A stretch of DNA of 41,686 bases. Origin: Macrostomum lignano. Lineage: Eukaryota. Positions 1 through 41,686 of the stretch are shown here, one piece after another; positions within the stretch are counted from its first letter, which is position 1; every line of letters begins with the position of its first letter. The position numbers were made by a program, and so were the translations under genes. Below the pieces are notes generated by a model that saw nothing but the letters and a program-made list of their open reading frames with translations, was not told where the DNA came from and did no database searches. The stretch covers positions 1-41,686 of the forward strand of contig NIVC01004573.1 of NCBI GenBank assembly GCA_002269645.1. Reading direction: 5' to 3'.

Positions 1-233
1 CACAAGCTCTAACCCAAGCCTAACCCTAAACCTAACCCTAAGGCACAAGCTCTAAACCCTAAACCCTAACCCTAAGTCCAAGCTCTAACCCTAAACCCTA
101 ACCCTAAGACACAAGCTCTAACCCTAACCCTAAGGCACAAGCTCTAACCCTAACCCTAAGGCACAAGCTCTAACCTTAAACCCTAACCCTAAGGCACAAC
201 CTCTAACCCTAACCTAACCCTAAACCCTAACCC
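1..233. repeat. Telomere-like variant repeat: CCCTAA/CCCTAAA hexamers interleaved with GGCACAAGCTCTAA
   Basis: Repeated ggcacaagctctaaccctaa(a)ccctaa units from base 1 to about 233, C-rich on the + strand. Confidence 0.85.
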
Positions 234-240
234 ACACACA

Positions 241-360
241 CTCAATTGTCTCAGCTAAGTAAAACTGAAGCAATGCAGAGTTGAGTGTCTTGCTCAAGGC
301 TACAAACTGTTCCGAGTGGGTCGAGAATCGAACCCCCGACGCTCTAAACCACTAGGCTAC
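241..360 (-). mobile_element. tRNA-derived SINE fragment with CORE-like domain
   Basis: Minus strand reads GTAGCCTAGTGG (A box, 360-349), then GGTTCGATTC (B box, 334-325) with the anticodon arm apparently deleted. This is followed by gtagccttgagcaagacactcaactctgcattgcttcagttt, which resembles the MIR/CORE consensus gtgaccttgggcaagtcacttaacctctctgtgcctcagttt. Confidence 0.65.
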
Positions 361-1603
361 AATCCCCCTATTTGTAAACCCTGCACAGATAAAAAAACGC
401 CAAATCATGACCATCAGTAGTATTGGTCATACTGATCGCTTCACTGCTTTAACAAAAACTTAGTCTAGCGACTGAAGCTGACACGAACACCGTAAGTTCT
501 ACTTTCTTTCTGCAGTCCCAGCATCAAATTTAGATTAGCACACAGCTCATCAGCACACAAAGCAGGTTTCTAGGAGCACATATAGAGAGCCTCGGTGATT
601 GGAAAAGTGGCTGAGGATTGGCAGAGGGGAGCGAGCAAGGCTCGGTAATCAATTTCTCGGACACGCGGTGGCGGCCGGGCCCGCAGTAATCGCATTGTCC
701 GAAACATTGATCTGAGGGCGGTATGGCCGAAGCTTATGAGCAATCACTTCTTTGCTCGGAGAAGTGGAAGTCTAAAAGCGGCGAGAGATGATCTAGCTGA
801 CAGATTATATACCGTACAGATCTTGGTTGAGAATACTTGACTCACTGATAGCAGAAGAATGCGCTTATTAATAAATAGTCAGAAGCGGTGAGTAGGTGGA
901 AAGATAGAGACAGAGAGGGTGGTTGGCGGCAGCAGACGGGTCCTGAGACTATTCAGAACCGCAGTCGGCGTCCCCACCCTAGACATGGCGCATTGATTGC
1001 TTATTTCTACTCGAGTGCCGCGCGCGGGCAGCGAGAGGAGAAGGATACTTCAACCTCTACTGCAGCCTCTTTTTTCCTGAAGGCGGGCACGCCGTGAAAC
1101 ATTTTTGAGAAGGGAAAAGGGGAAGCAGACATGCATGGGGATAGGGAAGAGGTAGATTGGAAAAGAGGAGAGAATTTAAGCTTGGGTTAGTGCGCGACCA
1201 GCGAAGCCGAGTCAAGTTACAGAACTTCGCCACTGTCAGTCTGTCCCTCAGCTCCTCACGCTGCAACTGCTTTCCATTTCTATATCTTCGTAGATCAATT
1301 TCGTTACTGCAACTCTGGATGCAGCTCAATCAGAAGTGCAGCTGCTGCTGAGAGGCTGCGCGCAGAACCGGAGACCAGGAAGAAAGTTTTTGGTCAGCAG
1401 TCCTGCAACGCAGGAGCAAAACCTGTCATATTTGTTAAAGTGCAGTGGCAGAAACAGAGGCAGCGCACCGCTTTCAAATCATTGAGCCGGATTATTATTT
1501 ATTATTTAACGTTTCAGTCATATATTTACTTCTCAGATCAGTGCACATGCCTGGCTCTTAGACTGGGCCACCGCGATCCCTTCCAGATCCCCAGACTCGT
1601 GAG

Positions 1604-4330
1604 TTGCCACTCTTCAAAGATCTTCAAACTGGCTGCTACTCCGTAGATCCTCAGATTAGACTGCCACTCTCCAAAGAACCTCAGACTGGACTGCCACTCT
1701 CCAAAGATCCTCAGACTGGACTGCGCCCTCTCCAAAGATCCTCAGGCTGGACTGCCACTCTCCAAAGATCCTCAGACTGGACTGCCACTCTCCAAAGATC
1801 CTCAGACTGGACTGCGCCCTCTCCAAAGATCCTCAGGCTGGACTGCCACTCTCCAAAGATCCTCAGGCTGGACTGCCACTCTCCAAAGATCCTCAGACTG
1901 GACTGCGCCCTCTCCAAAGATCCTCAGGCTGGACTGCCACTCTCCAAAGATCCTCAGACTGGACTGCGCCACTCTCCAAAGATCCTCAGACTGGACTGCC
2001 ACTCTCCAAAGAACCTCAGGCTGGACTGCCACTCTCCAAAGATCCTCAGGCTGGACTGCGCCCTCTCCAAAGATCCTCAGGCTGGACTGCCACTCTCCAA
2101 AGAACCTCAGGCTGGACTGCCACTCTCCAAAGATCCTCAGGCTGGACTGCCACTATCCAAAGAACCTCAGACTGGACTGCGCCACTCTCCAAAGATCTTC
2201 AGACTGGACTGCCACTCTCCAAAGATCCTCAGACTGGACTGCGCCACTCTCCAAAGATCCTCAGACTGGACTGCCACTCTCCAAAGAACCTCAGGCTGGA
2301 CTGCCACTCTCCAAAGATCCTCAGGCTGGACTGCGCCCTCTCCAAAGATCCTCAGGCTGTACTGCCACTCTCCAAAGAACCTCAGGCTGGACTGCCACTC
2401 TCCAAAGATCCTCAGGCTGGACTGCCACTATCCAAAGAACCTCAGACTGGACTGCGCCACTCTCCAAAGATCTTCAGACTGGACTGCCACTCTCCAAAGA
2501 TCCTCAGACTGGACTGTCACTCTCCAAAGATCCTCAGACTGGACTGCGCCACTCTCCAAAGATCCTCAGACTGGACTGCCACTCTCCAAAGAACCTCAGG
2601 CTGGACTGCCACTCTCCAAAGATCCTCAGGCTGGACTGCGCCCTCTCCAAAGATCCTCAGGCTGGACTGCCACTCTCCAAAGAACCTCAGGCTGGACTGC
2701 CACTCTCCAAAGATCCTCAGGCTGGACTGCCACTATCCAAAGAACCTCAGACTGGACTGCGCCACTCTCCAAAGATCTTCAGACTGGACTGCCACTCTCC
2801 AAAGAACCTCAGGCTGGACTGCCACTCTCCAAAGATCCTCAGGCTGGACTGCGCCCTCTCCAAAGATCCTCAGGCTGGACTGCCACTCTCCAAAGAACCT
2901 CAGGCTGGACTGCCACTCTCCAAAGATCCTCAGGCTGGACTGCCACTATCCAAAGAACCTCAGACTGGACTGCGCCACTCTCCAAAGATCTTCAGACTGG
3001 ACTGCCACTCTCCAAAGATCCTCAGACTGGACTGCCACTCTCCAAAGAACCTCAGACTGGACTGCCACTCTCCAAAGATCCGCAGACTGGACTGCCACTC
3101 TCCAAAGATCCTCAGACTGGACTGCCACTCTCCAAAGATCCTCAGGCTGGACTGCCACTCTCCAAAGATCCTCAGACTGGACTGTCACTCTCCAAAGATC
3201 CTCAGGCTGGACTGCCACTCTCCAAAGATCCTCAGACTGGACTGCGCCACTCTCCAAAGATCCTCAGGCTGGACTGCGCCCTCTCCAAAGATCCTCAGGC
3301 TGGACTGCCACTCTCCAAAGATCCTCAGACTGGACTGCGCCACTCTCCAAAGATCCTCAGACTGGACTGCCACTCTCCAAAGAACCTCAGGCTGGACTGC
3401 CACTCTCCAAAGATCCTCAGGCTGGACTGCGCCCTCTCCAAAGATCCTCAGGCTGGACTGCCACTCTCCAAAGAACCTCAGGCTGGACTGCCACTCTCCA
3501 AAGATCTTCAGGCTGGACTGCCACTATCCAAAGAACCTCAGACTGGACTGCGCCACTCTCCAAAGAACCTCAGGCTGGACTGCCACTCTCCAAAGATCCT
3601 CAGACTGGACTGTCACTCTCCAAAGATCCTCAGACTGGACTGCGCCACTCTCCAAAGATCCTCAGACTGGACTGCCACTCTCCAAAGAACCTCAGGCTGG
3701 ACTGCCACTCTCCAAAGATCCTCAGGCTGGACTGCGCCCTCTCCAAAGATCCTCAGGCTGGACTGCCACTCTCCAAAGAACCTCAGGCTGGACTGCCACT
3801 CTCCAAAGATCCTCAGGCTGGACTGCCACTATCCAAAGAACCTCAGACTGGACTGCGCCACTCTCCAAAGATCTTCAGACTGGACTGCCACTCTCCAAAG
3901 ATCCTCAGACTGGACTGTCACTCTCCAAAGATCCTCAGACTGGACTGCGCCACTCTCCAAAGATCCTCAGACTGGACTGCCACTCTCCAAAGATCCTCAG
4001 GCTGGACTGCCACTCTCCAAAGAACCTCAGACTGGACTGCCACTCTCCAAAGATCTTCAGACTGGAATGCGCCACTCTCCAAAGATCCTCAGGCTGGACT
4101 GCCACTCTCCAAAGATCCTCAGACTGGACTGCCACTCTCCAAAGAACCTCAGACTGGACTGCCACTCTCCAAAGATCCTCAGACTGGACTGCCACTCTCC
4201 AAAGATCCTCAGACTGGACTGCCACTCTCCAAAGAACCTCAGACTGGACTGCCACTCTCCACAGATCCCCAGGCTGGACTGCGCCACTCTCCAAAGATCC
4301 TCAGACTGGACTGCCACTCTCCGAAGATCC
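1604..4330. repeat. 30-bp minisatellite array (CTGGACTGCCACTCTCCAAAGATCCTCAGA), about 90 copies, with 31/32-bp variants
   Basis: Unit read directly from the sequence. Variants gactgcgccctc (+1) and gactgcgccactc (+2). Edges are degenerate. Confidence 0.97.
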
Positions 4331-5119
4331 TCAAACGGGATCCCCACCCTGCTTTGATCCGTAATGAATTAAATGACTACTTGAAAAGCGACAGACAATA
4401 CATGTACAGGGCAACCAATACAAACAGTTGCATCCAGTGGTATTCGCCTCTTTGCGCTTAAAAACTGCAGTAGTTCCTTTCATCAACCATCGTTAGCCCA
4501 ATTTTCTTGACTAGAAGACGATTAAATTGAAAGTTTCAGGTCCAAAGTCTTATCAAATGCCGGCAAGAGAAAGAAAAGCTCGATGGTTAGAGTCATTTCA
4601 TTTCGAATTCGACTCATTCAGACTGGCCAGTTGATTTGTTTCGCTCATTACCGACTTGACCGTGCCCACTCTAAGGAGGCATGGAGAGGGACGGACTGCG
4701 GCCGATTCCCTGCGGAGGTGCGGGAGAATTAGCATGCAGCAATTGCCAACAACTCTGGCAGGGCTGTCAGCACTGGGCAGCCAATTCTTTGCCATTAGAC
4801 TTCGCTATCAAACTAAGTTTGTCATCGTTAAGCTAAGTCAAGAGCAAAGAATGTGAATGAAAAAGGACACGATGAGCTTCTTTGGCGGTAACACGTCGTA
4901 CATGCACATTGAGCCTCAGCCTTTACTCTGCCAAATGACATACATTTCGATTTCTTAGATATGATTAAGCAGCATTATTTTTCAATTATTACCAGGAATT
5001 TTCGATCAGATTACCAAAAAACAATGCATCTACAATTGTGAATGTACATGTACCATACATCCAACACATCTCTACTATTGTCGTTATCAGCAGCAAAGGG
5101 GCATCAATATGGGTGCGCT

Positions 5120-5510
5120 AGGAGAGTCATGTTGAGCGTCAGAGGCGCCATGCTTGGTGTCAGCGACTCCAAACTGGGTGTCAGACGTGCTACGTTGAGT
5201 GTCAGAAGCGCCATTTTGGGCATCAGACGCGCCATTTGAGTGTCAGAGGCACCATTTCGGCATGAGAGGAGCGCCATTTTGGTGCGAGAGGTGCCATTTG
5301 GGTGTTATAGGCGTATTTTTGTGTGATAGGCGCTATCTCGGTGTGAGAGGCGCCATTTGGGTGTGAGAGGCAAAATTTGGGTATCAAAGGTGTCATGTTG
5401 GGTCTGAGAGACGCCATTTAGTGTGAGAGGCGTCTTTGCGTTGTGAGAGGCGCCTTTGCGGTGTGAGAGGCGCCTTTGCGGTGTGAAAGGCGCCTTTGCG
5501 GTGTGACGCG
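5120..5510. repeat. Degenerate ~20-bp minisatellite (GTGTGAGAGGCGCCATTTGG-like)
   Basis: Recurring gtgtgagaggcgcc(a/t)ttt at about 20-bp spacing. Confidence 0.85.
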
Positions 5511-5687
5511 CAGTCGAACAGTAAAATCCAGTGCAGCAACACATCAGACAGGCTCGTAATAATTTTCAGGACTGGGAAGATCTGATCGCTTCCCTACCCT
5601 ACTCTCTTCCCCGCAAGTCTGTCCACCCTACGCCAATAATGTGCCATTTAGCAGTCAAGCCAACAACAAGCCAAACAATCAAATTAC

Positions 5688-5771
5688 CTTGATCCGAAGC
5701 CATTTGCTCTTTGGCTCTTCTCCGTACGTTCTCTTGCTAATTCTCTCTGCCGCTAGTTGGATGCCAGAAAT
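5688..5771 (-). CDS. Isolated candidate coding exon (ISGIQLAAERISKRTYGEEPKSKWLRIK), parent gene unidentified
   Basis: Acceptor ttgttctgcttgcag, donor AAG|gtaatt. 84 nt, open only in phase 0. No recognisable homology. Confidence 0.3.
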
Positions 5772-5918
5772 CTGCAAGCAGAACAATAAACAGTTGATCA
5801 CAGAAGCAAAGTTGACAGGTTCTGGCAAATTTTACAGCATAATATAGCTTTCAAAGAGAGCTATGACTAAATTGTTTAATTTAAGACACCTGCGCATCTG
5901 GATTTAATTTAGAGAATG

Positions 5919-6258
5919 TTTTTATTTTATTACAGGCAGGGGGCTGTGAGCACCCTGGCGCACTTTAAGCGACATTGTCACACAACCGGCGAGAGACATT
6001 GCTGCCCATTCCGCCGACTCCCCTGAGCAGACGCACAAGCGCGCGGATACGTACGCAGTCATACGCACACCGGCACACACTCACACAGAAGTGTACAGCG
6101 GCCCTGACTTTATTTATCGTTTGGCATGTACACTTCACTGTGCCCTGGGGGTTGGCCCTCAGTGCAGACTTAGACAGAGATTCCAGTTTAGCCTCAAATT
6201 AACGTGACTGCACTTGGAATCGAGCCCGGGCCGCTGGCACATCAGAGCGCCGCGCCAG
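5919..6258 (-). mobile_element. Dispersed SINE-like repeat, copy 1
   Basis: Same-orientation similarity to 22501-22803 (e.g. gcccattccgccgactcccctgagcag; gactgcacttggaatcgag...gggccgctggcacatcagagcgcc). Minus strand has B-box-like GGCTCGATTCC near its 5' end and an A-rich tail (taataaaataaaaa). Confidence 0.7.
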
Positions 6259-7413
6259 ACCGCGCCAAACTAAAGCAGACTTTAACTGTGTAGATAAAAC
6301 TAGAAATCGAAAAAATGCACAAGGCTAGTTTCCAGCCAAGTAAGTAGTCAGTCTGGAATAAAATTGTTTCTTTACCGATGGAATGTAATAATTTATTGAC
6401 AGGTAAGGTAACAAACAAAGAGGTTGAATAAGCGGGCATGTACTTAGCACCTGTTAGATCAAATCCTGACCAACACTTTCATTGCTATTGGTTTAAGTGA
6501 AATCAAATTGCGCTTTAGTGCATAACAATTTTTTGTGAAGGATTTAGTACAACTGAATATATGCTACTTACGGGCAGTAGTGTTCACGGTAAGACAAAAT
6601 AAAAAAGCTAGCAGAGTCAAAGAGACGCGAGACAAGCAATCGAGAAAATGCAGATAAAATAAAGGAAGATGAAAACTGCATTAAAAGCAAAATCTGTCTA
6701 CAATACATTTCAATTATTCCTTTTGAACACCGTTTTGATCTTGACCTTATTTGACCTCACTATACGACACTTAAACTCCATAAGGTCAGTTGACTAATTT
6801 GTTACATCTCAAAGTTGACCTCAATTGAACCTAAACTGGCCTCATCAGCAACTCGCTGTCGCTGTAGAGTAGAATCACTGAGTTGTGTTTAGAGCGCAGT
6901 TGCGTCGCACTTAAAAGTCGCAGAAGCGCTATAGCTCACTTCCGAGACGCGTCACAAAGTCCGAGTTACAGTTGCGCAATAAACACTCAGTGTAGGCCTA
7001 GACTAACTAGATGGGCCATTCAGCATATTTGCGTGCAAACTGAAGCATTTTTAATGTATTTTTAAAGACAAGGCTCAATTATTGGCTGTTACCCCCAATC
7101 TTAAATCCTCAAACTCCACACAGAACCTCAGCGGTTAATGTACATTATGGCTGAACCAATTAGCAAGCTGTTTACGCCTGCAAGCTTGGCTTCTAAGCTG
7201 ATCAAAGTAATCTCAGCTGCCTTTATTCTTACTCACGTGACGAATCAGTCGTTATTAGCGATCTTTAGCGATTCTTGTCTCAGTATCTTTTTTTAACGGG
7301 CAGGCCTTCTTTGCCTCAAGTGACGCTTCCCAACAAACGACTATTTGTCCTTACTTGACCTTGGAGCAACCTTCTATTTCGACCTCAATTGAACCCTTCA
7401 AGGACATTCGGCA

Positions 7414-9964
7414 TCAAATCGGCACCGCGGTCGTCCTGCTCCGCAGCCTGGCAGCGGCGGCAATGGCGGCCGGCCGCAGGCGGGCCAGCGCAGGCGGCGC
7501 CGCGCAGACCAGCATCAGCGTCAGGCCCATGACGGGCCGGTGACGCAGCCAAGCCACACCGGTGACTGCCAGCGACAGGCAGCCGGACAGGCACACATAA
7601 AGAGTGACAGGCGGCAGAGCCAGCAGCGGCCGCAGCGGCGGGGCCAGCCGCCACAGAAGAATTTCTACGCCGCGAGAGCCGGGCACAAAGCAGGCGATGA
7701 GCATGAGCAGCCAGGCGGCGGCCCTGAGCAGCCAGAGATGCAGCCGGCTCTTGGCCAGCTGCCAGGCGAACATTCGCCTAGGGGATTGATAGCCCCTGGC
7801 CAGCAGAGCTATGGAGTCGATCTCGCCGTCCGGCACAGGGAAAGCTGCCAGGCTGGAGCCCGACTGACGGCCAACGATGGTGACCGCCTCGCCAGCGAGG
7901 CCGCCGTAGCTCCAGCGAATTCGCGCATCGCTAACCTGCGGCCGCCTGGGGTCGGAGCCGGCTGCGTACAGGTGACCGTCCAGCCACTGGTAGCCGCGCT
8001 TGGACAGCTCTTCTAGGGGCACCTGCGGGGTAGGGGATAAGTGCAGGTGCAGTAGTTTCGACAGATAGATGAGCAGTTCAGACAGGTAGATGAGTAGTTT
8101 AGGCAGGTAGATGAGTAGTTTAGGCAGGTAGATGAGTAGTTTAGACAGGTAGATGAGCAGTTCAGACAGGTAGATGAGTAGTTTAGACAGGTAGATCAGT
8201 AGTTTAGACAGGTAGATGAGTGGTTTAGACAGGAAGATGAGTAGTTTAGATAGGTAGATGAGTAGTTTCGGCAGGTAGATGAGTAGTTTAGACAGGTAGA
8301 TGAGTAGTTCAGACAGGTAGATGAGTAGTTTAGATAGGTAGATGAGTAGTTTCGGCAGGTAGATGAGTAGTTTAGACAGGTAGATGAGCAGTTCAGACGG
8401 TAGATGAGTAGTTTCGACAGGTAGATGAGTAGTTTAGACAGGTAGATGAGTAGTTTCGGCAGGTAGATGAGTAGTTTCGGCAGACAGGTGAGCAGTTTAG
8501 ACAGGTAGATGAGTAGTTCAGGCAGACAGGTGAGCAGTTTAGACAGGTAGATGAGTAGTTCAGGCAGACAGGTGAGCAGTTTAGACAGGTAGATGAGTAG
8601 TTCAGGCAGGTAGATGAGTAGTTCAGGCAGACAGGTGAGTAGTTTAGACAGGTACACAAGGCAGACATTTGACACACCTCACTGCTTGGCGGATTCTTCA
8701 GCGCAGTGTCGGCAGTCAGCTGATCCAGGAACACTGGCGCCAGTTCGAATGCGCCAAGGCTGGCCGCATCGGCAGTGAAATTTATGCTCGCGTGCGGCAG
8801 AGAGCGCGGATTCTGGTGCTGCCGCTGCTCCTGGAACTGCCGACTGTCCACCAGGTAGGGCAGCCAGTCGGTTCTGTACACCGGCACAGATTCTGTGCGA
8901 GAGCTGCCATCGGGCTGCGTCACCTGAGATCCAGTGTAAGTGGGATCAGATAACTAATTAGCAATAAGCACTGATTTGACACAACTGATAAAGTAGAGAC
9001 AAGGGGAGAAACTGTGACTGGATAAAGTGTGGCATTGATAAAGTGTGGCATTGATAAAGTGTGACTTGGATAAAGTGTGACATTGATAAAGTGTGACTTG
9101 GATAAAGTGTGACATTGATAAAGTGTGACATTGATAAAGTGTGACATTGATAAAGTGTGACATTTGGATAAAGTGTGACACTGATAAAGCGTGACATTTT
9201 GATAAAGTGTGACATTGATAAAGTGTGACATTTGGATAAAGTGTGACATTGATAAAGCGTGACATTTGGATAAAGTGTGACATTGATAAAGTGTGACATT
9301 GATAAAGTGTGGCATTGATAAAGTGTGACAGGGATAAAGTGTGACATTGATAAAGTGTGACATTGATAAATTGTGACATTGATAAAGTGTGACATTGATA
9401 AAGTGTGACATTGAAAAAATGTGACATTGAAAAATGTGACTTATATTTTACGAGCCTTTAAACCCGGGGATCACGAAAAACCGGGATCTTGCGATCCCAT
9501 ACCTGTGACCATAGCATCCCGACCTCCTGCAGCCTCCGATATTGCCTCACCTCGCTGTGCTCAAGCTCCTCGCGCCACTGGTACATCTCAACGGTGCGTT
9601 GCATTCGATAAGCCCGCAGGCGAACGCGGAACTCTGGGTCCAGGCACCAGCCGGACACGGTCAGCTGACCCGAAACGTGCACTAGGCGACCCTCGTTGCC
9701 AGTAGAGTGGTACTCAGCAGCTGGCAGTGACGTCACTCGTTCCAGGCCTTCGTAGAGGATTCGGTCGCGGGCCACGGCGCGAGCTTCATTCCAGTAGGCC
9801 AGACAGCAGCCAGAGAGGAGCAGCGCTGCGAAAACGAAGTAACGGACAAGACGGACACCCCGAGTTCGATTCGAGCGCAGGCTCTGCTGCATCTGCTGCT
9901 GCCTGGCGGCGACAGCAATGCTGTCGGCAAAGCCCGGATCGTTTGGGAAATTCCGGCGGTACAT
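7414..9964 (-). CDS. TMEM43: Transmembrane protein 43 (LUMA) orthologue, 3 exons: 9964-9551, 8923-8678, 8022-7414; about 422 aa
   Basis: Recognised motifs: WNEARAV, NEGRLVHVSGQL, RTVEMYQW, YRTDW...DSRQF...HQNP, RIRWSYGG, WLLRAAAW, GVAWLRHRP. All junctions are GT-AG phase 0 and the joined length (1269 nt) is a multiple of 3. Confidence 0.93.
8060..8655. repeat. 21-bp minisatellite (GTAGATGAGTAGTTTAGACAG) filling TMEM43 intron 2
   Basis: Tandem units read directly, with some 25-bp variants. Confidence 0.95.
9015..9440. repeat. 16-18-bp minisatellite (TGATAAAGTGTGACAT) in TMEM43 intron 1
   Basis: Tandem units read directly. Confidence 0.95.
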
Positions 9965-12348
9965 CCTCACTGGCAGCAAAGTGGCTGAAGCATGAAGTTA
10001 ATGGAGACCATGGACCAGGCAATGCTCAAGTACTAGGAGTAGAATAGAAAATATCATGCTAGAGAGCAAGCAAGCCTAGATTCAAAGCAGAACTCAAAAC
10101 AGACTACTCAGTCTAGTTTTGTTAACAAGAGTAGTAGTGAATCCTGCAATTATGGAACAAAATACTAGGATCTGTGTGGAGTTTGAGGGTTTAAGTCTTC
10201 AAGACTACATTAAAATGCTTCAGTTTAACTTACTACTGAACTGAAAGTAGCTTGCATTCAAATGTGCTGAGTGGCCCATCTAGTTGTTCTAGTATCTGGA
10301 TTTTTCAAAAACAAAAGTTCAAAATAGATATTGTTGAATAATTTTTTTTCACTTTGGTCAATTTTTTCATATACTATCAAGTGAAACAAACATTTTATTT
10401 TACCTCCAAAATAATAATTTAGAGCACTGAGTATTAAAAAAGTACTTTTCAAAATTCAACACAAACTTTTAATTGGCTTCTATGTTGATTTTAAAGATTC
10501 TTATAACATACTGTATAGAGGACAAAAATATTTCCTTGAAATAAACCAGGATTTAACCACAAGACCCTAGTATTAGCAAAGTCTAATATTTTTATTCTTT
10601 AGTTATAGCATAGCGCTACTACTACACCTTTTCACATTCAATTTTGATCAAAGTCCAGTTTTTTAAAAACTAGTGGAAATCAATTCAGACAATTCAGACT
10701 GGCTAATGCTGGACTTTGGTCAAAATTAAACATGAAAAGGTATAGCATTGAGGCAATTCTGCCTAATCCAATGACTCTTAACCTCTTCAAGATGGTAAAG
10801 CAAGTTTGGGCCATGATAATAAAAATTCTCTATAAAAGCACATAGAAAAATTATTGTGGGTCTTAACTTATATTGCAAGCATTTTAATTTTACTACAAAA
10901 ATTATTTTATAGAACATTATAAAAAGGCTATATAGAATACTTAACTTAAACTTAATATTAATATTTTGGAAGATATTGTTTATCCTGGAATGGTCTAGCA
11001 TGCACTTTGTTTATATGAAAAAAGTTGGCACACATTGATATGGCTTTTGGTAGTACATGATATGGTGGTGTGATAATGAGGGATAGTATATTACAATAGT
11101 AATAGTAGTATATAGCCTATATAAAGTATATCAAATGCTATTATTGACTAAATTGTATTTACTCATTAAAACTATACTTTATTATTTTTACTCACAAATA
11201 AATCATAGCCCCACAATTATAGTGGAGAGTTTAATAGGAAGAAAATCATTGTCCACTGATTAAGGCCTATACAAAAATTATAAATTTAAAAGATTGTTTT
11301 TCTGCAGTCTTAAAAATATGGAACCAGTATTCTAATATCTAATCATTTATTTTAATAATGAAATTAACTGTCCAATAAAATTAAAGTAATAAATAGTCTT
11401 GAACAGTTGAACTGCTTATTAAAATAAGAAGCTTTTTATTACTAAATATAGTAATTGCTTGGAATCAGAGCCAATTTCAATTTTATATAAAATATATAAA
11501 TATAAAAGGCTTAAATTAATTAAACACATTCATTTTTCACAAACATTCTTTGTCTTAGTTGGTTTATTAATGCAATAATGATACTATAGTCTTATATTAT
11601 AATAGACTTATGCTATCATCTAGATTGAGTTCCAGCACCACTAATCTCTAGTCATACAAAAAGGGTTTATGTGCCAAATCTTTATCATAAATAGCAACAC
11701 ATTGCGATTATTATGTGGTTTAAATATTAATTAGCTGGTCTCAATAGGTCAGTCAGCCAAGTCTGTATTAGGTAGCCTAGGTGGGGCCTATCCTATACAA
11801 TGATACAGAATCAGAGAATAAAACTGAAAATGAAGTTACAGACCGAACAAATCAAATCATAGGCAATTAAGACAAAAAGAAATTAGATAAGCACTAATGA
11901 GCACGCTACGCTATAATCTATTCTTAGATGACAAAAAGAAAATGAAAAATAATAACTTTCACATGGTGGAACTTAAAATGCGATAAAATTTCGATTTCAA
12001 TTTCTTCCGATAAAATCGGTTTAGATTAGGTCAGTTTGCTTCTTTAAAAAGCGGTTTTTTTATCTGTTTAATACTTTCAGTAAGGAAATATACTACCTTA
12101 AAAAGTAAGTGCTTTCTAACTAAATTTATTCTGTGTTGTTTTGTTATTACATAGAACAACCAAGATATAGAAGCCGCGCGGAAAGAAAATGTCTGTTATC
12201 AGAACAAATTTAAAGAAACTTTTCGTTATTAAGTGGTACTACTAAAAATAGTGGTCTATCATAAAATTCACAAAAGTGCTCTTACGCTCGTTGGATCAAT
12301 TAAGCTTTCTAAGATAAGGGCTCTTTCTGATGTTTTCAGATGTTTTGA

Positions 12349-15300
12349 TGCTGGGTTTTCAGATGTTTTGACGCAAAAAACGCAAATTATACTACTATCT
12401 GAAAATGAAGTAAGTAGTATACAAAAACGCTATCCTAAGCGTGATATATGCCAATATGTAGTTGTAATAATCCATGTGCTCATATTAATTCCATGTACAT
12501 TAATCCCTATCTATCCCAAATTGGATATGTACATTAATCCCTATCTCAAATGTCCATGTCTATCCCCAAGTCTATATGTACACTCACATTAATCTACAGT
12601 GTCATCCCCAGCGCGCGCGCACCAAAATTACATGTACAATACTACATGTACGCAGAGGCGAGAATTACTAATCTCATCTACTACCAAATGAGTCAACTAA
12701 CAGTGTAGCCTACAACGTAAATGTATATTTCCAATGTACATTTCTCAGACAGATTTGAATAATACTGGTCGGAGTCTTTATGTACATCGATAGCCTCTAT
12801 ACTCATATCCGCTACATACCCCAAAAATTAGGTATGTACATTTTCACCCTCGGAGACTGTAGGTTTGAATATGCTGATAATTTATTCAAAATCACTTATA
12901 AAATACACATACTTTCATATAGAGGCGGGCCTGTACAAACTCTCGCCAAGCGATGGGGTGGGGGTTGCGTCATCCAAGCCTCTCCCCAAGTCAGACCCCA
13001 AATGCAGGACTGTGTTGAAGCAGTGCTTTATATTTCTATATTGACAGTGTGGATGATACAAGACCTTTAATTGGTAATTATCAACTGCTACTGCTTTACG
13101 GTATATCCTCACCCCTCGAAGCCCCTATGTTGCATGTTGAATCACCCTTTATCTCCGGCCATATTCAAAATTCAACCCTGTTCGAAAACAGCCACCCCTC
13201 CGATGTTTACCAGACACAGCGCAGACCCCATAGCAAATTTTAACACTCGCCCCTGTTCTCTCTGCCCCACCCCCTTCTAAATGCCAAGGAATTTCGACCC
13301 TCTCTCCATTTTCAGTGTACAGACAGATCTTTCCACAGCACAGATCCTATATTAAACTTCAAAACCCCTCTCTTCTCCGATTACGTCATCCATGCCGCCC
13401 CAGTTAGCAAGATACCAACTTTTAATGCACACATCAACCCCACGAATCTGAGCAAATCCGAGTCAACCTCTACCTGCATTGACAAACCCCAGCTGCATTT
13501 GTAAATGTACACAGCCTATGAATCAGTGTCTCCTCCGCATACAATTCCGAGACTGAATTCTATGTATGTTCAAATAAATACTTTGACACTATAACCCATG
13601 CGGTATACTAGAAGTAGTGAAGTCCACCCGCCCAAAAACGTGCTGCTATGCCAATTCTATCGCCTCCCCTGCCTTCTCACTTCAAGCTTTCAGACTTGGT
13701 CTTTGAGACGGTCGGTTTAATCTGTTAGAAGCAGGAATGAATCATGCACTGACCTCTCCATACAAAGTAAAGTTGGAATTTCAGACAAAAAATTTGGTTA
13801 TTTTAAAAGCTAAATGACTAGAAATGCACATTTTTCATTAAAATGCTGCTTTTTACAGTTTTTTTACGATTTTAACCTTAAAATGCAGACTTTGTTGATC
13901 AAAATCAGTAGTTTCATCACTAGAAACCATACTTTCAACAGCTAATTTGTCCAAATGTCGCTTTCAACTTGACCTTAGACTGCTTTTAAGCAGGAATGAA
14001 CCCCACACAAACATCCACAAGCCAGCCCAAAATCATCCAAAGACATGGCTATTGAAGCCTAAATTGCTAGAAATGCGCATTTTTTTCATAAGAAAATACA
14101 AATTTTCACAGTTTTTATGCATTTTTACGTTAAAATGCAGACTTTATTGATCAAAATCAGTAGTTTCATCACTAGAAACCATACTTTCAGCAACTAATTT
14201 GTCCAAATATCGCTTTCAACTTGACCTTAGACAGCTTTTAAGCAGGAATAAACCCCCACGAACATACACAAGCTAGCCCAAAATCATCCAAAGACGGCTG
14301 TTGAAGACTAAATTGCTAGAAATGAGCATTTTTTCATAAGAAAACACAAATTTTCACAGTTTTTACGCATTTTTTACGTTAAAATGCAGACTTTATTGAT
14401 CAAAATCAGTAATTCATCACTAAAAACCACAATTTTAACACAAAATTATCACAAATGCTACTTCTGGAACTCTGAGACAGCTTTGAGCAGGAATTATAAT
14501 CGCACACGGATTACCCGAGCCAGTCCAATATTCCACTGAAGCCAGGGTTTTTTAAAGCTGAATTGTTAGAATTGCTCATTCTTTCGTTTAATAAATGACA
14601 ATTTTCACAGTTTTATTATTTTCTAACGTTAAAATGCGAAATGTATTGGTCAAACTTAGTAGTTTCATCCCAAAAAGCCATAATTTCAACTGCTAATTTG
14701 TCCAAATGCTGATTTCAAAGTTGGCAAGAGACAGCTTTCGAGCAGGAATGAGTCACACACTGATCTCCATATGCACACCCCGGCCCAAGTTGGAATTCCA
14801 CCCAAGACATTTTCATTGAAAGCTAAATTACTAGAAATTGCACATTTTCGTTTTAAAAAGGTCAATTTTCACAGTTTTTACTCTTTTTAACGTTAAAATG
14901 CTGACTTTATTGAACAAAATTAATCACTTCATCAGCAGAAACCATAATTTTTACAACTTAATGCTGTTTCATCACTCAAATGTATGTATTTGGTACGTGT
15001 AATACCCCTCAAGAAGTCAGGGAAGGGATTATTCTTGAATATAGGGTTAAAACGTAAAGTTTGCTATAAACCTAGCTATAATAATTTTAACATATACAGT
15101 CTGCGAAGCGGTCCGTTGATTTCGATTGACATTTAAACTGTCCCTCCCAGACCTCTCTCTCTCCTTCTGCACCCACCGAGAAAAGTGACTCATGCGGCAA
15201 TCAGTTTGACAGGTTTAGTATATTACTGAATTGGCAAAACAGCCAACACACAATGTTCATTAGACTCGTCTTCACAGCACAGACCCATGTAGAACAGAAC

Positions 15301-17943
15301 CACTCGTCCCTGTCTCTCTGACCTTACCATTTCTAACTGTCAAGGAATTCCGACCCTCCCTCTCCAATTTCAGTGTACAAACAGATATTTTCACAGCACA
15401 GACTCATATATTGAGCCTCCTCCAACCAAAACCCTATCTTGATTACGTCATCCACCTCCCCCATAGGAGCAGTTAGCAAGAAACAAAATTTTTCGATGCA
15501 CATATGAACACTGTGAACCATGCAAAATCGCACATCTACGGGTCGATTTTGATTGACAATTTAATACCTTTTGTTGATGCTGCTGTGTACAGTAGTCTTA
15601 TTTCCGAAGCTCCTAGCAGTCATCTTTTAGATGTGGTGAATCAGTGTTGTTTTTGCCAACTTTACATCTTGATTCATCCTCCAAATTCTTCAACTCTGAC
15701 CATATTCAATAATTCAGCAATTCTAACAATTCAGCTTTAAAAAACCCTGGCTTCAGTGGAATATTGGACTGGCTCGGGTAATCCGTGTGCGATTATAATT
15801 CCTGCTCAAAGCTGTCTCAGAGTTCCAGAAGTAGCATTTGTGATAATTTTGTGTTAAAATTGTGGTTTTTAGTGATGAATTACTGATTTTGATCAATAAA
15901 GTCTGCATTTTAACGTAAAAAATGCGTAAAAACTGTGAAAATTTGTGTTTTCTTATGAAAAAATGCTCATTTCTAGCAATTTAGTCTTCAACAGCCGTCT
16001 TTGGATGATTTTGGGCTAGCTTGTGTATGTTCGTGGGGGGTTTATTCCTGCTTAAAAGCTGTCTAAGGTCAAGTTGAAAGCGATATTTGGACAAATTAGT
16101 TGCTGAAAGTATGGTTTCTAGTGATGAAACTACTGATTTTGATCAATAAAGTCTGCATTTTAACGTAAAAATGCATAAAAACTGTGAAAATTTGTATTTT
16201 CTTATGAAAAAAATGCGCATTTCTAGCAATTTAGGCTTCAATAGCCATGTCTTTGGATGATTTTGGGCTGGCTTGTGGATGTTTGTGTGGGGTTCATTCC
16301 TGCTTAAAAGCAGTCTAAGGTCAAGTTGAAAGCGACATTTGGACAAATTAGCTGTTGAAAGTATGGTTTCTAGTGATGAAACTACTGATTTTGATCAACA
16401 AAGTCTGCATTTTAAGGTTAAAATCGTAAAAAAACTGTAAAAAGCTGCATTTTAATGAAAAATGTGCATTTCTAGTCATTTAGCTTTTAAAATAACCAAT
16501 TTTTTTGTCTGAAATTCCAACTTTACTTTGTATGGAGAGGTCAGTGCATGATTCATTCCTGCTTCTAACAGATTAAACCGACCGTCTCAAAGACCAAGTC
16601 TGAAAGCTTGAAGTGAGAAGGCAGGGGAGGCGATAGAATTGGCATAGCAGCACGTTTTTGGGCGGGTGGACTTCACTACTTCTAGTATACCGCATGGGTT
16701 ATAGTGTCAAAGTATTTATTTGAACATACATAGAATTCAGTCTCGGAATTGTATGCGGAGGAGACACTGATTCATAGGCTGTGTACATTTACAAATGCAG
16801 CTGGGGTTTGTCAATGCAGGTAGAGGTTGACTCGGATTTGCTCAGATTCGTGGGGTTGATGTGTGCATTAAAAGTTGGTATCTTGCTAACTGGGGCGGCA
16901 TGGATGACGTAATCGGAGAAGAGAGGGGTTTTGAAGTTTAATATAGGATCTGTGCTGTGGAAAGATCTGTCTGTACACTGAAAATGGAGAGAGGGTCGAA
17001 ATTCCTTGGCATTTAGAAGGGGGGGGGCAGAGAGAACAGGGGCGAGTGTTAAAATTTGCTATGGGGTCTGCGCTGTGTCTGGTAAACATCGGAGGGGTGG
17101 CTGTTTTCGAACAGGGTTGAATTTTGAATATGGCCGGAGATAAAGGGTGATTCAACATGCAACATAGGGGCTTCGAGGGGTGAGGATATACCGTAAAGCA
17201 GTAGCAGTTGATAATTACCAATTAAAGGTCTTGTATCATCCACACTGTCAATATAGAAATATAAAGCACTGCTTCAACACAGTCCTGCATTTGGGGTCTG
17301 ACTTGGGGAGAGGCTTGGATGACGCAACCCCCACCCCATCGCTTGGCGAGAGTTTGTACAGGCCCGCCTCTATATGAAAGTATGTGTATTTTATAAGTGA
17401 TTTTGAATAAATTATCAGCATATTCAAACCTACAGTCTCCGAGGGTGAAAATGTACATACCTAATTTTTGGGGTATGTAGCGGATATGAGTATAGAGGCT
17501 ATCGATGTACATAAAGACTCCGACCAGTATTATTCAAATCTGTCTGAGAAATGTACATTGGAAATATACATTTACGTTGTAGGCTACACTGTTAGTTGAC
17601 TCATTTGGTAGTATATGAGATTAGTAATTCTCGCCTCTGCGTACATGTAGTATTGTACATGTAATTTTGGTGCGCGCGCGCTGGGGATGACACTGTAGAT
17701 TAATGTGAGTGTACATATAGACTTGGGGATAGACATGGACATTTGAGATAGGGATTAATGTACATATCCAATTTGGGATAGATAGGGATTAATGTACATG
17801 GAATTAATATGAGCACATGGATTATTACAACTACATATTGGCATATATCACGCTTAGGATAGCGTTTTTGTATACTACTTACTTCATTTTCAGATAGTAG
17901 TATAATTTGCGTTTTTTGCGTCAAAACATCTGAAAACCCAGCA
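12349..17943. mobile_element. Foldback-like structure: ~2.23 kb inverted arms (12349-14576 and 15716-17943) around a 1.14 kb spacer; non-coding
   Basis: Arms are reverse complements. Mirrored ORFs in the track sum to 30292 (12780..13070 vs 17222..17512). Only a few substitutions seen (ctcatctact/ctcatatact; ccccacccc/ccccccccc; atgctgct/atgcagct). Confidence 0.9.
13790..14950 (+). repeat. About 5 diverged tandem copies of a ~250-bp AT-rich unit (inner left arm running into the spacer; mirrored in the right arm)
   Basis: Marker aaaatgc(a/t/g)ga recurs at 13880, 14132, 14381, 14631 and 14895. Confidence 0.85.
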
Positions 17944-18392
17944 GTTTTGGCGCGATACGTAGTTACAATAAAGTTTGTGGACACCTCACTCTGTAGGTGC
18001 CTTCAAAATTTGAGATAAACAAGCCGATGCCTCTGTCTCTGTGGCAAACCTAAAGAGCAATAATTCTAGAGAGTCTATCTCAAAGACTACTCAAGTAGTA
18101 GACTAGCTACTTGAGTAGTCCTTGGTTCATCTATGATCCGCCAGATTCGATTTGTTATTTTTTAAGCTTAAATGCTTATATGCATGCACATGTGAAAAAT
18201 TAATCTAGCTATTGGTCTATGGAAAAATAGGCAATTGAAAAAAACTAAACTAGTCTATAATACACGTAATCATATCCAGACGAAAATGTAGTGTACGAGC
18301 TAACAGCTTGCCTTTTAGAGCTCCCTGAAAAGTCGAAACACTATACTTGAATTCTCAGTCAGACCAAATACTCGTAAGCAGCGTCATTAAAC

Positions 18393-19861
18393 ATGCAGCC
18401 ATCAATGTCGCCGATGACGCATCAGCAATACCACTGTGCCAGCCCGATGGATGACGATGCCTACGATGACGAAGACAGCAGCTACCAGCCTCCGATGAGG
18501 CCGATGGATAGCGGCGATCACAGTATGGAGCCTCACAAGATCTACAAATCGAAGAAGTCGGCATCAGTTGTCACTTCCAGCTGCAGGCGCCAACATCTGC
18601 AGCAGAAACAGCAACAGCCTCAGCAATGGCAGCAGCAGCAACAGTTCCACCAGAGACAGACCGCATTGTCAAGGATGCATCAGCAGCAGCCATCCGATAT
18701 GCAAGCCCAGCAAACGCAGCGAACCTGCAGTAAAGTTCCAGTCGAGTACGTCAGCGCCAATGACCCAATAGGACCGTCTTCAAATGAAGAGAGCGACTGC
18801 AGCTCATTGGAGAATCCTCCACTAGAAGTTCGGGTAAGTACGTGTAAATCAGATGCAGTTTGCATTTACACTGAAGCGGGAAATATCTGTGCTCCTAACC
18901 TCTTACCTAACCTCTGCAGGCTCCGAAGCGACACCCGAATGTCTCAGAAGATGCCATCAGAAGCTGTGGCAACAGCCGCCTCCATCACCAGCAGCAGATT
19001 TTCCTGTACGATCAGAGTCCCCAGCCCAGAGCCACTGGCGGCAAACAGTCTCGCAGCAGGCAGCAGCAACAGCAAATGGAGATGCAAATTCAGCAGCAGA
19101 TGCCGCAGAGACCCAATAAGGCCAGCATGGGTTGCGCACACAAGCAGAGTCAGCGATCGTGTAAGGTACCGGTTCCAGACACCTGCATGCAGCAACCGCA
19201 GACCACTACCGGCAGACACCGGGCCGATCCGACTGCGCTAAGCACTCAGTTCGACGAGCCTCAAAGCACCCTGTACGGCCGCAGCCCCACCGTCACAGCC
19301 GACGGCAAGCCGCAGTTGCGTCGTCAGCAGCAGCAGCGACTGCCGCAGGTGCCGTCCATGATGCAGCAAGAGGCAGCCGAGTTCTGCCGTCAGCAGCAGC
19401 AACCTCAGCAGCACCAGCGCGTTGGCAAGATGACGACTGAATACCAGCCGACAGTCTTCTCATCAAGCACTAAGTTGAACTCCAGCATCCCGATGCTCTC
19501 GTCTGGGGATCAGGGCCAGGATGCCAGCTTCTCTGAGCCTCAGCCTCAGCAACAATACCAGCAGCACCACACCAACAGCAGCAACGATTTCCAGCAGGTG
19601 GTGGTCAGCCGGCTGAACCTGATGCTGGAGCTGGTCGGCTGTGGCCAGTGCGAGTCGTGCCAGTGCTCCAAGACCAGCCAACAGTCGTCCTGCCTGGCTT
19701 CCGCTGGCTCGATGCATCACCAGGTGACAACGGAGCCGCATCAGGCTCAGCAGGTGATTCGGGCCTCCCTGCCAGGCTGCCTTGGCGGCGGCAGGCCGCT
19801 GATGCCGACTTCGGTAGCGCCTGGACGTCGCTCAGGACGTCGCGTGCGGGAGCAACTGTAG
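18393..19861 (+). CDS. Glutamine-rich low-complexity protein, exons 18393-18833 and 18920-19861 (about 460 aa), no recognised domain
   Basis: Intron 18834-18919 has CGG|gtaagt, branch-like cctaac and ctctgcag|. Splicing joins the 18393 and 19076 ORFs in frame. Start and 3' end are uncertain. Confidence 0.6.
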
Positions 19862-20779
19862 CTCCTGAGACTTCTTTCCCTGCAGAGATTCCCAACAGAA
19901 GAGAGGCGACCATAGCAGCCTCTCTGGCATACAGTAGCAGCTTTTGAATGCCTCTGCACTCGGTTTCTCCTCAGTTTTTACTGTCGATCACCCACTCGTA
20001 TTTTTCATGCAGTAGAGTGTCCAGTGTCTGTGCAATGCTAACCTCCTTGATGTCGCTGCAGTGACACAATATGTGAGGCCATGCCTCTCAGAACTGTATT
20101 TTACATTTAAACACCGATAAATAAATAAATAAGAAGGCCCAGATTATTTTGTAGCTTTTGATTTTTCATACAGAGCTAAAAATCATTCTGATTAATTTAT
20201 TAATTTACACGTCATCTTCAAAAGTAAAATAAGAGGGTTCTGAAATCCATTTTAGCATTCCTGTTTGATCTCATTTAATGACAGTTACCGACAGAAGTGT
20301 GCAAGAACTGCGGACGAGGACGCAGATATTTTAAAGGTAATGGGTTCGCTGCAGAAGGTCTGGATAAGAGAGCAACTCAAACTGAATTCCAGAAAAATGA
20401 TGCTTGAGAACCCAGCCCAAAAAGGCATTATGTTGAAAGTTATAGAACCGATCTACTCATAAACCTCAGAGTAAAGTGACAATAATTCGAATCCAATGAG
20501 AGGTTTTCAGACGCGGACTGTTTTGCAGAAAAAGAGTTCAATTGGGTGCTGGGTTGCAACACTGTAATTAATCTCAAAATAACTTTAATTTTAAACATTT
20601 ACATCAGAAGGTCATCTTATTTAACCATAAACTACTTACAGTACAGTGTGTTAAGCACCGAAAAAATCCATTTTGGTTGTTATAAACTTAAACGATTCGA
20701 AACGAGAATCGTATACTCAGAAATATTATAAAAATGGGTTTTTTGTCAATAAGCAGGCCATTAGTTGCGCTCAAGCCCG

Positions 20780-23700
20780 TCAGGTGTCGGCAACCCCGGG
20801 CCTCAGCGGATCTCGAGCATTCAACGCGTCTTCCAATGCTTTGTAGTTGTCCGTTTCCGTTGAGAACGGGTTTCCCTGCGGCGCAAAAATAAACAATCTG
20901 ACGCCAACGCTAAGTTGCCTCTCTCACTATGCTGCATTTACATCAGGGGTCGGCAAACTTTGTTACCTCAAGGGCCAGACACGCTCGTATAGAACCCAGC
21001 GCATGACTGTGGGCCAGAGGAGAGGAGAGAGAGGAGGCGAGAATAAAGGAGATATAGGCGAGGGGAGAGGAGAAGGGAGAGAACAGAAGATGAGGGAGAG
21101 GAGAGAAGTTTCAAAGGACCCGAGGGTCGGATAGAAAGGCTGTGAGGGCTTCTGATTTATATAAACATGTACAAGTAGTATGCTCCGAAGAACGCACAGT
21201 GCTGAATGGGATTTCGACATAGACTATTTGATGGAGGAAATCAGATCTGTCTTAGTCATCTACGAGCCCGTATTCAGTTCATCTGGCCTCATCTCTGTTT
21301 ACTCTGTTCCCCCCCCCCCTCGCTGCCTTCTGATTGGCTCTTCATTGAACTCTGCAACACCGTGGCACAAACCACAGTTGGCATTATAATGGACCGAACA
21401 ACGTGTTTTTAACTGTTTTTCTCGAACGGACAAAGGAAAATACCGCAGGGTCCGAACTCTCACCTGCAGCATGAGCTTCAGCATGCCAGTTCCGTGCACT
21501 TTCTGCTTGGCCATGTAAGCCGCCTGGTATTTAATAGCCGTTTTCCATTCGTCAACGCCACGATCCGTGATGTGATTGCCTACGAGGTTTAGTCGTCACA
21601 ACGGCTTTAACAATATTGTTTAGTTATATAAGTAAATAAGAAAATAAATTTTTTGTTGATCTTGTAAAAGTTGTGCACGATTGTACATTGATTGATTTGG
21701 GCAGCATTCAAGAGTCGTTCGTTCAGTAAAATAAGTACAATAAGTTCAGTACAACAAGGGACATTGTGAACACAAATTTTGAACACTCTTGAAGTTATTT
21801 TTTGAACTAAAACTTTGATTTAAAATAATGTTTAGAATTATTTTTTAACGGTTTGAAAAGCTGTTTAACTTGGTTTTATTTTGGCGCAAATTTGAACGAA
21901 TCTTGAAGATTGCCATCAAGAGTGACGTGGGAGATTTTTTATTAGCGATAGAAAATACAATTGAGGCCTTATTGAAATACCTCGCGGTTACAGCACGCGT
22001 GAAACGCTGAATTTTTTAATAGCTACACGTAGTTAACATTGGAGCAGTGAATATCGCAACATATCGCAAGCTTTGATTGCTCAGTGAATGGAGGAAGCTG
22101 GGAATTACGTTATCGAAATTATCTGGTCACTTTTTCCGGCGTCATTCCTGGTGAAAATATAAATAATAAATTTCAAAGTATTAGGATTTTTTACGAAAAA
22201 ACATTTCAATTTTCATGTATCCGTTGTAAAAATAAAACAAATTCCAGAGAAGCAAGAAATGCAATTAAACGTAGAAAAATTCGCAGTTGGAACTCACGGG
22301 ACAGGTTCAGCAGTGCCAGGGCGTAGTTCCCGGGCACCAGCAGGTGACCAGGCGCGTAGCTGGCGTCGGCACGTTCCAGCAGCGGGTGCTCCGAGTCGAA
22401 GTGGACCTCGACTTGCTGTGAGGGGTTGAGGACGTGACTGCATCATTGTTAGAATCTTAGATGTTAGACATGGGACACATCTAGGCAGCGTCCATCCATC
22501 TATTTTTTATATTAGAGTCAGGGGGTTGTCTGCACCTTACCGCACTTTGAGCGATGCCCATTCCGCCGACTCCCCTGAGCAGGCACACAAGCGCGCGGAT
22601 ATGTACGCAGTCATACACACAGGCACACACTCACACAGGAGTGTACACAGCGAAATGTACACTTCACTGTGTCTTGGGAGTTGACCCTCAAGGGCGTTAA
22701 TTGCACGAGCAGAGCCAAGCCGAGATTCCAATTTAGCCCCAAATTAATGCGACTGCACTTGGAATCGAGTCTGGGCCGCTGGCACATCAGAGCGCCACGC
22801 TAGCCTACAGACTATGGCCCCCTGCGTCCATCCTTCTTAGTTTTCAGTTTTTAGCACTAAATTGGACAGTAGCTCACCCTCTTCTTCTGAGCTTCTAAAT
22901 TCCAAAGTTCGTTTCACAAGTTCATCAAAACATTTTCAGACATATCATTAGAAAGAAGTTCTCAAAGATTTGCTCTGTGGCGCTATGCTACGGCTCGTAA
23001 ATAAGGTTTTGTTCATACAGAAATGCACAAACAGATAGGAAAATATTGAAACTTGTTGGAATCTTTGCTTGACTGCCAATCTCCGGTCCAACCAGCACCA
23101 GAGCAGTTCTAAGAAATTAAGAACTCCATACTAAAGTACAATCTGACCTCCGGTTCCGGCTGAGGCGTTGAGACCTTGACCCTGGCGCCGCGACCTTTGC
23201 CGGACTTGGCGCCCGCCTTGGCGTCCTTCTCGCTGGCCTGAGCAGCTGTGGGAATTATGTCAGAGCCAGTTAACACCATCCAACTCACTGAATGCTAAAC
23301 GGCTGAGCAACAAGCCTCAACTCACCTTTGCCCTTCGCTTTTGGGTCCTCCTTGGATGCCGCTTTTCCCTTTGCTTTATCGTCCGGTTTGGCCTTCTCGT
23401 CCTATTAGAAGCAGTTTTTACAGGGCAGGGTCATCTTCGGCTTCTGTCTTCTTTGTTCCCGGATCACACCTTGCACCTTTATTTGCCTGGCGATTTGCAA
23501 ACTGTCACCTTCCTCCTCTAATGTCTCTGACCACCCTCTTCCCCGTCTCTCACCACCCTCTCCCCTGTCTCTCACCGCCCTCTCCCTGTCTCTCACCACC
23601 CTCTCCCTGTCTCCCACCACCCTCTCCCCTGTCTCTCACCACCCTCTCCCCTGTCTCTCACCGCCCTCTCCCCTGTCTCTCAACACCCTCTCCCCTGTCT

Positions 23701-26700
23701 CTCACCACCCTCTCCCCTGTCTCTCACCGCCCTCTCCCCTGTCTCTCAACACCCTCTCCCCTGTCTCTCAACACCCTCTCCCCTGTCTCTCACCACCCTC
23801 TCCCTGTCTCTCACCACCCTCTCTCTGTCTCTCACCACCCTCTCCCCTGTCTCTAACCACCCTCTCCCCTGTCTCTTAACACCCTCTCCCCTGTCTCTCA
23901 CCACACTCTCCCCTGTCTCTCACCGCCCTCTCCCCTGTCTCTCAACACCCTCTCCCCTGTCTCTCACCACTCTCTCCCCTGTCTCCCACCACCCTCTCCC
24001 CTGTCTCTCACCACCCTCTCATCTGTCTCTCACCACACTCTCCCCTGTCTCTCACCACACTCTCCCCTGTCTCTCACCACACTCTCCCCTGTCTCTCACG
24101 ACCCCTCCCCTGTCTCTCACCACCCTCTCCCCTGTCTCTCACCACCCTCTCCCCTGTCTCTCACCATCCTCTCCCCTGTCTCTCACCATCCTCTCCCTGT
24201 CTCTCACCATCCTCTCCCTGTCTCTCACCATCCTCTCCGTCTCTCACCACACTCTCCCTGTCTCTCACCACACTCTCCCCTTTCAAAACACCCTCTCTAT
24301 AGCATGTTTCTTATTACCCCTATTCTTACCACTTCATCCTCTCTTGTACCTGCATCTCCCACCCACCTGCATATCCCAAAATTTGTACCAAATTACCAAC
24401 TTGACTCCTATTTCTCCCCTAAAAGCTCAAGGCTCACCTTTTTCCCCTTGCCGGCAGTCTTGGCGGCAGCTGCGGCAGACTTCTTATCCTTATCTTTGTC
24501 GATGCTGCGAACGCTGCCCGGCCTGTCCGCACCCTTGCGGCTGGGCGGCGGCTGCGGGGAGGCGTTTTTTTATTATTCAGCTTTTTTTAATGTGCGTTTC
24601 TCAAGACTACTACTGATAGTAACAAATGCAGACTACTCAATATGACGCGAATTTTATAAAATGTCCAAAATATCGCGTGTTTTAACCTTGGCTTAAAAAA
24701 ATCAAACAGTAAACATCTTATTTTAATCATTTAAACAAAAGGGAGCACAAAGTCACAGCAAAAAGGGCAAGTACACTTAAAAATGTTGTTAATCAGGCAA
24801 GACAATATTAAATAGTGGTTGTGTGCTCTAGTAGGTTACTGTACGAAAATTGTCTTAATGCTTGTGTGGCAAAATTACCGAGGGCTAATCTTGCTTATCT
24901 TTAGGATTATCGAGGGATAATCTTGCTAATCTTTAGGATTATCGAGGGCTAATCTTACTTATCTTTAGGATTATCGAGGGATAATCTTACTTATCTTTAG
25001 GATTATCGAGGGCTAATCTTGCTAATCTTTAGGATTATCGAGGGCTAATCTTACTTATCTTTAGGATTATCGAGGGATAATCTTACTTATCTTTAGGATT
25101 ATCGAGGGATAATCTTACTTATCTTTAGGATTATCGAGGGATAATCTTGCTAATCTTTAGAATTATCGAGGGATAACCTTGCTAATCTTTAGAATTACCG
25201 AGGGATAAACAAGTGCTTTATCAACATCACCGATTCAAAAAACTATTTCAAAAATACATGGACAGTTTGGAGTCACATTGCGAGCGATTTGCTGATGTTG
25301 CTTTGGCTTAATTAGAGAACACTGCACTGCATGCGAGCTTTTGAATTTCAATATAAGTAGAAATTAATAAAAATTAATGCAAATATTTCACACATTCATC
25401 AGTTATTATTGTTGCAGAGCGAATAACCGTTGGTGTCAGCTCACACACAGAATGCATAGAGATGGGCAAGCAAAGCAAATCTTGAGTACCGTTGCGTGAG
25501 ACGAATCTGGGCGACTCTGACGGCTCTCCCTGTCTGGCTAAAAGTTGTGGAGGAAGAAAAGAAAGAGAAAGGAAAAATTTATGATCAGATTTGAGTTAAG
25601 GCTGGATGAAAACAGTATTACTCTAAAAGCATTTAAGTGGCTATTGCTTAGTCTGATCTTAACACAGTGGTTTTACAATTGCTCGTTAACCTGAACTGGC
25701 TAATTTTTGTTTGCGGTGTCTGATTGGCTGAGAGATTTGATTGGTTGTGGTGTCTGATTGGCTGAGACATTCGATTGGTTGTGGTGTCTGATTGGCTGAG
25801 ACATTCGATTGGTTGCGGTGCCTGATTGGCTGAGACATTCGATTGGTTGTGGTGTCTGATTGGCTGAGACATTTGATTGTTTGCAGTGTCTAATTGGCTA
25901 AGACATTTGATTGGTTGTGGCATCTGATTGGCTGCGGTTTCTGATTAGTCGACTGTTATCAGTTAGTACAGTTTAAAATGAAAAAAAAATTATATTACAT
26001 TTAGACTGAATATTTTCTAGGGAAGAATGAATTACAAAGCAGATTTGTGCTCATAAAATGAACTATTAGTGCAAAAGTTGCCCGAAAAAACTTACGGATA
26101 CAAGACATACAGTATAGAACCCGATGTGCAGAAAAACATATTTTATTCAAGTCAGTTGTGCTCACAAAGAAGCCAGGAAAGATAATTACTCAAACTGAAA
26201 TACGATTATTTTTTACGAATTCAATCCCCATGTTTCACTTACGGTTGTGGCCGCCTGCTTGTCGAGAATCAGCAAGCAATGCAGAAAAAGGCATTTTGTT
26301 AGAAATGGGTTGGTTGCTAGGCTAGTTGGTTTTAATTAAGTTACGGAGAGGCGCATCTGTGTGAACCAGTTTTGTTAATGAAAATCAAAATTCATTCAAG
26401 TTATTAATAATATTCTGTGACGGCAACTTCAGAAATATCAGCGTTAAATTAGAATATTTTTTTACTTTTGTTTTGAAATGTTACTCTTGAAAAAACTGGT
26501 CCACGCAGGCGGCGGTGCGTCCGGAACTATTTTAAAAATGCGCAATAAAAAGTGAGTTTTGCCCGAAACACAACCGACAAGGCTTGAGTAGTGCTCCTGT
26601 TTCTTTGCTCAAAGTCAATGGCCACATGTTAAAGAACCTTCCTCAAACCAAATGTGTTTCAGAGATAGCGATGGAACTATAGCACCGGGTGTTTAAACCA

Positions 26701-29700
26701 TAGCAACGGGTCTTCAAACCATAGCAACGGGTCTTCAAACCATAGCAACGGGTCTTCAAACCATAGCAACGGGTCTTCAAACCATAGCAACGGGTCTTCA
26801 AACCATAGCAACGAGATTTCGAATCATAGGAACGGGTGTTCAAACCATAGCAGCGGGTTTTCAAACCATAGCAACGGGTCTCTAAGCCATAGCAACGGGT
26901 GTTCAAACCATAGCAACGGGTGTTCAAACCATAGCAACGGGTGTTCAAAGCATATCAACGGGTCTTCAAACCATAGCAACGGGTGTTCAAACCATATCAA
27001 CGGGTCTTCAAACCATAGCAGCGGGTTTTCAAACCATAGCAACGGTGTTCAAACCATAGCAACGAGATTTTGAATCATAGGAACGAGATTTCAAACCATA
27101 GCAACGGGTGTTCAAACCATAGCAACGGGTCTCCAAACCATAGCAACGGGTGTTCAAACCATAGCAACGGGTATTCAAACCATAGCAACGGGTCTTCAAA
27201 CCATAGCAACGGGTGTTCAAACCATATCAACGGGTCTTCAAACCATAGCAACGGGTCTTCAAACCATAGCAACGGGTCTTCAAACCATAGCAACGGGTGT
27301 TCAAACCATATCAACGGGTCTTCAAACTATAGCAACGGGTCTTCAAACCATAGCAACGGGTCTTCAAACCATAGCAACGAGATTTCGAATCATAGCAACG
27401 GGTGTTCAAACCATAGCAGCGGGTTTTCAAACCATAGCAACGGGTCTCTAAGCCATAGCAACGGGTGTTCAAACCATAGCAACGGGTGTTTAAACCATAG
27501 CAACGGGTGTTCAAAGCATATCAACGGGTCTTCAAACCATAGCAACGGGTGTTCAAACCATATCAACGGGTCTTCAAACCATAGCAGCGGGTTTTCAAAC
27601 CATAGCAACGGTGTTCAAACCATAGCAACGAGATTTCGAATCATAGCAACGGGTGTTCAAACCATAGCAGCGGGTTTTCAAACCATAGCAACGGGTCTCT
27701 AAGCCATAGCAACGGGTGTTCAAACCATAGCAACGGGTGTTCAAACCATAGCAACGGGTGTTCAAAGCATATCAACGGGTCTTCAAACCATAGCAACGGG
27801 TGTTCAAACCATATCAACGGGTCTTCAAACCATAGCAGCGGGTTTTCAAACCATAGCAACGGGTGTTCAAACCATATCAACGGGTGTTCAAACCATAGCA
27901 ACGGGTGTTCAAAGCATATCAACGGGTCTTCAAACCATAGCAACGGGTGTTCAAAGCATATCAACGGGTCTTCAAACCATAGCAACGGGTGTTCAAACCA
28001 TATCAACGGGTCTTCAAACCATAGCAGCGGGTTTTCAAACCATAGCAACGGTGTTTAAACCATAGCAACGGTGTTCAAACCATAGCAACGGGTCTCCAAA
28101 CCATAGCAACGTGTGTTCAAACCATAGCAACGGGTGTTCAAACCATAGCAAGGAGTGTTCAAATCATAGCAACGGTTGTTCAAACCATAGCAACGGGTCT
28201 TCAAACCGTAGCAACGAGATTTCAAACCATAGCAACGTGTGTTCAAACCATAGCAACGAGATTTCAAACCATAGCAACGTGTGTTCAAACCATAGCAACG
28301 AGATTTTGAATCATAGCAACGAGATTTCAAACCATAGCAACGGGTGTTCAAACCATAGCAACGGGTCTCCAAACCATAGCAACGGGTGTTCAAACCATAG
28401 CAACGGGTATTCAAACCATAGCAACGGGTCTTCAAACCGTAGCAACGAGATTTCAAACCATAGCAACGTGTGTTCAAACCATAGCAACGAGATTTCAAAC
28501 CATAGCAACGTGTGTTCAAACCATAGCAACGAGATTTTGAATCATAGCAACGAGATTTCAAACCATAGCAACGGGTGTTCAAACCATAGCAACGGTGTTT
28601 AAACCATAGCAACGGTGTTCAAACCATAGCAACGGGTCTCCAAACCATAGCAACGGGTGTTCAAACCATAGCAACGGGTGTTCAAACCATAGCAAGGAGT
28701 GTTCAAATCATAGCAACGGTTGTTCAAACCATAGCAACGGGTCTTCAAACCGTAGCAACGAGATTTCAAACCATAGCAACGTGTGTTCAAACCATAGCAA
28801 CGAGATTTCAAACCATAGCAACGTGTGTTCAAACCATAGCAACGAGATTTTGAATCATAGCAACGAGATTTCAAACCATAGCAACGGGTGTTCAAACCAT
28901 AGCAACGGGTCTCCAAACCATAGCAACGGGTGTTCAAACCATAGCAACGGGTATTCAAACCATAGCAACGGGTCTTCAAACCGTAGCAACGAGATTTCAA
29001 ACCATAGCAACGTGTGTTCAAACCATAGCAGCGGGTTTTCAAACCATAGCAACGGGTCTCTAAGCCATAGCAACGGGTGTTCAAACCATAGCAACGGGTG
29101 TTCAAACCATAGCAACGGGTGTTCAAAGCATATCAACGGGTCTTCAAACCATAGCAACGGGTGTTCAAACCATATCAACGGGTCTTCAAACCATAGCAGC
29201 GGGTTTTCAAACCATAGCAACGGTGTTCAAACCATAGCAACGGGTCTCCAAACCATAGCAACGGGTGTTCAAACCATAGCAACGGGTGTTCAAACCATAG
29301 CAAGGAGTGTTCAAATCATAGCAACGGTTGTTCAAACCATAGCAACGGGTCTTCAAACCGTAGCAACGAGATTTCAAACCATAGCAACGTGTGTTCAAAC
29401 CATAGCAACGAGATTTTGAATCATAGCAACGAGATTTCAAACCATAGCAACGGGTGTTCAAACCATAGCAACGGGTCTCCAAACCATAGCAACGGGTGTT
29501 CAAACCATAGCAACGGGTATTCAAACCATAGCAACGGGTCTTCAAACCGTAGCAACGAGATTTCAAACCATAGCAACGTGTGTTCAAACCATAGCAACGA
29601 GATTTTGAATCATAGCAACGAGATTTCAAACCATAGCAACGGGTTTCAAACCATAGCAACGGGTCTCCAAACCATAGCAACGGGTGTTCAAACCATAGCA

Positions 29701-31946
29701 ACGGGTATTCAAACCATAGCAACGGTTTCAAACCATAGCAACGGGTGTTCAAACCATAGCAACGGGTCTTCAAAAACCATAGCAACGGGTGTTCAAACCA
29801 TAGCAACGGGAGTCACAGCAACAGTTTCACAGGTTTAGCAATGGCCACTAAATTATTTTAATGTTGGTCTGTTTATCTAGTTTTTCGGGGTTTCGGACAA
29901 ATCACTTGTTAGAAGCCTGGGGAGGTCGGTGAACTTACAACACGCAGATGAGAAGAGGCAGTGCCGCCAGTGTGGTTGTGGCTATGGCTATTACTATGGT
30001 TTGTGTTATGCGTAGCTGTAGATGCAGTTAAACCAGCGTTGTTTCCATGGTTACCAGCGCCGCTATTTGGCGCCAATTCATTAACAGCTGAACTCACGCT
30101 GGTGCCGGAGCGGAAGTCAACGGACATCAGGCGGCGGCGCTGCACAGTTTCCTCGTGGGTGAGGAAGAACCGGGAACACACCTGGGCCAAGGCGATCGCC
30201 GACCGGTCCGTCAGGCGGTTGTTGCTCAGCGACAGGTGCAGCAGGGTCCGGTTGGTGCGCAGAGACTGGAGCGAGTGAACAGGTGTTTCAGTATTTGCAC
30301 CTTTAAGCTTTAGCATGATTGGAAGATTCAGGGTAAGAAAGAGACGGGAGGCAGTTCAGTCCGCTTGAGACTGAATGCAGCGATATTGAAGAAAAGTTGG
30401 CATATCGGGAAGGATCTGGCATATCGGGAAAGCATCTGGCATATTGGGAAAGGATCTGGCATATCAGAAAGGATCTGGCATATCGGGAAAGGATCTGGCA
30501 TATTGGGAAAGGATCTGGCATATTGTGAAAGGATCTGGCATATCCGAAAAAGGATCTGACATATCGGGAAAGGATCTGGCATATCGGGAAAGGATCTGGC
30601 ATATCCGGAAAGGATCTGGCATATCGGGAAGGATCTGGCATATCGGGAAAGCATCTGGCATATTGGGAAAGGATCTGGCATATCAGAAAGGATCTGGCAT
30701 ATCGGGAAGGATCTGGCATATCCGGAAAGGATCTGGCATATCGGGAAAGGATCTGGCATATTGGGAAAGGATCTGGCATATTGTGAAAGGATCTGGCATA
30801 TCGGGAAAGGATCTGGAATGTCAGGAAAGGATCTGGAATGTCAGGAAAGGATCTGGCATATCGGGAAAGGATCTGGCATATCCGGAAAGGATCTGGCATA
30901 TTGGGAAAGGATCTGGCATATCGGGAAAGGATCTGGCATATTGGGAAAGGATCTGGCATATCGGGAAAGGATCTGGCATATTGGGAAAGGATCTGGCATA
31001 TCCGGAAAGGATCTGGCATATTGGGAAAGGATCTGGCATACCCGAAAAGGATCTGGCATATTGGGAAAGGATCTGGCATATCGGGAAAGCATCTGGCATA
31101 GCGGGAAAGCATCTGGCATATCGGGAAAGGATCTGACATATCGGGAAAGGATCTGGCATATTGGGAAAGGATCTGGCATATTGGGAAAGGATCTGGCATA
31201 TCGGGAAGGATCTGGCATATCGGGAAAGGATCTGGAATGTCAGGAAAGGATCTGGAATGTCAGGAAAGGATCTGGAATGTCAGGAAAGGATCTGGAATGT
31301 CAGGAAAGGATCTGGCATATCGGGAAAGGATCTGGCATATTGGGAAAGGATCTGGCATATCGGGAAAGGATCTGGCATATCGGGAAAGGATCTGGAATGT
31401 CAGGAAAGGATCTGGAATGTCAGGAAAGGATCAGGAATGTCAGGAAAGGATCTGGAATGTCAGGAAAGGATCTGGAATGTCAGGAAAGGATCTGGAATGT
31501 CAGGAAAGGATCTGTCTGAGTACCTTAACCAGCGAATCCACCCCAGCGTCGCCGATGCAGTTCGAGGACAGGTCGAGCGACACCAGCTTCGACGGCGTCT
31601 CGCGCAGCCCGTCCAGCTGGATGGCCATCGCTGAGACGGCCTTGTCGCTAAGTTGGTTGAAGCGCAGGCGCAGCTTTGTGAGGCTTTGTGGCGGTTGGAA
31701 TATTGGCGGTTGGTTAACACTGTCTTACAGAGAAAGTAGAGACTTGTATGTTGCTTGGGAAACTGGCAGGCACTTACTTGCTCTCAACTCGAATCAGCTC
31801 CGCGTAGACTTCTTCATCTGCCACGGGTCCGTTTGACTCCAGAGACAGAGAGCGCAGGGCTGGCAAGCGTCCCAATAGCTTAGCCAGGGTGTCAACAATG
31901 CTGGCATCGGCCGCCACTCGCCAAAGGCTGATGATGGTCAAGGGAG
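20780..31946 (-). CDS. LRRC71: LRRC71 orthologue, 5'-partial; exons 31946-31778, 31683-31524, 30265-29939, 24551-24438, 23401-23326, 23245-23148, 22415-22298, 21579-21464, 20875-20780
   Basis: Translations ISLWRVA...LRSLSLESN, LRLRFNQLSD...LVSLDLSSNCIGDAG, LRTNRTLLHLSLSNNRL...FFLTHEETVQRRRLM, HPLLE...LVPGNYALALLNLSRNHITDRG...IKYQ and GNPF...RDPL follow the LRRC71 motif order as I recall it. All 8 introns are GT-AG with matching phases, ending at TGA 20782-20780. Confidence 0.88.
20944..20990 (+). mobile_element. Possible truncated end of a hAT/Charlie-type non-autonomous element
   Basis: CAGGGGTCGGCAAACT...AAGGGCCAGA resembles common hAT-MITE termini. No partner TIR found. Confidence 0.3.
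22501..22803 (-). mobile_element. Dispersed SINE-like repeat, copy 2 (intronic in LRRC71)
   Basis: Homologous to 5919-6258 with indels. B-box-like GACTCGATTCC and an A-rich tail on the minus strand. Confidence 0.7.
23520..24295. repeat. 22-bp pyrimidine-rich minisatellite (CTCTCACCACCCTCTCCCCTGT), LRRC71 intron
   Basis: Tandem units read directly. Confidence 0.95.
24885..25207. repeat. 32-bp minisatellite with an internal palindrome (GATTATC-GAGG-GATAATC), about 10 copies
   Basis: Period 32 (a24903 to a24935). GATTATC and GATAATC are reverse complements. Confidence 0.93.
25715..25940. repeat. 34-bp minisatellite (GATTGGCTGAGACATTCGATTGGTTGTGGTGTCT), about 6-7 copies
   Basis: Period 34 (25722 to 25756). 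Two ATTGG motifs per unit. Confidence 0.92.
26690..29810. repeat. 21-bp satellite (CAAACCATAGCAACGGGTGTT), about 3.1 kb, LRRC71 intron
   Basis: Tandem units read directly, with occasional 20-bp units and recurring variant blocks. Confidence 0.97.
30398..31513. repeat. 20-bp minisatellite (GGGAAAGGATCTGGCATATC, variant GGAAAGGATCTGGAATGTCA), LRRC71 intron
   Basis: Tandem units read directly. The array ends about 10 bp from the splice donor at 31523. Confidence 0.96.
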
Positions 31947-31982
31947 CTTGGAAAGTAAGTTGCCTTCACAGGTCGATTAAAG

Positions 31983-32854
31983 CAGGGGCGTCTCCATGGA
32001 TTTTATGGTGGGGGGGGGGGACAAAGCCACGAATTCACCATGTACATGACTAAATTTTGGCACTCATTTTAGCTTCGCAGGCACTCATTTTGGCGCCGCA
32101 GGCACTCATTTTAGCGCCGCAAGCACTCATTTTAGCTTCGCAGGCACTCATTTTGGCGCCGCAGGCACTCATTTTAGCGCCGCAGGCACTCATTTTGGCG
32201 CCACGGGCACTCATTTTAGCGCTCCAGGCACTCATTTTAGCGCTGCAGGCACTCATTTTAGCGCCACAGGCACTCATTTTAGCGCCACAGGCACTCATTT
32301 TAGCGCTCCAGGCACTGATTTTAGCGCTGCAGGCACTCATTTTAGCGCCGCAGGCACTCATTTTGGCGCCACGGGCACTCATTTTAGCGCTCCAGGCACT
32401 CATTTTAGCGCTGCAGGCACTCATTTTAGCGCTCCAGGCACTCATTTTGGCGCCGCAGGCACTCATTTTAGCGCCACAGGCACTCATTTTAGCGCTCCAG
32501 GCACTCATTTTAGCGCTGCAGGCACTCATTTTAGCGCTCCAGGCACTCATTTTAGCGCTGCAGGCACTCATTTTAGCGCTCCAGGCACTCATTTTAGCGC
32601 TGCAGGCACTCATTTTAGCGCTCCAGGCACTCATTTTAGCGCTCCAGGCACTCATTTTAGCGCTGCAGGCACTCATTTTAGCACCACAGGCACTCATTTT
32701 GGCACCAATGGCGCTATATTTTGGCGCCCTGAAGAAAAGTTATTGATTACCAAGACTCACAAGGTGGGGTGGGGGGGACAAAGCATTGGCATGTCCCCCC
32801 CAGAGCTTTTACTGGGGGGACATCTCCCCCTGCCCCCCCGTGGCGACGCGCCTG
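31983..32854. mobile_element. MITE-like element with 14-bp imperfect TIRs carrying an internal 21-bp array
   Basis: CAGGGGCGTCTCCA (31983) versus TGGCGACGCGCCTG (to 32854), 12/14 match as reverse complements. Subterminal GGGGGGAC/GTCCCCCC motifs. No TSD found. Confidence 0.5.
32055..32705. repeat. 21-bp minisatellite (GCACTCATTTTAGCGCCGCAG)
   Basis: Tandem units read directly. Confidence 0.96.
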
Positions 32855-32963
32855 GAAGCTTCCTTGCTGATGTACATGGGAAGTACATGCATCTTTCTCA
32901 AAACCTGTGAGGACCCCAGACACCCTCAGCTAAATACGCATTTTGGCTTTGCATTGGACTACT

Positions 32964-33480
32964 AAGGGCCGGCAGATCCGGGCGTTTTTGGAGGTGGGGT
33001 GGGTGTCAACCCTCCTCACCTCTCATTGGTCGGCGCGTGGCGCCAAGCGCCGTCCAGGCGCCGAGCGCCCACCGGGCGCCAGCCGCAGGCGGCCCGCCAA
33101 GCGCCGTCCAGGCGCCGAGCGCCGACCAGGCGCCAGCCGCAGGCGGCCCTACCGACATGTACACCCTCCCCAGCCGCAGGCAACCCTCCCCAGCCGCAGG
33201 CGACCCTACCGACATGTATGCCGCAGGCGCACCCTCCCGATATGTACCCCGATATGCCCACCCTCCCGATATGTACCCCGATATGTTTGCCCTCCCTCCA
33301 GAGCAGCAGGCGCCCATGCCGCAGGCGCCCCACTCTCTCAAGCCGCAGGCACCCCGAGTGTACACTCTCCCGAGCCGCAGGCACCCGAGTGTACACTCTC
33401 CCATGCCGCAGGCACCCCGAGTGTACACTCTCCTCAGTACACTCTCCCGATATGTAGTCAATGATATTAGGCTAGTGAAA
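32964..33480. repeat. GC-rich block of short direct repeats (GCCGCAGGC core about 9x; two ~56-bp units; GTGTACACTCTCC units)
   Basis: Direct repeats read at 33041-33148 and 33340-33450. Inverted pair TGGTCGGCGC (33027) / GCGCCGACCA (33119). Confidence 0.7.
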
Positions 33481-33949
33481 ACTACTTATAGTAGGTGAAA
33501 TTGAGTATATTTACATAAAAAGTATAAAAAACATATTGGTAGGTGTGAATAATGATGCATAATGCATCATATTAAAATGTACATATTGGAGCATAATAGG
33601 AATATGAGCAGCAAAAAACACACAACGTAGGCGCATATTATTGATATATTGACAGAAAAGCAGGTGAAATAGACAAAATAATACAAAGCGGGTACTGTAA
33701 GCGCTAATAAAACATAGGTGGAAATACACACAAGTATAATAATACAGGAAAATTACATAGCATATAATGTAGGCAGATTTTAAACATTACATTTTGCATA
33801 TTAACCCGCAGGCACAAATTTCAATGCATAGGATAAAATACACACACTGGAAGTTAAGTATAATACAACATATGCATGCAAAATTAAGCATATAATGTAG
33901 GTGCAAAGTCAAATATCCAGCCCAGGATATTCGAGACACGCCCCCAGAG

Positions 33950-34198
33950 CCAGGGCCGGGGGATCCCAATGTACAGTGCGGGCGGAGTAACATAGAGAAA
34001 TTCAATTCCTCCCCAGGGCCGGGGGATCCTTAGCGGAGTACAGTGCAGGCAGAGAGGAGTAACAGAGACCGCCCCAATGTACAGTGGAGGTAGCAGACCG
34101 CATACAAAGAGAATTCTCCCCAGGGGAGCTTCCAAATAGGTTTTATTATCCCAAGTGCGGCGCAGACAGGGGAATCTCGGTCAGGGGAGACTGTAAGG
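33950..34198 (+). repeat. Left inverted repeat (visible matched part)
   Basis: Reverse complement of 41428-41675, e.g. ccaatgtacagtggaggtagcagaccgcatacaaagagaattctcccc. Differences are mostly homopolymer length. Confidence 0.93.
34142..34147 (-). terminator. AATAAA poly(A) signal in the left repeat, serving the leftward genes
   Basis: tttatt on the + strand, mirror of 41481-41486. Confidence 0.5.
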
Positions 34199-34366
34199 GA
34201 GACAATTTTCTCCCTGAATTAGTCTTTTAACCCCCCCCTCAATATACTCAGTGTATACTGTGGGGTTTCCCTAAACCACGTACAGGGAGAAAAAACCGCA
34301 AACCCAGTCAACCTCCAGCCGCTCCTCAGTGTTGTTTCATGCCGCCTCCTCCTCAAGGGTCTCGAA

Positions 34367-35344
34367 TCAGTTGTCGGCCGACTGCAATGGGGAAATTAAA
34401 ACAATTAATGTAGAAAGAATATATGCTTTGTATATGATAAGACGAATTGTGTATACAGTGTAATATCTTACCATAGGTGCATCCCACTCAGTAGGGCGCG
34501 CTCCCGGACCGGCCAGATATGCCTCAGTGTCGGAGGCATGCGAATTGCGCCCCATCAACCAATCTTGATGTAGTGTCTCTGCCTCCAACACCTCCCGTAG
34601 GTCAGCCCCCCTCGACACCACACCAAAGTATCGAGAACCCGATTAAAGGCCTCGACAAAGGTGTCTTGGGGAGGCAGGCCGTCGGGTGGCGAGACCTCAA
34701 CCACTCGATATCACGGTGAAAAAAGGAGGCCACAATACGCGGAAAGCGATCGCGGACCATGGCGATCTCCTCGGCCATATTCATTTCCTCATCACCAAAG
34801 AGAAGGATCGTGGTGGCTGATGATATCGAGGCTTGGCTGGAGGCGCAGAGGCAGAGACACCAGAGTCGGCAGCGGCAGAGTCGGCATCGGCGGCAGAGGT
34901 GGCAGAGGCAGAGACACCAGAGTCGGCAGAGGTGGCAGGGGCGGCAGAGGCTGAGACACCAGGGTCGGCAGCGGCAGAGTCGGCATCGGCGGCAGAGGTG
35001 GCAGAGTCGGCATCGGCAGAGGCACCAGAGTCGGCAGCGGCGGCGTTCACACCCCCTCCGATAGTCAGCGGTGGGAGGTCGAAAATCTCAGACCCGGTGT
35101 CGCTATCGTAGCTATTACCCCACGGGATGTCGAAAATCTCAGACCCCGGGTCGCTATCGTAGGTAATAGCCCACAAAGCCCAAGATAAGGCTATATCAGC
35201 ACCCCAATTTTCAGGATAGTCAAGTCCGCCGTTTTCTATGCCTATGGGGATTATATGTTCGGGTATTTCACCGTCGAGGGAGGCTAATTCTTCAGATGGG
35301 CGGTTTTTATCCCAGAGGGTGGATAGAGCTCGGCGGCGGGACAT
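34367..35344 (-). CDS. Orphan element gene (acidic N-terminus, Ala/Ser/Asp repeat linker, predicted helical C-terminus); frameshifted in this assembly; intron 34471-34382
   Basis: ATG at 35344 with TATATAA at 35421-35415. ORF 34781..35344 can be chained to the frames FGDEEMNMAEE..., DGLPPQDTFVEAFNRVLDTL and VVSRGADLREVLEAE...DAPM by three single-base additions. Donor ATG|gtaaga, acceptor cattgcag|TCGGCCGACAACTGA. Confidence 0.5.
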
Positions 35345-35456
35345 GTTGGAATCAGCAGACTATAGTATCAGGGCTAGGATTAGGGTTTGGCTCTCTAGAG
35401 GCTGGATAGATTAGTTATATAGGAAGCCCCGCGGGGTGGCGCGAGCCAATAGGGAA

Positions 35457-35993
35457 CTACCAGCGCTGACTCTCGTCAAACAGATTTTCCCAGGGCGGGG
35501 ATTGGTAGGGTTTGAGACCCGCAACCTGGAGATTTTCTTCCTCCTCCTCAGTCCTGGCTACCGGAGAGGTCTCGGTCCTGGCTCGTTTGGCTGGCGGCGG
35601 GGCCTTGGGTTTGAAGAGCTTGCCCAAACGGGCGGCAAACATCCGGCGCCACAGTTCCGGCGTGAATTCAATTGTGTAGCGCCAATTGAACTTTGGATCC
35701 CGATTAAGCCAATTGCGCCGCAAACGAATCCTCCCCTGTGAAGCTTCTGCTGCCTTGAAGCTGCCCAACACGACTCTCTTGTCCACGTGAAGACGTGCCG
35801 CAGCCTCCAGGTCAGGGCGTGCAGCTTCGAGCTTCTTCCACTCGACCTCGCTTAAATAGATTGCTGGGAAGCCGTCCTTCCACACTCCAGCTTCGTCGGT
35901 GTAGAGCCGACGGATTTCAATTAAGTCATGCTCCGTTTCAAATGTGGGCTTCCGCGCCACAAAGTTTTCGTATAGAGCGATAGAAGAAGACAT
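35457..35993 (-). CDS. PC4/Sub1-like ssDNA-binding protein, probably two tandem PC4-like repeats (178 aa)
   Basis: LIEIRRLYTDEAGVWKDGFPAIYLSEVEWKKL follows the PC4 pattern (IDIReyw.d..Ge.kPg.kGIsL..eqW..L). A second copy reads IRLRRNWLNRDPKFNWRYTIEFTPELWRRM. TATATAAA about 45 nt upstream. Confidence 0.65.
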   Translation of the reverse strand: MSSSIALYENFVARKPTFETEHDLIEIRRLYTDEAGVWKDGFPAIYLSEVEWKKLEAARPDLEAAARLHVDKRVVLGSFKAAEASQGRIRLRRNWLNRDPKFNWRYTIEFTPELWRRMFAARLGKLFKPKAPPPAKRARTETSPVARTEEEEENLQVAGLKPYQSPPWENLFDESQRW

Positions 35994-36037
35994 GATTAGC
36001 AGCAGCAGCAGAGAGCTCTCCGACAGCCGCGCAGCGC

Positions 36038-36159
36038 TTTATATACCCCCAGATGGAGGGTGGGAGGGTGTGATTTTGGGGGTGATTTTGAGTGATTCTG
36101 GTTGGTTTTTTGGTGATTTGGCCAATAATAGACGAGCTAAGCAGGTTTTTAGTATATAT
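36038..36159. promoter_or_regulatory. Divergent (bidirectional) promoter
   Basis: TATATAAA on minus (36045-36038) and TATATAT on plus (36153-36159), each about 45-55 nt before an ATG (35993, 36211). Between them lie four GTGATT motifs and GCCAAT at 36121. Confidence 0.55.
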
Positions 36160-36210
36160 TCGGAACCCTAGAACAGGGGTAGAGAGATAATCCTTCTCTC
36201 TGTATGCAAA

Positions 36211-39200
36211 ATGGCTAAACGCAGCGCAGCATCGACCACTTTCCTGGCTGACAAGAGGCAACGTCTTTATGGTAAGTTTTAATTAATTTCTATCCGGTTG
36301 TATATCAGTCTAGACGGGTTTTGAGTTGCTGCAGCAGGGAGCTTCTATGAATTGGCAGGGGCAGGAGCAAGAGGGGCGCGATAGAGAGTTGATAAGAGCA
36401 GACTAGACAGGCGGGGGCTAACAAAGAGTTGAGGGGTTTTCCGCTGTGACAGCTTCAGGCGCATGCGGGCTATAGAATTCAGAGTGCTGCGACAGGGAGC
36501 TTACGAGTTTGAGTAGGGAGGGGGCGCAAACAAAGAGCAGGCCGGATGCGGCTAGGGTTAAAAAAATTGCAGAGCATTTCAACAGGAGGGCTTGCGTGCG
36601 AGGGGTTATGCGTGAGCGCAAACAAAGAGCCAGGCCAGATAAAAAGTGGTGGGCGCTCTGACAGCTGCAGGAGCATGCGGGAATTCAGAGTGCTGCGACA
36701 GGGCATGCGAGTTTGAGTAGAGAGGGGGCGAAAACAAAGAACCAGGCAGGATGCGGGCTGGGGTTAAAAAATTGCAGAGCGTTTCAGCAGCAGGGCATGC
36801 GTGCGAGGGGTAGCGCAAACAAAGAGCCAGGCGGGATGCGGCTGGGGTTAAAAAAATTGCAGAGCGTTTCAGCAGAAGGGCTTGTGCGGGAGGGGTAGCG
36901 CAAACAATGAGCCAGGCCGGATGCGGCTAGGGTTAAAAAATTGCAGATTCGTCTCGGCAGGGCGGCATGCGTGCGAGGGGTAGCGCTAACAATGAGCCGG
37001 GCCGGGCTGGATAACAGCTGCGGGCTGGGGTTAAAAAAATTGCAAAGCGTGTCGGTGAGAGGGCCTGAGCGCAAGGGGGGAGCGTGAACAATGAGTCGGT
37101 TGGAGTCTGATCCTGGGGTGCCACGAATTGACAGATTCTTCTGGTTTTTTATCTCCTTGTGTTTTTTCAGACGCGTTTGTCCGCCTGCCCAACCTGAATC
37201 TGTTACCGGACCGGGTGAGTTATCCAACCCCCCTATTCCCCAGGCAGATCCGGGCTGACTCACACTCCCCCTTCATTCCCCCTACAGGTTTTACGGCCCG
37301 GCTGGATAATCAGCGCGACCTGCCCAAGTTTAGGGCAAAGGGTGTTGAGTATGTGGTAAAGCTAGATGACACCGAAGATTTACGCGAGACATTTGCCAGC
37401 ATGCTCGAAGTTTTCAAGCAGGATTTGGCTGGTGATGACTTTATGGCGGCTAAATTCGAGAGTGATAATATGCTCAAAGCAGCCCACACTCCTCCGGTGC
37501 GTGCAGCCCGCATGACAGCAGAGTTGTTGTTTAAGCACATTGACAAGATTGTGCAGTCAGACGCAAGCGTACTGTCGAGCAACTTTTCTATCCGTCTGCT
37601 AAAGGCCTGGGTGCCTCGAGGTGGATGTGCTCTCGAGAACAAACATCTAGAGGAGCGGCATGCCTTCTCCAAGCACTATGTCCGCATCACCAACACGGAC
37701 AAGAGATGCCTGCTGCGAGCTCTGGTCGTGGCCTGCGCCTACCTGCAATTTGTGGCCAAGCGCATCACCGAGCAGGTGTGGCGTACAATCAGAGCCAATT
37801 CGCCCAAGCAGACTAAGCTGGCAACTGAGCTGCAAATTGAGGCTGGACTCTACACCGTGAGTTGTGAACTGATTTTCCTGATAAGAATTTCACTATCATG
37901 GAATACTAAAAGATATAATTTTTACTCAGTATCATGGAATACTAAAAGATATATCTTCTGATAAGAAATTTTACGATAAGGATTACTAAAATAAATATTT
38001 TGCCTCCACACAGACTCATCAAATCGTCTCGCAGGCCGGTCCTTTTGGGGTGGATGTTCTGCCCGAGGCGGTCCGGGCCCTGAACCGTCTGTATCCAGGC
38101 CACGATTTTGGTGTACGAGTGTACAGGGCAGAGGAGGCCAACACGTGCATATTCAACCTGCCTGGCACTGAGATTCTGCACCTGCACCTGGTTGAGCAGC
38201 ACTTCAATGTGGTCACCAAGCTGTCAGCGTTTTTCGGCAGCCACCACTACTGCGCCAAGTGCGAGATGGCCTACGATTGCGGCAACGCCAAGCACAAGTG
38301 CGCCGACGCCTGTAGCACCTGCAAGACTCCGGGCTCAAACTGCACAGTCAACCGTGCATATGTAAGATGCCAGGATTGCGGTCTAAATTGCTATAATGCT
38401 CAGTGCCTAGAGAATCACAAGCGCAAGAATAAGGCGGGCAGATCTCGCTGTGATTCAGTCCACGTTTGCGGCACGTGTGGCTATCTAGAAGAACTGAAAG
38501 TAGGCCACGCCCCCGAGCATCAGTGTGGTTACGCCAAGTGTCCAGTCTGCAAGCAGTACGACGAAACTGCCACCCACGAGTGCTTTGTCACCCCGCCCAA
38601 AGCCAAAGAGTCTAGCGCCCCGTATGTTTACTATGATTTCGAGACGTACGTGGACTCTGGCAAGCAGCACCGGGTACACTTGGTTACGGCTGCCACCTCC
38701 TGCGAGGCGTGTCCCAAACTCTTCCCCAGGCCCCGCTGCGGCGCGTGCGGGGGGTTGCACAGCTCAGCCAATTGCATTGCGGGACGCGATTTGGCGCGCG
38801 ATTTTACGAGCTGTGTCTCGCAAAATGACTGTGCCTGTGGGATGCGAGAGTTTGTATCTGTCGGGCCGCACTCTATCGATGCCTTTTACTGCTGGCTGAC
38901 TAGTGTGTTCAAGCAGGGGGCAATTGCAATTGCGCACAATGGCTCTGCGTATGACGCATTCCTCCTGCTCGGCGCCCTACTCAACGGACTGGCCAAGAAG
39001 AAGCCGCAGGTGATCTTCCAGAACAGCCGCCTAATGTACATGAAGTGCGACAAGATCACGTTCAAGGACAGCCTCAACTTTATCCCTATTGGTCTGGCGC
39101 AATTCCCAAAGGCGCTTGGTTTGGGCACCCAACTGACCAAAGGAGATTTCCCGCACGTGTTCAATCAGCCACAAAACTGGGGCTACGTAGGTCCCTACTG

Positions 39201-41422
39201 CTCAATTGATATGTACGGCGGGAAGAAGAATAAGCAGCACGACTCCATCGCTGACTGGCTGGCCAAGCAGGAGGGCCGAGTGTTTAATTTCAATAAGGAG
39301 TACCTGGACTATTGCCTGCAGGACACGCTAATTTTGCGGGAAGGCTGTCTAAAGTACACCCGCCTGATTAAGGACATTTGCGGACTGGACGCATTTGTCC
39401 AATCCAACACCATTGCGGGCTTGGCCATGGCTGTATTCACCACCAAGTTTATGGAGCCCAACACTCTTGGGGTGATTTCCCGCCGATCAGATGTGCAGTC
39501 GCACAAGGCGCGTGCTGGCTTGCACATTTGAATGCAACCGAGTTTGGCGGCCGTTGCGGACAGCCGACTCTGGCGGCGAGGCTTTCGCCATGGGCCGTAA
39601 GGTGGACGGTTTCGACCGGAGAGTAGGACTGTGCTGCAGTTTCATGGCTGTTTCTACCATGGCTGTCCCAAGTGCTTCCCCAACGGCGACGTGCTGCACC
39701 CGCTCAAGAACCAGCCAATGCGGGCGATTTATGAGGAGACTGAGCGCTTCACTCGCGCTCTCCACTGCCTACAATGTACGTGTTCTGTGGGAGCACGACT
39801 ATCAGGGCGAGGGAGCGCCAGTCCAGCAGCCTATTCGCCTGGAGGAAGCCCTGTTTGGCGGCCGCACCGAGGCTTTTGTCCCGCACGCCGAGGCCACCGA
39901 GACTGTGGAGCTGCGCTATCGGGATGTGGTAAGTTTTTTCAAAATTTCTCTTACACACACACACACACACACACATGCGCGCGCACACACACACACACAC
40001 ACACAGTTAACATGCGTTTGAGTTTAGCCTACTACTTTTCTCTAGGTGTCGCTCTACCCGACTGTCAACAAGTTTGACAAGTACCCTGTCGGGCACCCGG
40101 TTCACCACCCCGAGCCTCATCTACTGGATGAGCTGCAGCTGGCCCGGTATTTTGGTATCGCCGAGGTGTCGATTCTGCCGCCGACCAATCTCCACATCCC
40201 GCTACTGCCCGCCAAGATTAGCAAGAAGCTGGTTTTCGGCCTCTGCCGCGTCTGCATGGAGACCCAGTGCAGCAGCGAGTGTACACACACTGACGCTGAG
40301 AGAATGCTCCGCGGTACATGGGCGACCCAGAGCTCCACAAGGCCCTGCAGTTGGGATACAAGCTGCAGTCAGTTCATGCCCTGGCCTATTGGACCGAGAC
40401 TCGGACCGGGCTGTTTGCAGATTATGTAAACACCTTTTTGAAGCTCAAGGCCGAGTCTAGCGGTTCGCCGGGGATGACTGAGGACGCAAAGACTGCCTAC
40501 ATGGCGAGCTTTTTCGAGCGCGAAGGCGTCCGGCTGGAAAAGGTCGAAGAAAATCCTGGCCTGCGCTTTGTGGCCAAGATTTTTCTAAACTCGTAAGTCT
40601 GGGTTTGTACAGTGGTGGACCGTGTTTTTCTACTTACAGTAGTAATACTAAATCTTTTTTCCCTGCAGGCTCTGGGCAAATTCTGCCAGCGGGATGACTT
40701 GACCTCCACAGAGATTGTGGACAGTTACGAGGCGTGGCTGCAGCGCCTGACAGACCCGTCCATCAAAGTCAAGTCGTGCGAGCCAATAGGAGAGTGCTTC
40801 ATGATGCTTGAATACAAGCCCCGAATTGGTGTTGCTGGCGAGCGGGCATTCAAGTACGCCAATGTACCTATTGGAGTTTTCACCACCTCCCATGCCCGTC
40901 TGCGCTTGTACGAGGCTCTTGAGGGTCTAGGAACCCGCGTGATTTACGCCGATACTGATTCGTAAGTTTTTCACACTGTCTGTCTGTCTGCTTCGCTCCC
41001 CTAAACACTTTATTCTCCTCCTCCCCAGGGTCGTATACCGGTGCTCTCCAGGCCAGTACGAGCCTCCCAGCGGTTCGAGTTTGGGGCAGTGGACTGACGA
41101 GGTACCTGCCGGCTGCCGCATGGTACAGTTCACCACGGGAGGCCCCAAGCTCTATCGCTATGTGGTGGAGAAGCCCGACGGGTCGCTGTACTCGGTGCTC
41201 AAGTGCAAGGGCATCCGAGTCACGCCCGAGATTGCCGAGCGGGAGGCGGAGCTGCAGGAGATTCTGCGCCACGGCGGGACTGTACGGCTGCCCCAGGCAC
41301 AGTTCAGGCGCGACAAGGCCAGCTGTACAATTCGGACCCTGGAGATGGATAAGACATTCCAGCGCGTCATGACTAAGCGAGTGTATGGGTCTGGCAGCCG
41401 CCCGTATGGCTTTCGGGAGTGA
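36211..41422 (+). CDS. Protein-primed family B DNA polymerase (pPolB), about 1270 aa; exons 36211-36271, 37171-37214, 37288-37856, 38035(or 38014)-39928, 40046-40592, 40669-40961, 41029-41422; contains frameshifts
   Basis: ExoI YYDFETY, ExoII AHNGSAYD, FKDSLNF, KGDFPH, ExoIII YCLQD, LFGGRTE, motif A YRDV|VSLYP, YPVGHP, motif B KIFLNS|LWGKF, motif C YADTDS|V, then LGQWTDE, GGPKLYRY and KCKGI. Canonical gtaagt/gtgagt donors and pyrimidine-rich acceptors. Exon 1-2 phase is uncertain. Confidence 0.92.
36415..37095 (+). repeat. About 8 diverged copies of an ~85-100-bp unit inside pPolB intron 1
   Basis: Recurring gcaaacaaagagccagg...gatgcggct(a/g)gggttaaaaaaattgcagag, e.g. near 36526, 36618, 36815, 36899 and 36984. 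Confidence 0.8.
39953..40005. repeat. (CA)n microsatellite in the pPolB motif-A intron
   Basis: Read directly, interrupted by tgcgcgcg. Confidence 0.95.
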
Positions 41423-41427
41423 TAAGG

Positions 41428-41675
41428 CCTTACACAGTCTCCCCTGACTGAGATTCCCCTGTCTGCGCGGCACTTGAGATAATAAAACCTATTTGGAAGC
41501 CCCCCTGGGGAGAATTCTCTTTGTATGCGGTCTGCTACCTCCACTGTACATTGGGGCGGTCTCTGTTACTCCTCTCTGCCTGCACTGTACTCCGCTAAGG
41601 ATCCCCGGCCCTGGGAGGAATTGAATTTCTCTATGTTACTCCGCCCGCACTGTACATTGGGATCCCCGGCCCTGG
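41428..41675 (-). repeat. Right inverted repeat, starting 5 nt after the pPolB stop; probably continues past the window
   Basis: Reverse complement of 33950-34198. Confidence 0.93.
41481..41486 (+). terminator. AATAAA poly(A) signal for pPolB, inside the right repeat
   Basis: About 60 nt downstream of TGA 41420-41422. Confidence 0.6.
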
Positions 41676-41686
41676 GAGGAATGCGG

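Follow-up and report, generated by a model that had tools for sequence, protein, structure and literature searches.

Polintons are defined by a polymerase plus an integrase, and the window analysed here, the whole 41,686-nt contig C4573 of Macrostomum lignano (NIVC01004573.1), raises the question of how an element with only the first of these comes to lie in a nuclear genome. The initial annotation had described a spliced pPolB gene, a PC4-like gene and one orphan between inverted repeats, and proposed that the element is nuclear and replication-only, with a polymerase, a terminal protein and an SSB. The answer that we favour, and consider reasonably probable, is a semi-autonomous replicon of the nucleus, derived from Polintons, that makes its own copies but depends on a DDE integrase supplied in trans.

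The inverted repeat thought to bound a 7.2-kb element is real (33950-34194 and 41434-41675; 245 nt, 97%), but it is the inner portion of TIRs of ~1.2 kb and not the termini. A terminus pattern search places the true left end at 32958, reading ACTACTA, and the element is ~9.7 kb long with ~1.24-kb TIRs (Table 1). TIR pairs were found in 19 of the 21 stretches examined, the window among them. The left TIR has a variable block of ~20 nt after its first 7 nt and a polyA-like signal at 34142 oriented toward the leftward genes, and the right TIR contains an AATAAA at 41481, downstream of the pPolB stop. Contig C3516 (copy L011) is a second assembly of the same insertion site, 99.5% identical over 8.9 kb, and has both ends, an element of ~9.7 kb, a 6-bp duplication and no extra genes; its right TIR matches the left TIR of the window at 93%. 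Past the position equivalent to 41686 it contains only more TIR, and none of the genes that the initial annotation had named as counter-evidence to its proposal. The frames of pPolB exons 4 and 5 and of the orphan are broken in the window copy, and its alignment to C3516 has 22 gap columns, 17 of them adjoining the same base, so these breaks are at least partly read error.

Table 1. Features of the element in the window
Feature	Coordinates	Strand	Remarks
Target site duplication, left copy	32952..32957	.	6 bp; in C3516/L011 this hexamer flanks the element at both ends
Left TIR	32958..34194	+	~1.24 kb, begins ACTACTA; terminus pattern at 32958
Orphan gene	34367..35344	-	optional; one intron, 34382-34471; frame broken in window copy
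PC4/Pur-alpha-fold protein	35457..35993	-	178 aa, two tandem PC4-like repeats and a disordered tail
Putative divergent promoter region, PC4-like gene/pPolB	35994..36210	.	TATA-like box at 36039; function predicted from sequence
pPolB, TP-vOTU-Exo-VSR-Pol (TP predicted)	36211..41422	+	PF03175 E 1e-14; profile and model matches
pPolB intron 1	36272..37170	+	899 nt, GT..AG; equivalent spliced in X10, X18, X11, not X12
pPolB intron 2	37215..37287	+	73 nt, GT..AG; spliced in X10, X18, X11
pPolB intron 3	37857..38013	+	157 nt, GT..AG; spliced in X10, X18, X11
pPolB intron 4	39929..40045	+	117 nt, interrupts Pol motif A; spliced in X10, X18, not listed in X11
pPolB intron 5	40593..40668	+	76 nt, interrupts Pol motif B; spliced in X10, X18, X11
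pPolB intron 6	40962..41028	+	67 nt, directly after YADTDS; spliced in X18, X11, not listed in X10
Right TIR, inner ~250 nt	41434..41686	-	truncated by contig end; remainder in C3516

The three genes are as first described, with PF03175 matches, six GT..AG introns and two leftward open reading frames. Profiles of pPolB also detect the phi29 polymerase (E 1e-8) and Vsr (E 1e-3), and a structural model of the protein from a sister family (see below) matches the phi29 polymerase fold, its top viral match being an adintovirus polymerase. The VSR domain is present and conserved. Conserved among relatives are also the predicted TP serine (66/71) and the vOTU cysteine (70/71) and histidine (71/71), both of the latter also being present in the window copy. 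In the sister-family model, in which the TP domain was modelled only within the whole protein, the topology fits a PRD1-like terminal protein and the serine sits in the loop that connects helix 2 to the last strand, the position described for linking residues (10.1101/2024.03.18.585575). Of 21 copies, 13 have exons 3-7 open, and exon 4 is under purifying selection (dN/dS 0.09-0.16). The site of intron 4 is common to 19 of 21 loci (65-121 nt), and those of introns 5 and 6 to all 21, including the sister family. Each of the six introns is joined in at least two of the three putative RNA runs, and no joined form occurs in the DNA run. No run is recorded as RNA; the three, from three studies, were guessed to be RNA and used as contigs only, mapped to copy L014 and not to the window copy.

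The four-strand plus helix PC4 repeat is recognisable in the neighbouring leftward protein both in its model (pLDDT 73) and by fold searches, with Foldseek matching human PC4 (E 2.7e-3, rmsd 2.0 over 65) and VIA matching Pur-alpha (Z 8.5, rmsd 4.1 over 119). Pfam PC4 scores E 0.13 for the window protein and E 1e-5 for the sister-family homolog, and is over the cut-off for this and two other homologs. Judging by the predicted fold, it is probably a single-stranded DNA-binding protein, and its gene is under purifying selection (dN/dS 0.14-0.40). Homologs of 26-30% identity lie ~1 kb from integrases elsewhere in the genome.

The orphan is the only open reading frame of the polymerase class that could not be assigned, having no real Pfam match and no Atlas match. 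It is open for 337-376 aa in other copies, is missing from a large subtype, and is under purifying selection between subtypes (dN/dS 0.29-0.32). The equivalent of its intron is spliced in X10 and X11 and not in X18 or X12; a 1227-nt gap in the gene was also considered as splicing and rejected, because the same deletion is present in DNA. The orphan cannot be the integrase, since copies without it carry the same 6-bp duplication.

A genome search for the ACTACTA terminus gave 207 matches and none for a reversed control; 100 of the 207 were listed, and the number of copies may be an overestimate, since the insertion site in the window was assembled twice. Paired ends are 8-10 kb apart in 31 of 36 cases. 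The two-ended copies span 8.4-9.8 kb, with TIRs of 0.7-1.4 kb in 15 of them, and represent many distinct insertions: all 17 (15/15 and 2/2) have an exact 6-bp target duplication, with every hexamer different. A 6-bp target duplication is the insertion signature of Polintons (PMC8097293). Polintons themselves are the insertion target at one of 18 sites, giving no support for targeting. In five of the 17 copies the duplication is perfect but the two ends differ from each other at 7-15 of 27 positions, nearest neighbours among copies switch from segment to segment, and one locus (C1090) is a fold-back derivative with two PC4 arms.

These insertions bear directly on the view that the locus is a free nuclear linear plasmid, a contaminant contig or an assembly artefact. 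The window does stop within the right TIR, but host DNA and target duplications flank all 17 two-ended copies, some on contigs longer than 800 kb, and 20 public runs from eight studies of the one organism hold ~70% of the sampled words; we therefore give this view almost no credence. The free plasmid, one of three options in the initial annotation, is thus wrong as the state seen, and of those options a Polinton satellite that depends on a helper fits best. A free form beside the integrated one is part of our preferred explanation, and is refuted only as the sole state.

The missing genes were sought in 18 copies with 91 open reading frames from eight full-type Polinton contigs. These matched only pPolB, bearing out the original observation that integrase, capsid, ATPase and protease genes are absent, and the same queries did pick up capsid and protease genes next to copy L017, in its flank. 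There is no room for an integrase between the TIRs. Full Polintons are nonetheless abundant in this genome, with 73 capsid, at least 150 integrase and at least 150 ATPase matches; a blank with Pfam Pox_A32 was a false negative, the Polinton ATPase query giving the at least 150. The two full-length Polinton families whose ends were read begin AGTAGT, not ACTACT, and two further stretches taken for helper ends (L036, L037) have no end inside. No full-length parent with the ACTACTA ends or this polymerase was found among the matches listed, and with neither this nor genes past the contig end in evidence, the replication-only proposal is supported. Two long exceptions, a 15.1-kb sister-family copy and a 40.6-kb end pair, were considered as possible full-length parents, but both owe their length to nested insertions. 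The insertion in C271 is a Polinton and that in C1945 a foldback element.

It is very unlikely that this is simply a full Polinton shortened by deletion, non-autonomous and mobilized by cut-and-paste with the polymerase as a passenger. Broken and internally deleted copies do occur in the family, and the nearest outside relatives, at ~30% identity, are intronless and have integrase and ATPase on long contigs, which indicates that the ancestor was a full Polinton. However, a sister family with 58-63% pPolB identity, ACTAC ends and lengths of 9.1-9.5 kb has the same reduced layout and shares introns, and synonymous sites between the two families are saturated, so that the lineage is old and not a recent deletion. 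Purifying selection and splicing have been retained, the two long copies that might have been parents are nested insertions, and when the nearest outside polymerase was used as query the best 30 among the 308 candidates in the genome were all spliced types, among which there is a third spliced-pPolB group (C485, C583 and C3161) in the genome. A FastTree phylogeny, whose sample left out in-genome intronless polymerase families and bidnaviruses, groups the element and the sister family at 100% on a long branch among Polinton pPolB2. Searches of IMG/VR with a polymerase exon (as a single sequence), a PC4 alignment or the terminal pattern gave no relative; alignment searches returned only distant full-type elements. 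Of the 81 outside loci, the 26 longer ones, most of them incomplete, include no TIR-bearing mini element.

What, then, inserts the element? A non-Polinton DDE enzyme (of LTR-retrotransposon, Ginger-type or domesticated origin), or the element's own VSR nuclease together with host repair, strikes us as an improbable inserter. Insertion mediated by repair does not yield invariant target duplications. The 6-bp duplication is invariant in 17/17 copies and is the signature of the Polinton integrase (PMC8097293), even though the end motif is unlike those of the two resident Polinton families read and the three motifs listed in that paper. The conserved VSR domain would fit a nuclease role, but VSR inserts occur too in the integrase-bearing outside relatives, as described for pPolB of integrase-bearing elements (PMC10748475).

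A partner element is a somewhat more serious, if still doubtful, candidate. Half of the 36 end pairs lack a listed pPolB or PC4-like match, with the PC4 search scoring to 26% identity; most of these 18 are 8.1-9.9 kb long, with left and right ends that are identical or nearly so and the same as those of the polymerase class. Examples are C625:278529-287788, C977:137703-146993, C303:572722-582109 and C93:602814-611469. The one pair sampled (C625; 1.1 of 9.3 kb) has a palindrome centred at most 10 nt from the midpoint between its ends, with arms identical at 160/160 positions and a central hairpin (z -5.1), and both of its pieces match nothing in the polymerase class. The element could, in line with the last option of the initial annotation, be the polymerase segment of a bipartite, capsid-less, self-synthesizing transposon, mutually dependent on a palindromic, hairpin-centred partner with ACTACTA ends that supplies the integrase and perhaps other functions; members of this second class would then probably be whole-length palindromes of two ~4.6-kb arms around the hairpin. 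Such a partner would account for ends unlike those of the resident full Polintons. However, C625 is one of 18, both of its pieces look non-coding, and no integrase, capsid or ATPase lies inside the pairs among the matches listed (150 of 1726, 126 of 195 and 150 of 340 candidates). Fold-backs also arise from the polymerase class, as C1090 illustrates, so these palindromic pairs may be no more than a non-coding parasite of the system.

The element is integrated, transcribed and spliced, with three genes under purifying selection and no integrase or virion genes. Under the preferred explanation, host RNA polymerase II would transcribe both arms outward, starting in the putative promoter region at the centre and ending at the polyA signals of the TIRs, and the vOTU protease would release the TP domain, which would prime at the (ACT)2 ends. 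Strand displacement by pPolB would yield free linear copies, with the PC4-like protein presumably coating the displaced strand. Recombination and fold-back among co-replicating variants may account for the mosaic copies, the ends that do not match and the palindromes with a duplicated arm. A retroviral-type DDE integrase acting in trans, most likely from a resident full-length Polinton, would insert the copies with a 6-bp stagger, although the AGTAGT ends of the two full-length families read speak against these two as helpers; introns may have been gained and kept because of a nuclear life with germ-line passage instead of particles.

The element shares with Polintons/Mavericks that have VSR-bearing pPolB2 the TP-vOTU-Exo-VSR-Pol order (its own TP domain being predicted), long TIRs and the 6-bp duplication (PMC10748475; PMC8097293); its TIRs fall within the 100-1500 bp Polinton criterion, and its PC4-like gene is homologous to a gene of resident integrase-bearing Polintons. 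Its (ACT)2A end likewise has the form of a short tandem motif, but is none of the three, (AGT)2, (AG)3 or (AC)3A, given in PMC8097293. It differs in being 8.4-9.8 kb and not 13-25 kb, in lacking integrase, capsids, ATPase and adenain, and in having six spliceosomal introns in pPolB, whereas intact vertebrate Mavericks are intronless. Non-autonomous TIR transposons (MITE-like elements and deleted Polintons) likewise need an integrase in trans, but this element retains an expressed, selected replication module and would need its helper only for insertion. Phage satellites usually encode their own integrase, and transpovirons use a helicase-polymerase of the Tlr1 type and are carried by giant viruses; like these the element has its own replication genes and borrows mobility, the borrowed part here being the integrase. 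Bidnaviridae, whose segments share terminal sequence, also have a Polinton-derived pPolB with fused TP, although shared segment ends would be a likeness only if the second class is a partner. Bidnaviruses have lost the vOTU catalytic Cys/His (10.1101/2024.03.18.585575), whereas the element retains them and is integrated. No parvovirus-type gene or other bidnavirus-like trait came to light among the frames of the polymerase class, of which the orphan alone is unassigned.

Fungal cytoplasmic linear plasmids of the pGKL type are Polinton-derived through loss of the virion module (10.1101/2024.03.18.585575), and a smaller plasmid that relies on a helper is described in PMC13348850. Both they and the element are of a capsid-less linear replicon type with TP-vOTU-pPolB and TIRs, the free linear form of the element being predicted; the element differs in its animal host, in being nuclear, spliced and integrated with target duplications, and in lacking its own transcription apparatus. 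Cytoplasmic and mitochondrial linear plasmids in general are extrachromosomal with intronless genes, whereas the element is integrated and its introns are joined in putative RNA runs. It may be regarded as a nuclear counterpart of the fungal plasmids, themselves descended from Polintons that lost their capsids.

An old, expressed and selected lineage that retains only the replication half, with spliceosomal introns and the Polinton insertion signature, offers a natural case in which replication stands apart from integration and from the making of virions. We know of no animal in which the mechanism of Polinton replication and insertion has been shown, and two of its predicted features, protein-capped linear Polinton DNA and integrases acting in trans, are testable in this laboratory flatworm by RNAi. 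Should the second class carry an integrase, the system would be a segmented Polinton, of which we found no description in the literature.

The initial annotation had taken an inverted repeat enclosing genes for a protein-primed DNA polymerase (pPolB), a PC4-like protein and an orphan as the element ends. Both the inverted repeat (245 nt, 97% identity) and all three genes are confirmed, but the repeat is only the inner portion of the TIR, and comparison with 20 other stretches places the left terminus at a sequence ACTACTA. Contig C4573, which is the entire window, belongs to a 764-Mb assembly in which a second contig, C3516, carries the same insertion site (99.5% identical) with both ends present; there the element is approximately 9.7 kb long and is flanked by a 6-bp duplication. 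Beyond position 41686, where integrase, capsid or ATPase genes had been considered, C3516 contains the TIR alone. Differences between the two assemblies of the site are mostly gaps adjoining the same base, and the window copy has a pPolB gene broken in exons 4 and 5. At all termini, approximately 20 nt following ACTACTA vary modularly among copies while the sequences on either side are fixed; this block could act as an origin or determine the specificity of end recognition. Minisatellites of 16-34 nt are abundant on the window contig.

Coordinates of the element, its neighbours and related features
Feature	Contig or stretch	Position	Strand
Telomere-like TAACCC-variant repeats at contig start	Window	9-233	
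Foldback element, 5.6 kb (~2.2-kb perfect inverted arms, 252-nt internal repeats)	Window	12349-17943	
Leucine-rich-repeat-like host gene exons adjoining the insertion site (label by eye)	Window	31460-31960	-
Left terminus	Window	32958	
Variable ~20-nt block	Window	32965-32984	
Orphan gene	Window	34367-35344	-
pPolB gene	Window	36211-41422	+
Polinton with AGTAGT ends nested within a copy	C271 (stretch L024)	6029 onward	
Sampled second-class end pair	C625	278529-287788	

The element represents a real multi-copy, expressed family. The terminal pattern has 207 matches genome-wide (95 forward and 112 reverse; none for the reversed control), and pairing used 100 of these, giving 36 elements from 72 rows together with 28 single or extra ends, although redundant assembly may have raised these counts, the window site itself being assembled twice. 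Thirty-one pairs span 8-10 kb, three span 3.2-6.7 kb, one of 11.3 kb has the PC4 arm twice in inverted orientation, and one of 40.6 kb contains the nested Polinton, which carries ORFs that we take to be adenovirus core-protein-like. Copies with a duplicated, inverted PC4 arm are on C1090, C1157 and C1158. The pattern is present at both ends of 15 of the 20 fetched loci, all 15 with an exact 6-bp duplication, which is also present in two more of the 20 whose ends were read directly; the remaining three have one end outside the fetched stretch.

Six GT..AG introns interrupt the polymerase gene, and the sites of introns 4-6 are kept (intron 4 in 19 of 21 loci, introns 5 and 6 in 21 of 21) with differing lengths. 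When run contigs were placed on the fetched copy L014, each of the six was found joined in two or three of three putative RNA runs from three studies (the run type being guessed), and one orphan intron in two such runs; contigs of a DNA run compared with L014 joined none. Of 21 copies, 13 have exons 3-7 open. The family has two subtypes, one of which lacks the orphan. The dN/dS ratio ranges from 0.09-0.16 in exon 4 of the polymerase to 0.14-0.40 in the PC4-like gene; for the orphan it is about 0.3 between orphan subtypes, but 0.72 in one closely related pair. The family is alive rather than fossil.

The pPolB has Exo I-III and Pol A-C motifs, a VSR insert and a vOTU Cys/His pair, and UniRef proteins of the free-living flatworm Macrostomum lignano are 83-99% identical to it. 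Its candidate terminal-protein Ser is kept in 66 of 71 relatives and, in a model of a sister-family pPolB (pLDDT 75), lies within a small alpha/beta domain, in the loop from its helix 2 to its last strand, which is where 10.1101/2024.03.18.585575 places linking residues. Queries with 91 ORFs from eight outside full-Polinton-type contigs matched nothing except pPolB in 18 copies; the same queries picked up a capsid and a protease flanking copy L017 (C4072). That copy has inserted into a full Polinton's major capsid gene, with the protease gene downstream. The leftward 178-aa protein has a predicted fold of two PC4-like repeats, and its gene is of Polinton origin, since homologs of 26-30% identity lie approximately 1 kb from integrase genes in resident Polintons. 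PC4-like genes of both families form clusters and tandem repeats on C1753, C1176 and C157, and short homologs on Logan and JGI contigs (proteins P0148, P0151 and P0152) may be a sign that other organisms carry related elements.

The lineage is old. The sister family has polymerases 58-63% identical with synonymous sites saturated, the same divergent pPolB/PC4 layout, introns 5 and 6 in common, and ACTAC ends; its ten end pairs include four of 9.1-9.5 kb, five shorter, and one of 15.1 kb containing a foldback element of the type in the window. FastTree places both families in one long-branch clade (support 100) adjoining coral-type and further Polinton polymerases (support 99), to be read with long-branch caution in a tree of 56 rows, two less than half filled. 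Outside relatives are approximately 30-37% identical, with integrase and ATPase on their long contigs; a genome search with the polymerase of the nearest one yielded spliced types for every one of the best 30 of 308 candidates. Contigs C485, C583 and C3161 hold a third group of pPolB genes, which are related to both families and also look spliced.

In function the element resembles the replication half of a Polinton. PMC5499653 assigns integrase to Polintons 'by definition', and PMC8097293 and PMC10748475 describe virion genes, larger size and intronless genes, none of which the element has; because these features are lacking we do not class it as a Polinton proper. Like fungal cytoplasmic plasmids it has lost the virion module, but it is nuclear, spliced and integrated. 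Non-autonomous Polintons are known, and the element may already be catalogued in a repeat collection such as Repbase. The arrangement is undescribed in the passages covered of the literature searched, including PMC6431247, 10.64898/2026.10.13.758929 and PMC5730564; the words 'Polinton' and 'Maverick' are absent from the main text of the last, and its supplements may list repeat families.

We propose that the element would replicate in cis and insert in trans, with protein-primed strand displacement, suggested by the domain set and (ACT)2 ends, copying it. The copies show signs of a recombining pool, in keeping with this model: in a descriptive comparison nearest neighbours switch between segments in 14 copies, ends differ at 7-15 of 27 nt in 5 of 17 copies despite perfect duplication, and arm-duplicated palindromes occur. 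Post-insertion gene conversion could yield the segment-wise switching and mismatched ends too. As for insertion, which our model places in trans, the constant 6-bp stagger suggests an integrase of the Polinton type. Full Polinton families, which could supply one, are unusually numerous in this genome, with at least 73 matches for capsid and at least 150 each for integrase and ATPase; since the two resident families with ends read both start AGTAGT rather than ACTACTA, neither is named as the helper.

Half of the end pairs (18 of 36) form a second class, with no pPolB, PC4-like, integrase, capsid or ATPase match inside among the matches listed, the PC4-like search having reached 26% identity with 150 of its 262 candidates scored. 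Judging from one copy on C625 (1.1 of 9.3 kb sampled), the class has the ends of the polymerase class but other content. A midpoint piece and a piece 1.0-1.6 kb off centre match none of the compared loci, and both look non-coding; the class may be a non-coding satellite. Alternatively, it may be a partner bearing the integrase, and a two-component Polinton seems to us rather unlikely. The midpoint of the C625 copy is a palindrome, its arms identical at 160 of 160 bases around a GC-rich hairpin, and the class is probably palindromic over its whole length. Sampled pieces of this copy (L129 and L130) carry (AC)n tracts.

Follow-up and report, generated by a model that had tools for sequence, protein, structure and literature searches.

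Spliceosomal introns within the catalytic motifs of a flatworm Maverick DNA polymerase, possible relics of homing introns

Intact vertebrate Mavericks are described as free of introns in the accessible sections of PMC8097293. Ordinary spliceosomal introns do not favour conserved positions, while homing elements do prefer them (PMC2814812). For mirusviruses, the accessible text of PMC12768974, the only relevant paper found for the term shintron, describes shintrons, i.e. spliceosomal homing introns, together with MING-1 introns occupying fixed sites. According to the available part of PMC11296320, a free-standing nuclease can mobilise introns that lack an ORF; collaborative homing and, in Polinton-like viruses, homing endonucleases are treated in the same part and in that of PMC12220804. 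Introners have been reported in the eupolintoviruses of dinoflagellates, and the sections of PMC12166617 at hand mention no motif preference for them. A survey of Mavericks (10.1101/2023.08.22.554363), in its accessible portion, reports HNH and VSR domains in pPolB2, applies filters of a 650-aa match and a 900-aa ORF, and does not use the word 'homing'. A literature search over main texts, with few subscription journals and no Repbase reports among them, found no paper on spliceosomal introns in the motifs of protein-primed family B polymerases (pPolB).

The window, i.e. the whole stretch of 41,686 nucleotides analysed here, which coincides with contig G000:C4573, contains a pPolB gene in which motifs A, B and C are all present (PF03175, E 1e-14). 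Near-identical proteins in UniRef carry the name Macrostomum lignano DNA polymerase, and homologues of about 30-40% identity occur in fish, molluscs and arthropods. The gene lies on the plus strand and is made up of seven exons and six introns, the exons of one family-1 copy measuring 61, 45, 569, 1920, 548, 294 and 391 nt. It is carried by a Maverick/Polinton segment of about 9 kb, whose features in the window are the following.

32958..34194, no strand: left terminal inverted repeat, beginning 5'-ACTACTA; its inner part, 33950-34194, corresponds to 41675-41434 inverted, at 97%
34345..35343, minus: second small gene (predicted, approximate limits), low-complexity, probably with one intron
35457..35993, minus: PC4-like ORF of 178 aa, a lead only (ssDNA binding; Atlas 0.86, PF02229 clusters)
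36211..36271, plus: pPolB exon 1 (predicted), with a counterpart in family 2
36272..37170, plus: intron 1 (predicted, phase 1, repeat-filled), in the non-conserved N-terminus
37215..37287, plus: intron 2 (predicted, phase 1), in the non-conserved N-terminus
37857..38013, plus: intron 3 (phase 0), with a 157-nt joint in runs X9 and X12
38014..39928, plus: exon 4, with zinc fingers, exonuclease, VSR-like stretch and the start of motif A (PF03175)
39929..40045, plus: intron A (117 nt, phase 0), within motif A, DV|VSLYP
40046..40592, plus: exon 5, from motif A to motif B; the same exon makes up the stand-alone ORFs P0311 and P0312
40593..40668, plus: intron B (76 nt, phase 2), splitting the motif-B Ser codon, KxxxNS
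40669..40961, plus: exon 6, from motif B to motif C
40962..41028, plus: intron C (67 nt, phase 2), splitting the motif-C Ser codon, YxDTDS
41029..41422, plus: exon 7, with thumb, KxY and terminal PYG
41434..41686, no strand: right terminal inverted repeat, its first part only, as the contig stops here

The earlier note had proposed that three spliceosomal introns interrupt the catalytic motifs, that B and C both divide a TC|G serine codon, and that the preceding exon of about 1.9 kb is free of introns. The sequence agrees on each of these points, with the borders listed above; the three introns are of GT-AG type, with GTAAGT donors and YAG acceptors. Its intron count was too low, since introns 1, 2 and 3 had been missed. 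Introns 1 and 2, for which no RNA joint is listed, are predicted from splice signals, reading frame and a position common to both subfamilies of the gene, while intron 3 lies ahead of the zinc-finger region, at a site which is not conserved. The window copy loses its frame at several points, namely near 39.5, 39.75 and 40.3 kb and again immediately behind the B acceptor; the reading LWGKF proposed for motif B is therefore that of most other copies, but not of this one. The stretch preceding motif A, which we take to be VSR-like from its pattern, gave no match in Pfam or PDB. The same identity is carried by one JGI name (P0200), and VSR domains in pPolB2 are described in 10.1101/2023.08.22.554363.

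Splicing was checked by aligning four sequencing runs (X1, X2, X9 and X12), as contigs, to positions 37100-41686. X9 and X12 are probably RNA, a label which was guessed and is backed by their own joints, none of the four runs being recorded as RNA. A joint skipping the 117 nt of intron A, with GT..AG borders, is present in both, and so is a joint at intron B. For intron C no joint is listed, and two contigs of X12 carry a loose end of 17 letters at 40962 matching the start of the next exon. Neither X1, guessed to be DNA, nor the unlabelled X2 shows joints at A, B, C or 37857-38013. The RNA check of the junctions thus succeeded directly for A and B, and for C by the loose end only. Intron C is unspliced in two low-depth contigs of X9/X12, which are uninformative on regulation because both end at 41099, a breakpoint of rearranged copies. 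Introns A, B and C are spliceosomal today and are excised by the host spliceosome, as shown directly for A and B and indirectly for C.

Family-1 copies of the element measure 8.7-9.8 kb, with inverted repeats of 0.7-1.4 kb and ends 5'-ACTAC..GTAGT-3'. Perfect 6-bp target duplications flank L004, L005, L006, C211, C41, C2932, C260 and C2285, the window copy being cut by the contig end; the copy in G000:C2932 (L260-L262) is inserted within a gene of another Maverick family. The second small gene is present in some family-1 copies only, its sequence being common to L002 and L003, and has no Pfam match. The PC4-like ORF, whose Atlas score is below the 0.9 level, has no match in Pfam or PHROG. Neither was found in the family-2 copy which was read fully upstream. 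Rearranged or head-to-head copies form clusters at L007, L008, L009, L015, L078 and L097 and in contigs C157, C471 and C513, and their inversion joint, 37757/41100, occurs in X1 and X9 too. Elsewhere in the window, CCCTAA-type telomeric repeats at 9-233, the contig start, are followed by many tandem arrays, and positions 12349-17943 hold 2.2-kb inverted repeats (99.8%) with ends of family-2 type, which enclose no ORF longer than about 110 aa, probably a non-autonomous passenger.

Searches by tblastn with integrase, ATPase and protease queries gave no match within the family loci or in the window, apart from one weak match outside the element. The integrase, ATPase, capsid and protease genes, missing from the polymerase element, were found in a partner:

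G000:C2722:3698-14438 (L271/L272), also in C150, C392 and C594 (L275-L280): partner element

The partner is a polymerase-less element of 10.2-10.7 kb with 5'-ACTAC ends and 6-bp duplications, encoding an integrase (rve), an ATPase, a major capsid protein (Atlas 0.98) and a protease-like ORF; a Fic-domain or Fic-like ORF is also found in the copies of C2722 and C150. In C594 each of the genes for integrase, capsid, protease and ATPase consists of one ORF, and introns occur only on the polymerase segment. The partner integrase has 40 matches falling in two groups (97-100% and 76-77%), and the ends of the two partner groups resemble those of the two polymerase subfamilies. These data suggest that the polymerase element and its partner are two segments of one Maverick, which would move together; no description of a two-segment Maverick was found in the literature search. 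The full Mavericks of this genome (C114, C506) have AGTAGT ends, and other Maverick families (L026-L032) carry genes for a protein with an F5/8 type C domain and for a dUTPase, as well as an ORF resembling adenovirus protein X.

A search of the 764-Mb genome with exon 6 gave 105 matches, most of them in two groups of about 97% and 65-76% identity, none with an open frame longer than 280 aa; the family amounts to about 100 copies in this Macrostomum-type flatworm genome. Intron sites were surveyed in 79 loci fetched around exon 6 matches. L020 was set aside, six loci gave no anchor and two contained two copies; 76 copies were anchored, the window included. Sites could be resolved for A in 60 copies, for B in 61 and for C in 74. 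None of these 195 sites is empty, all introns measure 65-128 nt, 189 have GT-AG ends, and no nuclease ORF, or any other ORF, is contained in them. The remaining two C sites correspond to a small indel and to a 2.2-kb insert in L011, which was considered as a homing cassette and rejected, being LTR-like. The two subfamilies, 64% identical in protein sequence, have all six intron positions in common and show neither gain nor loss, while the similarity between their intron sequences is largely gone, these diverging freely.

Introns A, B and C are also dissimilar from one another (median z -0.7 to 0.5 across sites). Genome-wide searches, which covered B and C, returned matches at the respective site of family copies only (11/11 for B and 20/20 for C). 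If retained, intron B gives a stop at its first codon in 58/61 copies and intron C in 71/74; intron A is stop-free and a multiple of three in 13/60 copies, and is still an intron there. Junction-side codons show no extra nucleotide constraint (10/29 versus 285/613 identical, P 0.25). No Rfam match above or near threshold, and no group I core, was found over 36200-41686. Intron B and, in family 2, intron A contain short palindromes or hairpins that resemble the element end motif ACTACT/AGTAGT (L009-L019).

The earlier note had suggested a search for relatives devoid of introns; none was found among the 76 family copies, and those detected belong to other families. The nearest relative in the genome, the decayed L021, is intronless, and so are 13 loci of other pPolB families, in which long open frames run through motifs B and C; of the 974 own-genome candidates only 91 were scored by PF03175, and very distant intron-bearing families may have been missed. 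P0311 and P0312, proteins without a name that share 65% and 61% identity with exon 5, start at VSLYP and end at IFLNS, which places introns A and B in additional members of the clade as well. In a tree this clade is strongly supported and has a long stem. The motif introns trace back to a single gain, in the common ancestor of this clade of Mavericks, and were fixed before the subfamilies split.

The probability that at least three of six introns fall by chance within the 24 codons of motifs A, B and C is 1.1e-4, or 9e-4 when 46 motif codons are considered. In a conservation profile built from 119 homologues, sites A, B and C rank among the best conserved windows (top 0.2-10%) and the remaining introns in the bottom 40%, with chance values from 5e-4 to 1.6e-2 according to window size. 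All these single-gene values (about 1e-4 to 1e-2) are post hoc, the gene having been picked from a very large scan; for this reason, loci from outside the genome were examined.

For the survey we used a spliced aligner that had been checked on L021 and on two copies of the family; it covered 12 viral loci, the best 80 of 489 metagenome loci, 49 loci from genome bins and one further viral locus. The patterns used to fetch these loci mostly require an intact motif B or C, and are therefore biased against motif-split genes. Outside loci are mostly intronless; after curation by hand, credible introns were retained at 11 positions in five lineages.

L155: introns at profile 730 and at 898, the latter in the motif-A Ser codon, AG|C, 5 nt from intron A
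L156: intron at profile 903, one codon after SLYP, with only the acceptor side on the contig
L220: introns at profile 875, in FGG|R, and at 1079, in the invariant Lys of motif B
L219, L223, L228, L236 and L239 (lineage D): introns at profile 323, 389, 686, 999 and 1057, none in A, B or C
L204-L207, L209, L211, L213 and L221 (eight-locus family): intron at profile 130, in the N-terminal part of pPolB

Two of the 11 introns lie inside motifs A, B or C (0.32 expected, P 0.037) and three within 2 codons of them (P 0.011), while Fisher P ranges between 0.005 and 0.044 for the 8 core sites and between 0.02 and 0.15 for all 11. Twenty-five aligner calls (22/24 plus 3) were discarded on visual inspection, either because they were judged to be in-frame insertions or for their poor splice sites, the most doubtful drop being L185 (56 nt, near the C-terminus). 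None of them lies in a motif, so that the enrichment disappears if many are real, and curation thus favours a homing reading. The introns of lineage D are located at moderately conserved sites of the core. Both this lineage and the multi-copy eight-locus family come from bacterial bins, where many Maverick contigs are filed. Among 16 junctions considered together, G is the first exon base in 9 and AG precedes the donor in 2. Neither an intein nor a group I intron turned up in 142 related loci, and many in-frame insertions are present in loops of the intronless relatives. Viral contigs scanned with exon 6 and with L155 yielded no useful relative, and a donor-after-DTDS pattern gave 5 matches there, none of them in a polymerase context. 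Clustering at motifs of intron positions in related genes is supported by three lineages, in or beside A and B at other nucleotides, and opposed by a fourth with five introns, all outside.

A further hint of motif introns is given by truncated protein ends, read from protein sequences and not from DNA. Among 16 ORF fragments not belonging to Macrostomum, seven end at the motif-B Asn/Ser (profile 1084-1085), five of which are outside the window clade, in a separate second clade, beside sisters verified as intronless on DNA. The endings of these five read LNS stop, LNR stop or LNR followed by junk; three of the seven read N-R, as expected for an AG|GT phase-2 intron. In other fragments junk is found just before SLYP or GGRT. 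Outside the own clade, 4 of 13 ends fall at one codon, for a binomial probability of about 1e-4 under an assumed range of ends. In a tree of 42 rows three changes of the motif-B label are required, at least two of which are forced by starred branches; a single origin is found in 0/200 bootstrap trees, and one origin is not rejected by the AU test (p 0.277).

The reading we prefer, with a probability of roughly 0.45, is that introns A, B and C arrived by homing and are what is left, after emptying, of spliceosomal homing introns comparable to mirusvirus shintrons. A nuclease, once encoded within the intron or supplied in trans, would have cut the few sequences that co-resident Mavericks keep in common, namely the catalytic motifs. 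The intron-bearing allele would then have been copied into the cut site, and the intron would have shrunk to an empty form of 65-128 nt, removable only by exact deletion. The three N-terminal introns would require a separate, untargeted origin. Homing is favoured by the rank of the A, B and C sites among conserved windows and by the intronless state of L021 and of the 13 other-family loci; several offsets within one motif are what independent targeted insertions are expected to produce, and homing fits best in that it requires sequence shared by diverged co-resident elements, yields varied offsets and leads to fixed introns devoid of a nuclease. It is weakened by the lack of a nuclease ORF in the resolved introns and of a match to one in the partner proteins (endonuclease families were compared with six proteins of that segment, and none matched), by the 76 copies devoid of an intron-free allele, which indicate no homing in progress, and by lineage D. 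Further weight on this side comes from the three introns, out of six in the window, which lie in the least conserved region, from the small size of the outside test and its dependence on the 25 hand-dropped calls, and from the AU result for motif B and the protein ends lacking DNA. The resemblance to homing elements noticed earlier is therefore upheld by the motif A and B introns of other lineages, the motif-B protein ends and the mirusvirus precedent, but not by a nuclease or an empty allele. The motif introns are probably part of a wider pattern in Mavericks. More tentatively, and with some doubt, animal Mavericks may host homing spliceosomal introns which target the pPolB catalytic motifs, the flatworm gene being an end state with all motifs occupied and nuclease genes lost, on the replication segment of a two-segment Maverick.

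A similar distribution might be left by trapping, a minor but real possibility, if introns arrived untargeted, were lost from flexible regions by imprecise deletion or by conversion to in-frame protein insertions, and persisted where the junction must be exact. The in-frame loop insertions of intronless relatives, the copies in which a stop-free intron A of suitable length remains an intron, and the core sites of lineage D all fit this scheme, which would predict a broader set of sites rather than three in the top few percent. Sites intolerant to indels span far more of a polymerase than its catalytic motifs. Trapping also agrees poorly with the absence of gain or loss between subfamilies as distant as 64% identity and with the persistence of three introns in the variable N-terminus. 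Chance combined with ascertainment, by which a large scan flags those genes whose introns happen to strike recognisable motifs, is unlikely. About 250,000 windows were scanned, neither lineage D nor the single-intron family L204-L221 has motif introns, and the outside test, on a small and curation-dependent sample, gives only P 0.01-0.04; however, the fetch patterns work against motif-split genes, and the pile-up of ORF ends at one codon is hardly expected by chance.

Selection for a function of the introns is improbable, whether as a splicing switch or safety catch or as a means to break the DNA identity of the motifs against rival nucleases or recombination with other Mavericks. It could explain why only the polymerase segment has introns, the partner genes of C594 being single ORFs, why retention of B or C leads to an immediate stop in nearly all copies, and why every position is kept in both subfamilies. 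The stop is, however, automatic for any phase-2 GTRA donor following TC|G, intron sequences diverge freely, and junction-side codons show no added constraint. The switch suggested in the earlier note, by which no active polymerase is made without splicing, is weak, as any intron upstream of motif C would block activity and placement at the motifs is not predicted. Insertion of introners, as small transposons, or at a preferred AG|G context which motif codons offer by chance, is highly improbable. G is frequent as first exon base, and introners are known in Polinton-type elements of dinoflagellates (accessible part of PMC12166617), but AG rarely precedes the donor; spread of introner type, also raised earlier, is at odds with three introns unlike each other, and with B and C matching only at their own family sites; an introner old enough to have decayed is a remote possibility. 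That inteins or group I introns were converted directly to spliceosomal ones is barely tenable. Three PolB intein sites, which we take to lie in the same three motifs, would be about 3, 2 and 8 nt away from these introns; the positions are thus close but do not coincide, and two of the introns are in phase 2. This origin, entertained in the earlier note, finds no trace in Rfam or in the 142 related loci, and the introns are 65-128 nt long and removed at the RNA level.

The gene departs from two reports, with support from probable RNA, as its introns do not follow the rule of no preference for conserved sites and as Mavericks are described as intronless. Should the motif bias hold in a larger set, Mavericks would offer a second and far more accessible system, in animal genomes and with RNA data, in which to ask whether spliceosomal introns can originate by homing and later lose their nuclease, a potential way for introns to be gained. 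Surveys relying on long ORFs or intact motifs, such as the filters in the accessible portion of 10.1101/2023.08.22.554363, will miss motif-split lineages. That one Maverick has apparently been divided between a polymerase segment and an integrase/capsid segment is a lead of its own.

With respect to known systems, the element shares with animal Mavericks/Polintons (pPolB, PF03175) the PolB motifs, long terminal inverted repeats along with target duplications of 6 bp. It works like a Maverick, yet taken alone it differs in three features: its ends are reversed, 5'-ACTAC..GTAGT-3' instead of 5'-(AGT)n or (AG)n; the integrase, ATPase, capsid and protease genes which Mavericks carry are not on it; and its pPolB has six introns, whereas Maverick core genes are described as intronless in the accessible sections of PMC8097293. 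Inteins are removed at the protein level, in contrast to introns that leave joints in RNA and carry immediate stops in B and C, and group I introns have a catalytic core, in contrast to sequences of 67-117 nt with no Rfam match. Eupolintovirus introners (PMC12166617, sections at hand) are likewise spliceosomal introns inside Polinton-type elements, but place similar sequences at many unrelated sites, whereas the flatworm introns have neither a shared sequence nor copies beyond the family. Homing self-splicing elements prefer the most conserved sites (PMC2814812), as A, B and C do, but the flatworm introns are removed by the spliceosome, no nuclease was identified for them, and they are located at other positions than the PolB intein sites considered above. 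A further likeness is to the shintrons and MING-1 introns in the accessible text of PMC12768974, which are GT-AG introns at fixed conserved sites in a core gene of a nuclear virus-like element and, in the case of shintrons, equally lack a group I or II signature. Intron-free alleles, a feature of shintrons, were not found in this genome, while presence at motif B is patchy in the second clade as judged from protein ends. Shintrons contain an endonuclease gene and the flatworm introns do not, which places A, B and C outside the shintron class as defined; they function as a homing intron would in its emptied final state.
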